From positions 3,530 through 67,529 of the forward strand of contig JAFTKO010000012.1 in assembly GCA_017453205.1 (NCBI GenBank): DNA of 64,000 bases, written 5' to 3'. The translations under genes and the position numbers were made by a program. The stretch is from Clostridia bacterium (lineage in GTDB: Bacteria; Bacillota; Clostridia; Oscillospirales; CAG-272). The notes beneath the pieces were generated by a model that was given only the letters and a program-made list of their open reading frames with translations, was not told the DNA's origin and did not search any database. Of this stretch, positions 1-64,000 are shown in pieces (position 1 is the first letter of the stretch; each line of letters opens with the position of its first letter).

Positions 1-168
1 TAAAATAAATTTAGGAAGCTCCTTTGCGGGGCTTCTTTCGTTGTTCCGCTAAATGTTAAAAGTATGTTAATAATTCGGATTTGCATAGACAAAATGCGCC
101 TTGTATGATATAATATAAACTATCGGAGTAGGATTTTGTCTTTTTTTGCAAATTCCAAGGAGGGAACC

Positions 169-894
169 ATGGCACAGTTTTTTGATTTGCATAGCCATAT
201 GCTTTGCGGAGTGGATGACGGTGCGAAAACCCCCGAGGATATGTTTGCAATGCTGGAGGCGGCATACGAGGATGGAATCCGCGCCATTTGTCTGACGCCG
301 CATTATTCGCCATATCTTTTCGGAGACACCACAAAGTCCTCTGCAAGGTCTTTTGCAATCCTTAAGGATTACGTCTCCCAAAAGCATCCGGATATGCGGA
401 TTTTTCTCGGTCATGAGCTTGGTTATCATCACGGTTGTCTGCAAGCGTTGAACGATGGAACCTGCCGTACTTTGGCGGGGAGCCGATATGTACTGATGGA
501 TTTTCCCGAGTCGGTCGGTTTTTTTGAGTTGCGTGCGGCAGTCGACCAACTGCAACGCGCGGGGTATTTTGTGATCTTGGCACATACCGAGCGTTACAGG
601 TGCCTTTTCAAGGAGCTTCGGTGGATCGAGGAATTTGTGGACGGTGGCGGCGTTGTGCAATTGAACGCGTCATCGGTCAACGGTGCGTGGGGCAAGGGGT
701 GCGAAAAGCAGTGGAAAAAGCTGATCCGCAAGGGATTGGCGCATATTATTTCCACCGATGCGCACAACATGACCACACGTCCGCCGCAGATGTCGGGATG
801 CATGGGTTTTTTGCAAAAGCATTGTGACGCGCAAACCGTCAGACATTTGACTTGGGATAACGCATGCCGCGTGATCCGAGACGAGATCCTTTAG
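169..894 (+). CDS. cpsB: PHP-family tyrosine-protein phosphatase (CpsB/CapC/YwqE)
   Basis: DLHSHMLCGVDDG, TPH, ILAHTERY and STDAHN metal-binding motifs; ATG at 169 after RBS aaggaggg. Confidence 0.92.
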   Translation: MAQFFDLHSHMLCGVDDGAKTPEDMFAMLEAAYEDGIRAICLTPHYSPYLFGDTTKSSARSFAILKDYVSQKHPDMRIFLGHELGYHHGCLQALNDGTCRTLAGSRYVLMDFPESVGFFELRAAVDQLQRAGYFVILAHTERYRCLFKELRWIEEFVDGGGVVQLNASSVNGAWGKGCEKQWKKLIRKGLAHIISTDAHNMTTRPPQMSGCMGFLQKHCDAQTVRHLTWDNACRVIRDEIL

Positions 895-955
895 AAAGAT
901 CTTTAAAATCAAAGCCTTGCCTTACGCAAGACGGTGAAAGAAAGGATATGTACTT

Positions 956-1729
956 ATGGAAGAAGAAAGCAAACAAGTGGAAATCAGCCTGTCCGACCTA
1001 TGGTCGATCTTCAAGCGCTGTTGGTGGGTAATGCTGATCGTTGCGGTTGCTGTAATGATATTGGTTTATACCGTATTGAATGTAACGCATCAAGACGAAT
1101 ATACCGCTACCGTGACCATTTGGGCAATGCGTATGCCGGAGGGACAGAATGTATCCACCTCGGACGTCTCTATTGCTACCTACTTGATCAACGACTACAA
1201 GCTCTTGATCAAGAGCGAAGAGATCATGGATAAGGTCATCAACGCGCAAAATCTTTCGCTCACCACCTCCGAGCTCTCTCAGCTGGTTTCGGTGACGAAC
1301 GAGTCGAGCACGCGTGTCATGTATCTTTCGGTGACCACAGCTTCGCCCAAGTCCGCACAATCCATTGCAAACACCTGGGGCAACATTTTCTGTGACCACA
1401 TCAACTCCACCATGGGCGGCGAGCCGATGGTCGAGCTTTGGGCAGAGGCACGTGAGCCGCAAAGACCTTCTAACCCTATTTCCCTTATGATGATTCTTTT
1501 GATCTCATTTGTTGGCGCGGTGGTGGTTTACGGTGTTAACTTCATCCGTTTCATTCTTGATGACAAGGTCAACACGCCCGAGGATGTGGAAAAATATTTG
1601 GGGCTCAATGTTTTGGGATCGATCCCCGATAAAAACAGTCTGCGCCGCAGAAGATCCAAGGATGCATATTACTACGGCTACGGCTCCAATTACGGTTACG
1701 GTCAGAATTTGGGGAACAGTAATCAATAA
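956..1729 (+). CDS. cpsC: Polysaccharide chain-length regulator / BY-kinase modulator (Wzz/CpsC/CapA)
   Basis: EISLSDLW N-terminus, two TM segments, DDKVNTPEDVEKYLGLNVLGSIP signature; between phosphatase and kinase. Confidence 0.9.
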   Translation: MEEESKQVEISLSDLWSIFKRCWWVMLIVAVAVMILVYTVLNVTHQDEYTATVTIWAMRMPEGQNVSTSDVSIATYLINDYKLLIKSEEIMDKVINAQNLSLTTSELSQLVSVTNESSTRVMYLSVTTASPKSAQSIANTWGNIFCDHINSTMGGEPMVELWAEAREPQRPSNPISLMMILLISFVGAVVVYGVNFIRFILDDKVNTPEDVEKYLGLNVLGSIPDKNSLRRRRSKDAYYYGYGSNYGYGQNLGNSNQ

Positions 1730-1744
1730 GGAACGGGGATAACA

Positions 1745-2572
1745 ATGAAAAAGATTGAACTGATTATCGAAGAACAACAGAACTATTTTATGCGTGAGGC
1801 GTTTAACACCCTGCGTACCAATATCCTGTTTTCCGGAAAGGATGTCAAAACCATTGTCATCACCAGTTGCATGGCACATGAGGGAAAGACTACGGTTTCC
1901 TTTGAAACTGCCCGCAATTTGGCGGAAAGCGGTAAAAAAGTATTGCTTCTTGACGCCGATTTGCGTAAGTCGGTGATGGTATCCAGATATACCAAGGTCC
2001 GCGGCATTGTCGGACTTTCTCAAGTGCTTTCCGGTCAGGTTGATGTCAATGACGCGATTTGTAAAACGCAGGTTGAGGGACTTGATATTATATTTGCGGG
2101 TCCGTACCCGCCCAACCCCACCGAGCTTGTCGGAAGTCCCGCTTTTAAGGCGCTTTTGAAAGAAAAGCGCGATATTTACGATTATATTTTGATCGATGCG
2201 GCACCGCTTGGACTGGTCATTGATGCCGCGGTGATGTCAAGCGTTTGCGACGGTGCGATCCTCGTACTCAACGCGGGAACCATTAAATACCGTTTTGCAC
2301 AAACCGTCAAACAACAGCTTCAAAAGAGCGGTTGTAAGATCCTTGGTGTGGTGCTCAATCAGGTCAACTATAAGACATCCACAAGCAAATCGTATTATGT
2401 GCAGTATGCGCCCAAATATGAGAGCTACTATGAGGGACAGCCGCAAATGCAGGCGCAAAGACCCACTGCAACAACGCGTCCCGTGTCTGCCGGAACCGCA
2501 ACACAGGGTACCCAGCAACAGGTGCGTCGTCCGCAGCAAACGCCTGCGGCAAAGCCGAAGGATCCCGATTAA
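1745..2572 (+). CDS. cpsD: BY tyrosine-protein kinase (CpsD/CapB)
   Basis: EAFNTLRTNI, Walker A HEGKTT, LLLDADLRK, ILIDAAP, C-terminal Tyr cluster. Confidence 0.93.
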   Translation: MKKIELIIEEQQNYFMREAFNTLRTNILFSGKDVKTIVITSCMAHEGKTTVSFETARNLAESGKKVLLLDADLRKSVMVSRYTKVRGIVGLSQVLSGQVDVNDAICKTQVEGLDIIFAGPYPPNPTELVGSPAFKALLKEKRDIYDYILIDAAPLGLVIDAAVMSSVCDGAILVLNAGTIKYRFAQTVKQQLQKSGCKILGVVLNQVNYKTSTSKSYYVQYAPKYESYYEGQPQMQAQRPTATTRPVSAGTATQGTQQQVRRPQQTPAAKPKDPD

Positions 2573-2644
2573 TAAGCTTTCAACAAAGAACATCGCCATC
2601 TTCGCGGTGTTCTTTTTCATTTGTTATGATTTTTATATCCGTAT

Positions 2645-2673
2645 TGACATCTTAATAAAAATATGGTATAATA
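2645..2673 (+). promoter_or_regulatory. Sigma-A promoter upstream of XRE membrane regulator
   Basis: TTGACA-17 bp-TATAAT with TG extension (ttgacatcttaataaaaatatggtataat). Confidence 0.8.
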
Positions 2674-2844
2674 AACCTTGTATAACAGTTTGGTTTATTC
2701 GCGTACCGTTTTTGAAAGGAAGTTGCCTATGCTTTATCACCACGTCGAGGTGTTGAACGTCAAAACACCGGTTGATTTTGATTGCGTATTGCAATGGGGG
2801 ATTTCGCCAATAAGGCAGTACTTTGTAAAAAAGGAGGGTGTGAT

Positions 2845-3432
2845 TTGGAACAAAATTTAGAGCAGACCGTTGCCGCCAATCTTGCTGAGCTTCGTCGGGC
2901 AAAAAGCTGGACGCAAGCCGAGCTGGCGGAAAAGATCAATTATTCGGATAAATCGGTTTCCAAATGGGAACGCGGCGAGGGCTTGCCCGACCTCAAGGTG
3001 CTGATGCAGCTTGCTGAGTTGTTTGGTGTGACGCTGGATTGCTTTGTCACCGAGGGTGGCGCGGAACAGAAGCTGCAGAGCGAACCGCCGCGAAAACAGC
3101 GTGTCGGCTTTCGCGTGGTAATGGAGCTGTTGGCGGTCTCCATTGTATTTTTGATCGCAACCGTGATCTATGTTGCCGCTGCAACCTCCTTTGGGCAAAA
3201 TTTTTGGACCTGTTTTATTTGGGCGTTGCCCGCGTCATTTTTGCTTTTGACCTTGTTTAACGCACATTGGAAGTACCGCGTTTGCGTAATCGTGTTTGCT
3301 TCGATCTTTGCGTGGACGTTGCTCACGGCGGTCTATTTGCAGTTGCTCACATACAACATTTGGATACTGTTCCTCATCGGGATCCCCGCGCAGGCGGCAA
3401 TCATTCTTGGGGCACAGGTGCGAAAAAAATAG
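2845..3432 (+). CDS. XRE-family HTH regulator with C-terminal transmembrane domain
   Basis: LRRAKSWTQAELAEKINYSDKSVSKWERG HTH then about four hydrophobic helices; TTG start after aaggagg. Confidence 0.85.
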   Translation: MEQNLEQTVAANLAELRRAKSWTQAELAEKINYSDKSVSKWERGEGLPDLKVLMQLAELFGVTLDCFVTEGGAEQKLQSEPPRKQRVGFRVVMELLAVSIVFLIATVIYVAAATSFGQNFWTCFIWALPASFLLLTLFNAHWKYRVCVIVFASIFAWTLLTAVYLQLLTYNIWILFLIGIPAQAAIILGAQVRKK

Positions 3433-3456
3433 AAGAATATCGGAGGTGACACCGTT

Positions 3457-4377
3457 ATGAATATTTTGCATATGAAATATGCGGTTGAGGTTGCAAAGCT
3501 CGGTTCGCTGAACAAAGCGGCAGAGACCTTGCTGATCGCTCAGCCGAATATCAGCCGCTCGATCAAGGAGCTGGAAGCCGACCTCGGTATCACTATTTTT
3601 AACCGTTCTGCCAAAGGAATGGTAATGACTCCCGAGGGCGAGGAGTTTATCGGTTACGCGCAGGAGATATTAAAGCAGATCGATCAAGTGGAAATGATCT
3701 ACAAAAAGGGAACCCCCAAAAAGCAGAAGTTTTCGATTTCCGTACCGCGTGCTTGCTATATTTCCGCGGCGTTTGCGGAGTTTTCCAAGTGCTTGAATGC
3801 GGACCCGGCGGAGGTCTTTTATAAGGAGACCAACTCTCAGCGGACGATCCACAACGTATTGAACAGCGATTACAAGCTGGGCATTATCCGTTATGCCGAA
3901 AACTATGACAGATACTTTAAACTGATGCTGGAGGAAAAAGGGCTCTGCTATGAAATGGTTGCCGAGTTCTCCTATGTGCTGATCATGAGCCGCAAGCACC
4001 CGCTGGCAGAGAAAAAAGAGATCACCTTTGACGATCTTCCGCCTTATATCGAGATTGCGCATGCCGACCCGTATGTGCCGTCCCTGCCGCTTGCCAAGGT
4101 GGTAAAGGAGGAGCTGCCCGACAACATTGACCGCCGTATTTTCATTTTTGAGCGTGCAAGTCAGTTCGATCTGCTTTCCGAAAACCCCGAGACCTTTATG
4201 TGGGTGTCTCCCGCCTCGCAAAAGGTGTTGGATCGCTATGATTTGGTTCAAAGAAAGTGCGTGGACAATAAAAAGGTGTATAAGGATGTTTTGATCTACC
4301 GAGAGGGGTATAAGCTTACCAAGCTGGACAAGCAGTTTATCACCGACCTTTGCGAGTCCAAGCGCAAACATTTATAA
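3457..4377 (+). CDS. LysR-family transcriptional regulator
   Basis: GSLNKAAETLLIAQPNISRSIKELEADLGITIFNRS LysR HTH, 306 aa, RBS ggagg. Confidence 0.95.
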   Translation: MNILHMKYAVEVAKLGSLNKAAETLLIAQPNISRSIKELEADLGITIFNRSAKGMVMTPEGEEFIGYAQEILKQIDQVEMIYKKGTPKKQKFSISVPRACYISAAFAEFSKCLNADPAEVFYKETNSQRTIHNVLNSDYKLGIIRYAENYDRYFKLMLEEKGLCYEMVAEFSYVLIMSRKHPLAEKKEITFDDLPPYIEIAHADPYVPSLPLAKVVKEELPDNIDRRIFIFERASQFDLLSENPETFMWVSPASQKVLDRYDLVQRKCVDNKKVYKDVLIYREGYKLTKLDKQFITDLCESKRKHL

Positions 4378-4380
4378 ATA

Positions 4381-4419
4381 AAAACAGGCTGTCCCATACG
4401 CATGCGGACAGCCTGTTTT
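4381..4419. terminator. Intrinsic terminator after lysR
   Basis: aaaacaggctgtcc...ggacagcctgtttt hairpin. Confidence 0.85.
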
Positions 4420-4508
4420 CGGATGTATCGGGGTTGGTTGTGGCGGGAGGCTTAGGGAAGATGCGTTGGGGTTATGCACGGTGTGTATCACAATTTATTT
4501 TTCAACAT

Positions 4509-4576
4509 TATATCAGCCGTGATAAAACCGATATACTTTTTTAATTATTCCCAAAAGTCCGATTTTGTGCTAATAT
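4509..4576 (+). promoter_or_regulatory. Promoter P1 with upstream TATATC-N15-GATATA dyad (putative LysR site)
   Basis: Dyad 4509-4535, -35 TTCCCA 4548-4553, TG-n-TAATAT -10 at 4571-4576. Confidence 0.6.
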
Positions 4577-4582
4577 ATAAAT

Positions 4583-4706
4583 GTCAACCGTACAGTTGTA
4601 TTCATCCATGGCGATCAATCCGTGAACTCCTGACATCGGAGAGGTCTGCTTGGAAATACAGCCAAAAAGGAAGGTCGCTCACCCGGAACAGGCGATCTTC
4701 CTTTTT
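4583..4706 (+). ncRNA. Putative small RNA or attenuator leader upstream of adhE
   Basis: Follows promoter P1; long imperfect stem 4595-4662; terminator hairpin 4669-4701 plus T-run; no convincing ORF. Confidence 0.5.
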
Positions 4707-4716
4707 GTTTTGCCGT

Positions 4717-4784
4717 TATATCGATTGATATAACCCCGATATAACAAATTGATTATTCACAAGCCGAGAAAAGTATGTTAAAAT
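4717..4784 (+). promoter_or_regulatory. adhE operon promoter P2 with TATATC-N15-GATATA dyad
   Basis: Dyad 4717-4743, -35 TTCACA 4756-4761, TG-n-TAAAAT -10 at 4779-4784. Confidence 0.65.
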
Positions 4785-4792
4785 ATTAACAA
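4775..4792. promoter_or_regulatory. Rex (redox-sensing repressor) operator
   Basis: ATGTTAA-AATA-TTAACAA, one mismatch to clostridial consensus TTGTTAA-N4-TTAACAA; overlaps -10 of adhE, a classic Rex target. Confidence 0.75.
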
Positions 4793-4835
4793 AGTCAAGA
4801 ACCTATTGTGGAAATAAATTTTAGGAGGACATAAA

Positions 4836-7538
4836 ATGGAACCCAAAACTTATGAGATTGTTGACAGCGTGGAGAAGCTGCAGGAAGCAATTACACGCAC
4901 AAGAGCCGCGCAGCGCATCTTTGCAACCTATACCCAAGAGCAGGTTGACAAGATCTTTCTTGCCGCCGCATCTGCAGCCGACAAGGCGCGTATCACACTC
5001 GCAAAATTGGCTGTGGAAGAAACCGGTATGGGAATTGTAGAGGACAAGGTGATTAAAAATCACTATGCCTCCGAGTACATCTACAACGCCTACAAGAACA
5101 CCAAGACCTGCGGTGTCATCGAAGAGGATACCGCTTACGGCACCAAAAAAATTGCCGAGCCTATCGGTGTGGTTGCCGCAGTCATTCCCACCACCAACCC
5201 GACCTCTACCGCGATCTTTAAGTGCCTTTTGGCGCTCAAAACGCGGAACGCCATTATTATTTCTCCTCACCCCCGCGCAAAGAACTCCACCATTGCCGCC
5301 GCAAAGCTGGTTTTGGAAGCCGCAGTGGCAGCAGGCGCTCCCGAGGGCATCATTGATTGGATCGACGTCCCCTCGCTGGAAATGACCAACACCGTTATGA
5401 AAGAGGCCGATATCATCCTTGCAACGGGAGGTCCCGGCATGGTCAAGGCCGCTTACTCCAGCGGTAAGCCTGCACTGGGCGTTGGCGCGGGTAACACCCC
5501 CGCCATCATCGACGATACTGCGGATATCCTTCTTGCGGTCAACTCCATCATCCACTCCAAGACCTTTGACAACGGTATGATCTGTGCTTCCGAGCAGTCG
5601 GTCATCGTGCTTGAAAATATTTACGAGGCGGTCAAAAACGAGTTTGCCGCAAGAGGCTGTTATTTCCTAAATCCCGACGAGACCGAAAAGGTGAGAAAGA
5701 CCATCATTATTAACGGTGCGCTTAATGCCAAGATCGTCGGTCAAAGAGCCGCCAAGATCGCAGAGCTTTCGGGCGTTACCGTTCCCGCGGGAACCAAGAT
5801 CCTCATCGGCGAGGTTGAGAGCGTAGAGCTTTCCGAGGAGTTTGCACACGAAAAGCTTTCTCCCGTTCTGGCAATGTACAAGGCAACCGACTTTGAGGAC
5901 GCACTGGGCAAGGCAGAGCATCTGGTTGCGGACGGCGGCTACGGTCACACTTCTTCCGTTTATTTAAATGAAGTGACCGAAAAAGAAAAGCTCAGCGCAT
6001 TTGCCGCACGTATGAAAACCTGCCGTATCTTGGTCAACACACCTTCCTCCCACGGCGGTATCGGTGACCTTTACAACTTTAAGCTGGCTCCGTCTCTGAC
6101 ACTGGGTTGCGGCTCTTGGGGCGGCAACAGCGTCAGCGAAAATGTTGGTGTCAAGCACCTGCTCAATATCAAAACCGTAGCCGAGAGGAGAGAAAACATG
6201 CTTTGGTTCCGCACCCCCGAAAAGGTATACATCAAAAAAGGCTGTCTGCCCGTGGCTCTTGACGAGCTGAGAAGCGTTCGCAACGCGAAAAAGGCATTTA
6301 TCGTAACCGATAGCTTCCTGTATCAAAACGGCTACACCAAGCCCATCACCGACAAGCTTGACGAAATGGGCATCACGCACACCACGTTCTTTCATGTTGC
6401 CCCCGATCCCACGCTGGGTTGTGCAAAAGAGGGCGCCGCACAGATGCGCGCCTTTGAGCCCGATACCATCATCGCACTCGGCGGCGGTTCCGCAATGGAC
6501 GCGGCAAAGATCATGTGGGTGATGTATGAGCATCCCGAGGCTGACTTTATGGATATGGCAATGCGCTTTATCGATATCCGTAAGAGAGTTTATACTTTCC
6601 CCAAGATGGGCGAAAAGGCATACTTCATCGCTATCCCCACCTCCGCAGGTACCGGCTCCGAGGTCACGCCTTTCGCGGTTATCACCGATGAAAACAGCGG
6701 TGTGAAGTATCCTTTGGCTGACTATGAGCTGCTCCCCAACATGGCAATTATCGATACTGATTTCCACATGTCGGCACCTCGCGGATTGACCGCTGCATCG
6801 GGTATTGACGCGGTGACGCACGCACTTGAGGCTTATGCTTCGGTCATGGCAACCGATTATACCGATGGCCTTGCACTCCGCGCCCTCAAGGTGATTTTTG
6901 AGTACCTTCCCAGAGCTTACGATAACGGGCTGACCGATGTCGAAGCACGCGAAAAAATGGCAAACGCCGCTACTATGGCGGGTATGGCATTCGCAAATGC
7001 CTTCCTCGGTGTCTGCCACTCCATGGCACACAAGCTGGGTGCGTTCCACCACCTGCCTCACGGCGTGGCAAACGCACTGATGATCGAGGAGGTTCTCCGC
7101 TTCAACGCGGCAGAGGCTCCTGTTAAGATGGGTACCTTCTCCCAGTATGATCATCCTCACACCCTTGCCCGTTACGCAGAGGTTGCAGATTGCCTCGGTA
7201 TCAAGGGCGAGAATGACACCGAAAAGCTTGAGGGCTTGATCAAAGCCATCAACGATCTCAAGGCAAAGGTTGGCATCAAGGAGACTATCAAGGATTACAG
7301 CATTGACGAAAAGGTATTCCTTGAGAATCTTGACGAAATGGTCGAGCAGGCATTTGATGACCAGTGCACAGGTGCCAACCCGCGTTATCCTCTGATGAGT
7401 GAGATCAAGCAGATGTATCTCAACGCTTACTACGGTAAGCACTTTGTCGAGCCGGATATGCCCAACGCCGATGATATTTCCGAGGGCTTCCGTGCCGACG
7501 AGATCAAGACCGTATACCGCAAGGGTAAAAAGGCATAA
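4836..7538 (+). CDS. adhE: Bifunctional acetaldehyde-CoA/alcohol dehydrogenase
   Basis: PTTNPTST, FDNGMICASEQ, TLGCGSWGGNS linker, GGGSAMDAAK, HSMAHKLG; 900 aa. Confidence 0.98.
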   Translation: MEPKTYEIVDSVEKLQEAITRTRAAQRIFATYTQEQVDKIFLAAASAADKARITLAKLAVEETGMGIVEDKVIKNHYASEYIYNAYKNTKTCGVIEEDTAYGTKKIAEPIGVVAAVIPTTNPTSTAIFKCLLALKTRNAIIISPHPRAKNSTIAAAKLVLEAAVAAGAPEGIIDWIDVPSLEMTNTVMKEADIILATGGPGMVKAAYSSGKPALGVGAGNTPAIIDDTADILLAVNSIIHSKTFDNGMICASEQSVIVLENIYEAVKNEFAARGCYFLNPDETEKVRKTIIINGALNAKIVGQRAAKIAELSGVTVPAGTKILIGEVESVELSEEFAHEKLSPVLAMYKATDFEDALGKAEHLVADGGYGHTSSVYLNEVTEKEKLSAFAARMKTCRILVNTPSSHGGIGDLYNFKLAPSLTLGCGSWGGNSVSENVGVKHLLNIKTVAERRENMLWFRTPEKVYIKKGCLPVALDELRSVRNAKKAFIVTDSFLYQNGYTKPITDKLDEMGITHTTFFHVAPDPTLGCAKEGAAQMRAFEPDTIIALGGGSAMDAAKIMWVMYEHPEADFMDMAMRFIDIRKRVYTFPKMGEKAYFIAIPTSAGTGSEVTPFAVITDENSGVKYPLADYELLPNMAIIDTDFHMSAPRGLTAASGIDAVTHALEAYASVMATDYTDGLALRALKVIFEYLPRAYDNGLTDVEAREKMANAATMAGMAFANAFLGVCHSMAHKLGAFHHLPHGVANALMIEEVLRFNAAEAPVKMGTFSQYDHPHTLARYAEVADCLGIKGENDTEKLEGLIKAINDLKAKVGIKETIKDYSIDEKVFLENLDEMVEQAFDDQCTGANPRYPLMSEIKQMYLNAYYGKHFVEPDMPNADDISEGFRADEIKTVYRKGKKA

Positions 7539-7559
7539 CAGATAAGGGAGGATAAAATC

Positions 7560-8309
7560 ATGAAACTTGACAGAGTGATTGCAGTAAGAAACAATAAGAC
7601 CATCTACCGTGACGGCGACAAGTGCATTAAGGTGTTCAACGCCGAGTACTCCAAAGCGGACGTTTTAAACGAGGCACTGAACCAAGCGAGAATCGAAGAG
7701 ACCGGACTGAACATCCCCAAAATTTTTGAGGTGACCATGGTCGACGGCAAGTGGGCGATCGTGTCCGAATACATCAAGGGCAAAACCTTGGCACAGCTGA
7801 TGCAAGAAGATCCCGAAAAGAAGGACGAATATCTGGAGCTTTTGGTGGATCTGCAGTTGACCGTACATTCCAAGACCAGCCCGCTGTTGGGTAAGTTGAA
7901 GGACAAAATGAACCGTAAGATCAGCATGTCCGAGCTTGATGCAACCACCCGTTACGATCTGCATACCCGTTTGGAGGGTATGCCTAAGCACAACAAGGTC
8001 TGCCACGGCGACTTTAACCCCTCAAACATCATCATTGCCGAGGATGGCACCCCATACATCCTTGACTGGTCGCACGCAACGCAAGGCAATGCCTCCGCGG
8101 ACGTGGCGAGAACCTATCTGCTGTTCTGGCTCAACGGTGACATCGACGGTGCCAAAAAGTATCTCGATCTGTTCTGTGCAAAGAGCAACACTGCAAAGCA
8201 ATATGTGCAAAAGTGGATGCCCATTGTTGCCGCTTCTCAGTCGGTCAAGGGCAACGAAAAGGAGCGCGAGTTCCTGCTCTCCTGGGTCAGCGTTGTTGAT
8301 TACGAATAA
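7560..8309 (+). CDS. APH/choline-kinase-fold phosphotransferase (putative Ser/Thr kinase of the HydS cluster)
   Basis: CHGDFNPSN catalytic loop and ILDW motif; in operon with PP2C phosphatase and sensory hydrogenase. Confidence 0.8.
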   Translation: MKLDRVIAVRNNKTIYRDGDKCIKVFNAEYSKADVLNEALNQARIEETGLNIPKIFEVTMVDGKWAIVSEYIKGKTLAQLMQEDPEKKDEYLELLVDLQLTVHSKTSPLLGKLKDKMNRKISMSELDATTRYDLHTRLEGMPKHNKVCHGDFNPSNIIIAEDGTPYILDWSHATQGNASADVARTYLLFWLNGDIDGAKKYLDLFCAKSNTAKQYVQKWMPIVAASQSVKGNEKEREFLLSWVSVVDYE

Positions 8310-8390
8310 TGAAATGATGCGGGCTAAGCCCGCATCGGAATGTACCGAAACGAGCGAGTTTTTAATATTACCGTGAAAGGAAAAATAAAC

Positions 8391-8630
8391 ATGAAAATTA
8401 CAGTTTGTATCGGCAGCTCTTGTCATATCAAGGGCTCCCGTCAAGTCGTTGAGCAGCTCCAATATCTCATCTCCAAAAACAACCTTGGCGACAAGGTAGA
8501 GCTTGGCGGAACCTTTTGTATGGGCAAATGTCAGCAGGGCGTTTGTGTCACGGTGGATGACGGCTTTCATTCCGTAACGCCCGATACCGTGGACAGCTTT
8601 TTTGCGCAGGAAGTTCTTGCCAAGGTATAA
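8391..8630 (+). CDS. Thioredoxin-like [2Fe-2S] ferredoxin (NuoE/HfsA-like), copy 1
   Basis: VCIGSSCHIKG...FCMGKC; ATG at 8391 after aaagga. Confidence 0.88.
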   Translation: MKITVCIGSSCHIKGSRQVVEQLQYLISKNNLGDKVELGGTFCMGKCQQGVCVTVDDGFHSVTPDTVDSFFAQEVLAKV

Positions 8631-8642
8631 AAGGGGACGTTT

Positions 8643-8906
8643 ATGCTGATCGTTCAGGTCTGTGTTGGCAGTTCCTGCCATCTGAAAGGCTCGGCAGAGA
8701 TCGTTGAGCTTTTACAAAAAGCCGTGGAAGAACATCACATCGAGGACGAGGTCACACTTGCCGGCAGCTTTTGTATCGGCAAGTGTAATCGCGTTGGAGT
8801 AACGATACAGGTTGAGGATGATGTTCACGTCGGTATTACCCGTGATAATTTCAGAGAATTTTTTAACAAAAACATCTTAAACGTAATCCAAGCCGAAAGG
8901 AAGTGA
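8643..8906 (+). CDS. Thioredoxin-like [2Fe-2S] ferredoxin (HfsA-like), copy 2
   Basis: VCVGSSCHLKG...FCIGKC. Confidence 0.88.
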   Translation: MLIVQVCVGSSCHLKGSAEIVELLQKAVEEHHIEDEVTLAGSFCIGKCNRVGVTIQVEDDVHVGITRDNFREFFNKNILNVIQAERK

Positions 8907-8911
8907 CGCAT

Positions 8912-10588
8912 ATGCCGAGTTGCTTGACACTCAAAAAATCCAATTGCAAAAACTGTTATAAATGTATCCGTCACTGTCCCGTCAAAGCCATTCGCTTTTC
9001 GGGGAACCAAGCCCATATCATCGGCAATGAGTGTATTTTGTGCGGACATTGCTTTGTTGTCTGCCCGCAAAACGCCAAGGAGATTGTGGACGGGACCGAA
9101 AAGGTCCGCGTATTTCTGCAAAGCGGCGATCCCGTTTTTGTCAGCTTGGCACCCTCTTTTATTGCCAATTATGACGGTGTTGGCATCGGCGCTATGCGCA
9201 AGGCTTTGAAACAGCTCGGCTTTTACGATGTGGAGGAGACCGCTATCGGCGCTACCATCGTCAAAAACGAGTATGAGCGAATGCTGTGCGAGGATGAACG
9301 CGATGTCATCATTACCTCCTGCTGTCATTCCATCAATTTGCTGATCCAAAAGTATTTTCCCGCGGAGCTCGAGTATCTTGCGGATGTGGTTTCCCCCATG
9401 CAGGCACACTGCGCCGACATCAAAAAGAGATACCCGAACGCCAAGACCGTGTTTATCGGTCCCTGTGTTGCCAAAAAAGACGAGGCAGAGTATTACAGCG
9501 GGATCGTGGATGCCGTGCTGACCTTTGAGGAGCTTACCAACTGGTTAAAGCGCGAGCGAATCGAGCTTGACAGGGAAATGGATGCCGACGAGGAAAGCCG
9601 TGCGCGGTTCTTCCCGACTACGGGCGGCATTCTGAAAACGATGGCGCAAAATGTACCCGGCTATACCTACATGGCACTGGACGGGGTTGAAAACTGCATC
9701 TCTGCGCTCAAGGATATCGAGAGCGGAAGGATCCACAAATGCTTTATCGAAATGTCGGCTTGTTCCGGTAGCTGCATCGGTGGTCCCGTGATGGAGAAAT
9801 ATCACCGTTCTCCCGTCAAGGATTATATGGCGGTGGCGGGTTTTGCGGGAACCAAGGATTTTGACGTGGCACAGCCCAATGCAGTCGAGCTGAAAAAGCA
9901 CTTTACATATATTGAACACAAGCTGTCTCAGCCCACCGAGACCGAGATTGCGGCGGTGCTCCGCCAAATGGGCAAATTCAAGCCCTCGGACGAGCTCAAT
10001 TGCGGCTCCTGTGGGTACAATTCCTGCCGCGAAAAGGCGATTGCCATTTGCCAAGGAAAAGCGGAGAGCTCCATGTGCTTACCCTTCCTCAAGGATAAAG
10101 CCGAGAGCTTTTCGGATACCATCGTCAAAAACACGCCCAACGGTCTTATCGTGCTCAATGAAAATCTCGAGGTTCAGCAGATCAATGACGCCGCGCGCAA
10201 GATCATGAATATCCGTGCGGCATCCGACGTTCTCGGCGAGCCAGTGATCCGCATTCTCGATCCCGCAGGATTTGTACAAGTGCGCAACAGCGGAAGAAGC
10301 ATCAGAGACCAACGCGTCTATCTTGCGGAATACAAGAGATACGTGGAGCAAACCGTGGTTTACGATAAGGATTCGCGCATGCTGGTCGGCATTATGCGCG
10401 ACATCACCGACGAGGAAGCAGAGCGCGAAAAGAAAGAAAGCATCAGCCGTCAAACGGTAGAGGTTGCCGACAAGGTCGTGGAAAAGCAGATGCGTATCGT
10501 ACAGGAGATCGCCTCGCTGCTCGGAGAGACGGCGGCGGAAACCAAGATCGCACTGACCAAGCTGAAGGAGTCGATCGCCGATGAATGA
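8912..10588 (+). CDS. hydS: Sensory [FeFe]-hydrogenase with C-terminal PAS domain (HydS/HfsB type)
   Basis: Two ferredoxin CxxCxxC motifs, TSCCHS, FIGPCVAKK, EMSACSGSCIGG, NCGSCGY FeS domain, PAS region starting TPNGLIVLNEN. Confidence 0.88.
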   Translation: MPSCLTLKKSNCKNCYKCIRHCPVKAIRFSGNQAHIIGNECILCGHCFVVCPQNAKEIVDGTEKVRVFLQSGDPVFVSLAPSFIANYDGVGIGAMRKALKQLGFYDVEETAIGATIVKNEYERMLCEDERDVIITSCCHSINLLIQKYFPAELEYLADVVSPMQAHCADIKKRYPNAKTVFIGPCVAKKDEAEYYSGIVDAVLTFEELTNWLKRERIELDREMDADEESRARFFPTTGGILKTMAQNVPGYTYMALDGVENCISALKDIESGRIHKCFIEMSACSGSCIGGPVMEKYHRSPVKDYMAVAGFAGTKDFDVAQPNAVELKKHFTYIEHKLSQPTETEIAAVLRQMGKFKPSDELNCGSCGYNSCREKAIAICQGKAESSMCLPFLKDKAESFSDTIVKNTPNGLIVLNENLEVQQINDAARKIMNIRAASDVLGEPVIRILDPAGFVQVRNSGRSIRDQRVYLAEYKRYVEQTVVYDKDSRMLVGIMRDITDEEAEREKKESISRQTVEVADKVVEKQMRIVQEIASLLGETAAETKIALTKLKESIADE

Positions 10589-11753
10589 TTTGTGTGCCGA
10601 TATCGGATATAAGAGCATCAATCACTACGGGGAGGAGCTTTGCGGCGACCATGTGGACGTGGTCGAGGAAAACGAAAGCTCTACGGTCATCGTATTGGCG
10701 GACGGACTTGGGAGCGGCGTTAAGGCAAGCATCCTTTCCACGCTGACCTCCAAGATCATTTCCACCATGATGGCGGCTGGACTGGCCATTGAGGAATGCG
10801 TTGCCACCATTGCCGCAACTCTGCCCGTGTGTTCGGTTCGCGGTGTGGCGTATTCCACCTTTACCATCATTCATCTTTTCAACAATGAGATCGCCGAGAT
10901 CATTCAGTACGACAATCCGCAGGTCATTGTTCTGCGTGATGATGTCAACTATGATTATCCCAAAACCGAGATGAACATCGGCGGGAAAAAGATCTATAAA
11001 ACGACACTGAAATTGCGTGAAAATGATATCTTTATCGCCATGAGCGACGGCTGCCCCCACGCGGGGATCGGCGGTATGTACAACTTTGGTTGGAAGCGCG
11101 AGGAGATCATCGGCTACATGGAGGCATTGGCACCCGGCGGCTATACAGCCAAAAATATGTCCACGATCTTGGTGGACGAATGTGAGCGGCTGTACGGCAA
11201 CAAGCCCGGAGACGATACCACGGCTTGCGTGGTCAAGATTCGCAAAAGAGAGCCGATGAACATTCTGTTCGGACCACCCTCCAACCGTGACGATTGCAAC
11301 CGTATGATGTCGCTGTTCTTTTCCAAAGAGGGTAAGCATATTATTTGCGGTGGGACCACCTCGTCGATCGCGGCGAAATATCTCGGTAAGCCCCTCAAGG
11401 CAAGTCTTAATTTTGAACGCTCCGACGTGCCTCCCATTGCGGAGTTGGAGGGTGTGGATCTGGTCACCGAGGGCGTGATCACGGTCAACCGCGTGTTGGA
11501 GTATGCCAAGGATTATCTTGCCGATAACGAGCTGTATGAGCAATGGAGCTTTCAACATGACGGCGCTTCACTCATCAGCCGATTGCTGTTTGAGGAGGCG
11601 ACCGATATCAACTTTTACGTGGGCAGAGCCATTAACCCTGCGCACCAAAATCCCGATCTGCCGATCAATTTCAATATCAAAATGAATCTGGTCGAGGAGC
11701 TTTCGGGTTGCCTCAAGCAGATGGGCAAACGCATCAAAGTCAGTTATTTCTGA
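10581..11753 (+). CDS. SpoIIE/PP2C-family Ser/Thr phosphatase (HfsC-like)
   Basis: CGD, VLADGLGSG, MSDG and GDDTT PP2C motifs. Confidence 0.9.
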   Translation: MNDLCADIGYKSINHYGEELCGDHVDVVEENESSTVIVLADGLGSGVKASILSTLTSKIISTMMAAGLAIEECVATIAATLPVCSVRGVAYSTFTIIHLFNNEIAEIIQYDNPQVIVLRDDVNYDYPKTEMNIGGKKIYKTTLKLRENDIFIAMSDGCPHAGIGGMYNFGWKREEIIGYMEALAPGGYTAKNMSTILVDECERLYGNKPGDDTTACVVKIRKREPMNILFGPPSNRDDCNRMMSLFFSKEGKHIICGGTTSSIAAKYLGKPLKASLNFERSDVPPIAELEGVDLVTEGVITVNRVLEYAKDYLADNELYEQWSFQHDGASLISRLLFEEATDINFYVGRAINPAHQNPDLPINFNIKMNLVEELSGCLKQMGKRIKVSYF

Positions 11754-11767
11754 GGAGGAACGAAACA

Positions 11768-13189
11768 ATGCGCAAATTTGATACCAAGGTACAGCATTTA
11801 AAATATAAGGTTTTACGCGAGGTCGCAAGACAGGCGTGGAACGATACGCTTTTGGAAAACGTGCTGGAAATCCCCAAAACCATCGTTCCCGGAAAGACCT
11901 CCACCATGCGTTGCTGTGTGTATAAGGAACGCGCCATTCTTGCCGAGCGTGTTAAGATCGCCATGGGCGGTGACAAGGAAAATCCCAACGTCATCGAAGT
12001 CATTGACATTGCCTGTGACGAGTGTCCCGCCGCGGGGTATGAGGTAACCGACTCCTGCCGCGGCTGTCTTGCACACCGTTGTGAGGACGTCTGCAAGCGC
12101 GGTGCCATTTCGTTTGACCATAACCACGTGGCGCATATCGATAAGACCAAGTGCGTGGAGTGCGGGCAGTGCGCAAATGTTTGCCCCTATTCGGCAATCG
12201 TCAACCGCAAGCGCCCCTGTCAGGTGGCGTGCAAGGTCAAGGCAATCTCCATCAACGAGGACAATGCCGCGTCCATTGATAACCACAAATGTATTCAGTG
12301 CGGTGCCTGTGTGTACCAATGCCCGTTTGGCGCGATCACCGATAAATCCTTTATTCTCAATGTCATTGATTTCTTAAAAAAGAGCAACGCCAATCAAAAA
12401 TACAAGGTCTACGCCATGGTGGCACCCTCGATTTCGAGCCAGTTCAGTTATGCGAAGCTGGGGCAGGTCATTACGGGACTGAAAGAGCTTGGCTTCTTCA
12501 CCGTCATCGAGGCGGCGCTGGGCGCGGATATGGTGGCGCAAGCCGAGTCCCGAGAGCTTGCCGAAAAGGGCTTTTTGACCAGCTCCTGCTGTCCCGCATT
12601 CGTAGCGTATATCAAGTCGGCTTTTCCGGGACTGTTGCAGTATGTATCTCACAATCTCTCTCCCATGGCAACGCTTGCCAAGTACATCAAGGAGACGACC
12701 GAAAACGCCAAGGTCATTTTTATCGGTCCTTGCACGGCAAAAAAAGCCGAGGCACAGCTGGAAACGGTCAAGCCTTATGTGGATGCGGTTTTGACGTTTG
12801 AAGAACTGCAAGCGTTGTTTGACAGCCGTGATATCGATATCACCACATTGGAAGAGGGTGTGCTCGATAACGCTTCTTACTTCGGACGTATTTTTGCACG
12901 TTCCGGTGGGCTATCCGATGCGGTGGCGCAGGGCTTGAAGGAGCAAAACATTGATTTTGATCTCAAAGCGGTTCCGTGCGACGGCATTGAGGCTTGCCGT
13001 ATGGCATTACTGAAAAAGAGTAAGAATGTGCTTGACGGCAACTTTATCGAGGGTATGGCTTGTATCGGCGGTTGTATCGGCGGTGCGGGTTGTCTTACCC
13101 ATGGAGAAAAGAACAAAGCCGAGGTCGACAAATACGGACGTGAAGCATTGGAAAAGACCATTGGCGGTGCCGTGTCAATGTTGACTTAA
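11768..13189 (+). CDS. Ferredoxin-type monomeric [FeFe]-hydrogenase (HfsD/HydA2-like, group B)
   Basis: Several 4Fe-4S motifs, TSSCCPAF, FIGPCTAKK, EGMACIGGCIGG H-cluster motifs; ATG after gaggagg. Confidence 0.88.
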   Translation: MRKFDTKVQHLKYKVLREVARQAWNDTLLENVLEIPKTIVPGKTSTMRCCVYKERAILAERVKIAMGGDKENPNVIEVIDIACDECPAAGYEVTDSCRGCLAHRCEDVCKRGAISFDHNHVAHIDKTKCVECGQCANVCPYSAIVNRKRPCQVACKVKAISINEDNAASIDNHKCIQCGACVYQCPFGAITDKSFILNVIDFLKKSNANQKYKVYAMVAPSISSQFSYAKLGQVITGLKELGFFTVIEAALGADMVAQAESRELAEKGFLTSSCCPAFVAYIKSAFPGLLQYVSHNLSPMATLAKYIKETTENAKVIFIGPCTAKKAEAQLETVKPYVDAVLTFEELQALFDSRDIDITTLEEGVLDNASYFGRIFARSGGLSDAVAQGLKEQNIDFDLKAVPCDGIEACRMALLKKSKNVLDGNFIEGMACIGGCIGGAGCLTHGEKNKAEVDKYGREALEKTIGGAVSMLT

Positions 13190-13258
13190 TGCGTCATATT
13201 CGCTCAAAATAGGTAGGCTTGTTATGGCAAAGTAGCTTTTCCCTTTTTGAATCAAATA

Positions 13259-13292
13259 TCCCCCGAAAGCTTTTTCCTAAGCTTTCGGGGGA
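13259..13292. terminator. Bidirectional terminator between hydrogenase and beta-galactosidase genes
   Basis: tcccccgaaagctt/aagctttcggggga hairpin between convergent genes. Confidence 0.8.
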
Positions 13293-13300
13293 CTTTTCTG

Positions 13301-16471
<3,171 letters not shown>

Positions 16472-16576
16472 TTATTATGTCATACTTTTTTACTTTTGTC
16501 AAGAGGTTTTAAAAAAGAGACGCAAAAAACCAAAAATATCTTAAAAAATGAAAAGCGCTTCGGCTTCAATGCATAC

Positions 16577-16605
16577 AAAAAAGACATCCCGAAAGATGTC
16601 TTTTT
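16577..16605 (-). terminator. Terminator after csp
   Basis: aaaaagacatc...gatgtcttttt hairpin. Confidence 0.75.
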
Positions 16606-16617
16606 GGGGGGCTTGGC

Positions 16618-16830
16618 TCAAGCGAGGCAAACATTCACAGCGCGGAGCTTTGCACTGTTTTTGGGATCGGGCTCGGTGTCAAACGTCACCTTCTGACCTT
16701 CGGTAAGCGTCTTAAAGCCATCGATTTGAATTGCGGAGAAGTGAACGAACACATCGTCACCGCCCTCATCGTTGGAAATAAAGCCGTAGCCCTTTTCCGC
16801 GTTGAACCATTTTACTGTACCTTTGTTCAT
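16618..16830 (-). CDS. cspA: Cold-shock protein (CspA family)
   Basis: [15 protein letters not shown] (RNP1) and VFVHFSAI (RNP2); ATG after aggagg. Confidence 0.95.
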
Positions 16831-17001
16831 TGTCGGGTACCTCCTGATAAAAATGTGTACCCGGAAAAAAACAGGGCCCACAATTTCGCGCATCGTTCAT
16901 CATGATCCGCAAAGCTGTGAGACCAAGGATAATTATCTCGAATACGATATAAGTATATCACAAAAAACGCAAGAAGTCAAGAGTTTTTTGAAAAAAGAAA
17001 A

Positions 17002-17032
17002 GGGAAGAAGTACCCAAGGGGCACTTCTTCCC
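17002..17032 (-). terminator. Terminator after gap
   Basis: gggaagaagt...acttcttccc hairpin with A-rich flank (U-tail on minus strand). Confidence 0.75.
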
Positions 17033-17059
17033 AAAATTTTAAATTTGCCTGTTCGGAAC

Positions 17060-18079
17060 TCAAGCGAGCTCAGCGAAATACTTAATGGTGCGAACCATCT
17101 GGCTGGTGTAGGAGTTCTCGTTGTCGTACCAAGAAACAACCTGTACCTGATAGGTATCGTCATCGATCTTAGCAACCATGGTCTGAGTTGCATCGAACAG
17201 AGAACCGTAACGCATACCGATTACGTCGGAGGAAACGATCTCGTCGGTGTTGTAACCAAAGGACTCGCTGGAAGCTGCCTTCATAGCGGCGTTGATGCCC
17301 TCAACGGTGATATCCTTGCCCTTTACAACGGCTACCAAAATGGTGGTGGAACCGGTGCAGGTAGGAACGCGCTGAGCGGAACCGATGAGCTTGCCGTTCA
17401 GTTCGGGGATAACAAGACCGATTGCCTTAGCGGCGCCGGTGGAGTTGGGAACGATGTTCTGTGCGCCTGCACGTGCACGGCGGAGGTCACCCTTTCTGTG
17501 AGGACCGTCCAAAATCATTTGGTCACCGGTGTAAGCATGAACAGTGGTCATGATACCGGACTGGATGGGTGCGTAGTCGTTGAGTGCCTTAGCCATGGGA
17601 GCGAGGCAGTTGGTGGTGCAGGATGCTGCGGAGATGATCTTGTCATCTGCGGTCAGCGTGTTCTCATTTACAGAGTAAACGATGGTCTTGAGGTCCTTGC
17701 CTGCGGGAGCGGAGATAACAACCTTCTTTGCACCTGCGTTGATGTGAGCCATGGACTTCTCGGTGGAGCAGTAGAAACCGGTGCACTCGAGAACAACGTC
17801 TACACCAAGAGCGCCCCAAGGGCAGTTTGCAGCGTCTTTCTCTGCATAGATCTTGATGTTCTTACCGTTTACGGTGATGCTGTCATCATCTGCGGAAACG
17901 GTGTCAGCCAGAGCGTACTTGCCCTGTGCGGAGTCGTACTTGAGAAGGTGAGCGAGCATTTTGGGGCTTGTCAAGTCGTTGATTGCAACTACCTCATAAC
18001 CCTCTGCACCGAACATCTGACGGAAAGCCAGACGACCGATACGACCGAAACCGTTGATCGCAACTTTTACGTTTGCCAT
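17060..18079 (-). CDS. gap: Type I glyceraldehyde-3-phosphate dehydrogenase
   Basis: [24 protein letters not shown]. Confidence 0.99.
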
Positions 18080-18399
18080 TGGAATAATCCTCCGTGTTTA
18101 TATAAATTTTTGTTACCTGATGGCAGGAAAGTATTTCTTTCCATTCATTATATATTTTAACTCATTTTTCGCAAATATACAAGCCCTTTGACGAAAATTT
18201 ATCAATTTTGTAACAATCAATTTAAATTAGCAAAAAAAGGAGCCGATCTGTGTGCATTTTGCGAATGGTTTTTGTCGTGTTTTTGCAAAAAAACAAGGGG
18301 ATGTTTCGGTAAGCCGTAAAAGATATGTGATAACATCTTGACAAAAAGCGGTTTTCGGTGTAAAATAGAAAGGTAGAAAAAATTCCAAAGGAGATTTTT

Positions 18400-19368
18400 A
18401 TGCGTGAATTATACCCTTTGCAGCTTTGCGGTGTGACCAAATCCCCGATTTGGGGCGGCACACGCTTGCTTCGTGACTGGAACAAGACCTCTGCCGCATC
18501 CACCGTCGGTGAGAGCTGGGAGCTGACCGTGCGCACACAGGAAAAATGCGTAGTCACCAACGGCACTCTCGGCGGTAAGACCTTGGACGAGGTCATCAAG
18601 GCTTACGGTACCGCCGTGACGGGCGGCGGTTTTGGCGCGGGAGATTTCCCGTTGCTGATCAAGCTGATCGACGCCGAAGATGATCTGTCGGTACAGGTAC
18701 ATCCCGACGATGCGTATGCCGCGCGTGTGGAGAACGACCGCGGAAAGACCGAGATGTGGTACATCGTTGACGCCGCCCCGGGTGCCGAACTGATTTGCGG
18801 TCTTGCGGACGGTGTGAGTCGGGAGGATTACGCCAATGCGGTCAAGGCGGGCGATGTGATGTCGGCGCTCAAACGTCAGCCCGTTCGGGTGGGGGAGACC
18901 TATTTTATCCCCGCAGGTCTGCCGCACGCCATCGGCAAGGGGATTCTCATCGCCGAGATTCAGCAGAACTGTGATCGAACCTATCGCGTTTACGATTACG
19001 ACCGCCGTCAGCCCGATGGCAGTCTGCGCGAGCTGCATGTGGAAAAGGCGCTGGATGTCATTCGTCCCTTTACCGATGCCGAGATCGATGCTATCCGTTA
19101 TTCCAAGGTGAACGGCGTGTATGATCGCAAGCGTTTGTTGGCACATTGTGACTTCTTCCGTGTGGAAAAGCTGACGCTGAGTGCCGATGCGGAACCGATT
19201 TCCGATGGAAGCATGAGACACATTCTCTGTCTCTCCGGCAAGGCACAACTGGCGTATCACGGTGAGACCTACACGGTGACACGCGGAGATAGCTGGCTGC
19301 TCCCCGCAAGTCTTACGAACGTGACCGCCACGGGTGACGCGACATTGCTTTTGTCATCGGTGGGATAA
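18400..19368 (+). CDS. manA: Class I mannose-6-phosphate isomerase
   Basis: IWGG, GESWE, FPLLIKLIDA, LSVQVHP, GKTEMW, PAGLPHAIG, EIQQ. Confidence 0.92.
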   Translation: MRELYPLQLCGVTKSPIWGGTRLLRDWNKTSAASTVGESWELTVRTQEKCVVTNGTLGGKTLDEVIKAYGTAVTGGGFGAGDFPLLIKLIDAEDDLSVQVHPDDAYAARVENDRGKTEMWYIVDAAPGAELICGLADGVSREDYANAVKAGDVMSALKRQPVRVGETYFIPAGLPHAIGKGILIAEIQQNCDRTYRVYDYDRRQPDGSLRELHVEKALDVIRPFTDAEIDAIRYSKVNGVYDRKRLLAHCDFFRVEKLTLSADAEPISDGSMRHILCLSGKAQLAYHGETYTVTRGDSWLLPASLTNVTATGDATLLLSSVG

Positions 19369-19382
19369 CTTTTCATATTAGT

Positions 19383-19416
19383 AAAAATCACCGCCGTTTG
19401 ATAGGCGGTGATTTTT
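19383..19416. terminator. Bidirectional terminator
   Basis: aaaaatcaccgcc...ggcggtgattttt between convergent genes. Confidence 0.85.
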
Positions 19417-19439
19417 GTTATTTTTAAAGCTCGTTAACC

Positions 19440-20798
19440 TTAAATATTAATCACTCCAAAAGCGCTGAGCACCGAGGAAAGGAGAATGAGGAGAATACAG
19501 ATGGGGGCGATATAACGGATGGTCACAGAGAAAAATTTCTTTTGTTTAAATTCTCCCGTCAATTCGATCTCATCGATCACGGCTTTTGGTTTTATGAAAT
19601 ATCCAACAAACAAGCAGGTTATAAAAGCGACTACCGGCATCAATACGCTATTGCTGATAAAATCAAAGAAATCAAGCACTTGCATACCGATAATCTTAAA
19701 CTCACTCCATGCACTGTAGCCGAGTGAGGAGGGAATACCGAGGAGCAAAGCACCTGCGAGGACAATGAGACAGCAAGACTTTCTGCCGATGGTAAGCTTG
19801 TCGCAAAGGATGGATACCACGGTCTCCATTAGGGATATGGCAGAGGTCAAGGCCGCAAAGAATACCATGACAAAGAACACGGCACCGATCAAATTTCCCG
19901 CTGGCATGGTGTCAAAAATCTTGGGGAGCGTGACAAACATCAGTCCGGGACCCTGCCCGAGCGCCGATTCGTCGCCGCCCGAAAATGCAAACACTGCGGG
20001 GATGATCATCAGTCCTGCGAGAAAAGCGACGCCGGTGTCAAAGATCTCGATCTGATGCACCGATTTTTCAATGCTGATATCCTTTTTCATATAGGAGCCG
20101 TAGGTGATCATAATGCCCATTGCCAACGACATCGAGTAAAAGAGCTGTCCCAGCGCGGCGACCACGGTCATCCCCGAGAGCTTGGAAAAGTCGGGCTTGA
20201 GATAATAGATCACACCCTCCCAAGCGCCATCCGTCGTGCACACGGTGTAAATGACGATAAAAACAATCAGTACGACCAGTAGGGGCATGATAAATTTGCT
20301 GACCTTCTCCACGCCCTTTTCCACGCCGCAAAAAACGATGACCGCGGTGAGGGCAATGAAGAGCGCGAACCAAAACAGCGGTTCTCCTACTGTCCCGATA
20401 TAGTTGGAAAAGTAGTCACTCTGCGCCATTGCGGAGGCATTGCCCGAAGCAAAACCGAAAATATATTTCATCACCCAACCGCCGATGACCGCGTAGTAGG
20501 GCAGAATGATCATGGGGACGATCGACGCAAGCACACCGACAAACGAAAACCGCTTGTCAAGCGCCTTGAACGCACCGATGGCGCTAAGCTGTGTTTTGCG
20601 TCCGATGGCGATCTCCGCAACCATGAGGGCAAACCCAAAGGTGACCGCCAATGCGATATAGACCAGCAGAAAGATTCCGCCGCCGTATTTTGCCGCGAGA
20701 TAGGGGAAGCGCCAAATATTTCCCAACCCCACAGCCGACCCCGCCGCTGCGAGGACAAACCCGATCTTTCCCGTAAAGGAACTTCTTTTTTCGCTCAT
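19440..20798 (-). CDS. Sodium-dependent transporter, NSS/SNF family
   Basis: AGSAVGLGNIWRFPY, QLFYSMSLAMG, GPGLMFVTLP; multiple TMs. Confidence 0.95.
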   Translation of the reverse strand: MSEKRSSFTGKIGFVLAAAGSAVGLGNIWRFPYLAAKYGGGIFLLVYIALAVTFGFALMVAEIAIGRKTQLSAIGAFKALDKRFSFVGVLASIVPMIILPYYAVIGGWVMKYIFGFASGNASAMAQSDYFSNYIGTVGEPLFWFALFIALTAVIVFCGVEKGVEKVSKFIMPLLVVLIVFIVIYTVCTTDGAWEGVIYYLKPDFSKLSGMTVVAALGQLFYSMSLAMGIMITYGSYMKKDISIEKSVHQIEIFDTGVAFLAGLMIIPAVFAFSGGDESALGQGPGLMFVTLPKIFDTMPAGNLIGAVFFVMVFFAALTSAISLMETVVSILCDKLTIGRKSCCLIVLAGALLLGIPSSLGYSAWSEFKIIGMQVLDFFDFISNSVLMPVVAFITCLFVGYFIKPKAVIDEIELTGEFKQKKFFSVTIRYIAPICILLILLSSVLSAFGVINI

Positions 20799-21022
20799 GT
20801 TTTACTCCACTTTCGTTGCTGTTAAATTTTATTGGGTCAAAGTGCCTTGGCATTAGTATACCATAGAATGTGCAAATTGTCAAGAAAAAAGAGATGGAGA
20901 AAATAAACGAATTTTATTGCAAAAGCCAATACGAAGGAGCTTGCCGAGCTGATCGAATTTGAATGGTTTGAGGCATACGAATTGCCTATGGCTTCAACAA
21001 AACCAAATAAGCCAAATCTCTT

Positions 21023-21745
21023 TTATCCTTCAAACGTCTTTGCGGCGGCTGTGAGGCTGTAATTTTGAGAGCCTATGCTGATCAATTCCCACTGCTCGGC
21101 GCTACCCGTGTAGCTGATGCGGGAAAGATTGACGCACCGATAAAACGCCATGTCGGCGATTTTTGTGGTGACAGCGCGGATGGTCGCGCTTGAGCCCGCA
21201 CGCATGGGTGGATAGAGAAACAGTGTTGTCATGTCTGCGGAATAAAGAACACCGTCTACATCGCGGTAATTGGGGTTGGCGGGGCTGACCGATATGTAGG
21301 CAAGATTTTTGCAGTCGGCAAAGGCGAGCTTTCCGATATTTGTAACCGATGCGGGGATCTGTACGGCGGTGACTGTGGCACAGTTGTAAAATGCCATGGT
21401 GGCGATCTCGGTGACAAGCTCTCCGACGGGAGAATATTCGGGGATGACCACGCTGGCATCGGTGCAATTTCCAATGCCGGAGAGCACACAGGTGCCGTCC
21501 CCGTTGCTTGCAAACCGCAGACCGTTGCCAAGGTCGGGGACGGGAGCTTCGGTTTCGGGCGGTTGTGTTTCCGCATCTCCGGGGAGCGCATCGGATAGGG
21601 GTTCTGATGAGGCGGAGCCGCTTTCCGTCGGTTCTGCGGGCGCTTCTTTGATGTATGAGACGCAGACCAAAGCAACCGTCAAAGCCAATGCCATGGCAAA
21701 GGCGATGGCAAGGACGATCATCATCATTTGCGAGTGAGACCTCAT
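21023..21745 (-). CDS. Membrane-anchored leucine-rich-repeat (BspA/TpLRR-like) protein
   Basis: N-terminal TM, P/E/T linker, IPASVTNIGKLAFADCKNL repeats, DGVLYS motif. Confidence 0.82.
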   Translation of the reverse strand: MRSHSQMMMIVLAIAFAMALALTVALVCVSYIKEAPAEPTESGSASSEPLSDALPGDAETQPPETEAPVPDLGNGLRFASNGDGTCVLSGIGNCTDASVVIPEYSPVGELVTEIATMAFYNCATVTAVQIPASVTNIGKLAFADCKNLAYISVSPANPNYRDVDGVLYSADMTTLFLYPPMRAGSSATIRAVTTKIADMAFYRCVNLSRISYTGSAEQWELISIGSQNYSLTAAAKTFEG

Positions 21746-21996
21746 GACACTTTCCTTTCTTTTTTCGTTCCTTTTTATTTTTATTATGACATATTTTGAT
21801 GTGTTCGTCAAGAAAAATCGTGACCGACAAAACGACACAAAAAAACAGCCAACGGCAACGCGCGGGGAGATTTTGGAGGATTGCCGACGGAAAACGCCTA
21901 TCCTTGCCTTTTTGAGGCGAATTGTTTTTTGCATACTTGACTTTAGCGGCAATCTGTGATACAATTGTTTATGAGAAAAAAGAAGGGAAAAGAGAT

Positions 21997-23028
21997 ATGA
22001 CCATATCCGATATTCAAATCCCACATGGGTTGTTTTTGGCGCCGCTTGCCGGTGTGAGCGACCGTTCTTTCCGTCGCTTGGCGCGCAGATACGGTGCGGA
22101 ATATACCACCAGCGAGATGGTCTCGGCAAAGGCGCTGTGCTACGAACAGCTCAGCCGCCGCCCCGTGACCGACGCACGCGTCCGTACCGCACCGCTTGCC
22201 GCCGTCATGCGCGACGAGGCTCCTATGGCGGTCCAATTGTTTGGTGCCGAGCCCGATTTTATGGCACGGGCGGCACAATTGCTTGAAAGCGGCGAATACC
22301 GCGGTGCCTGCGGTGAGATCCCTCCTGCGGCGATCGACGTTAACATGGGCTGTCCCATGGCAAAGATCGTGTGTAACGGCGAGGGCAGTGCCTTGATGAA
22401 GGATCCCGCGCTTGCCGAGCGCATCATACGCGCCATGTCGGACGCGGTACGTCTGCCCGTCACGGTCAAGATCCGCGCGGGTTGGGACAGAAACAGCATC
22501 AATGCGGTCGAGCTTGCAAAGCGCTTGGAGCAGGCGGGCGCAAAAATGATCTGTGTGCATGGCAGAACGCGCGAGCAGATGTATGCACCGAGTGCCGATT
22601 GGGAGATCATTCGACAGGTCAAAGAAGCGGTACGAATTCCTGTGGTGGGCAACGGTGATATCTTTTGTGCCGCCGATGCGATCCGTATGGTGAATGAAAC
22701 AGGCTGTGATGGCGTGATGGTGGCAAGAGGCGCGCAAGGTAACCCTTGGATCTTTGACGCGATCCTTTGCGCAATGGAGGATCGCTCTTACACCCCGCCC
22801 ACATTGCGTGAGCGGTTTTCGGTGGCAACGGAGCACGCCGAGGCGCTGGTGCGAGAAAAGGGGGAACGCGCGGGCATCGCCGAGTCACGCAAGCATATGG
22901 CGTGGTATCTGCACGGCGTGCGCGGTGCCGCAGCGGCGCGGGACGAGATCATGCAGGCGCAAACGCTTGACGAGGTGCGTATGATCTTTGAAAAAATGGA
23001 GAATACTCAACTTTTGGAGGGGATTTGA
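21997..23028 (+). CDS. dusB: tRNA-dihydrouridine synthase B
   Basis: LAPLAGVSD, DVNMGCP, VHGRTR, GNGDI, GNPWIF. Confidence 0.93.
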   Translation: MTISDIQIPHGLFLAPLAGVSDRSFRRLARRYGAEYTTSEMVSAKALCYEQLSRRPVTDARVRTAPLAAVMRDEAPMAVQLFGAEPDFMARAAQLLESGEYRGACGEIPPAAIDVNMGCPMAKIVCNGEGSALMKDPALAERIIRAMSDAVRLPVTVKIRAGWDRNSINAVELAKRLEQAGAKMICVHGRTREQMYAPSADWEIIRQVKEAVRIPVVGNGDIFCAADAIRMVNETGCDGVMVARGAQGNPWIFDAILCAMEDRSYTPPTLRERFSVATEHAEALVREKGERAGIAESRKHMAWYLHGVRGAAAARDEIMQAQTLDEVRMIFEKMENTQLLEGI

Positions 23029-23183
23029 GCCCAAAATTCAATAAATCGAAGAAAAAAAGATAAAATCCGAAAAAAAGACTTGACATCTTGGCAAAAATGG
23101 TGTATAATATGGAAAGATAATTTTGTTTTGGGAAAAATTCCGACATATTATCTCTTGTTACCGGTGGAGGGGAGGGATATAAA

Positions 23184-23360
23184 ATGGCAGAAATCAGAGT
23201 TAAGGAAGGCGAGTCTCTGGACAGCGCTCTTCGTCGCTTTAAGCGTGCAACCGCCCGTTCCGGCGTCCTCACCGAGCTTCGCAAGAGAGAACACTATGAG
23301 AAGCCGAGCGTGAAACGCAAGAAGAAATCTGAAGCAGCCAGAAAGCGTAAGTACAAATAA
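23184..23360 (+). CDS. rpsU: 30S ribosomal protein bS21 (not in the supplied ORF list)
   Basis: Hand translation [58 protein letters not shown]; RBS ggaggg; TTGACA/TATAAT promoter at about 23080-23109. Confidence 0.97.
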
Positions 23361-23378
23361 TTGTACTGCGTTCAGATG

Positions 23379-23420
23379 AAACATAAGGGAGAAGCCGAAA
23401 GGCTTCTCCCTTATGTTTTT
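23379..23420 (+). terminator. Terminator after rpsU
   Basis: aaacataagggagaagcc-gaaa-ggcttctcccttatgttt perfect hairpin. Confidence 0.9.
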
Positions 23421-23442
23421 GAAACGCATCAATTCAGTTCAA

Positions 23443-23640
23443 ATAAAAGCAACCTTGCGGAACCTTTTGGGCAGTGGTACCAAAAGGCTATCGGCAGTAC
23501 CCGAGGAATAGCGAATAAGCATTCCCATCATGCCGGAAAACGAACGAACTACTCGCGAACTTTCCCCATTTGCTTTTATCCAATGCGTTAAAAGTTTTAA
23601 AAGGGGTTTGGGGAAAACTTTTAAAAAGTTTTCCCCAAAA
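23443..23640. repeat. Dispersed structured repeat, family C, copy 1
   Basis: Colinear similarity to 60818-61005 (gtggtaccaaaa, gcgaa.aa.cattcccat, gaaaac, tccccat, cgttaaaagtttt, terminal GGGG/CCCC hairpin). Confidence 0.75.
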
Positions 23641-23657
23641 AAACATCTTGTTTTACC

Positions 23658-24008
23658 TCAATCCATATTCGCGGTGGCAACAACATTGGCACCTGTGCCC
23701 AGGATATTTTCAATGACGGTATCCCCGATGCGGGCCGGAAGCCGAACGACAGCTTTGTTGATCTCTGTCATGCAGTCGAACATGGATTCCTTGGGGACTG
23801 TGCGGTCGGTCTTGACGGGGATCACTTCGCCGTTGTCTGTACGTGCGGTGGAGGTGATAGTGCGCATGGGGTGAGTGCACTCGTCAATGGCGTATTGCTT
23901 TCCGCGCGGGCAGGTAAAGCCCGTAACATTCATAACGGCACCGTTTTCAAGCTCGACCTTCAAGGGACAACCCTTGGGGCAGACGATACAAGTCAATTCT
24001 CTTATCAT
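23658..24008 (-). CDS. DUF1667-family CxxC protein
   Basis: LTCIVCPKGC...GFTCPRG, PVKTDRTVPK; third gene of oxidoreductase trio. Confidence 0.88.
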   Translation of the reverse strand: MIRELTCIVCPKGCPLKVELENGAVMNVTGFTCPRGKQYAIDECTHPMRTITSTARTDNGEVIPVKTDRTVPKESMFDCMTEINKAVVRLPARIGDTVIENILGTGANVVATANMD

Positions 24009-24009
24009 G

Positions 24010-25251
24010 TTACTGTACCTCCAATTCAAACGAAAGCGCGCCGGCGTTGGCAAAGGTCTCGGGCTTGAGCGTAATGCTTTCCATCTCGCCGGGTGCGACC
24101 TTGGGCTTTTTGCGGGAATAGACCACGTTGTCTCCGTCTTTGACCTTGACGGTCACATTGCGGTAAACGTCGGCAACACGGAAGAACACGGTGACAGCCT
24201 TCTTTTGCGTGATGCGCTGGGGAACGGTATAGCGGATCTTACCGTCGGTGTGCAGAGCAACATCTACCTTTTCGGCATTCTCGCCCGCAATGTAGGCGGC
24301 GGCACTCTTACCGGCGATCTCCGCTTCCTCGGAGACATAGTCCACAAGGTCGTGCACATGCAGGACATTTCCGCATGCAAAAATGCCTTCGACCTCGGTT
24401 TGGCGGTCTTGATCGACTACGGCACCGCCGGTTACTCGGTCAAGCGGCACAGATGCGGTCTTGGAAAGCTCGTTTTCGGGGATCAGACCGACAGAAAGGA
24501 GTAGCGTGTCACAGGGAATGTACTCGCGCGTCTCTGCAATCGGACGGCGGCGCTCGTCAACCTTTGCAATGGTCACACCCTCGAGCCGCTCTTTGCCGTG
24601 AATCTCGACCACGGTATGGCTCAATTTCAAGGGAATGTTAAAATCGTTGAGGCACTGCTCGATGTTGCGTGCGAGACCGCCCGAGTAGGGCATCAGTTCG
24701 CAAACGGCATGGACCTTTGCGCCCTCCAATGTCATGCGGCGCGCCATGATCAGTCCGATGTCGCCCGAACCCAAAATGACCACATTTTTTCCCGGCATAT
24801 AGCCCTTTAGATTTACGTATTTTTGCGCGGTTCCCGCACTGTAAATGCCTGCGGGACGTGTACCTGCGATGTTGAGCGCTCCTTTGGCACGTTCACGGCA
24901 ACCCATGGCGAGGATCACGGCTTTTGCTTGAATTTGAAAGATACCTTCCTCACTGTTGGTGGCGGTGACAACCTTGTCGGGGCTGATGTCGAGCACCATG
25001 GTGTTGAGCATGTAGGGGATATTCAATTCCCATACCTGTTTTTCGTATCTCCAAGCGTACTCGGGACCCGTCAGCTCCTCGCCAAAGCGATGCAGACCAA
25101 AGCCGTTGTGGATGCATTGTTGAAGAATACCGCCGAGATGCGCGTCACGCTCCAAAATCAGGAGGTTGCGGACGCCGCTCTCGTATGCCGCAACAGCGGC
25201 GCTCATGCCGGCGGGGCCGCCGCCGATGATGACAAGATCGATCTGTTTCAT
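24010..25251 (-). CDS. FAD/NAD(P)-dependent oxidoreductase (thioredoxin-reductase-like)
   Basis: IGGGPAG, GGILQQCIHNGFG, ILGSGDIG, GIFACGNVLHVHD. Confidence 0.9.
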   Translation of the reverse strand: MKQIDLVIIGGGPAGMSAAVAAYESGVRNLLILERDAHLGGILQQCIHNGFGLHRFGEELTGPEYAWRYEKQVWELNIPYMLNTMVLDISPDKVVTATNSEEGIFQIQAKAVILAMGCRERAKGALNIAGTRPAGIYSAGTAQKYVNLKGYMPGKNVVILGSGDIGLIMARRMTLEGAKVHAVCELMPYSGGLARNIEQCLNDFNIPLKLSHTVVEIHGKERLEGVTIAKVDERRRPIAETREYIPCDTLLLSVGLIPENELSKTASVPLDRVTGGAVVDQDRQTEVEGIFACGNVLHVHDLVDYVSEEAEIAGKSAAAYIAGENAEKVDVALHTDGKIRYTVPQRITQKKAVTVFFRVADVYRNVTVKVKDGDNVVYSRKKPKVAPGEMESITLKPETFANAGALSFELEVQ

Positions 25252-25252
25252 C

Positions 25253-26686
25253 TTATTTGACCTCCTTGGTTTTGCCGACGTTGATGAGAGATTCGCCGCC
25301 GAATTTTGTCACTGTCTCATAGGAAACGTTCATTTCTTTTGCCAGCATTTCTACGATGTAGGGGGAACAGAAGCCGCCTTGGCAACGTCCCATTTGCGCA
25401 CGGGTACGTCGCTTGACACCGTCAAGGTCGCGGGGCTTGGGATTGGTGCGGATGGCGTTGAGGATTTCGCCCTCGGTCACGGTCTCGCAACGGCAGATGA
25501 TACGGCCGTATGCGGGATCCTTTTTGATGATGGCGTTCTTTTCCTCCATGCTTGCCTCGCGGAAAGCGTGCATTGCGACGCGGCGGGGCTGATAGGAGGC
25601 GTTCTTTTCCAACGGCATGCCCGCGTTTGCAAGCAGTTCAATGACATACTCGGCGATTGCGGGGGCAGAGGAAAGACCGGGGGATTCGATGCCCGCCACG
25701 TTGACAAAACGCTCACGCGGCAGATTGATGATAAAATCGCCCGTGCTTCCGACAGCGCGCAGACCGCAGAAAGAGGTGATGGTTTTGTTGAACATGACGC
25801 TGTCCACGTTTTCCAACGCCTCGCGCATGACATGCGCCAACCCTTCGGGCGTGGTGGAACGGTCGTCCTTGTCTTCTATGTCGACTGATGTAGGACCCGT
25901 GAGCAGGTTGCCGTCCACAGTGGGGGAGACAAGGATGCCCTTGCCCATTTTGCTCGGCGTGCGGAAGATGGTGTGAGAGACGAGCGTGCCGCATTCCTTA
26001 TCCAGCAGCACGTACTCGCCGCGGCGGGGATGCACGGTAAAGGAGGTGTCACCCACCATTTTTGCAATCGCGTCGGAGTAAACACCCGCAGCGTTGATGA
26101 TATATTTTGCTTGGAGGGTCTCGCCTGCGGAGACGATCTCAAAATAGTCGCCTTTGTCGCGAATGTCAGTGACCTCAAAATCCAGCTTGAGGTCGGCGCC
26201 ATTGTCCATCGCATTACCGATGGCGGCAACGGTCAACTCATAAGGGCAAACGATACTTCCCGTGGGAGCGTGGAGGGCACAGACCGCGTTTTTGGAAACA
26301 TTGGGCTCAATGGCGTGCAGCTCGTCGCTGTCAAGCACCTTGAGGTTCTTGACACCGTTTGCTGTGCCGCGTTTGTAAAGCTCTTCCACGGTGGCGCGGT
26401 CCTCGTCGTTAAAGCCGATGACGAGTGAGCCGTTGTTTTTGTACTTGACTCCAAGCTCCTCGCAGACTTTTTCCATCATTTCGGAGCCGCGGACGTTGAG
26501 CTTTGCTTTGAGGCTTCCGACCTTGGCATCAAAGCCCGCGTGGACGATGGCGGAGTTTGCCGAGCTTGCGCCCATAGCCACATCGTGCTTTTTTTCGACG
26601 ATGCAGAGAGCAAGGCGATATGCCGAGAGCTCGCGGGCAATCATACCGCCCACAACACCGGCACCGATGACAACGATATCGTACAT
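25253..26686 (-). CDS. FAD-dependent oxidoreductase with BFD-like [2Fe-2S] domain (GlpA-like glycerol-3-phosphate dehydrogenase family)
   Basis: IGAGVVG, ANSAIVHAG, GIESPGL, C-terminal CRCE...MGRCQGGFC. Confidence 0.85.
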   Translation of the reverse strand: MYDIVVIGAGVVGGMIARELSAYRLALCIVEKKHDVAMGASSANSAIVHAGFDAKVGSLKAKLNVRGSEMMEKVCEELGVKYKNNGSLVIGFNDEDRATVEELYKRGTANGVKNLKVLDSDELHAIEPNVSKNAVCALHAPTGSIVCPYELTVAAIGNAMDNGADLKLDFEVTDIRDKGDYFEIVSAGETLQAKYIINAAGVYSDAIAKMVGDTSFTVHPRRGEYVLLDKECGTLVSHTIFRTPSKMGKGILVSPTVDGNLLTGPTSVDIEDKDDRSTTPEGLAHVMREALENVDSVMFNKTITSFCGLRAVGSTGDFIINLPRERFVNVAGIESPGLSSAPAIAEYVIELLANAGMPLEKNASYQPRRVAMHAFREASMEEKNAIIKKDPAYGRIICRCETVTEGEILNAIRTNPKPRDLDGVKRRTRAQMGRCQGGFCSPYIVEMLAKEMNVSYETVTKFGGESLINVGKTKEVK

Positions 26687-27062
26687 TTTGTTGGATCCTT
26701 TCTTTCTTGCCTCCGTGCAAAACGGGGCGTGATTTTTCCTATTCATTATAATATAACTTTGCAAAAGAGTCAAGAGTGTCGCCGAAATAGGCAAAAATAC
26801 ACATGTGTGGCGAAAAATGCGCAAAAATGAGCAATTCAATGCGTGCGTTTTTTTTTTTTCAAAATCGCGTCAAGTCTCACTTTTCGCAAAAATAACCGAA
26901 AAATCCACATCAAATTATTTGAAATACAGTAAATTTGAAGCCGAAAAAATATAAAAGAAGGTATTGAATTTTTGCTCGAATTTTGATATAATAAAGGAGA
27001 GATTTCCGCCACCGAAAGGTCTTGGCGGTTTGATATGCAAAAAAACGGGGGATTTTTGAATT

Positions 27063-28043
27063 ATGCAAAGCAACAAACGACCTGAAACTATGGAACGCAT
27101 CACCACAAGAGCCTTGGCAGATGCCTTTATCGAAGAACAGGTACGCGAGGTTCGCGCACAGGTTGGCGATAAAAAGGTATTGTTGGCGCTTTCCGGCGGA
27201 GTTGACTCCTCTGTCGTGGCGGCACTTTTGATCAAGGCGATCGGTAAGCAGCTCGTATGTGTACACGTCAATCACGGTCTCATGCGCAAGGGCGAGAGCG
27301 AGCAGGTCATCGAGGTGTTCCGCAATCAGATGGATGCCAATTTGATTTACGTCGACGCAACCGACCGTTTTCTCGACCTGTTGGCGGGTGTTTCGGATCC
27401 CGAGACCAAGCGTAAGATCATTGGCGGCGAGTTCATCAAGGTATTTGCCGAGGAGGCGTACAAGCTGGATGGCATTTCTTTCCTGGCTCAGGGAACCATT
27501 TACCCCGATATTTTGGAGAGTGACGGTGTGAAAGCACATCACAATGTCGGCGGACTTCCCGAGGACCTCAAGTTTGAGTTGGTCGAGCCTGTAAAGCTCC
27601 TGTTCAAGGATGAGGTGCGCGAGGTCGGCAGAGCATTGGGACTTCCGTCGGGTATGGTTGACCGTCAGCCGTTCCCGGGACCCGGACTCGGTGTGCGTTG
27701 CTTAGGTGCCATTACGCGTGACCGTCTCCATGCACTGCGTGAGGCAGACGCGATTCTGCGCGAGGAATTTGACAAGAGCGGACTTGCAAAGAAGGTATGG
27801 CAGTACTTTATCGCCGTGCCCGATCTGAAGAGCGTCGGTGTCAGAGACGGCAAGAGATATGAGGGTTGGCCCGCGATCATCCGCGCGGTCAATACCAAGG
27901 ATGCTATGAGCGCAACCATTGAAGAGATCCCCTATGCGCTCCTGCACCGCATTACGGATCGTATCACCGCCGAGGTGGAGGGCATCAATCGCGTATTGAT
28001 GGATTTGACGCCGAAACCCGTGGGAACCATTGAGTGGGAATAA
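27063..28043 (+). CDS. guaA: GMP synthase, ATP-pyrophosphatase/C-terminal part only
   Basis: LSGGVDSS, QGTIYPD, HHNVGGLP, PFPGPGLGVR, KPVGTIEWE; no glutamine amidotransferase domain (326 aa). Confidence 0.92.
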   Translation: MQSNKRPETMERITTRALADAFIEEQVREVRAQVGDKKVLLALSGGVDSSVVAALLIKAIGKQLVCVHVNHGLMRKGESEQVIEVFRNQMDANLIYVDATDRFLDLLAGVSDPETKRKIIGGEFIKVFAEEAYKLDGISFLAQGTIYPDILESDGVKAHHNVGGLPEDLKFELVEPVKLLFKDEVREVGRALGLPSGMVDRQPFPGPGLGVRCLGAITRDRLHALREADAILREEFDKSGLAKKVWQYFIAVPDLKSVGVRDGKRYEGWPAIIRAVNTKDAMSATIEEIPYALLHRITDRITAEVEGINRVLMDLTPKPVGTIEWE

Positions 28044-28150
28044 TGCCAAAAATGGCGAAAAGCCTTGCGGCATAAAGGTTTTTGAATTTCAAAACGCCCT
28101 CGTGGCAATGTTTTGGCAACCTTCGAGTATGATTCATAAATAAAAAATTT

Positions 28151-28190
28151 GAGCTAACAGATTTCTTGTTGAAGTCTGTTAGCTCTTTTT
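28151..28190. terminator. Bidirectional terminator
   Basis: gagctaacaga...tctgttagctc hairpin plus T-run. Confidence 0.8.
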
Positions 28191-28210
28191 GCGGTATAAA
28201 ATCGTTTTAT

Positions 28211-29818
28211 TTAATCTTTTGCAAGGCGGGTATAGACATATTTCGAGGTGGTGACATCTTGGTAGCTGACAAGCAGGGCATCCTCACTTTGTGCCAAGAC
28301 CGTAAAGGTATCGCTTGAAGTTGTGAAGAAAAGCTCTCCGCTTAAGCTGTAATAGTCGTACTGCGCTGTAAAGGAGTATTGATAGTCGGTGTCTGCACTG
28401 TAATGTTTTACGACATAGTAATTTTGTTTGCAAGTCAACGGTGAGTAATCGGCAAACTCTCTGTCTTGCGGGAGAGTGAGCTCGGTTTCTCCGCTTTTGT
28501 TGTATTTGTAAAAGTGGAGCTTGCCGTCTATGGTTTTGGAATAGAATGCGGCGGTATCCCCTGCGGTGGAAATGGCAGAATAGTTGCTATTGTTTAGGTC
28601 AATGACAAGCTCAAAATCGGGGTTATAAATCTTGCCGTCAAACAAATAGCCGTAGTCCTTGGTAGTGCCCACTGCGAGAGTGGTGCGAACGAGCTCACCG
28701 TTGGTATCGAGAATGGCATAGCCGCTCTTGGTGGGGACGTAATAATATTCACTGTTCAAGGGAAGCACCAAGCCTTTTTGTCCCTCGACATAATGATCAA
28801 GCTTTGCGCCGATTTTTCCGTCATTGTCCATCAAAACATAATGGACTGTGGAGGAATCGATCACGCCGTCGACGATCGCGTAATATGCCAGCACATTCTC
28901 TACTTCATCGGTAAAGATGTCCTCAAAATCGATCTTGCCGGGAGACTGTGTTTCCTTGTTGTATACGGTGGATACATACACATCAAGCTTTGGCTCGGTC
29001 TCCTGTTTTTTGGCGGGATCAAAAAGAACATGATGTACGGTATATTTTTGCTCTTTCATATAATCATATTTGCTTGAGGTGGGATCGGACAAAAGTGAAT
29101 ACTGTACAAAAAGCTTGCCGTTGTCCAAGAGATACAGCTTATAATTTGTGCTGTGTCCGGGTGCCTCGTAAACAGCAACGGCTTCAAATTTTTCATTGTA
29201 ATAAACCGCACTTCTGCCGTTGATGGAGATCACATAATGATCCGTAAAGGTGTAGTTTGCCGAAAGATCGGTAAATGGCGGGACGGTATATTCCTTTTTC
29301 AGTTCTCCGGCCTTGATGTAGTAAAATTTCTCGTTAAATAGTACACCGTCATCGGTCACACTGAGTTCAACCTCGCCGTCAGCTTTTGTCAAAAGCGTTC
29401 CGCTTTGGGTGTAGACCGCGGTGGTTTTGGCTTTGGTGTCGGCATCGGTTTCGATGATCTTGATATAACCGTCATACAGGACCGCGTCGTCCTCTTTGGC
29501 GATTTTATCCGCAGGGACCTTCAATACAACGCGGTCGAGCGCCACGTTGTAGAAGCAATATTCCTTGGCGGATGGGTCCTTGTATTTCAGAAAACAATAT
29601 TCGCCTTCTATGGAGTTCGCCGACTCTGGCAAGGTTACCGCAGTGCTCGAGGTGTACCCCGTTTGGAACGGCATGGATATCGAGGTTTCGTAAATTTTAT
29701 CAAAGTCTTTGGCTTTTTTGCCGATGGTTCCGTCGTCATCTTTGGAGCAGGCGGTCAATGCACCGATCAACAAGGATGCCGAAAGCAGGGATAGGATCAG
29801 TTTTTTTAAGTTTTTCAT
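28211..29818 (-). CDS. Hypothetical lipoprotein (beta-rich)
   Basis: MKNLKK + hydrophobic stretch + lipobox LTAC; Y/T/D-rich 535 aa; RBS aggag. Confidence 0.8.
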   Translation of the reverse strand: MKNLKKLILSLLSASLLIGALTACSKDDDGTIGKKAKDFDKIYETSISMPFQTGYTSSTAVTLPESANSIEGEYCFLKYKDPSAKEYCFYNVALDRVVLKVPADKIAKEDDAVLYDGYIKIIETDADTKAKTTAVYTQSGTLLTKADGEVELSVTDDGVLFNEKFYYIKAGELKKEYTVPPFTDLSANYTFTDHYVISINGRSAVYYNEKFEAVAVYEAPGHSTNYKLYLLDNGKLFVQYSLLSDPTSSKYDYMKEQKYTVHHVLFDPAKKQETEPKLDVYVSTVYNKETQSPGKIDFEDIFTDEVENVLAYYAIVDGVIDSSTVHYVLMDNDGKIGAKLDHYVEGQKGLVLPLNSEYYYVPTKSGYAILDTNGELVRTTLAVGTTKDYGYLFDGKIYNPDFELVIDLNNSNYSAISTAGDTAAFYSKTIDGKLHFYKYNKSGETELTLPQDREFADYSPLTCKQNYYVVKHYSADTDYQYSFTAQYDYYSLSGELFFTTSSDTFTVLAQSEDALLVSYQDVTTSKYVYTRLAKD

Positions 29819-30148
29819 GGTGTCTTCTCCTTTTTATAAAGTATATCATATTTTCTGATTTTTTGCAATAAGAATTTATTCCGATTTTTTCACTTCATTT
29901 ATCCTTTTGCTATCTGTGAGCGCCCCGACTGCGTGGGCGTTTCGCTCCATAGCATGGATGTTTTCAGAAAGGATTGAAAAAGCGGTTTGCCATCTAAAAA
30001 AACAACAAAAAAGAAGTCAAAAAATTGTCGAAAAACACGGGGGAAATTTTTGCGATTTTCTATTGACAAAACGCGGGATAAAGAGTATAATATTCCAAAC
30101 TTGAACTTGTTTCGGTTCGGTTGATTTTATCCTACGGAGGAATGCGAC

Positions 30149-31534
30149 ATGACCAATGATCTTACCAAGGGCTCCCCCATCAAACAGATCTTTTTGTTTT
30201 CCATCCCGTATCTCATCGGCAATCTCTTTCAGCAGTTTTATAACATCGCCGACATGGTCATCGTCGGGCGCACGCTTGACGCGCTTGCTTATACCGCCGT
30301 GGGTGCTACGAGCAGTCTTGTTTGGTTTGCAAGCGGCGCCATCCAATCGCTGACCTTAGGTTTTTCTGCATTGACCGCGCGTTATTTCGGCGCCAATGAC
30401 GAGGAGGGGATTAAGCGGAGCTTTGCGGCAAGCATCAAGCTTTCGGCAATCATTTCGGTTCTGCTTGCGGTGGTTTGTACGTTGTTTGCGCGTCCGATCC
30501 TCGAGCTTTTGCGCACGCCCGATGATATCATCGACCGTTCTTATGCTTACATCGTGTGGATCTTTGCGGGCTTGGTTGCCACGGCGCTGTTCAATCTGCT
30601 TTCCAATATGATCCGCGCGCTCGGTGACTCCAAAACGCCGCTGTGTTTTTTGATCATTGCGTGTCTGATTAACATTGTACTTGACGTCGTGTTCATCGCG
30701 TTTTTTGGAATGGATACCGATGGAGCGGGACTGGCCACCGTGTTGGCACAATTGATCTCGGGTGTCTTTTGCATCGGTTACATCAAAAAAAGACAGCCGC
30801 TCCTGCATTTTTCGGAACGGCATTTTAAAAATGACCGCACGCTGGACATACAGCTTTTAAAAGTGGGGATGCCCATGGCGTTTTTGAACATGGTGCTCTC
30901 GATCGGCGGTATCGTCATGCAGTTTGTGACCAACGGGCTGGGGACGCTTTATGTTTCGGCGCAGACCACGGGCGCTAAGATCGTCAATTTTGTGACACAG
31001 CCGTTGCTTTCTTTCAGTTCGGCTCTTTCGGTGTTTACGGCACAAAACTACGGCGCCAAAAAATATCTGCGTTTGGTGGATGGCGGCAAAAAGACGCTTT
31101 ATCTCGGCTTTGCGTGGAGCACCATTGCCTCGGTCATCATGCTTTTGTGCGGTCGCTTTTTGGTCGTGTTATTGGCGGGTGAGGTTGCGGAGACAGTAGT
31201 AGACAACGCCCAACTGTATATTGTCATCAGTACACTTTGTTCCTTTTTTTTGACACCGCTTGTTGTGTGGAAGGCAGTCCTGCAATCGATCGGACGTTCG
31301 ACCTCGGCAATGATCTCGGGCTTTACCGAAATTGCCGCACGCGCCGGGCTTTCGCTTGGGGTGATTGCATTGATGAGCGCCGGTTTGGTGAGCGAGGGCC
31401 TCGGATTTGTTTTTATTTGCTTTTGCGATCCCTTCGCTTGGCTGATCGGTATGCTGACAGTGCTTTTTGAGTACACCGCAACGGTCAAGGAGTTCAAACG
31501 TCATGCAAGGGCGACGGGGGAAAGCTTGGGGTAA
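30149..31534 (+). CDS. MATE-family efflux transporter
   Basis: GNLFQQFYNIADMVIVG, RALGDSKTP, AQNYGA; about 12 TMs. Confidence 0.95.
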   Translation: MTNDLTKGSPIKQIFLFSIPYLIGNLFQQFYNIADMVIVGRTLDALAYTAVGATSSLVWFASGAIQSLTLGFSALTARYFGANDEEGIKRSFAASIKLSAIISVLLAVVCTLFARPILELLRTPDDIIDRSYAYIVWIFAGLVATALFNLLSNMIRALGDSKTPLCFLIIACLINIVLDVVFIAFFGMDTDGAGLATVLAQLISGVFCIGYIKKRQPLLHFSERHFKNDRTLDIQLLKVGMPMAFLNMVLSIGGIVMQFVTNGLGTLYVSAQTTGAKIVNFVTQPLLSFSSALSVFTAQNYGAKKYLRLVDGGKKTLYLGFAWSTIASVIMLLCGRFLVVLLAGEVAETVVDNAQLYIVISTLCSFFLTPLVVWKAVLQSIGRSTSAMISGFTEIAARAGLSLGVIALMSAGLVSEGLGFVFICFCDPFAWLIGMLTVLFEYTATVKEFKRHARATGESLG

Positions 31535-31658
31535 TTTTTGTACCAAATTGCTCGGAAGGAAATACGCATTGGAATTGTCAAGATATGTACAGTCGAAAAA
31601 TCCCCCCACAAAAATTCTAATAAATATAAAATCGTACTTATCAAAGGAGTTTGGAAGA

Positions 31659-32243
31659 ATGCAAAAATTTAAAATTGAACAAAGCGGAACCACATTCGCT
31701 ATCGCAAATTTCCCGTGGGCAAAGGACTATCCCGCAACGCCGCATACCGAGGTCACGGTCTCTTATGATGACGCGGGCTTTCGATTCCGTTTTGTATCTT
31801 ATGAGACGCATTTGCGCGCCGTGGAAACCGCGCACAATACGGCAGTGCACAAGGATAGCTGTATGGAGGTCTTTATGCAGTTCACCCCCGCGACCGACGA
31901 GCGCTACATCAATATCGAGATCAATCCAAACGGCGCGGCGTACAGCGCGGTTTCTTATTGCCGCGAGCGTTCGCAACAGATCAATCCCGCCGACATCGAC
32001 ACACTCGGGATCAAGACCTCTGTTTACGACGACCGTTGGGAGATCGTTCTGACCGTTTCCAAGGAATATATCCAAAAGCAGATCCCGTCCTATCGGCACG
32101 GAAAGGGCAGTATCCTGCGCGGGAATTTTTACAAATGCGGGGATGAGACCGATCATCCGCATTTTGGGTGCTTTCACAATATTGTTTGGGAGCAGCCCGA
32201 TTTTCACCGTCCCGAATTTTTTGCCGAATTTGAGCTGATATGA
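31659..32243 (+). CDS. Carbohydrate-binding family 9-like (DOMON-like) protein
   Basis: VHKDSCMEVF, YINIEINPNG, GNFYKCGD, PDFHRPEFF. Confidence 0.82.
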   Translation: MQKFKIEQSGTTFAIANFPWAKDYPATPHTEVTVSYDDAGFRFRFVSYETHLRAVETAHNTAVHKDSCMEVFMQFTPATDERYINIEINPNGAAYSAVSYCRERSQQINPADIDTLGIKTSVYDDRWEIVLTVSKEYIQKQIPSYRHGKGSILRGNFYKCGDETDHPHFGCFHNIVWEQPDFHRPEFFAEFELI

Positions 32244-32442
32244 AAAAATAAAATTCGACATTTCGCTAAAATTTTGCTTTCTTTTTCATTCTGCTTCAAT
32301 TTTTTCTTGACAATTGGCAAAAAAGAGTTTATAATAGTAGAGTGAAAACCAAATCATTCATTTTTGAAGGGCGGAGCCGTTTTCCCGATGTGCAAACATT
32401 TGCTTTTTGGTGGCGTCCGCAAAAGAAAGGGTTTTGAAAACA

Positions 32443-33645
32443 ATGGCTATGAAAGAACGTAGAGTCGGTACCGTTTCCAGAGGTATCCGTTGCCCCATTA
32501 TCCGTGAGGGAGACGATCTCGCTGCGATCGTAACCGACAGTGTATTGGAAGCCGCGGCTTGCGAAGGTTTTGAAATTCGCGACCGTGATGTGATCTCGGT
32601 AACCGAGTCGATCGTGGCTCGCGCACAGGGCAACTACGCGTCTGTTGAGGACATTGCCACAGACGTCCGTGCAAAGCTTGGCGGAGGAACTGTCGGTGTT
32701 TTGTTCCCGATCCTGTCGCGCAACCGTTTTGCCATCTGCCTGCGTGGTATCGCCATGGGCGCCAAGAAAATCGTTCTCATGTTGAGCTATCCCTCGGACG
32801 AGGTCGGAAACTCGCTGATCACCATGGATCAGATCGATGAGGCGGGCATCAATCCTTACAGCGATGTGCTGACGCTGGAGCGTTACCGCGAACTGTTCGG
32901 GGCGGAGACCAAGCTGGAGTTCACAGGGGTGGATTATATCAACTACTACGCCGATCTCATCCGTTCCTGCGGTACCGAGGTCGAGGTTATTTTTGCAAAC
33001 CAAGCAAAAGCCATTTTGGATTATACCGATTGTGTTTTGACTTGTGACATTCACACCCGTGCACGCACCAAGCGCATCCTCAAAGCAGCAGGTGCAAAGG
33101 TCGTTTGCGGCTTGGACGATATTATGACCGCACCCGTCAACGGTAGCGGTTGCAATGAAAAGTACGGTCTGCTCGGCTCCAACAAATCCACCGAGAATAC
33201 GGTCAAGCTCTTCCCGCGTGACTGTCAAGATCTGGTGCTCGACATTCAAGCGCGCATTCTCAAGGCGACCGGCAAGCATGTTGAGGTCATGGTCTACGGT
33301 GATGGCGCGTTCAAGGATCCCAAGGGCAAGATTTGGGAGCTTGCCGATCCGGTCGTATCTCCCGCATTTACCGACGGTCTTGTGGGTACGCCCAACGAGC
33401 TCAAGCTCAAGTACCTTGCCGACAATGATTACAAGGATCTTTCGGGAGAAGCGCTCAAGGCGGCCATTTCCGAAAGCATCCGTGCCAAGAGCGGCTCGCT
33501 TGTAGGCAACATGGCGGCACAGGGAACCACCCCCCGTCAGCTCACCGACTTGATTGGTTCGCTCTGCGACTTGACCAGCGGTTCCGGCGACAAGGGTACC
33601 CCCGTGGTGTTTATCCAGGGTTACTTTGATAACTACACAAACTAA
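32443..33645 (+). CDS. Coenzyme F420-0:gamma-glutamyl ligase (CofE)-like protein
   Basis: PIIREGDDL, SVTESIVARAQG, DLTSGSGDKGTPVV; start could be 32449. Confidence 0.78.
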   Translation: MAMKERRVGTVSRGIRCPIIREGDDLAAIVTDSVLEAAACEGFEIRDRDVISVTESIVARAQGNYASVEDIATDVRAKLGGGTVGVLFPILSRNRFAICLRGIAMGAKKIVLMLSYPSDEVGNSLITMDQIDEAGINPYSDVLTLERYRELFGAETKLEFTGVDYINYYADLIRSCGTEVEVIFANQAKAILDYTDCVLTCDIHTRARTKRILKAAGAKVVCGLDDIMTAPVNGSGCNEKYGLLGSNKSTENTVKLFPRDCQDLVLDIQARILKATGKHVEVMVYGDGAFKDPKGKIWELADPVVSPAFTDGLVGTPNELKLKYLADNDYKDLSGEALKAAISESIRAKSGSLVGNMAAQGTTPRQLTDLIGSLCDLTSGSGDKGTPVVFIQGYFDNYTN

Positions 33646-33654
33646 AAGATTATC

Positions 33655-33683
33655 AAAAAAGACTGCGTTGTGCAGTCTTTTTT
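33655..33683. terminator. Bidirectional terminator
   Basis: aaaaaagactgc...gcagtctttttt. Confidence 0.8.
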
Positions 33684-33693
33684 GTGTTTGCAG

Positions 33694-33984
33694 TCAATGT
33701 TTCTTTTCCAAACAATCCACCAGCTTTAATACCAGTTCTTTTTCGTCATTAGTTAGGGCTGTGATGTCTACCATGGTTTTATCGGAGACAGAGATCAGAT
33801 AATCGACATCCACGTGAAAAATTTGTGACATTTCGATGATATTGGAAAGGGAAGGAGAGGAAAGCGACATTTCCCAAGAGTTAACGGCGCTCCTTGAAAT
33901 ACCCAGTTTTTTGGCAAGATCGGTTTGTGTCATTCCCAATTTATCGCGGAGATAGCGAATCCTGTCTGCAATATGCAAAATCAT
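33694..33984 (-). CDS. XRE-family HTH regulator
   Basis: LRDKLGMTQTDLAKKLGISRSAVNSWE. Confidence 0.9.
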   Translation of the reverse strand: MILHIADRIRYLRDKLGMTQTDLAKKLGISRSAVNSWEMSLSSPSLSNIIEMSQIFHVDVDYLISVSDKTMVDITALTNDEKELVLKLVDCLEKKH

Positions 33985-34148
33985 TTTATATCATACCTCT
34001 TTTTTTATTTCTACTATCATTATAGCTTATCAACAATGATTTATAATTATCTTGTTTGATAAATAACACTTGACAAAAGAGCGAAAAAAATGTATAATAG
34101 AAATCGGCAAGGGAATTTTGTGTCGTTTTATCGAAGAAAGGGAAAAAG

Positions 34149-34712
34149 ATGAAAAAGGATTTTACAAAGGTTTTGATCGTGATCGGTTTGGTTTTGGTAT
34201 TGGTCGGTATTTTGCTCAACGGCTTGATCAATGAGGAAACAGTGGAATACGTGTTTGCTATTCCTTATCTTGCCGTTGCGTTGTCTTGCACGTTTGTGCT
34301 TTCCAAAAATGAGATGCTTGTCAATATGGGGTATATTTTGTCGTCAATGTGCGGTGTTTACGGGATTGTAATGTTTCCGATGGGAAGATACATGCTGATG
34401 ATTTCCGCCATCGGGATGATCCTTATGCTGATTGCCGCCGTCATTTATACAATCGCAAGGACATTGGAATTTTCGGGTTTTGTAAAAACAAACGTAGCGT
34501 CCGATGCGGTTGCTTTATTGATACAGTATAAGCATATGGAAAAAGAAGCGGTGATTACCACAGAAGAATTTGAAATGTTAAAAAATAAAACATTTGAAAA
34601 TTCCAAGCCTCAAATTTCTTCTTTGGAGGATTTGAAAAAATGGAAGTCGCTGTTGGATCAGCAGATTATCACTGAGGAAGAGTTTGCAAGCTTGAAGTCG
34701 AAGGTCTTTTAA
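34149..34712 (+). CDS. Membrane protein with two C-terminal SHOCT-like domains
   Basis: Four TMs then ITTEEFEMLK and LKKWKSLLDQQIITEEEFASLK. Confidence 0.78.
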   Translation: MKKDFTKVLIVIGLVLVLVGILLNGLINEETVEYVFAIPYLAVALSCTFVLSKNEMLVNMGYILSSMCGVYGIVMFPMGRYMLMISAIGMILMLIAAVIYTIARTLEFSGFVKTNVASDAVALLIQYKHMEKEAVITTEEFEMLKNKTFENSKPQISSLEDLKKWKSLLDQQIITEEEFASLKSKVF

Positions 34713-34751
34713 GAAAAACGGAACGAAAAAACGGCACAAAACAGAGGACTG

Positions 34752-36092
34752 TCAATCGGCAGTCCCCTTGCTTTTTTTGTGAAAATATTTTTCCGTTTCT
34801 TGTTTGATCTCCTTTCGCATCAGTACCAACATCAGCAGGTTGAGCGTCGTCAGCGCCGCAATGGCAAAGTCCGAAATGTTCCACACGCTCTCCGGGGCGG
34901 TGATGGCTCCGACAAATATGCAAATGCCGAGAGCAAGTAAGTAGAGGTATTTTGCAAGCGGTTTGCGCGTCAAAAACGCCAAGCTTTCCAAACCGTAATT
35001 TGCCCAGCAAAGCACCGTCGCATAGCCAAAGCAGAGGATCGCCGCGCAAAAGAACCACTCCGACCATCCGCCAAGCACTGAGGAATAGGCGCGGATGGCT
35101 GTCATAATGGCGTCATTTTCAAAGAGCTCGGCGTTCGGAAAGCCCACAAGGATCACCAAAGCTGTGACGGTACAAAGCAGGATCGTGTCAACAAATACCT
35201 CAAAAATCCCCCAAACCCCCTGTGCCGCGGGGGAAGAAGTGTGTGCGGCGGCGTGTGCGGTGGGGGCGGTTCCGCATCCCGCCTCATTGGAAAGGAGCCC
35301 ACGCATGGTGCCGATGCGCAACGCGCGTGAGGTCAAAAAGCCGATGACACCGCCGCCCATGCTCTCTGCGGAGAATGCCTCACGGAAGATCGACGCAAAG
35401 GCTTCTCCCACAGTGTCACGGCGCAAAATGAGCACTGCCACCGACAGGATCAGATATCCTGCCGTCATGATAGGGACGAGAAGCTCGGTGAGCGCGGAAA
35501 TTCCTTTACTGCCGCGAATGATGACGGGGAGTGCGAGCACGGCGAGAATGATACCTGTGATCCACGTCGGAAGCTTCAACACGCCCTCGAATGCCGAGGA
35601 GATGGCGTTGACCTGGATTACACAGCCCATGCCCAGCGCGTCAATGATCATGAGGAGCGCAAAAACCCCCGATATCACTGTCGCTGTGCGGAGCATTTTG
35701 TGCGATGTAAAACAATCCTTTATATAATAGTAGGCGCCGCCGAAAAATCCGTTTTTGTGTTCTCTGCGGTGGGAGACTGCCAATAGGATCTCGGCGTATT
35801 TGAGGACGGTGGCGACCAGTGCCGACACCCACATCCAAAAAATTGCGCCCGCGCCGCCGATGCGGATCGCACTTGCCACGCCTACAATGTTTCCCACGCC
35901 AAGCGTTCCCGCCAGTGCCAACATCACTGCGCGGAACGGCGACACACCGCCCTCCGGTGCGGGGGTGCGCAGGGCTTTCCACATTTTGCGCGGACTGCGC
36001 AAGGGCTGAAATTTGAGATAACAAAGAAAATACAGCCCGCATACCATCAAAAGCGGCGGTACCAACCCGCCCGTCAGTATCCATTTCAACAC
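34752..36092 (-). CDS. Alanine/glycine:cation symporter (AGCS/AlsT family)
   Basis: LAGTLGVGNIVGVA, GGAGAIFWMW, RGLLSNEAGCGT, EVFVDT. Confidence 0.93.
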   Translation of the reverse strand: MLKWILTGGLVPPLLMVCGLYFLCYLKFQPLRSPRKMWKALRTPAPEGGVSPFRAVMLALAGTLGVGNIVGVASAIRIGGAGAIFWMWVSALVATVLKYAEILLAVSHRREHKNGFFGGAYYYIKDCFTSHKMLRTATVISGVFALLMIIDALGMGCVIQVNAISSAFEGVLKLPTWITGIILAVLALPVIIRGSKGISALTELLVPIMTAGYLILSVAVLILRRDTVGEAFASIFREAFSAESMGGGVIGFLTSRALRIGTMRGLLSNEAGCGTAPTAHAAAHTSSPAAQGVWGIFEVFVDTILLCTVTALVILVGFPNAELFENDAIMTAIRAYSSVLGGWSEWFFCAAILCFGYATVLCWANYGLESLAFLTRKPLAKYLYLLALGICIFVGAITAPESVWNISDFAIAALTTLNLLMLVLMRKEIKQETEKYFHKKSKGTAD

Positions 36093-36286
36093 CGAAAAAC
36101 ACCTCCGACACCCAAAGCGGTTCCTTTTTTATTGTATGAGCAAGGTTGTCTTTCTATTCCTCGGCGAACTGCGTCGATTTTTAGCACCCGCCCCCCACAA
36201 TAAAACAATAAATTTGTTAAAAGAATGTGAATATTACAAAAAAGGGCTTGATTTTTCCAAAAAAAGGTTTAAAATAATAGCAAGAG

Positions 36287-36313
36287 TTAGCACTCCAAGC
36301 TTTTGAGTGCTAA
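36287..36313. promoter_or_regulatory. CIRCE element (HrcA operator)
   Basis: Perfect TTAGCACTC-N9-GAGTGCTAA upstream of groES. Confidence 0.98.
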
Positions 36314-36368
36314 TTTTCAAAGTAAAAAATCATATTTCGAGAGAAACAAATAAGGAGGACTCTGAACT

Positions 36369-36656
36369 ATGAACATCAAACCGCTTTCCGACAGAGTGGT
36401 AGTAAAGCTCGTCGAAGCCGAAGAAAAAACGAAAACAGGTATTTTTTTGACCGCGTCCGCACAGGAAAAGCCGCAGGTCGCCGAGGTGGTAGCCGTAGGT
36501 CCCGGCGCACGCGACGATAACGGTAAGCTGATCCCGATGGAAGTTAAGGTCGGCGACAAGGTCATCACCGGTAAATATTCGGGCACCGAAGTCAAAATGG
36601 ACGGCACCGAGTACACAATCGTCAAACAGAGCGACATTCTCGCAATTGTAGAATAA
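36369..36656 (+). CDS. groES: Co-chaperonin GroES
   Basis: [24 protein letters not shown]. Confidence 0.98.
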
Positions 36657-36667
36657 TGGAGGCGTAA

Positions 36668-38305
<1,638 letters not shown>

Positions 38306-38323
38306 GATAAATACCTGTGATTT

Positions 38324-38386
38324 TGCGGGGGAAGAAACTTTTTGCAAAAAGTTTCTTCCCCCGCACCCCCATCTTCAAAAACTTTT
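38324..38386. repeat. REP-like palindrome, family A (may also terminate groEL)
   Basis: tgcgggggaagaaacttttt/aaaaagtttcttcccccgca followed by ccccc...aaaactttt; relatives at 23590, 49559, 60961. Confidence 0.75.
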
Positions 38387-38527
38387 ACAAAATGGATTTG
38401 TCTATCCTCAAACGGAACTGCTGCATGGCGGTTCTTTTTTAGTTGCGTTGTAAAATAAAAGAAGGAACCGCGATGTTTGCGGTTCCTTCAGCTTGATGAC
38501 AAAGATGTTCGCATTGGCAAAATAGAT

Positions 38528-38696
38528 AAAAGTTTTCGTCCGCCTTTTTCAAAAGGCGGTGCAGTGGAGGGCGCGGAGCCCTCCTCGCGCTCCGCAGAGC
38601 GCGAAATTCCTCATACGGCGTTCTCTTTTGTGAGCTTTTCTCTTGCGCCTCTTTCTTGCAAGAGAAAAGCGGCTAAGGTGTTTTTGCAATTTAACA
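38528..38696. repeat. Dispersed multi-hairpin repeat, family B, copy 1
   Basis: 47-bp core 38561-38607 identical to 57442-57488; flanking hairpins conserved. Confidence 0.88.
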
Positions 38697-38817
38697 AACT
38701 GTTATTTTTTGAATGGGGGCAGCGGTCGGAAGAAACCGCAGTGTTTGCAGTTTCTTCCGAGAATAGCTTTAATCTGTTTGGTGAAAGTTTTTTATCCCGC
38801 CGGAGGCACGCTCCTGT

Positions 38818-39969
38818 TTAATCCTTGACCAGTTCCAAGGCATCAAAGTCGACGGAGTAGAGAATTTTGGTAGCAGAGGGGATGGAGACGGGGATGCGGG
38901 AGGCGATGGGCTTAGAGGAGGTGACGGGGAGCTCGTCAAAGATCCATTCATTGCCGCCGCCGAGGATCTTGTTGTCGGCGTTGAGATATTGGTAATGTAC
39001 GATGACCGAGCGGAGGGGACGGTCGTAGGTGTTGGAAAGGTTAGCGAGAAGCTTAGTGGCGTTCTCGGGGCGGGAAACACGGAGCTCGGAGAGCTTGATG
39101 TGCTTCATAATGGGGGTGGAGAGCTTAAAGTGAGAAGATGCCTTTGCCGTGGCAGAGAGACTTGCGACTGCCGCACCGCGGATCTTTTTGGTTACGCCAA
39201 AGTGGTAGATGGCACGGGGATCGATGGATTGGAGCTGATCCTTGATGACTGTGATCACATTCCCGTCGCGGTCCTTGAGCGTGATATCAATGCCGATGCC
39301 GCGCGCCATGCGGTCGGGGTTGGGGTTTTCGATGTCTATACCGAGCGAGAGCATATAGGTGTCGCCGTCGCGCTTTCCCGCACTTCCGCCCAATGCACGA
39401 ATTTTGAGGGGAAGGGGTTCGGGCTCGGGCGCGGCGGTCAGATCGTCCAGCATGCGGCGGAAGGACTCGTAATAGCTCCACGTGTAGGTCTTTTCGGGGT
39501 TGCGGTCCTCCATATAGGCGAACTCCATCAGACATACCGTAAACAGGCGCAGATATTGCATGACAGTGCCGATCTGCTCCCCGTCAATGCCGAGAGCAAG
39601 ACAGGTCGACCAATACGAGCCGTCGGAGAGGGTAAAGCGGTTGCCGTATTTGCGGGAGAGTGCGCGGTAGGCGTCGCATTTTTGGTCGCGGAATGCCTCG
39701 ATCATGGTCGTTACGATTGACTCGTCGAATATTCCCGATACGGCGTGGCGGTAAAAGCTTTCGGCGGCGTCAGGCTCCCAGCCTTGCGCGTATGCCTCGG
39801 AAAGCAGAGCGAATGAAAACTGCCCGTACATATTCAAGTCGGGGAGCAGGGGGCACAGGTCCAATTGTCTTTCGGGATTGACCACACAGGAGAGAGAAAG
39901 AAACTCGCGTATGTCGCGGATCACCTCTCCAACGCCCTTGCCGACTGCCTTTTGAAATTCTGTTTCCAT
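38818..39969 (-). CDS. Hypothetical protein with C-terminal Ig-like (FxLYD-like) domains
   Basis: 383-aa ORF; IENPN...ITLKDRDGNVI and QYLNADNKILGGG resemble FxLYD repeats. Confidence 0.7.
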   Translation of the reverse strand: METEFQKAVGKGVGEVIRDIREFLSLSCVVNPERQLDLCPLLPDLNMYGQFSFALLSEAYAQGWEPDAAESFYRHAVSGIFDESIVTTMIEAFRDQKCDAYRALSRKYGNRFTLSDGSYWSTCLALGIDGEQIGTVMQYLRLFTVCLMEFAYMEDRNPEKTYTWSYYESFRRMLDDLTAAPEPEPLPLKIRALGGSAGKRDGDTYMLSLGIDIENPNPDRMARGIGIDITLKDRDGNVITVIKDQLQSIDPRAIYHFGVTKKIRGAAVASLSATAKASSHFKLSTPIMKHIKLSELRVSRPENATKLLANLSNTYDRPLRSVIVHYQYLNADNKILGGGNEWIFDELPVTSSKPIASRIPVSIPSATKILYSVDFDALELVKD

Positions 39970-40164
39970 CCGTATTTACCAAACCTTTCCGTAAAAAATC
40001 TTTGAAAAAATCAACTTTGGCTATTGAAATCTTAAAAAAAATGTTGTATAATGTACAATATCTTATTTATTATACACCCAACCGCCGATTTTGGCAAGAG
40101 GAATTTTGGATTTTGGTGTGTTTTTTCATCAAAATCCCGCAAACAGAAAGGTCGTGGATCAAAA

Positions 40165-41007
40165 ATGTATCGAATTTTGGAAAAAAGAAAACTGAATCCC
40201 ACGGTGACGCTGATGAAGATTGACGCGCCCGCGGTTGCAAAAAAAGCCAACCCCGGACAGTTCATCATTTTGCGTACCGATGCCGACGGGGAACGAATCC
40301 CCTTGACCATTGCGGACTATGACCGCACGGCGGGCAGTGTGACCATTATTTTCCAAATCGTGGGTGCGACCACCGAACAGCTGAACCATATGGAGGCGGG
40401 CGAATGTCTGCACGATTTTGTGGGACCGCTCGGCAGAGCCACCGAGACCGATGGCAAAAAGAAAGTTGCCGTGGTGGGCGGCGGCGTGGGTTGTGCCATC
40501 GCTTACCCCGTTGCAAAAAAGTTTTTTGAGCAGGGGACCGAGGTGCATACCATCGCGGGCTTCCGCAACAGCGAGCTGGTCATTCTTGAGGACGAGTTTG
40601 CGGCGGCGTCCACACGCTTTGTCAAAATGTCGGACGACGGTTCTTGGGGGGAAAAGGGGCTTGTGACCGATGCGCTCCGCAAGCTGATCGAGAGCGGTGA
40701 GCAATACGATGAGGTCATTACCATCGGACCGCTCCCCATGATGAAATTCGTTTGCAAGCTGACAAAAGAATTTGGAATTAAGACTGTCGCTTCCATGAAC
40801 CCGATCATGATCGACGGTACGGGCATGTGCGGCGGTTGCCGACTGACTGTGGGCGGCGAAACAAAATTCGCCTGTGTCGACGGACCCGAGTTTGACGGTC
40901 ATCTAATCGATTTTGACGAGGCAATTGCGCGTTCGTCGATGTATAAGCCCTTTGAGAGAGCGGCGCACGAGGCGACCTGCAATCTCTTTGCCAAGGAGGT
41001 CAAGTAA
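40165..41007 (+). CDS. nfnA: NfnA-type FAD/[2Fe-2S] subunit of electron-bifurcating transhydrogenase
   Basis: PGQFIILR, GERIPLTIAD, GGGVG, MIDGTGMCGGCR...ACVDGP. Confidence 0.88.
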   Translation: MYRILEKRKLNPTVTLMKIDAPAVAKKANPGQFIILRTDADGERIPLTIADYDRTAGSVTIIFQIVGATTEQLNHMEAGECLHDFVGPLGRATETDGKKKVAVVGGGVGCAIAYPVAKKFFEQGTEVHTIAGFRNSELVILEDEFAAASTRFVKMSDDGSWGEKGLVTDALRKLIESGEQYDEVITIGPLPMMKFVCKLTKEFGIKTVASMNPIMIDGTGMCGGCRLTVGGETKFACVDGPEFDGHLIDFDEAIARSSMYKPFERAAHEATCNLFAKEVK

Positions 41008-41008
41008 T

Positions 41009-42397
41009 ATGCCGAACATGTCACCTAAAAAGAACCCCATGCCGTCGCAGGATGCCAAGGTTCGCGCACGTAATTTTGAAGAAGTCGCTTTGGGATATAC
41101 CGCGCAAACAGCACTGGACGAAGCGGACCGCTGCTTGAATTGCAAAAAGCCGCTTTGCGTCGAGGGCTGTCCCGTTGGCATCTCGATCCCGAGCTTTATC
41201 CAAAAAGTGAAAGTGGGCGAGTTTGAAGAGGCCTACCGCATTATCACCGAGTCGAGCTCTCTGCCTGCCGTTTGCGGACGTGTCTGCCCGCAGGAAAGCC
41301 AGTGCGAGGGCAAGTGCGTGCGAGGGATCAAAGGCGAGCCCGTCGGCATCGGACGTCTTGAGCGGTTTGTAGCCGATTACCACAACGCAAACAACACCGC
41401 GGCGCCGCAAAAGCCGATTGCAAACGGTCACCGCGTGGCGGTGGTCGGGTCGGGTCCTTCGGGGCTTACCTGCGCGGGCGATCTTGCCAAAAAAGGATAT
41501 GATGTCACCGTATTTGAGGCGCTCCATACTGCGGGCGGTGTGTTGGTGTACGGCATTCCCGAGTTCCGTTTGCCCAAGGCGATCGTGGCAAAGGAGATCG
41601 AGACACTGAAAGCTTTGGGCGTTAAGATCGCGGTCAACACCGTAGTCGGCAAGACCGTGTCTGTCGAGGAATTGATGAAAGAAGAAGGATTTGAAGCCGT
41701 GTTTATCGGTTCGGGCGCGGGACTGCCTCGCTTTATGAATATCCCCGGCGAAAATCTCAAGGGTGTGTACTCGGCAAACGAGTTTTTGACACGTGTCAAT
41801 TTGATGAAGGCTTACCGTGATGGCAGTACCACGCCCATTCAACACGCAAAGCGCGTAGTAGTGGTCGGCGGCGGTAACGTGGCAATGGATGCCGCGCGCA
41901 GTGCTCTGCGTCTCGGTGCCGAAAAGGTCTACATCGTCTACCGACGCTCGTTGGAAGAGCTTCCCGCACGAAGAGAGGAAGTCGAGCACGCGATGGAGGA
42001 GGGCGTGGAGTTCAAGCTGCTCAACAATCCCGTCGAGATCCTTGGCGACGAGAACGGCTTTGTATGTGCTGTCAAATGCGTATGTATGCAGCTTGGTGAG
42101 CCCGACGCGTCGGGCCGTCGTAGTCCTGTGGAGGTTCCCGATTCGGAGTTCCTGCTTGCATGTGACAGCGTGATCATGTCTATCGGCACCTCTCCCAATC
42201 CCTTGATCAAATCGACCACTGCGGGGTTGGAGGTTAACCGTCGCGGCGGTATCGTGGTCACCGAGGAAACGGGAAAAACCTCGCTCGACGGTGTTTATGC
42301 GGGCGGTGATGCCGTTACCGGTGCCGCAACCGTCATCCTTGCCATGGGCGCCGGCAAAACCGCCGCCAAAGCGATCGATGAATATTTAAATCGTTGA
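41009..42397 (+). CDS. nfnB: NfnB / GltD-like NADPH-dependent flavoprotein
   Basis: RCLNCKKPLCVEGCP, CGRVCPQESQCE, YGIPEFRLPK, GGGNVAMD; paired with nfnA. Confidence 0.88.
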   Translation: MPNMSPKKNPMPSQDAKVRARNFEEVALGYTAQTALDEADRCLNCKKPLCVEGCPVGISIPSFIQKVKVGEFEEAYRIITESSSLPAVCGRVCPQESQCEGKCVRGIKGEPVGIGRLERFVADYHNANNTAAPQKPIANGHRVAVVGSGPSGLTCAGDLAKKGYDVTVFEALHTAGGVLVYGIPEFRLPKAIVAKEIETLKALGVKIAVNTVVGKTVSVEELMKEEGFEAVFIGSGAGLPRFMNIPGENLKGVYSANEFLTRVNLMKAYRDGSTTPIQHAKRVVVVGGGNVAMDAARSALRLGAEKVYIVYRRSLEELPARREEVEHAMEEGVEFKLLNNPVEILGDENGFVCAVKCVCMQLGEPDASGRRSPVEVPDSEFLLACDSVIMSIGTSPNPLIKSTTAGLEVNRRGGIVVTEETGKTSLDGVYAGGDAVTGAATVILAMGAGKTAAKAIDEYLNR

Positions 42398-42408
42398 ATA
42401 TCTTGCCG

Positions 42409-42439
42409 GGAGGGGATCTTTTTGAAAGAGATCCCCTCC
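42409..42439. terminator. Hairpin after nfnB (resembles family A palindromes)
   Basis: ggaggggatcttttt-g-aaagagatcccctcc. Confidence 0.65.
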
Positions 42440-42565
42440 TAAAAAATTTTCACGCATTATTTTGGTCGGTGTTGTAAAAAAAGACGTTTTTTATGTGACG
42501 TGAGGTGCGTTTTTTCGGTCTGTTAGGGTGAAAGGTACCTTTACAACAGGGAAGGAGGAAATTAA

Positions 42566-43120
42566 ATGACCGACGAACAGATCGTGGATCTATACAACAA
42601 ACGCTCCGAGGACGCCTTGTCAGAGACCGAAAAGAAATACGCGCGTTATTGCCGATATATTGCTTTTTCGATCCTGGGCGATGAGGAGGATGCAAAGGAG
42701 GTCGTCAACGACACGTATTTGCGGGTGTGGAACAGCATACCGCCGCAATGTCCCCGCTCGCTCAAGGCGTATCTCGGAACCGTGACGCGTCATCTTTCAC
42801 TTGACTATTTGCAAAAAAAGCAAAGCGTGCGGCGCGGCGGCGGGCAATATCACTTGGCATTGGAGGAACTGGAGGAATGTATTCCCGACAGCTCCGATGA
42901 CTTGAATGCATCGATTGCACTGCAACAGATATTGAACCGTTTTTTGGGAGGATTGCCTCGCAAAACGCGTGACATTTTTGTGCGCCGCTACTGGTATATG
43001 AGCCCGATCGCCGAGATCGCAAAGGATTACTCTATGGGTGAGAGCGGTGTCAAAATGCTTTTGCACCGCACAAGAAACAAGCTGAAAGAATATTTAAAAA
43101 AGGAGGGCTTTTTTGTATGA
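42566..43120 (+). CDS. ECF RNA polymerase sigma-70 factor
   Basis: DAKEVVNDTYLRVW region 2; IFVRRYWYMSPIAEIA...VKMLLHRTRNKL region 4. Confidence 0.93.
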   Translation: MTDEQIVDLYNKRSEDALSETEKKYARYCRYIAFSILGDEEDAKEVVNDTYLRVWNSIPPQCPRSLKAYLGTVTRHLSLDYLQKKQSVRRGGGQYHLALEELEECIPDSSDDLNASIALQQILNRFLGGLPRKTRDIFVRRYWYMSPIAEIAKDYSMGESGVKMLLHRTRNKLKEYLKKEGFFV

Positions 43121-43878
43121 AAACCAAAGATTTACTTTATGCCATGGGCGGTATTGACGTGCAATGGATTTTAGATGCCGCACCCGATGAGGCGGTGCCG
43201 AAAGGAAAGACCGGTAAACGCAGATGGGTTATCCCGACAGCGGTTGCTGCAGGCGTATGCGCCGTATTGGTCTCCGTGTCGGCAGTCTCTACGCTTGCGC
43301 GAAACATTGCACTGACAGACGATTCTTACGGGGTACGTGCAAGCTACGCTTGGTTTGTTCCGAAACAGGAAAAGACAGCAGACCTGCTGGCGTACATGAC
43401 CGAGGAGGAGCTGTTTTGCAAATGGGATACTGTAGTTTTTCGCGGTACGGTGACAAGCATCGAAAACATCGTTCTCAATTTTGACGGTCTAAAGGAGTAC
43501 CGTGCGCTTGTGGAGCTCGAGGTGAGCGAGACCTACCGCGGAGAGGTGGGGGAGAAGGTCACGCTGTTGCTGCCCTGCCCGATCGGGAACGGTGTGCGTT
43601 CGACCGATACCGACACGGTAGACGAGCTGAAGGTGGGTATGAGCGGTATTTTTATGCCGTTGCTGTATGATGAGACCTCGGTGATCTCGATGAACGGTGC
43701 AAGCTTGGCTCTCCTGGATATTGCCGACGGTGCCTTTCCCGATGGGGTACGCTATGCTTTTTTGGAGGGCAAGGACGGTTTGATTTTTGACGGGAATGCC
43801 TATCCGAGCCTTACGGATGCCGAGACACTGGATGAGATCGAGGCTTATGTGAAAGAGATGATCCAAAAGACAGAGTAA
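43117..43878 (+). CDS. Putative anti-sigma factor (single TM)
   Basis: Overlaps sigma stop (ATGA); LLYAMGGID N-terminus, one TM, extracytoplasmic domain. Confidence 0.72.
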   Translation: MKTKDLLYAMGGIDVQWILDAAPDEAVPKGKTGKRRWVIPTAVAAGVCAVLVSVSAVSTLARNIALTDDSYGVRASYAWFVPKQEKTADLLAYMTEEELFCKWDTVVFRGTVTSIENIVLNFDGLKEYRALVELEVSETYRGEVGEKVTLLLPCPIGNGVRSTDTDTVDELKVGMSGIFMPLLYDETSVISMNGASLALLDIADGAFPDGVRYAFLEGKDGLIFDGNAYPSLTDAETLDEIEAYVKEMIQKTE

Positions 43879-44070
43879 AATTTTGACTTTTGTGTAACCC
43901 CGATGTCTCGCATCGGTATTTGCCCGCATATACTGTTCTTGTGCTTAAAGAATTTAATTTAATTCGCTAAAATTTTTTTGCAAAAACTGTTGACAAAATG
44001 CAATTTTTGTATTATAATAATTTCGTTTCATAATCGCTATTTGAAGGAAAATGAGGCGAGAATCACAAAA

Positions 44071-44088
44071 TTGTGAAATTCTTGTCAA
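44071..44088. promoter_or_regulatory. Possible Rex-like operator upstream of gdhA
   Basis: TTGTGAA-ATTC-TTGTCAA downstream of TTGACA/TATAAT promoter. Confidence 0.4.
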
Positions 44089-44133
44089 TCAATCTTGCAA
44101 AAAGCAAAGCCAAATTCAGGAGGAACATACAGA

Positions 44134-45486
44134 ATGAGCATCAAGAACGAATATCTGGCAAAGGTCATGCAAGACGTGATCAAGCGCAACCCCGGTGAGC
44201 CCGAGTTCCATCAAACAGTCAGCGAAGTGCTGGAGTCCTTGGAGCCTGTGGTGGAAAAGAGCCCCGAGTTTATCGAAAAGGGTGTCATCGACATGATCGT
44301 TGAGCCCGAGCGTATCATCAAATTCCGCGTTCCGTGGGTGGATGATCAAGGCAAGGTTCAGGTCAACCGCGGTTACCGTATCCAGTTTAACAGCGCGATC
44401 GGTCCTTACAAGGGTGGCTTGCGTTTCCATCCCTCGGTCAACGAGAGCATCATCAAATTCCTCGGATTTGAGCAGACCTTTAAAAACTCTCTCACCTCGC
44501 TCCCCATGGGCGGCGGTAAGGGCGGTTCCGACTTTGATCCGCAGGGCAAATCCGATGCAGAGGTCATGCGTTTCTGCCAAAGCTTTATGACCGAGCTTTC
44601 CAAGCACATCGGCGCAAATACCGATGTTCCCGCGGGTGATATCGGTGTCGGCGCACGTGAAATCGGTTATCTGTACGGTCAGTACAAGAGACTGCGCAAT
44701 GAGTTTACGGGCGTTCTTACTGGTAAGGGACTTCCTTACGGCGGTTCTTTGATCCGTCCCGAGGCGACCGGCTACGGCGCGGTTTACTACACCGTAGAGA
44801 TGTTGAAGTATTTCAAGGACGATATCAAGGGCAAGACCTTTGCCATTTCCGGCTTCGGTAACGTGGCTTGGGGTACGGTCAAGAAGGTCAATGAGCTGGG
44901 CGGTAAAGTGGTTACCATTTCCGGTCCCGACGGCTATATCTACGATCCCGACGGTGTCAGCACCGAGGAAAAGGTCAACTTCATGCTCGAGATGCGCGCT
45001 TCTTGCCGCAACAGAGTGCAGGACTATGCCGATAAGTTTGGCGTACAGTTCTTCCCGAAGGAAAAGCCTTGGGGCGTTAAGGCAGACATTATCATGCCTT
45101 GCGCAACGCAGAACGAGGTTGGTATGGAAGAGGCAAAGAAGATCGTTGCCAACGGCATTAAGTACTACGTGGAGGTCTCCAATATGCCCACCACCAATGA
45201 GGCAGTTGCCTACCTCAAGGAGAACGGCGTCATTGTTGCTCCCTCCAAGGCAGTTAACGCAGGCGGCGTAGCGGTTTCCGGACTTGAGATGTCTCAAAAC
45301 TCCATGCGTTACAGCTGGACTGCAGAAGAAGTCGACGCAAAGCTGTACACCATTATGGCGAACATCTTTAAGGCATCGATCGATGCGGCTCATGAGTACG
45401 GCTTGGGCGATGACTTGGTATCGGGTGCGAACATTGCGGGCTTCCTCAAGGTTGCAAAAGCAATGCTGGCTTACGGCGTTGTCTGA
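44134..45486 (+). CDS. gdhA: NADP-specific glutamate dehydrogenase
   Basis: GPYKGGLRFHP, MGGGKGGSDF, DVPAGDIG, RPEATGYG. Confidence 0.97.
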   Translation: MSIKNEYLAKVMQDVIKRNPGEPEFHQTVSEVLESLEPVVEKSPEFIEKGVIDMIVEPERIIKFRVPWVDDQGKVQVNRGYRIQFNSAIGPYKGGLRFHPSVNESIIKFLGFEQTFKNSLTSLPMGGGKGGSDFDPQGKSDAEVMRFCQSFMTELSKHIGANTDVPAGDIGVGAREIGYLYGQYKRLRNEFTGVLTGKGLPYGGSLIRPEATGYGAVYYTVEMLKYFKDDIKGKTFAISGFGNVAWGTVKKVNELGGKVVTISGPDGYIYDPDGVSTEEKVNFMLEMRASCRNRVQDYADKFGVQFFPKEKPWGVKADIIMPCATQNEVGMEEAKKIVANGIKYYVEVSNMPTTNEAVAYLKENGVIVAPSKAVNAGGVAVSGLEMSQNSMRYSWTAEEVDAKLYTIMANIFKASIDAAHEYGLGDDLVSGANIAGFLKVAKAMLAYGVV

Positions 45487-45507
45487 TTTTCAAAATTTAT
45501 ATTTTAC

Positions 45508-45537
45508 AAGACCACCGAGCGATCGGTGGTCTTTTTT
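45508..45537 (+). terminator. Terminator after gdhA
   Basis: aagaccaccga...tcggtggtctttttt. Confidence 0.85.
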
Positions 45538-45667
45538 ACGCATTTCAATTCCTGTCCGTTCTTCCATGCAAAAATCCTTGATTTTTGTACAACGATATGT
45601 TATAATGATATCAGATAACAACAAATACGCTTTGAAACGCTTTTTTGAAAGGGGATTTTATCGGACT

Positions 45668-46639
45668 ATGAAACACGTGTTTGTGATCAATCCCGCGTCG
45701 GGAAAGGAAAACTCATTTGAGACCATCAAAAACGCACTGGAGGCAATGCAGACGCCCGTGGATTATGAGCTTTATGAAACACAGGCACCGGGAGACGCCA
45801 CGGCGTATATCCGTGAGTATTGCCGCGATTGTACCGATTCTGTACGCTTTTACGCTTGCGGCGGTGACGGAACGCTCAATGAGGTTGTCAACGGCGCGGT
45901 CGGCTTTGCACATGCAAGCGTGGGGTGTTATCCTTGCGGCTCGGGGAATGATTTTGTCAAGTATTACGGTGGAAAAAAAGCCTTTTTGAACATACACGAA
46001 TTGTTGGATGCTGACGAGGAGACCATCGATTTGATGCGCGTGGGGGGCAAATATGCCGTGAACGCCACGCATTTCGGCTTTGACTCCTGCGTGGCAAAGA
46101 CGATGATGAATGTTCGCCGTAAAAAGCTGATCGGCGGCAAAAACGCATATACCACAGGCGTTGTTGTGGGTCTGTTTAAGGCGATGAAAAACAAATGTAA
46201 GGTATGGGTGGACGGTGAACTGATCAATCCCGCGGGCAACATCCTGCTTTGCACAGTTGCAAACGGACAGTACGTAGGGGGCTCTTTCCGCTGTGCGCCG
46301 CGTTCACTTGACAACGACGGGCTGCTGGAGGTCTGTTTGGTTCGCCCCGTTTCGCATTTGACCTTTCTTTCCATGATGAAAGAGTACGGCAAAGGTACCC
46401 ACCTCGATCATCCCAAACTCCAAAAATATTTGGAGTATCGCCGTGGTAAAAGCGTGACGGTGGAGGCGCCCGAGGGATTTGTTTACGCTGTGGACGGTGA
46501 GTTGGTCGCGCAAAACCGCTTTACGGTGGAGGTTGTACCCGACGCGCTCCGTTTTGCCGTGCCCAAAAGTGCAAGCCCTTTGATCGGTGAGACACATGTC
46601 CCGCACACCGTCGGAGCGAAAGAAAGCGTTTGGGTCTGA
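45668..46639 (+). CDS. Diacylglycerol/lipid kinase family protein (YegS/DgkB-like)
   Basis: VINPASGK, CGGDGTLNE, GSGNDF, NGQYVGG, VDGE. Confidence 0.9.
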   Translation: MKHVFVINPASGKENSFETIKNALEAMQTPVDYELYETQAPGDATAYIREYCRDCTDSVRFYACGGDGTLNEVVNGAVGFAHASVGCYPCGSGNDFVKYYGGKKAFLNIHELLDADEETIDLMRVGGKYAVNATHFGFDSCVAKTMMNVRRKKLIGGKNAYTTGVVVGLFKAMKNKCKVWVDGELINPAGNILLCTVANGQYVGGSFRCAPRSLDNDGLLEVCLVRPVSHLTFLSMMKEYGKGTHLDHPKLQKYLEYRRGKSVTVEAPEGFVYAVDGELVAQNRFTVEVVPDALRFAVPKSASPLIGETHVPHTVGAKESVWV

Positions 46640-46642
46640 AAT

Positions 46643-47380
46643 ATGCGAAAAAAGAAAATAGAACAAGGGTTTGAGTATTTAAAGGATGGACATGAAGAAC
46701 GCGCCGTGGAGCGCTGGAGCCGCGACTTGAAACGCTCGCCCGAGCAGGTACTAAAGTCTTGTGAGGAGGCGGTCACACAAGCCGAGAGCACGGATGCTGC
46801 AGCAACATTCACAGAGGTTCACACTCAGTGCGTAACGCTTTTGCGCGGCTTTTGTGAGATGCTGATTGCACAAACGGCGAGGATACCAAAACCGACCAGT
46901 ATTTTCTTGGGAGAAGAGGAACGCAAGCCTGCTTACGCCGCGATCTGTCGGTTGCTTGGAGAGACCGAGACCTTTAGAAAGAATTTCGGCGCGGCGACCA
47001 TGGAGGTGATGGCAATTGAAAGTCTGCTTTCCCGTTGTACGCGTGCGCGAAATCACGCAACGCGGATTTTGGCGGACGTGGGTGCCGCAACACGGCGGGT
47101 ACCGGTGACCGATGCGTTTTTTTCGGCACACGGAATGCTCCGCGCGAGGTTGACCGCAGAGAACGAAAATGCTATGCGTGTTGCCGAAAAATCAACGGCT
47201 TTACAGGGGAAGGTGACCGCATTTTACAGCGACGTACTGCCAAATTTTTGCATACGTGCCGAAAAAGCCGCGGATATGGCGCATGACGGCGAAGCCTGCA
47301 ACCCCATGGTGCTCATACGCCTGTGTGGGGAACTCCGCGAGGCGACGGAAAATTTGGTAAGACAGTTGGAAAAGTATTAA
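46643..47380 (+). CDS. Hypothetical alpha-helical protein
   Basis: 245-aa ORF filling the gap between lipid kinase and glpK on the same strand. Confidence 0.65.
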
Positions 47381-47408
47381 CCGAGTAATATTTTTATGGA
47401 GGTTGCAT

Positions 47409-48899
47409 ATGGCAAAATACTTGCTTGCGTTGGATCAAGGGACGACAAGCTCCCGTTGCATTATTTTCGATTGCCAGGGCAATATCTGTTCCAAGGTGCA
47501 AAGGGAGTTTCCGCAAATTTTCCCGCGTGACGGCTGGGTGGAGCATGACGCCACCGAGATTTGGGCATCGCAAATGGGTGTTGCCGTGGAGGCAATGCTT
47601 GCCATTGGTGCGTCTGCCGCCGATATCGCCGCCATTGGTATCACCAATCAACGTGAGACCGTGGTTGTATGGGAAAAGGCTACGGGCAAGCCGATCTGCA
47701 ACGCCGTTGTTTGGCAATGCAGACGTACGGCAGAGGATTGCGAACGGCTCAAACGCGAGGGTGTTGAGAATGAGATCAGAACCCGCACGGGACTGTTGCT
47801 CGATCCTTATTTTTCCGCAACCAAGTTGAAATGGATCCTCGATCACGTCGAAGGTGCACGCGAACGTGCGCAAAGAGGGGAGTTGTTGTTTGGAACGATC
47901 GATACATGGTTGATCTATCAACTTACGGGCGGTAAGATTCATGCTACCGATCCCTCCAATGCCGCACGTACCATGCTTTTCAATATTCACACATTGGAGT
48001 GGGACGCGGAGCTACTGCGTTTATTTGATATCCCCGCTTGCATGATGCCAAAGGTTTTGCCGTCCTCGGGGGTGTTCGGTTACACCGACGCGCGGCTTTT
48101 TGGTGGGGAGATCCCGATCGCGGGCGTGGCGGGAGATCAGCAGGCGGCGCTGTTCGGTCAGTGCTGTTTTGACGCGGGAGATGCAAAAAATACCTACGGT
48201 ACAGGTGGATTTCTGCTGATGAACACGGGTAAGGCACCGATCTTGCCCAAGCAAGGATTGCTTTCCACGGTCGGATGGCAGATCGGAAACAAGGTCAGCT
48301 ATGTTCTTGAAGGCTCGGTGTTCGTCTGCGGCGCGGTCATCCAGTGGTTGCGTGACGGATTGGGACTGGTCAAAAATGCCGCCGATACCGAACATATGGC
48401 AAACAAAGTGCCCGACAGCGCGGGCGTTTACCTCGTTCCCGCTTTCGTCGGGCTTGGCGCACCCTATTGGGACGCTTACGCGCGCGGCGGGATTCAAGGA
48501 CTGACACGCGCCACCAACAAATATCACATCGTGCGCGCCGCATTGGAGAGCATGGCGTATCAGACCGCCGATGTTCTTGCGGCAATGCAGACCGAAACGG
48601 GGACACCGCTTTCCGCTTTGCGCGTGGATGGCGGAGCCTCGGCAAACAATTTCCTGCTGCAGTTCCAAGCCGACATCTTGGGGACAAAGCTGATCCGTCC
48701 CGCTTGCGTGGAGACCACCGCATGGGGGGCGGCAACACTGGCGGGGCTTGGGGTCGGTGTTTATTCGGATATTGACGAATTGCATGCCGCGCGGAGAATT
48801 GACCGCACGTTTGGCGCGCAAATGTCCGCGGTTGAGCGCGAACAACTCCTTGAAGGCTGGCACCGCGCTGTGGAACGTACCCTTGGGTGGGCAAAATAA
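47409..48899 (+). CDS. glpK: Glycerol kinase
   Basis: [38 protein letters not shown]. Confidence 0.96.
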
Positions 48900-48911
48900 A
48901 GAGGATGGATT

Positions 48912-49529
48912 ATGGTTTTACAGATTTGTATTCGTCAATCCGTGGTGGACGATGGTTGGCAGCTTTTTGTAGATGATGTGGAAATGACGCTGACATACAT
49001 GGATTTTACCGAGCCTCGCGCTTACTCCAAAGTGAAGCTTGATCCCGGGACTCATACGGTAAAGATTGAAAAAAACTCCTCCTACCGTTCCGTAAAAAGT
49101 GCGATGGCGCATTCCTTTATGGGCTGGTTGGAGGCAGTATCGGGCGGCGGCTCCGAGGTGGAAGCTGTGTGGAACGGTACCAAAAATATCCGCGCGCTTT
49201 ACACGGTCACGGTAGCGGATGAAAATGCGGATCTTACTTATTCTTTTCAAAACGCAACACTCGAGCGTTGCTCAGTCGAATGCAAAACCGTATCGGAAGA
49301 GGTGTTTGAAAATAAGCAAGATAAGCGCCGCTGGTGGTTGACATGGAAATTGCCGATTATGCTGTTAAGCGCGGCCGTGTTTTTGCCTTTATGGATTTTC
49401 AGCATTACAATGCTGATCCGTGAATTTGATTTTGCCGTATTGCTGTTGTTTTTGTTGCTTACTGTTATTATTGGCGTGTTTGTGTGGGCGTTTTTTATTT
49501 ACAAGCGTGGAGAGAGGAAAAGTAAATAA
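48912..49529 (+). CDS. Hypothetical membrane protein (two C-terminal TMs)
   Basis: 205-aa ORF with RBS gagga, hydrophobic C-terminus. Confidence 0.7.
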   Translation: MVLQICIRQSVVDDGWQLFVDDVEMTLTYMDFTEPRAYSKVKLDPGTHTVKIEKNSSYRSVKSAMAHSFMGWLEAVSGGGSEVEAVWNGTKNIRALYTVTVADENADLTYSFQNATLERCSVECKTVSEEVFENKQDKRRWWLTWKLPIMLLSAAVFLPLWIFSITMLIREFDFAVLLLFLLLTVIIGVFVWAFFIYKRGERKSK

Positions 49530-49558
49530 GTGAGGGTAACCAAGATGACTTCTTGTTG

Positions 49559-49612
49559 AACAGTTTTAAGGGCGCGGGGAGAGGAACTTTTTTCAAAAAG
49601 TTCCTCTCCCCG
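49559..49612. repeat. REP-like palindrome, family A
   Basis: aacagtttt...cggggagaggaacttttt-tc-aaaaagttcctctccccg. Confidence 0.72.
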
Positions 49613-49831
49613 AAAAATATTTGTTCTTCTTGCCAATAATTCCCGATTTTCCTTGCATTTTGCGGTATTTTCCGCAAAAAAGTCGCAAAAAAATTAAAAT
49701 TTTTTTCCTCAATCTTATTGATTATATGCGAAAGATGTGGTACAATATTACTATATAACCGAATTTTTCGGAAAAAGTTCATTTTTGAGGGACTTTGGAC
49801 GGCAAATTTGACGGAACGGAGGGCGAAAACC

Positions 49832-52702
49832 TTGCAATATTCACTATTATTCACTTCTGCATTCGGCGTGGGATTGACCAACACGGGATTTTTGGTCGCC
49901 ATCGCGGTACTTGCATGTATTTTGGGTGCCGAGGTCGCCGGCATTTGTATCCTAATCAGTAAAATGTCGCGCGCACGCAGAGCCGAGTTGGAACGCGAAC
50001 AGTCGGATGAGGACAATGACGGCTCATCTACCTATCGCAACTATGCCGCGGCGGCTGTCTTTTTCTTCGGTGCCATTCCGAAAGCCTCCTACATCGCACT
50101 GACTGTGCTTGCCGCACTCGCGGCGGTTGCGGCGGTCTTGTTTGTAGTGCTTTTGATTATCTTCCGCGCACGCGGATATGATTTTGCGTCATCGGCTTGG
50201 TATCAAGCGGCACAGGCACAGGATCGCGAACGCAAGTCCGAGCCGGAAGAGATTCCCGAGGCGAAAAATGAGGAACCTGTTTATGCCGTAGCGGAGGAGA
50301 CTTTGCCCGACGAGAGCGAGGAACAGCGACAAGAGGCGTACACCGAGATCGAACAAACGCCCGCAGAGGAAGAGCCTTTTGCTATGTTCGCTGAGGAGCC
50401 TCAAGAGGCTTACGACGAACAAAACATACAGGAGGACACGCAAGAAACGGAGCCCCCCGCCCCGATAGAGGAAGTGTTTGTTGCAGAACCTGTGACCCGG
50501 TCGGTGGATATGACACCCGTACAGCCTGCCGCCGCGACGACTACCGTGACCACTGTGCGCGAGGAACCCGCGTTTGCCGACGGTTCCCAGCCTTATAAGG
50601 TTGTGGAAAAGGTTGTGACCGAGACCTTTAAAGAGGTTTATACCGAAACGCCCAATACTGCACAGCCGCAGGCCGCCGCAACGTCAACCAACGACGCTGT
50701 TCTTGAAAAGTTGGTCGATCTTTTGGACTATGAGATCCGCAACCGCCGTGAGAACGAGCGCACCGAGAACGCAAAAAACGATCAGAATGATGAGGAAAAG
50801 AAAAAGGGAAGCATTGCCACCTTTGCAAAGACCGATCTCCCCGCCGATGAGGATGAGGACGACGAGGATGAAAATGAGGAAGACGACGAGCTTGATACCG
50901 ACGAACGCGATGAGTTGAAAAACGGCGAGGATGATGACCGTGACGATGAGGAAAACGACACCGACGGCGATCATTTTACCGGAAACGAGCGCATCATCGG
51001 CTTTGACGAGGATACGGGATGCTATATCGTGGCGCATTACCGCAAGAGCTTTGAGGCAAAGCTCATCCAATCGCGTCCCAATATCAAAAAGTATTACAGC
51101 GATCTCAAAAACGCACTGCTTTCCTATAAGGGTACCAAGAGCCGTATCAGTTGGACGGCAGACAGTTTCCACAACGGTCGCACGCAGATTGCAAAGATCA
51201 ATGTCAAAACACGTATTTTGGAGCTTTATCTCGCGCTGGATCCCGCCACACTGGAGGGAACCGTCTACCGAGGCAAGGATGTGAGCAGCAAAAAGAAATA
51301 TGCCGACACGCCCTTCCAGTACAAGCTCCGCACGCCCCGAAAGTTCAAATGGGCAATGGAATTGGTACAGCGTGTATGTGAGGAACAAGGTCTCTCTCCC
51401 ATTGACATTGAGCATGTCAATTACGACGAACAGTATCCCTTTGATACCACCGATAATCTGGTGGCGCGTAAGCTGATCAAGGAGTATATCCGTGAGGAAA
51501 AGCCCGCCACGACTTTTGAGCTGGCGCCCGATCATGTTCCTGCCGTTCCCGACGAGGACGACAGCGTCATCCCCGCCAACGCAAACTTCTCTTGGGAGTT
51601 TGATAACGAGCGTATGCCCGAGCCCGAACCCGAGCCTGTTCCGGAGCCGGAGCCTGTTCCTGCACCCGAGCCCGAGCCGGAATCGATTCCCGAGCCGGAG
51701 CCTACACCGGCGCCCGCTCCCGAACCTACGCCCGCGCTTGCACCGCAAGCATCAATTAAGCGTGAAACGGTGAAGGTGACCGAGATGCGTTACACCGAGC
51801 GTTATTATAATGATGCAAAACCGACCTACGAACAGGTCATTACCACAACCGAGCCGATCGAGGCGATTGCAGTTCCCGCAGACGAGCCCGAGAAAGCCCC
51901 CGCCGCACAGGAACCCGAAACGATCAAGATCGATATCGAAGAACCCGTGATCGATCTTGCAGAGGAAACTCCCGAGATGTCTGTTGTTGAGGACGTTGCT
52001 GAGCAGTCCGAAGAGGAGGAGACCGTAGCGGCTGTGGCCATGACCGCACCCGTAGCAAAGTCCGAGGCGGAGGTCGATGAGATCGATGATGAGATCGACG
52101 AGGAACGCTTCTTTGACGATGCTCCCGCCGAAGCTCCTGTGGAGACACCCGCCGAGACGGAAGCTTATGAGGAGCCCGAACAGCCCGTTGAGGCGATACA
52201 GGAACAAGAAAATAACGCGTTGCCGTTCCGTCCGTCGTATTATGCAAACCGCAATTACTACGAGGAAAATGACAGCGCGGAACAGACCGAGGAAATCTCC
52301 GAAGAGAACGGTGAGCAATCCGAGGAGACTGTATATGAGGAAGAACCCGAATACACGGAGGAACCCGAGGGGGATGCCACATATGAGGAAACGACCGAGT
52401 ATGTGACCGAAACCGAGCCTGTCCCCGAGGAATACGTGGAGTCACCCAAACCTGCGGTCAACATCAATCCCTCGGTGGCAGTGGTGGATATCTGTTCCTT
52501 GGAAGAGCATTTTCCGGCGGGGGCTGTCATCAATCTTGATACTCTCAAGGCACGTGACTTGGTACTGCCGTCGGCGACAGTGCTTAAGATCTACGCCGGT
52601 GGAACACTTTCCAAAGCATTTACAGTAGAAGCAAATCATTTTACCCTTGACGCTATCAAAGCCATCAGCGATGCCGACGGGGATTCCGTGATGGTGCGGT
52701 AA
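49832..52702 (+). CDS. Large acidic membrane protein with central globular domain and C-terminal ribosomal uL15-like domain
   Basis: TTG start after ggaggg; N-terminal hydrophobic segments; basic domain YRKSFEAKLIQS...YLALDP; PE repeats; C-terminal LKIYAGGTLSKAFTVEANHFTLDAIKAISDADG resembles uL15. Confidence 0.8.
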   Translation: MQYSLLFTSAFGVGLTNTGFLVAIAVLACILGAEVAGICILISKMSRARRAELEREQSDEDNDGSSTYRNYAAAAVFFFGAIPKASYIALTVLAALAAVAAVLFVVLLIIFRARGYDFASSAWYQAAQAQDRERKSEPEEIPEAKNEEPVYAVAEETLPDESEEQRQEAYTEIEQTPAEEEPFAMFAEEPQEAYDEQNIQEDTQETEPPAPIEEVFVAEPVTRSVDMTPVQPAAATTTVTTVREEPAFADGSQPYKVVEKVVTETFKEVYTETPNTAQPQAAATSTNDAVLEKLVDLLDYEIRNRRENERTENAKNDQNDEEKKKGSIATFAKTDLPADEDEDDEDENEEDDELDTDERDELKNGEDDDRDDEENDTDGDHFTGNERIIGFDEDTGCYIVAHYRKSFEAKLIQSRPNIKKYYSDLKNALLSYKGTKSRISWTADSFHNGRTQIAKINVKTRILELYLALDPATLEGTVYRGKDVSSKKKYADTPFQYKLRTPRKFKWAMELVQRVCEEQGLSPIDIEHVNYDEQYPFDTTDNLVARKLIKEYIREEKPATTFELAPDHVPAVPDEDDSVIPANANFSWEFDNERMPEPEPEPVPEPEPVPAPEPEPESIPEPEPTPAPAPEPTPALAPQASIKRETVKVTEMRYTERYYNDAKPTYEQVITTTEPIEAIAVPADEPEKAPAAQEPETIKIDIEEPVIDLAEETPEMSVVEDVAEQSEEEETVAAVAMTAPVAKSEAEVDEIDDEIDEERFFDDAPAEAPVETPAETEAYEEPEQPVEAIQEQENNALPFRPSYYANRNYYEENDSAEQTEEISEENGEQSEETVYEEEPEYTEEPEGDATYEETTEYVTETEPVPEEYVESPKPAVNINPSVAVVDICSLEEHFPAGAVINLDTLKARDLVLPSATVLKIYAGGTLSKAFTVEANHFTLDAIKAISDADGDSVMVR

Positions 52703-52716
52703 GGAGGTCGTAAACC

Positions 52717-55700
52717 ATGTTGAAAAAAATCTATCAAAAACTTGCGCTTGCGGCGGTGCTCCTGCTGACTGTGGCGGCAATGCTCGGCACGGTCATTCAA
52801 GCCGCATCCACTGACGTATATGTTGTGACCATTGATTACAAAACAAGCGAGTGCACGGTTACGGTTACGGTGGACGGCAAAGTGCTTTCCGCAAATGACG
52901 GAACTGCGGGAGAGTATCATATTCCCAAAAACCATGCCACGGTTTCTATTCAAATCATTCCCAAAATCGGCTATGAGGTTTCTGCATTGACCGATCGGGA
53001 GACCAACAAGGCGTTGGTTTCCTCCAATACCGACGGTGATACTTATGAGCCGATTTTGACCAAGGATATGAACTATTATGTGACCGGTACTGCAAAAAAC
53101 TATACCATCAAGGAAATTGCTGCTGCAGGTATGACACATACCGAGGTGTTTGGTACCATGGAGTATCAATACGATTCCGAAGAGACGGTCAGCCTTCCGA
53201 TACCGACACTGGAAGGGTACAATTTTACCGGTTGGAAGATCTATGACAATGCCGATGTTTCCTTTCAGCTCAGTACAATTACGGGCAATGCGGTCATCTT
53301 TCCCACCAGCAGTTATCCTACCGTAGGGGATGTTTTGTTTGCCGAGCCGATGTGGGTAGGAACGCCTCAGCCTGTGACGCGCCTTGACCTTGAGTACGGT
53401 TCGACGATCCCCGTCAACTACGGCAACAACGGTGTGGTATATACCACAACCTGGCAAGAGCCCAACGGTACAACGGGTATTACCGGTCTTGACGGAAATG
53501 ACACCGATGCCGATCTCAACAAAGCGGGGACTGTGAAAGCGACCTTTGATGAAGAAGGCTACAAGATGTATGTCGGTTATGAGCCTTTTGCCAAGTATGC
53601 CTCGAACTCCGAGTATTACTCGCAGCTTGCAAAGGTAAAAACCGATGCCGATGCCAATAAGATTTATCGCTACTATACCCCAATCACGTATATTTTGACT
53701 TACGAGGGAATCGGCGATACAAGCGCATATCCCAAAACACATGTATATAATACAGAAACATCGTTTGAAAAGCTTCAGCCCGAAAAGGTCGGTTATATTT
53801 TTGCCGGTTGGAAGGTCTATATCGTGAAAAACGATGAACGAGTTGATGTTACCTCACAAATCAACTCGGAAGTTACCGTGATTAAAAACCTTAAGCTGGA
53901 AGCCCGCGAGATGTGTCTTGCCGAGGGTAATACTGCCAACGAGATCATTCTTGAAGCTAACTGGACTCCCGAGACCTATGGCATCACCTACGATTGGGCA
54001 TGCACCGACACGGTTGAGTTTGATACCGACAAATATGGTGAGATCGTTTATGACAGTGTACTTGAGATTACAGAGTTGCCCGTGCGTGTTGGCTACAACT
54101 TTGAGGGATGGACATTAACAACCGCAGATGATAAGACCGAAACGATTTCGGTAGAGGACGGCAAAACCGTGATCTATGGAAAATACGCGTCGGATATTAC
54201 ACTGACAGCTGTTTGGTCTCCCAAAAAGTTTGCCGTTACCTTGGATGGCAACGGCGCCGACAGTACCGATCATACCGCGAGTATTGAGGCAACCTTTGAC
54301 GCGGCGCTGACACTTCCCACCGATTTTAAGGCGCCCTCGCGCGTGGGTCATACTTTCCTTGGATATTCGCTTGACAAAGACGGGACAACGCTTTATATCA
54401 AAGCCGATATCAATGAGGACGGGTCTGTAACGCTGACAAGCTTGGTAGACCAATGGAAGATCGATGAGGATACCACGCTTTACGCGCAATGGAGCGTCAA
54501 TTCCTACAAGGTAACTGTAGATATCGATACGGAAAACACCACCGTTACCATCATCGATGCCGATGAAAACGGCAGATATGATTACGGTGAGGAGATAACG
54601 ATCCGTATTGAGGTGCTCAACAAATACAAGCTGGTCAAGTGGGAGGGTGCTGCGGTCGATCACACCACGACCTACGAGTATAAGTTTACACTCGGTCCCG
54701 AAGATCGCACCTTGACGGGCGTGGTTTTGCCTGCCGAAACGGTTCCCGCGTTTGTGATCGATTATATCAAAGAAGTGATTACCACCGACACAGGGGTCAT
54801 TCGTGACGGTCATTATCTGATTACTTGCGACGGTGAGCAATCACTTGATGTGGTCGTTAATAAAGGAATGATCTCTGTCAATGGCGCCAATCCCAAATCT
54901 ACGCTTTCCATACCCGAGGCCTACTTTGGAAAAAACTTGAAGATTTTGGTTTACGGTGTGGACGGTAATACTGCGAACAGCGATGTGATCAGCCTAACCG
55001 TGGAAGCAAGGCCGGCAATGCCCGAAATGAACACCGCCACTGCCGAAATTAAGCACGTTTATCAGTATGAGGAGACGCAGATCGTAATCGAAATGACCGA
55101 TCTTTCGGCATTGAGTCAATATGAATTTGCTTGCTCCGAGAATGCCGACAGCACAGGTCTTACTTGGTGGAGCGTTGCAAATGCCGACGAACGCTATTTT
55201 GTGGTTTCCGAGGACGGGAAGGTCATGTTTGTCAATCTAAAGCCCGGTGCTTCCTATTATGTTTTTGTGCGTGTCAAGGCTGTAGAGGATGATCATGCCC
55301 ACGGTGTGGAGTTCCGTACAGATATTGACACCCACTCCGACAACACGTTGGAGGCAAAGAAGAACGCAATGCTCGATCTGATCACGGATACCGACGGCGA
55401 AATGGTCAAGGCATTGATCGATCAAGCCATCAAGGATGCAAACGAGCTTGTCAGTCCTTCGCCCGATTTCTACAACAACCTTGAAGCCATCTATAACCGA
55501 GTACTTGCGGGAATTGAGTTTGCAAGAACACAGGACGCGCGTATCGCGGAATTGAAAGCATTGCAAGACAGCTTGATCGCAAGCGGGGAATTTAGCAACG
55601 ACAATGTAAACCTCATCAACAATATTTGTGAGGCGGCGGTTCAGACCGTTAAGAATGCGACTGCGGTCGAAAATGTTCAAAGCGCATATGAGAGCGGCAT

Positions 55701-57312
55701 GTCGCAAATGAGAGCTGTTCCCGTCACGTATTTGGTTTACGGTGACATGGAGCTGACCGCAAAAGACGGACTCGATCAAGGAACCACGCTTTATCAGGAT
55801 CGCAACAGCAACATTGCCGATTTGACCAATGCGGTGGATACCGCTATCCAAACAGGAAAATTTGCTTATGGCGGCAGTGCGATGACACAAGCACAGGTTG
55901 CCGAGGCGCTCAAGTCTCTTGACGTGATGGCGGCATATCAAATGCGTCTGACCGATGCCCAAAATGTGACCGTAACGCCCGACGGTAAGTTTGTTATTCG
56001 TTTGCTCCTGCCCAATGAGCTGCGCAATGTGAGCGGCTTGCAGGTTGCTTACTACAATGAAAAGACCGGTGAGCTTGAGGTGTTGGACACCGAAAAGGAC
56101 GGCAACTGTGTGGTATTCTATGCTTCTCACATTGACGATTTTGTGATCCTCGGCGATCCCACTATGAATTTGACCGGATTTATTGTGGCGCTTGGATTGA
56201 TCCTTGCTTGCCAGTTGATCGGTATCATTTTGCTGTTGGCGCGCCGTGCAAAATATGCAAAGAGCGTTCGCCGTTACAGCTTGGCATTGCCCGCACTGCT
56301 GACCATTCGCTTCCTGCCCGATAACGGCATGACGATTTTGTTTGTACTGGGCGGATTGGTCGTGTTGTTCCAAATCGTCCTAATGTATCTCTTGCTTTCC
56401 TCTGAGGTGGTCTATCACCAAAAGCATAAGCGCCGCAACGAGAACAAGCAGGCGCCCGCCGAGGATGTTCCCGCGATGGCGGAACAGCTTGAGGAGAGCT
56501 ATAACGAGTCCTCTTACGGCGAAACGACTGTCGTGCTGACCGCTTTGCCCGAGGAACACGCGGAGGAAGAGGCGGATGAGGAGCTCGAGGATACAGAGGA
56601 TGACACGGATAGTGACCGTGCACTTTCCGAAGAGGACGCTGTCGAGCAGACCGAAGAGGATATGGAAATGTCCGATGAGGTGTATGAAGAAGCGGTAGCC
56701 GAGGATGCTGAGGCTTATGACGATTTCATCGAGCCTGCCGCAAATCCGCGCTATTCTTTGCCCGACGAGGCATTTGAAGGCTATGCCGTCAACGATGAGT
56801 TGACCGAGGAAGAGCTCCCCGCCGACGAAGAATATGCCGCCGACGAGACTTACACCGAGGACACCTCCGATGAAGTCGAGACAACCGCATGGGACTATGA
56901 TGACGAAGCCACAGCCGAGACCGAAGAGGGCTCCGAGTGGCAAGAGGAGTCTGCCGAATGGCAATATGACGAAAGCCCCGAAGACATCGAGGATGGTTCG
57001 ACACAGGCGTTTGACACCGAGACTTACGACACCGAAGCATATGCTGAGAACGGGGAGTATATACAAACCGAGGAGGTCTATTCCGAGGACGGTGAGTACG
57101 CCGAGACCGAGGAAGTCTATGCCGAGGATGGTGCATATTCCGAAGCGGAGGACGTTGAAGCATATGCCGAAGCCGATGTCTACGACGAGAATTCCGAGTA
57201 TGATGAAAATGCGGTATACGATGAAAATGCCGTATATGACGAGACCGAGGAAATTCCAGCCGACACCGACGAGGACGAAGAGCCCAAACCATATGACGGT
57301 TACGAAGAATAA
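52717..57312 (+). CDS. Large cell-surface protein with InlB B-repeat-like domains, membrane module and very acidic C-terminal tail
   Basis: Signal peptide; repeated P.(L/K/R).GY.F.GW motifs; helical region; TM module near aa 1150-1235; E/D/Y-rich tail. Confidence 0.85.
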   Translation: MLKKIYQKLALAAVLLLTVAAMLGTVIQAASTDVYVVTIDYKTSECTVTVTVDGKVLSANDGTAGEYHIPKNHATVSIQIIPKIGYEVSALTDRETNKALVSSNTDGDTYEPILTKDMNYYVTGTAKNYTIKEIAAAGMTHTEVFGTMEYQYDSEETVSLPIPTLEGYNFTGWKIYDNADVSFQLSTITGNAVIFPTSSYPTVGDVLFAEPMWVGTPQPVTRLDLEYGSTIPVNYGNNGVVYTTTWQEPNGTTGITGLDGNDTDADLNKAGTVKATFDEEGYKMYVGYEPFAKYASNSEYYSQLAKVKTDADANKIYRYYTPITYILTYEGIGDTSAYPKTHVYNTETSFEKLQPEKVGYIFAGWKVYIVKNDERVDVTSQINSEVTVIKNLKLEAREMCLAEGNTANEIILEANWTPETYGITYDWACTDTVEFDTDKYGEIVYDSVLEITELPVRVGYNFEGWTLTTADDKTETISVEDGKTVIYGKYASDITLTAVWSPKKFAVTLDGNGADSTDHTASIEATFDAALTLPTDFKAPSRVGHTFLGYSLDKDGTTLYIKADINEDGSVTLTSLVDQWKIDEDTTLYAQWSVNSYKVTVDIDTENTTVTIIDADENGRYDYGEEITIRIEVLNKYKLVKWEGAAVDHTTTYEYKFTLGPEDRTLTGVVLPAETVPAFVIDYIKEVITTDTGVIRDGHYLITCDGEQSLDVVVNKGMISVNGANPKSTLSIPEAYFGKNLKILVYGVDGNTANSDVISLTVEARPAMPEMNTATAEIKHVYQYEETQIVIEMTDLSALSQYEFACSENADSTGLTWWSVANADERYFVVSEDGKVMFVNLKPGASYYVFVRVKAVEDDHAHGVEFRTDIDTHSDNTLEAKKNAMLDLITDTDGEMVKALIDQAIKDANELVSPSPDFYNNLEAIYNRVLAGIEFARTQDARIAELKALQDSLIASGEFSNDNVNLINNICEAAVQTVKNATAVENVQSAYESGMSQMRAVPVTYLVYGDMELTAKDGLDQGTTLYQDRNSNIADLTNAVDTAIQTGKFAYGGSAMTQAQVAEALKSLDVMAAYQMRLTDAQNVTVTPDGKFVIRLLLPNELRNVSGLQVAYYNEKTGELEVLDTEKDGNCVVFYASHIDDFVILGDPTMNLTGFIVALGLILACQLIGIILLLARRAKYAKSVRRYSLALPALLTIRFLPDNGMTILFVLGGLVVLFQIVLMYLLLSSEVVYHQKHKRRNENKQAPAEDVPAMAEQLEESYNESSYGETTVVLTALPEEHAEEEADEELEDTEDDTDSDRALSEEDAVEQTEEDMEMSDEVYEEAVAEDAEAYDDFIEPAANPRYSLPDEAFEGYAVNDELTEEELPADEEYAADETYTEDTSDEVETTAWDYDDEATAETEEGSEWQEESAEWQYDESPEDIEDGSTQAFDTETYDTEAYAENGEYIQTEEVYSEDGEYAETEEVYAEDGAYSEAEDVEAYAEADVYDENSEYDENAVYDENAVYDETEEIPADTDEDEEPKPYDGYEE

Positions 57313-57326
57313 CTGTGAATATTAAA

Positions 57327-57647
57327 TTTAGGGGGAAGAAAAGCTTCATGTAAGAGCTTTTCTTCCCCCTTGAGATTGTAGAAAACTAACGAGTTTCGTC
57401 AGTTTGCTGAAAGTTTTGGTCGAGCTTTTTCAAAAGCTCGCGCAGTGGAGGGCGCGGAGCCCTCCTCGCGCTCCGCAGAGCGCGAAATCACTTCTTCGGC
57501 GCTTTCTTTTTGCAAGCTTTTTCTTTGCGCCTATATGGTCAAAGAAAAAGCGACTAAAGGCTTTGTGCAATTTGACATTTTTGTACCTTTGGTCTACACT
57601 CTGAGGGGGAAGAAAAGCTCTTACATGAAGCTTTTCTTCCCCCTAAA
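57327..57647. mobile_element. MITE-like non-coding element with 44-bp perfect terminal inverted repeats enclosing family B copy 2
   Basis: 57327-57370 is the exact reverse complement of 57604-57647; interior 57410-57577 matches 38528-38696. Confidence 0.6.
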
Positions 57648-57675
57648 AATATGATCATGTTACATAAAAATATTA

Positions 57676-58347
57676 TCAGATCACATAAAAGAAAATGCAG
57701 ATGAATTGCATGATACTGCCTGCTACCACGAACAGGTGAAAGACCGAGTGCATGTAGCGGTGCTTTTTGCCAATGCCATAGAGTACGGCTCCCACGGTGT
57801 AGGAAATACCGCCGGCAAGGCACCAAAGCAGTCCGGGGAGCGGGATCGCCTCTATGGCGGTCTTTGCCGCAAGCAGAATGCTCCAACCCATGCCGATATA
57901 ACAGATCATCGAAAGCTTGGAATATTTTTTCAGATCGATCGCTGTCAGCGTTGCTGCCATTGCCGCAAGTCCCCAAACGATGCCAAAGAGTACCCACGCC
58001 CAAGCGGGGGAGACGGGGCGGATTGAACAAAAGAGAATGGGAGTATAGGTACCGCCGATGAGGAAGTAAATGGTGCAATGGTCAATGACTTGCATCACCT
58101 TTTTGCCCATGCCGGGGCGGAGCCCATGGTAGATACTGGACGCAGTATAGAGCAGAATAAGCGATGCACCGTAGATCGCACTTCCCACCACGCCCCAAGC
58201 GTTGTGATGCAGTGCCGAAAAAACAACGCACAGTACCAGTGCCACGACGCCGAGCCCGCCGCCCACAATGTGTGAGATCATGTTCATGCGTTCCTCGGCG
58301 GTGGTGTAGGTCGGCAAAATGCGGTCGGCTAATTTGGTTCTTTTCAT
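57676..58347 (-). CDS. Hemolysin III / PAQR-family membrane protein
   Basis: EERMNMISH, SSIYH, DHCTIYFLIGGTYTP, HSVFHLFV. Confidence 0.93.
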   Translation of the reverse strand: MKRTKLADRILPTYTTAEERMNMISHIVGGGLGVVALVLCVVFSALHHNAWGVVGSAIYGASLILLYTASSIYHGLRPGMGKKVMQVIDHCTIYFLIGGTYTPILFCSIRPVSPAWAWVLFGIVWGLAAMAATLTAIDLKKYSKLSMICYIGMGWSILLAAKTAIEAIPLPGLLWCLAGGISYTVGAVLYGIGKKHRYMHSVFHLFVVAGSIMQFICIFFYVI

Positions 58348-58528
58348 ATTCAGCTCCTTATCAAAAAACGCAAGATGTGGTTTGTAATACTATATTATCA
58401 CATTTTTATTATTATGTCAATAGGAGACGGAAAATATTCACAACATATTAAAAAACTTTTGAAAAGCGTAAGACTTTTTACGATTGGTTTTCTACGATTT
58501 CTAAAAATGAGATGATTGTGCAGAATTT

Positions 58529-58559
58529 AAAAACCGCCCCACTTTGCGTGGAGCGGCTT
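58529..58559 (-). terminator. Terminator after LRR gene
   Basis: aaaaaccgccccac...gtggagcgg hairpin with U-tail on minus strand. Confidence 0.65.
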
Positions 58560-58572
58560 AATTATTCAAAAA

Positions 58573-60537
58573 TTATTCCCAAATGGTAGGAACACCATCA
58601 ACATAGTGCCAATAGTTACCGTTTTCTGCCGGTTGAGTTTCGGAATAAAAATACACTGTTGCTCTTTTCAATATAGAGCTTTCTTCACTGATACTAATGG
58701 CTGACCATTCTATTTCTTCACCTGTGTAATATACTTCTTTTATTTCATTGCAAAGATAAAAGGTTTGTTGCAGAACCGAGATAATGCTAACAGGCAGAAC
58801 TATTTTTTCCAGTTTACTACAGCCGCGAAATGAGTTGTATATGCTTTCAACAGTATCTGGAATAATTATCTCTGTTATATTCATTTCATAAAAGGCATAC
58901 CACCCTGTGTTTATAAGTCCTTTAGGAAGGTCAATTTGTTTAACAGATGTACAGTAATAAAAGGCATAGTTCCCTATATACTTAGTGTTTGGGGAAAGGA
59001 TGATTTCTTCAAGATTATCACAATTATAGCAAATATAGTTAGGAATTTTCGTTAAATTTTCGCCAAACACAATTTTTTTGATTCCTTCATTTTTTATAAA
59101 TGTTCCACCCTCGGGAGGAGCATATGAAGAATCATAATATACAGTCGTAAGAGATTCACAACCTAAAAATATTTGGGAGCCTATGTGTGTTACATTGGCA
59201 GGGATTCTTATTTCTGTAATGCCAACACACTTATAAAAAGCTTTGTTTGCAATATCTGTTACTGTTTTGGAAATATATATGTTCTTTATATGAGCAAGGT
59301 TTTCAAAAACTTTTTCTCCGATCGCGGTTACTTTGTATCCGTCGATATATGCTGGGATGTAGATATCTTCATCTTCACAGGTTCCTATTCCTATTATCGT
59401 ACAAGTTGTGGCATCATCATTTACTTTGTACGCAAGTCCGGTAGATCCTATCGCATCTGTATATGAATCAATATAGTTGTCACCACAAACCGTACAAATA
59501 TGTGTAGTATATCCGTCCTCTGTTTTGGTCGGTTCGGTTATAACGCTTTCGTACTTATGCAAAGAGTCATAATCATATGTATATGTACCACTCGACACAT
59601 CGTAATAGCAAGAGAAGCCATACCCCGTTGTTGTATCTATATTTATAAAAATTGTGTGATACAAACCGGACATCAAATATACTGTTTGAGTTGTACTCCA
59701 ACTTCCATCATAACTTACATAGGTCTCAGGATAAATACTTGATATGTTTGACCCATATATGTCATGAACCACAACAACTGCGTTAGCATCAAGGTGCTCA
59801 CTACCACAGCCTATGATATTAACTGTTAACGAATATATGTAGCAGTACCCTCCATTAACATATGCACTTCCAATGGAGGTAAGCGATATGGAACAAGACA
59901 TGTTATCCCAACTTGTAGTTTTGCTATATGTACATTTTTTGCACTTGTATTCATCGTATCCATTTTCCAAACAAGTGGTAGGGCAAGATGTGATATAAAT
60001 TGAATGTCCGGTAGCAACGATGGTATCTGTCTTAATAGTTGCCGAGCATACGGAGCAGACTTGGTGCTTACTTCCGTCCTCGGTACAGTTAGCTTCTTTG
60101 TCGGTAATCCACTCGCCGTCGGTGTGGCTGGCAGGAATGTTATTTTGTGCTATGAGAGTTTCGGAACACCGAGAGCAATGCTTGCCCTCGGTTTTACCAT
60201 CTGTGGTACAGGTAGCCGCTACGGCATTGTCGATAACCTCAACGTGACCAAGAGCACCAATTTTCTGCGTTTCCTTTTCACCGCAAGAACAAGAGCGTTC
60301 TTTTTCGCCCTCATCGATGCAAGTTGCGTCCTTGACAGTTTCCCATTCACCAAAAGTGTGAATATGGGTATTAGGTTCTTTTGTTTCATCCGTTGTGTGC
60401 TCTCCGTCAGTATCGGATGGTTGCTGTGTAGATTGCTCATTGCCGATAGATGGCTGATCTGTTCCGTTATCACAAGCAGAAAAAGCGAATACACAAACCA
60501 ACATCAAAATAAGTGCAAGCCATAAAGAATTTTTCAT
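58573..60537 (-). CDS. BspA/TpLRR leucine-rich-repeat lipoprotein with Cys/His repeats
   Basis: Lipobox FSAC; ATC...G...C..C repeats; [12 protein letters not shown]-type LRRs; visibly AT-rich. Confidence 0.88.
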
Positions 60538-60551
60538 CGTCTTTTCCTCCA

Positions 60552-60752
60552 AGATAAAAAAGGTGTACCCCAATCAAGAGATACACCGAAAAACGCATCT
60601 TCGATTGTTGCTACACGAATCGACACCACATTACGAGAAATGCAGAAAATGAGCATGCGTTTTTACCAAAAAAATAAAAACACATCCTCGTAAAAGGTGT
60701 TATGCAATTCGTGTAGCATGATTATTATATCATACTTTTTATAATTTTGCAA
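60552..60752 (-). promoter_or_regulatory. Promoter plus long structured leader with intrinsic terminator ahead of LRR gene
   Basis: TTGCAA-17-TATAAT (60752-60724); 12-bp stem 60609-60620/60707-60718; terminator ggtgtatctc...gggtacaccttttt just before RBS ggagg. Confidence 0.65.
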
Positions 60753-60817
60753 GTAGTTTTCCCTAAATAGACGCGGTAACAGCATTTACTTTTTTAGTAA
60801 TGAGATTGAGATCCAAT

Positions 60818-61005
60818 GTAACCATGTGGACCATTTTGGGTGGTGGTACCAAAATGGTAGCGGGAGCTATTGTTTAGAAACGCGAACAAACATTCCCATG
60901 CCGTCAGAAAACTACCGAAGAAGCACAGGCATCCCCATGATAGCAAAATAGAAATACGTTAAAAGTTTTGAGGGGTGTGGGGAACTTTTTCAAAAGTTCC
61001 CCACA
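60818..61005. repeat. Dispersed structured repeat, family C, copy 2
   Basis: Colinear with 23449-23640. Confidence 0.75.
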
Positions 61006-61093
61006 AAAAACAATCTAAAATTAAATGTTGCTGCCGTGCCTAAATAGTGCTGCTTACAATCACCTGTGTTGACAAAAAAGTGCAAATGATCGT

Positions 61094-61124
61094 AAAAAAA
61101 GCTCCCGAACCGAAGTTCGAGAGC
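61094..61124 (-). terminator. Terminator after GGGtGRT gene
   Basis: gctcccgaac-cgaa-gttcgagagc hairpin with A-run (U-tail on minus strand). Confidence 0.7.
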
Positions 61125-61155
61125 CTAAAAAATAGTTGAAAAACTTTATTTGTGA

Positions 61156-62166
61156 TTACTTCAGTGCCTCTTCAATCGCAACAGCCACAGCAACCGTCAT
61201 ACCAACCATGGGGTTGTTACCTGCGCCGATGAGACCCATCATTTCTACGTGAGCGGGAACCGAGGAGGAGCCTGCGAACTGCGCGTCGGAGTGCATACGG
61301 CCCATGGTGTCGGTCATACCGTAGGAGGAAGGACCTGCAGCCATGTTATCGGGATGGAGGGTACGACCCGTACCGCCGCCCGATGCAACCGAGAAGTACT
61401 TCACGCCGTTCTCTTGGCACCACTTTTTGTAGGTACCTGCAACGGGGTGCTGGAAGCGAGTGGGGTTGGTGGAGTTACCGGTGATCGAAACGCCGACATT
61501 CTCCAGCTTCATGATGGCAACGCCCTCGGGAACATTGTCGGAGCCGTAGCAGTTGACCTTTGCACGGGGACCGTTGGAGAAGGACTTTCTCTCAACGACC
61601 TTCACGGTCTCGGAGTAAGGATCGAACTCGGTTTTGCAGTAGGTAAAGCCGTTGATACGGGAGATGATGTATGCGGCATCCTTGCCCAAGCCGTTCAGAA
61701 TGACACGGAGGGGCTTGACACGCACCTTGTTTGCGTTCAAAGCGATCTTGATGGCGCCCTCTGCTGCCGCAAAGGACTCGTGACCTGCCAAGAAGCAGAA
61801 GCACTCGGTCTCCTCGGAGAGGAGCATTTTACCGAGGTTACCGTGACCCAAACCAACCTGACGGTTCTCCGCAACGGAACCGGGAATGCAGAAGCTTTGC
61901 AGACCGATACCGATGTTTGCAGCGGCGGTTGCGGCGGTCTTGTCGCCGGTTCTTTCTGCCTCTTTGAGTGCGATGGCTGCGCCTACGGTGTAAGCCCATT
62001 TTGCGTTCTCAAAGCAGATCGGCTGTGTTTCCTGTACGATGGTGTAGGGATCAATGCCTACCTTATCGCAGATCTCCTTACATTCATCGATGGAGGAGAT
62101 ACCGTATTTTTTCAGAGCCTCGAGGATCTTCGCCTCGCGTCTCTCATATCCTTCAAATTGTGCCAT
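61156..62166 (-). CDS. GGGtGRT-family protein
   Basis: SVASGGGTGRTLHPDN signature; FLAGHESFAAAEGA. Confidence 0.93.
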   Translation of the reverse strand: MAQFEGYERREAKILEALKKYGISSIDECKEICDKVGIDPYTIVQETQPICFENAKWAYTVGAAIALKEAERTGDKTAATAAANIGIGLQSFCIPGSVAENRQVGLGHGNLGKMLLSEETECFCFLAGHESFAAAEGAIKIALNANKVRVKPLRVILNGLGKDAAYIISRINGFTYCKTEFDPYSETVKVVERKSFSNGPRAKVNCYGSDNVPEGVAIMKLENVGVSITGNSTNPTRFQHPVAGTYKKWCQENGVKYFSVASGGGTGRTLHPDNMAAGPSSYGMTDTMGRMHSDAQFAGSSSVPAHVEMMGLIGAGNNPMVGMTVAVAVAIEEALK

Positions 62167-62180
62167 TTGTTTGTACCTCC

Positions 62181-62906
62181 TTAGTCCTTGCGGGGATCAA
62201 TGTACTTCACAGCACCGTCTTCTTCGGTGAAGCGACCGTAATGTCCCTTGGATTTTTCATATGCTTCGTTGGGCTCCATACCCTTCTTGATAAAGTCGGT
62301 CATCTTGCCCAAAGAAACGAACTCATAACCAATCACCTCGTCGTTTGCGTCCAACGCCATGCGAGTGCAGTAGCCCTCGGTCATCTCCAGATAGCGAACG
62401 CCCTTTTCCTTGGTGCCGTACATGGTACCAACCATGCTGCGTGCACCCTTGCCGAGGTCCTCAAGACCCGCACCGATGACCAAGCCGCCTTCGGAGAACG
62501 CGGACTGGCTGCGTCCGTAAACGATTTGCAGGAACAGCTCTCTCATTGCGGTGTTGATGGCATCGCAAACGAGGTCGGTGTTCAGTGCCTCGAGAATGGT
62601 CTTGCCGGGAAGGATCTCTGCTGCCATAGCGGCGGAGTGCGTCATACCCGAACATCCGATGGTCTCAACCAAAGCTTCCTCGATGATGCCGTTTTTGACA
62701 TTCAAAGAAAGTTTGCAGGCACCCTGCTGCGGTGCGCACCAACCCACACCGTGGGTGTATGCGGAAATATCGGTGATTTGTTTTGCCTGAATCCACTTGC
62801 CTTCTTCGGGCAGGGGAGCAGGACCATGGTCGCAACCCTTTTTCACAACGCACTGATGTTGAACTTCAGTGCTCATTGCGTAGGGGCAATTGCTTACGTT
62901 GCTCAT
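62181..62906 (-). CDS. NifU/IscU-like Fe-S scaffold-domain protein paired with GGGtGRT
   Basis: GWCAPQQGACKL, ETIGCSGMTHS, DLVCDAIN conserved Cys. Confidence 0.82.
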   Translation of the reverse strand: MSNVSNCPYAMSTEVQHQCVVKKGCDHGPAPLPEEGKWIQAKQITDISAYTHGVGWCAPQQGACKLSLNVKNGIIEEALVETIGCSGMTHSAAMAAEILPGKTILEALNTDLVCDAINTAMRELFLQIVYGRSQSAFSEGGLVIGAGLEDLGKGARSMVGTMYGTKEKGVRYLEMTEGYCTRMALDANDEVIGYEFVSLGKMTDFIKKGMEPNEAYEKSKGHYGRFTEEDGAVKYIDPRKD

Positions 62907-62937
62907 TGTTTTATCTCCTTTTTATTTTTTAACTGTA

Positions 62938-63564
62938 TCATACGCCGCTCTTCAAAAGAGGAGCGATGGCGTCAAAGTAATGTTTGCCGATGAACTCGGC
63001 ACCGTTTGCGTTGGGGTGCACACCGTCAGCCGAGTAGAATTTGGGCTCGGGCTGGGTTTTCAGTGCCTCCTCAAACAGCTTGTCAAGCGGAACATAAATG
63101 TCCGCAAATTCGTCGGCAAGCGAACGGATGATGGGAAGAAGACGTTCCAGCTCGGGTCTCCACGCTTCCTTTTCCTCGTTGTCAAGGAGGAAAGGAGAGA
63201 GCATGACGATCTTGGCATGGGTCTGTTTTTTCAACCGTTCCAAAATTGCGCGGTAGTTTGTTGCTACCTGTTCATCGGTGGTCTCGATGCGTCCCGCACC
63301 GTGGCGATGCCAAATGTCGTTGATGCCGATTAGGATCGAAATAATGTCGGGCTCAAATGCGATGGCGTCGGTGTAAAGTCTGTCAAAGAGCTGACAGGTG
63401 CGGTTGCCGCTGATGCCCATGTTGATAAATTCAAATTCAACATTGGGAAAAGCTTCTGCGATCAGCGCGGAGGCATATTTGGGATAACCGTTGCCCATAT
63501 CATGGTAGTTCCGCTTGTCTCTGCCCGCATCGGTGATGCTGTCACCTTGAAATACGATTTTCAT
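62938..63564 (-). CDS. SGNH/GDSL hydrolase
   Basis: GDSITD, GISGN, IGIND, DGVHP. Confidence 0.93.
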   Translation of the reverse strand: MKIVFQGDSITDAGRDKRNYHDMGNGYPKYASALIAEAFPNVEFEFINMGISGNRTCQLFDRLYTDAIAFEPDIISILIGINDIWHRHGAGRIETTDEQVATNYRAILERLKKQTHAKIVMLSPFLLDNEEKEAWRPELERLLPIIRSLADEFADIYVPLDKLFEEALKTQPEPKFYSADGVHPNANGAEFIGKHYFDAIAPLLKSGV

Positions 63565-63594
63565 AATATTTCTCCTTCTTATGGATGGAAAGAA

Positions 63595-64000
63595 TCAGAG
63601 GATGACCTCACCGTAAACCTCGCCGAATGCGCAAGCGGCGTTGCACTCATCGGTGTCGATGTGCATTGCAAGCGCGTAGGTCGGGTTTACACGACATACA
63701 ACATCATCAAAAACAGTGGTACGGGAATCGTTTGCGATCTTGACCTTGACGATCTGCTTGTCAACAATGCCGAATGCCTTTGCATCCTCGGGAGTCATGT
63801 GGATATGTCTCTTTGCAATGATCACACCCTCGGCAATATCGATCTCACCTGCGGGACCTACCAGCTTCAGCCCCGGGGTGCCTGCAATGTCACCGCTCTC
63901 GCGAACGGGAACCGCTTTCAGTCCCAAAGTACGAGCATCGGTAAACGAAAGCTCGACTTGATTTGCCTTACGCGTAGGACCGAGAACACTGACTGCCAAG
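63595..64000 (-). CDS. pduL: Phosphate propanoyltransferase PduL (5' end outside window)
   Basis: VLGPTR..QVELS, PVRESGD, AKRHIHM, MHIDTDECNA. Confidence 0.9.
   Translation of the reverse strand, partial: LAVSVLGPTRKANQVELSFTDARTLGLKAVPVRESGDIAGTPGLKLVGPAGEIDIAEGVIIAKRHIHMTPEDAKAFGIVDKQIVKVKIANDSRTTVFDDVVCRVNPTYALAMHIDTDECNAACAFGEVYGEVIL

Follow-up and report, generated by a model that had tools for sequence, protein, structure and literature searches.

A candidate split transmembrane surface protein with a uL15-like cytoplasmic end in uncultured Clostridia

Introduction

The closest relatives of the two genes considered here belong to an uncharacterised Clostridia family in which a signal peptide, a large ectodomain, a membrane module or a single transmembrane (TM) segment, acidic leashes, a central domain and a C-terminal PF00828 domain occur on one polypeptide. 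NCBI records name members of this family 'uL15 family ribosomal protein'. A literature search found no publication on this family of surface proteins with a uL15-like tail; subscription journals lay outside that search. In the window (the whole analysed stretch of DNA, 64,000 nucleotides long) the same parts are instead divided between two chains, encoded by genes that we call A and B, and each chain has its own copy of the module. The genes are split in this way in 39 of 39 loci, and the tail of B has lost both folded domains. The host organisms are uncultured gut Clostridia and are described as abundant.

Ribosomal uL15 (rplO) is a small, soluble, operon-encoded protein, whereas the 956-aa product of A is predicted to be membrane-anchored and its gene lies outside the ribosomal operon. 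Sequence similarity to the globular C-terminal domain of uL15 spans the last ~70 residues of A, which lacks the Gly/Arg/Lys-rich N-terminal extension. Against TIGR01071, A scores 24.7 bits (cut-off 77.95), with only model positions 72–141 of 144 matched. The uL15-like domain of A shares 33% identity with the C-terminal domain of the genome's own rplO product in a MAFFT alignment, several lysines of the latter being replaced, and BLASTP of the last 88 residues of A against the same protein returned no alignment. The true rplO (148 aa) is found on another contig (C11), ahead of a 440-aa gene that we take to be secY.

The ectodomain of B shares at least four repeats with InlB B-repeat surface proteins, from which B differs by a three-segment membrane module and a 286-residue acidic tail that is probably cytoplasmic. 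B has no LPxTG motif, and having this module and tail instead, it was rejected as a sortase substrate. A cleaved C-terminal sorting signal was likewise rejected as an identity for the module, since many members have long folded tails beyond it.

Other known systems resemble the pair in logic. Membrane-bound ToxR/CadC-type regulators and the RsgI-type anti-sigma factors of Bacillota are bitopic proteins that couple a sensing domain outside the cell to an output in the cytoplasm, as we propose here, but they have the opposite orientation (N-terminus inside) and their outputs, a winged helix and an anti-sigma domain, are unlike those of A and B. Neither a winged-helix DNA-binding domain nor an anti-sigma domain was matched in A or B with Pfam or NCBIfam, and for this reason we rejected a ToxR-like or anti-sigma regulator. 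Immune receptors are joined to the adaptor chains DAP12, FcR gamma and CD3 zeta by polar residues within the membrane, an acid with a base. In those pairs one chain has a ligand-binding ectodomain, the other has almost none and a long cytoplasmic part, and each partner has a conserved polar residue in the middle of a TM segment, as in A and B. This is an analogy only, because the immune pairs are eukaryotic, unrelated in sequence, and use acid-base pairing rather than Glu and Gln.

We propose, with a probability of roughly 0.55, that A and B together make up a type-I transmembrane surface protein split into two chains, which rejoin through their membrane modules.

Gene pair and expression signals

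Genes A and B are co-oriented and are predicted to form one operon (Table 1). The original prediction had called two co-oriented genes 14 bp apart; the open frames bear out both its coordinates and the intergenic gap, which begins after the TAA stop codon of A (52700–52702). The spacing of the genes and the ribosome-binding site of B lead us to predict that A and B are co-translated. Promoter and terminator scans gave counts that were not above those of shuffled sequences, and the terminator-like hairpin downstream of B is absent from the scan list owing to its weak T-run. The neighbouring genes encode a lipid kinase, an FGGY kinase, a HlyIII-family protein, a BspA-type LRR protein and two family-less proteins; no sigma factor or regulator adjoining the pair was found among them.

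Table 1. Features of the A/B locus, in positions of the window
Feature	Position	Strand	Description
Promoter-like site 5' of A	49718..49746	+	TTGATT, 17 nt, TACAAT, with TG; consensus match only
Shine-Dalgarno GGAGG of A	49818..49822	+	9 nt ahead of the TTG start codon
Gene A	49832..52702	+	956 aa: membrane module, acidic linkers, central domain, uL15-like end
A membrane module	49877..50185	+	residues 16–118
Acidic linker 1 of A	50207..50953	+	residues 126–374; holds two short conserved blocks
Conserved central domain of A	50954..51616	+	residues 375–595; folded core about 386–556
Linker 2 of A, Pro/Glu-rich and acidic	51617..52468	+	residues 596–879, net charge -73; two short conserved Tyr-rich blocks
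uL15 C-terminal-like domain of A	52484..52684	+	PF00828, residues 885–951
Shine-Dalgarno GGAGG of B	52703..52707	+	abuts the A stop codon TAA; B ATG 9 nt beyond
Gene B	52717..57312	+	1531 aa: signal peptide, repeat ectodomain, membrane module, acidic tail
Signal-peptide-like N-terminus of B	52717..52809	+	about residues 1–31; hydrophobic segment 5–32
InlB B-repeat (Listeria-Bacteroides repeat) region of B	53134..54726	+	about residues 140–670
B membrane module and conserved strand before it	56107..56436	+	residues 1131–1240
Acidic Tyr-rich tail of B	56452..57309	+	residues 1246–1531 (286 aa); 41% D+E, net charge -114
16-residue motif in B tail	56722..56769	+	residues 1336–1351
Terminator-like hairpin	57331..57369	+	19 nt past the B stop; 15-bp G+C-rich stem, 9-nt loop; read from the sequence

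The membrane module of A and B

The module layout that had been described from the sequence, namely TM1, a basic linker, a hydrophobic stretch with a proline, a further TM segment and basic residues, is present in both proteins. In A, only ~17 residues precede TM1 (residues 18–42, with Glu34), which is followed by a basic/acidic loop (43–71), a short hydrophobic stretch that ends at Pro83 (72–83) and a last TM segment (87–111) leading into R-A-R-G-Y-D-F. The corresponding parts of B are TM1 (1153–1175, with Gln1166), a basic loop (1176–1187), a short stretch (1188–1204) with Pro1192, Arg1198 and Pro1201, and a last TM segment (1205–1228, with Gln1219) that runs into basic residues. K/R clusters follow both TM1 and the last TM segment in the two proteins alike. 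The buried polar residue of TM1 is Glu in 109 of 121 A proteins and Gln in eight, Gln in every one of 125 B-family proteins, and Glu (43/52) or Gln (9/52) in distant module proteins. The module has no Pfam entry. A structure model of the B module consists of three helices (pLDDT 64, pTM 0.36) and is of low confidence on crossings and packing. Complex prediction for A residues 1–130 and B residues 1138–1250, with a separate alignment for each, returned a score of 0.00, which speaks neither for nor against binding, as the fold of the partner is itself uncertain.

Whether the two modules resemble each other through common descent, as the original prediction supposed, is best judged with profiles. 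Pairwise BLASTP aligns A and B only weakly, with 23% identity in 116 columns at E = 0.005, and direct HMM matches between the A and B families are non-significant: an A-module HMM ranks B second in its own genome at an E value of only 0.2, and a B-module HMM does not retrieve A from that genome at E ≤ 10. These weak matches are what would be expected if the likeness were that of two hydrophobic hairpins of similar layout that have no homology, a reading that we consider most improbable in view of the following results. The hhalign comparison of 121 A modules with 41 B modules gave probabilities of 81.6–89.2% (E values from 1e-5 to 2e-6, 70 columns), rising to 92.9% (E = 3.8e-7) for A against 52 distant modules and 94.7% (E = 6e-8) for A against all 177 modules. 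When the columns of B were permuted inside each segment, which retains the hydropathy layout, none of 150 shuffles reached the real score of 39.3 (mean 17.7, s.d. 3.3, maximum 28.8), and the reversed module scored 19.1. An HMM built from the 52 distant module sequences alone, with A-family and close B-family members left out, ranked B first (E = 1.9e-26) and A second (E = 9.7e-6, A residues 21–109) among the 15,576 six-frame open reading frames of the genome. The A-module HMM retrieves 14 of the 210 proteins of the module set at E < 1e-3. The Glu/Gln position and the prolines also line up between the two modules. From these comparisons the modules of A and B are evidently homologous, and their likeness exceeds hydrophobicity.

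The module of A is nearest to those of proteins that combine a module with the central domain, with or without the uL15-like domain (E values of 8e-9 to 3e-8), and the best B-family module follows at 7.9e-5. Because A is closer to these proteins than to the B family, the pair is unlikely to be a simple fission product or a recent tandem copy.

Ectodomain and tail of B

The original prediction gave B an ectodomain of ~1150 aa and no folded tail. This agrees with what we found: the predicted ectodomain extends over about residues 32–1148, and the tail is acidic, with neither of the two folded domains of the family. Repeat signatures occur at residues 167, 359, 459 and 544. B scores 47.5 bits against PF09479 (cut-off 27) in four stretches and 33.2 bits against TIGR02543 (cut-off 20.95). 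Of 30 aligned homologues, 24 retain the 16-residue motif of the tail and three others have it in nearly intact form. The possibility that the tail is a recognisable remnant of the central and uL15-like domains was rejected, as hhalign of the B tail against the cytoplasmic part of A gave a probability of 0.1%.

Folded domains of A

A was correctly described as having almost no ectodomain and folded domains past its module, these being the central domain and the PF00828 end. The PF00828 match (residues 885–951) scores 36.5 bits (cut-off 21.5), and the domain is acidic (net charge -4). Linker 1 has a net charge of -59 when calculated over residues 126–379. The central domain, with a pI of 9.15, is the sole basic soluble part of either protein.

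The central domain is conserved and belongs to no Pfam family. A search of 31 members against Pfam at E ≤ 10 returned only noise (best E = 0.02), with no match to YjbR/MmcQ (DUF419) or YdhG-like (DUF1801) families, and a search against PDB sequences found no match (best E = 1.1). Its structure model has a pLDDT of 79.9, and the best fold matches are YjbR, DR2400, YdhG-like proteins, frataxin and the T4 MotA C-domain. The YjbR/MmcQ, YdhG-like and T4 MotA C-terminal 'double-wing' domains are its top fold matches, and these agree among themselves. Their scores are modest: 2fki (Z 8.3, rmsd 2.8, 95 aa), 2a1v (Z 7.8), 9t2w (Z 7.4) and 5jlt (Z 6.4) fall in a range that the search tool calls common, and Foldseek gave E = 8.5e-3 for 2fki. 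On these modest scores, the central domain may have a YjbR/YdhG-like fold. Among the YjbR, YdhG-like and MotA proteins, DNA binding is known for MotA only. For the central domain a protein atlas gave unnamed clusters (0.91–0.92) and clusters of DUF5655 and DUF3788 (0.82–0.85), as leads only.

Single-chain relatives and topology

Fused forms, a search for which had been proposed with the original prediction, do occur, in two arrangements. Twelve proteins of 1695–3018 aa combine a signal peptide, an ectodomain, one TM segment and one or two central domains, and five of the six of these that were scanned have PF00828 at the C-terminus. Among the 150 matches listed for the B-module profile, 33 combine the full module with a uL15-like domain in a single chain; a central domain is present in six of the 33 as well. 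The genome under study itself encodes a second, single-chain protein that joins a signal peptide and ectodomain to a single TM segment and a central domain. As judged from these sequences, the A/B layout is not unique to this locus and represents a wider, uncharacterised family in split form.

The single-TM fusions are informative about topology, as their central and uL15-like domains sit opposite the exported ectodomain, behind one stop-transfer helix. Because such single-chain relatives carry all of the parts, the domains of A can be placed in the cytoplasm and A and B appear to be functionally linked. An alternative is that the tails of both proteins and the folded domains of A are outside the cell. 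The module would then be a hairpin whose loop alone is inside, and A and B would form a wall-associated surface structure. Such an arrangement could be accommodated by the last hydrophobic stretch, which at ~41 residues is readable as one long inside-to-outside helix, and by the low-confidence model of the module, which leaves the number of crossings unsettled. It is nevertheless very unlikely, given the position of the same domains in the single-TM fusions, the occurrence of the central domain in proteins that have neither a TM segment nor a signal-peptide-like N-terminus, the K/R clusters past the last TM segment, and the fact that the uL15 fold is otherwise cytoplasmic. The tails of A and B and the folded domains of A are thus very probably cytoplasmic. 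The original prediction would have failed had the tails been extracellular; the single-TM relatives and the central domain of TM-less proteins place them best in the cytoplasm.

Linkage and co-occurrence

The linkage of A and B, on which the original prediction also depended, was counted in related loci having more than about 620 bp of DNA downstream of A. B lies directly 3' of A in all 39 of these, and the genes abut or overlap. Of the loci outside this count, 11 stop at or just past A and one is a paralogue. With canonical A defined as a central-domain match at E ≤ 1e-100, both genes were found in 62 genomes of the genus, one of the two in seven (A only in one, B only in six) and neither in nine. 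The 24 high-quality genomes of the genus are all concordant: 22 have both genes and two have neither. In these genomes and loci, the gene linkage is strict.

The linkage bears on the possibility that A and B, though paralogous and linked, act independently, B as a surface adhesin on a C-terminal anchor and A as a membrane-tethered cytoplasmic protein, with no complex between them. Both the central and the uL15-like domain are missing from 148 of the 210 module proteins that were looked at, and tails measure 6–16 residues in some, so the module can apparently act as a plain anchor. That it alone anchors many giant surface proteins with no cassette and nearly no tail is consistent with separate functions, as are the second single-chain protein of this genome, which needs no partner, and the greater closeness of the A module to the modules of fused proteins than to that of B. 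We regard separate functions as possible but doubtful, however, because gene order is strict and the genes abut or overlap throughout the counted loci, the high-quality genomes show no discordance, and single-chain relatives unite exactly the parts that are divided between A and B. In addition, the polar and proline residues of both modules are conserved far beyond the need of a passive anchor.

Discussion

We return to the proposal of a type-I surface protein split into A and B. In other uncultured Clostridia the parent family is a single chain. A signal peptide and a large variable ectodomain come first, and the chain is anchored in the membrane by the three-segment module or by one helix; then come a disordered acidic leash, in most cases one or two basic domains of putative YjbR/YdhG-like fold, and at the C-terminus a copy of the globular half of uL15. 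In the genus of the window, these parts would be divided over two co-translated chains. B would retain the exported InlB B-repeat ectodomain together with the module and end in an acidic tail that has a single short conserved motif, and A would retain the module, with its N-terminus of about 17 residues outside, and the whole cytoplasmic cassette. The two modules would pack together in the membrane, possibly through the buried polar residues of TM1, Glu34 of A and Gln1166 of B. The paired chains would rebuild the layout of the single-chain proteins, in which a surface-binding part outside is tied to a cytoplasmic cassette inside. Module homology, gene linkage and the fused relatives suggest, with moderate strength, that A and B form a physical heteromer. 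As to what the cassette does, our guess is that it might bind a protein or RNA partner, and not the ribosomal site of true uL15.

A could also be a dedicated helper of B, involved in its insertion, placement or turnover and binding the module or the tail motif of B transiently, with no stable two-chain receptor. The charge distribution fits this idea, as the only basic soluble part of the two proteins, the central domain of A, could meet an extremely acidic tail with a conserved motif, and co-translation of the genes fits it as well. In the fused relatives, however, this cassette is permanently built into the surface protein, and A matches no chaperone or insertase family in Pfam or NCBIfam; we consider a helper role distinctly unlikely.

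The original prediction saw in the pair a heteromeric receptor/transducer or an envelope-spanning scaffold with a nucleic-acid-binding output in the cytoplasm. Module homology, linkage, cytoplasmic tails and the existence of fused relatives favour part of that view. Nucleic-acid binding by the output is a weaker possibility, as several lysines of the genome's own uL15 are lost in the uL15-like domain and the YjbR-like fold match of the central domain is modest. A stronger version, a receptor-plus-adaptor pair with a Glu–Gln contact in the membrane, in which binding by the ectodomain of B is passed to a cassette in A that acts on RNA, ribosomes or DNA, seems unlikely to us. If true, it would constitute a signalling route undescribed in bacteria, for example one in which translation is controlled locally or the cassette is cleaved free.

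The split-protein reading of A and B has several implications for this family. Large surface proteins of uncultured gut Clostridia appear to carry, at their inner end, a copy of a core ribosomal protein domain. Databases label such surface proteins as ribosomal proteins, and the analysis corrects this recurrent annotation error. It also defines two conserved units that have no Pfam entry, the membrane module and the central domain. The A/B pair would be a natural dissection of the family, in which the outside part has been parted from the inside part, and it points to the membrane module, with its one buried polar residue, as the likely joining piece. The role of the cytoplasmic uL15-like tail thereby becomes a testable question.

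Gene organization and neighbourhood

The two co-oriented genes of the original prediction are open frames on the forward strand, and are predicted to be a two-gene operon. Gene A encodes a chain with a cassette (a central domain and a uL15-like domain), and gene B encodes a chain with a large ectodomain. A GGAGG directly abuts the A stop codon, and the B start codon lies 9 nt further downstream. The hairpin after B has a 15-bp stem, and its exact reverse complement lies 236 nt downstream, immediately past the end of the convergent HlyIII-family gene downstream of B on the opposite strand, so that B and this gene end in the same element. The hairpin upstream of A is similarly G+C-rich.

Across 51 loci encoding A or its relatives, the sole recurring neighbour of the pair is a gene for a YegS/DAGK-type lipid kinase, located upstream on the same strand in 34 loci, at 110–3782 bp from the A frame, with direct adjacency in L051 and L052. 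Family matches of the neighbouring genes gave no regulator, sigma factor, sortase or secretion gene beside the pair. Further downstream in the window, a gene for a BspA-type leucine-rich-repeat surface protein (PF13306, 149.8 bits) occupies the window's sole low-G+C block (0.38 versus ~0.50).

Table. Positions of the A–B pair, associated elements and related frames (window positions unless a locus or contig is named)
Feature	Position	Strand	Remark
YegS/DAGK-type lipid kinase gene	45284-46636	+	
Hairpin, G+C-rich	49576-49611		end of gene preceding A
Promoter-like TTGATT-17-TACAAT	49718-49746	+	ahead of A
Gene A, 956 aa	49832-52702	+	open frame; TTG start 9 nt after GGAGG
A linker blocks (approximate)	50594-50656, 51560-51607, 51764-51811, 52223-52264	+	conservation in A-family alignment
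Gene B, 1531 aa	52717-57312	+	open frame; ATG start
Hairpin, 39 nt	57331-57369	+	after B
Second hairpin copy, 39 nt	57605-57643		reverse complement
BspA-type gene	58576-60573	-	
Single-chain central-domain protein, own genome	C14:259159-262899	+	outside window
Third gene after B, other species	L019:13524-14633, L021:16356-17450, L023:8861-9922		
Frame with three central-domain copies	G195:C11:33445-36288	-	same family, another genus
B in two frames	L003:12869-16472, L046:7384-12009		frameshift or stop

Domain composition of the two chains

In NCBI records, proteins of these kinds are named 'uL15 family ribosomal protein' and 'InlB B-repeat-containing protein'. In A, ~17 residues precede the first helix and the membrane module spans residues 16–118. 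It is followed by an acidic linker (net charge -59), a highly conserved central block (residues 375–595) that is the sole basic soluble part of A (pI 9.15), a second, Pro/Glu-rich and acidic linker (net -73), and a C-terminal domain that matches PF00828 (36.5 bits versus a cut-off of 21.5) and shares 33% identity with the C-terminal half of uL15 from the same genome. A itself is no ribosomal protein: against the full-length rplO model its score is far under the cut-off, with only model positions 72–141 matching, the true rplO (148 aa) is located on another contig, and several lysines of true uL15 are substituted in A; the uL15-like domain keeps the fold core and not the lysines. Four short near-invariant blocks in the disordered linkers (after residue 254 and at 577–592, 645–660 and ~798–811) look like docking motifs. 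The top hhalign pair, the 577–592 block and a Trp-Asp-Tyr-Asp-Asp stretch of the B tail, was not significant.

The central domain has no Pfam family match and no PDB relative by sequence. An AlphaFold model from 31 sequences (pLDDT 79.9, pTM 0.70) best matches YjbR (Z 8.3, rmsd 2.8, 95 aa; Foldseek E 8.5e-3), followed by DR2400/DUF419 (7.8), a YdhG-like protein (7.4), frataxins (5–6.7) and the C-domain of T4 MotA (6.4), which is DNA-binding. These matches agree with each other, and because their scores are in a range that the tool calls common, we name the fold class alone, which the model places with modest confidence as YjbR/YdhG-like.

B has a signal-peptide-like N-terminus, an ectodomain of ~1,100 residues with at least four InlB B-repeats, a module with its first helix at residues 1153–1175 and its last at 1205–1228, and a 286-residue tail that is 41% Asp+Glu. 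Of 30 aligned homologues, 24 preserve a 16-residue motif in this tail and three more nearly do, and the B sequence contains no LPxTG motif. The soluble surroundings of the basic central domain, B tail included, are extremely acidic. B is interrupted in two MAGs (L003 and L046), where it occupies two frames; this may represent assembly error or decay.

A homologous membrane module in A and B

Both chains were originally predicted to carry the same three-segment membrane module, composed of TM1, a basic loop, a short hydrophobic stretch ending in Pro, and a last TM. Pairwise BLASTP between A and B is weak (23% identity, E 0.005). When 121 A-family modules were aligned against 41 B-family modules, hhalign gave a probability of 82–89% (E 1e-5 to 2e-6) over 70 columns spanning TM1 to the last helix. 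The real score of 39.3 exceeded that of the reversed module (19.1) and those of 150 hydropathy controls in which the columns of B were shuffled inside each of six segments (mean 17.7, sd 3.3, maximum 28.8). Among the 15,576 frames of at least 60 aa in the own genome, the A-module HMM ranked B second but at E 0.2, and the B-module HMM did not retrieve A. Searched against 1.84 billion representatives, the B-module profile matched 196 proteins at E <= 1e-3, and a third-party HMM of the 52 most distant matches found both chains in the own genome (B, E 1.9e-26; A, E 9.7e-6, covering A residues 21–109). The hhalign probability for A rose to 92.9% versus the 52 distant modules and 94.7% versus all 177 modules.

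The polar position in mid-TM1 (Glu34 in A, Gln1166 in B) is Glu in 109 and Gln in 8 of 121 A proteins, Gln in 125/125 B-family proteins, and Glu in 43 and Gln in 9 of the 52 distant proteins; Pro follows the short hydrophobic stretch in 101/121, 125/125 and 50/52, respectively. We consider homology of the modules established by these profiles at a good though not overwhelming level. A spurious similarity could be squared with the weak pairwise scores, and is extremely improbable given the segment-wise shuffles.

Single-chain relatives and topology

Twelve longer matches with the central domain (1695–3018 aa) each have a signal-peptide-like start, an ectodomain of 1000–2300 residues, and a single TM helix with K/R after it. 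Two central-domain copies are present in ten of them and one copy in the other two, and PF00828 lies at the extreme end in five of six long central-domain proteins scanned. Fusions of ectodomain, module and uL15-like domain, suggested earlier as a check, do exist: among the 150 listed matches to the B-module profile, 33 combine the complete three-segment module with a uL15-like domain in a single chain. The central domain is present as well in six of the 33 (in one 3901-aa protein, the module lies at 3467–3565, the central domain at 3612–3808 and uL15 at 3825–3896), and ~23 of the 27 module + uL15-only matches on the same list have a signal-peptide-like start, judged by eye. Thus, the parts split between A and B occur joined in one chain elsewhere. 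Module-only proteins, mostly B-family, make up 148 of 210 examined, and among them are giants (up to 4210 aa) whose tails are 6–16 residues long; the module is predicted to serve also as a plain anchor.

Other central-domain proteins were also observed. The own genome encodes, on contig C14, a second, single-chain one with a signal-peptide-like start, a ~500-aa ectodomain, one TM (frame residues 540–577) and, after an acidic leash of 400 aa, the central domain (993–1156); a uL15-like end is lacking. In some species a third gene after B, absent from the window, encodes a soluble ~360-aa product (frames of 354–370 aa) whose N-terminal part is basic and which continues with an acidic linker and the central domain; other genomes of the genus have similar small frames next to B. 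One 1106-aa frame in genome G195 has three central-domain copies; this genome has five central-domain matches in all and no B-type module.

Because the single-TM fusions place the central and uL15-like domains opposite an exported ectodomain, they fix the predicted location of both domains in the cytoplasm. Some proteins with the central domain have no hydrophobic segment (the L019, L021 and L023 frames and an 888-aa frame of L053), and in each of A and B, TM1 and the last helix are both followed by basic clusters. A cytoplasmic cassette implies an odd number of membrane crossings by the module. The short Pro-ended stretch and last helix could be either the second and third crossings or a re-entrant hairpin, and the module model is uncertain. 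Extracellular tails would be compatible with this uncertainty, and the fusions and TM-free proteins make them very improbable, in line with the cytoplasmic output originally predicted.

Linkage across genomes and a proposed origin

The 51 loci come from one genome per species, and by record title every one of them belongs to an uncultured Clostridia, Oscillospiraceae or Eubacteriales MAG. A B homologue (ectodomain and module) lies directly after a full A on the same strand in 39/39 loci with more than ~620 bp of downstream DNA; 11 loci end at A or just past it, and one (L053) is a paralogue with the central domain only. The window's genus is represented by 78 species genomes, of which 68 have the B module and 76 the central domain. 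With canonical A defined as a central-domain match at E <= 1e-100, 62 genomes have both, one has A only, six have B only and nine have neither; in the 24 high-quality genomes these counts are 22, 0, 0 and 2. All seven discordant genomes are <90% complete, and in those inspected (G335, G347 and G365) the gene is close to a contig end. Beyond the genus, none of 300 other genomes sampled from the order had a B module match, and 1 had the central domain, which also occurred in 6 of 399 others sampled from the class. Adjacency and co-occurrence of the genes thus speak in favour of the original prediction.

We hypothesize, with a probability of roughly 0.55, that the A–B pair is a split form of the single-chain family, rejoined through the modules. 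B would be the outside half and A the inside half, both retaining the module and rejoining via it, with the conserved mid-membrane Glu (A) and Gln (B) as a candidate contact. Polar residues in TM helices drive helix association. That A and B are independent paralogues is a possible but clearly less probable reading, compatible with the module as a plain anchor and set against the constant adjacency. A as a transient helper of B would also fit their linkage and is unlikely beside the joined single-chain forms. For the split form, the A module resembles those of module-central(-uL15) proteins more closely than it does the B module, which favours two paralogous full-length genes with reciprocal loss as the more likely history, rather than clean fission.

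Full-text literature searches found no publications on such proteins. New here are the two-chain form of this ectodomain-cassette family, the definition of the membrane module common to A and B as a unit, the recognition of the central domain as a second unit that recurs in the cytoplasm, and the statistics of A–B linkage.
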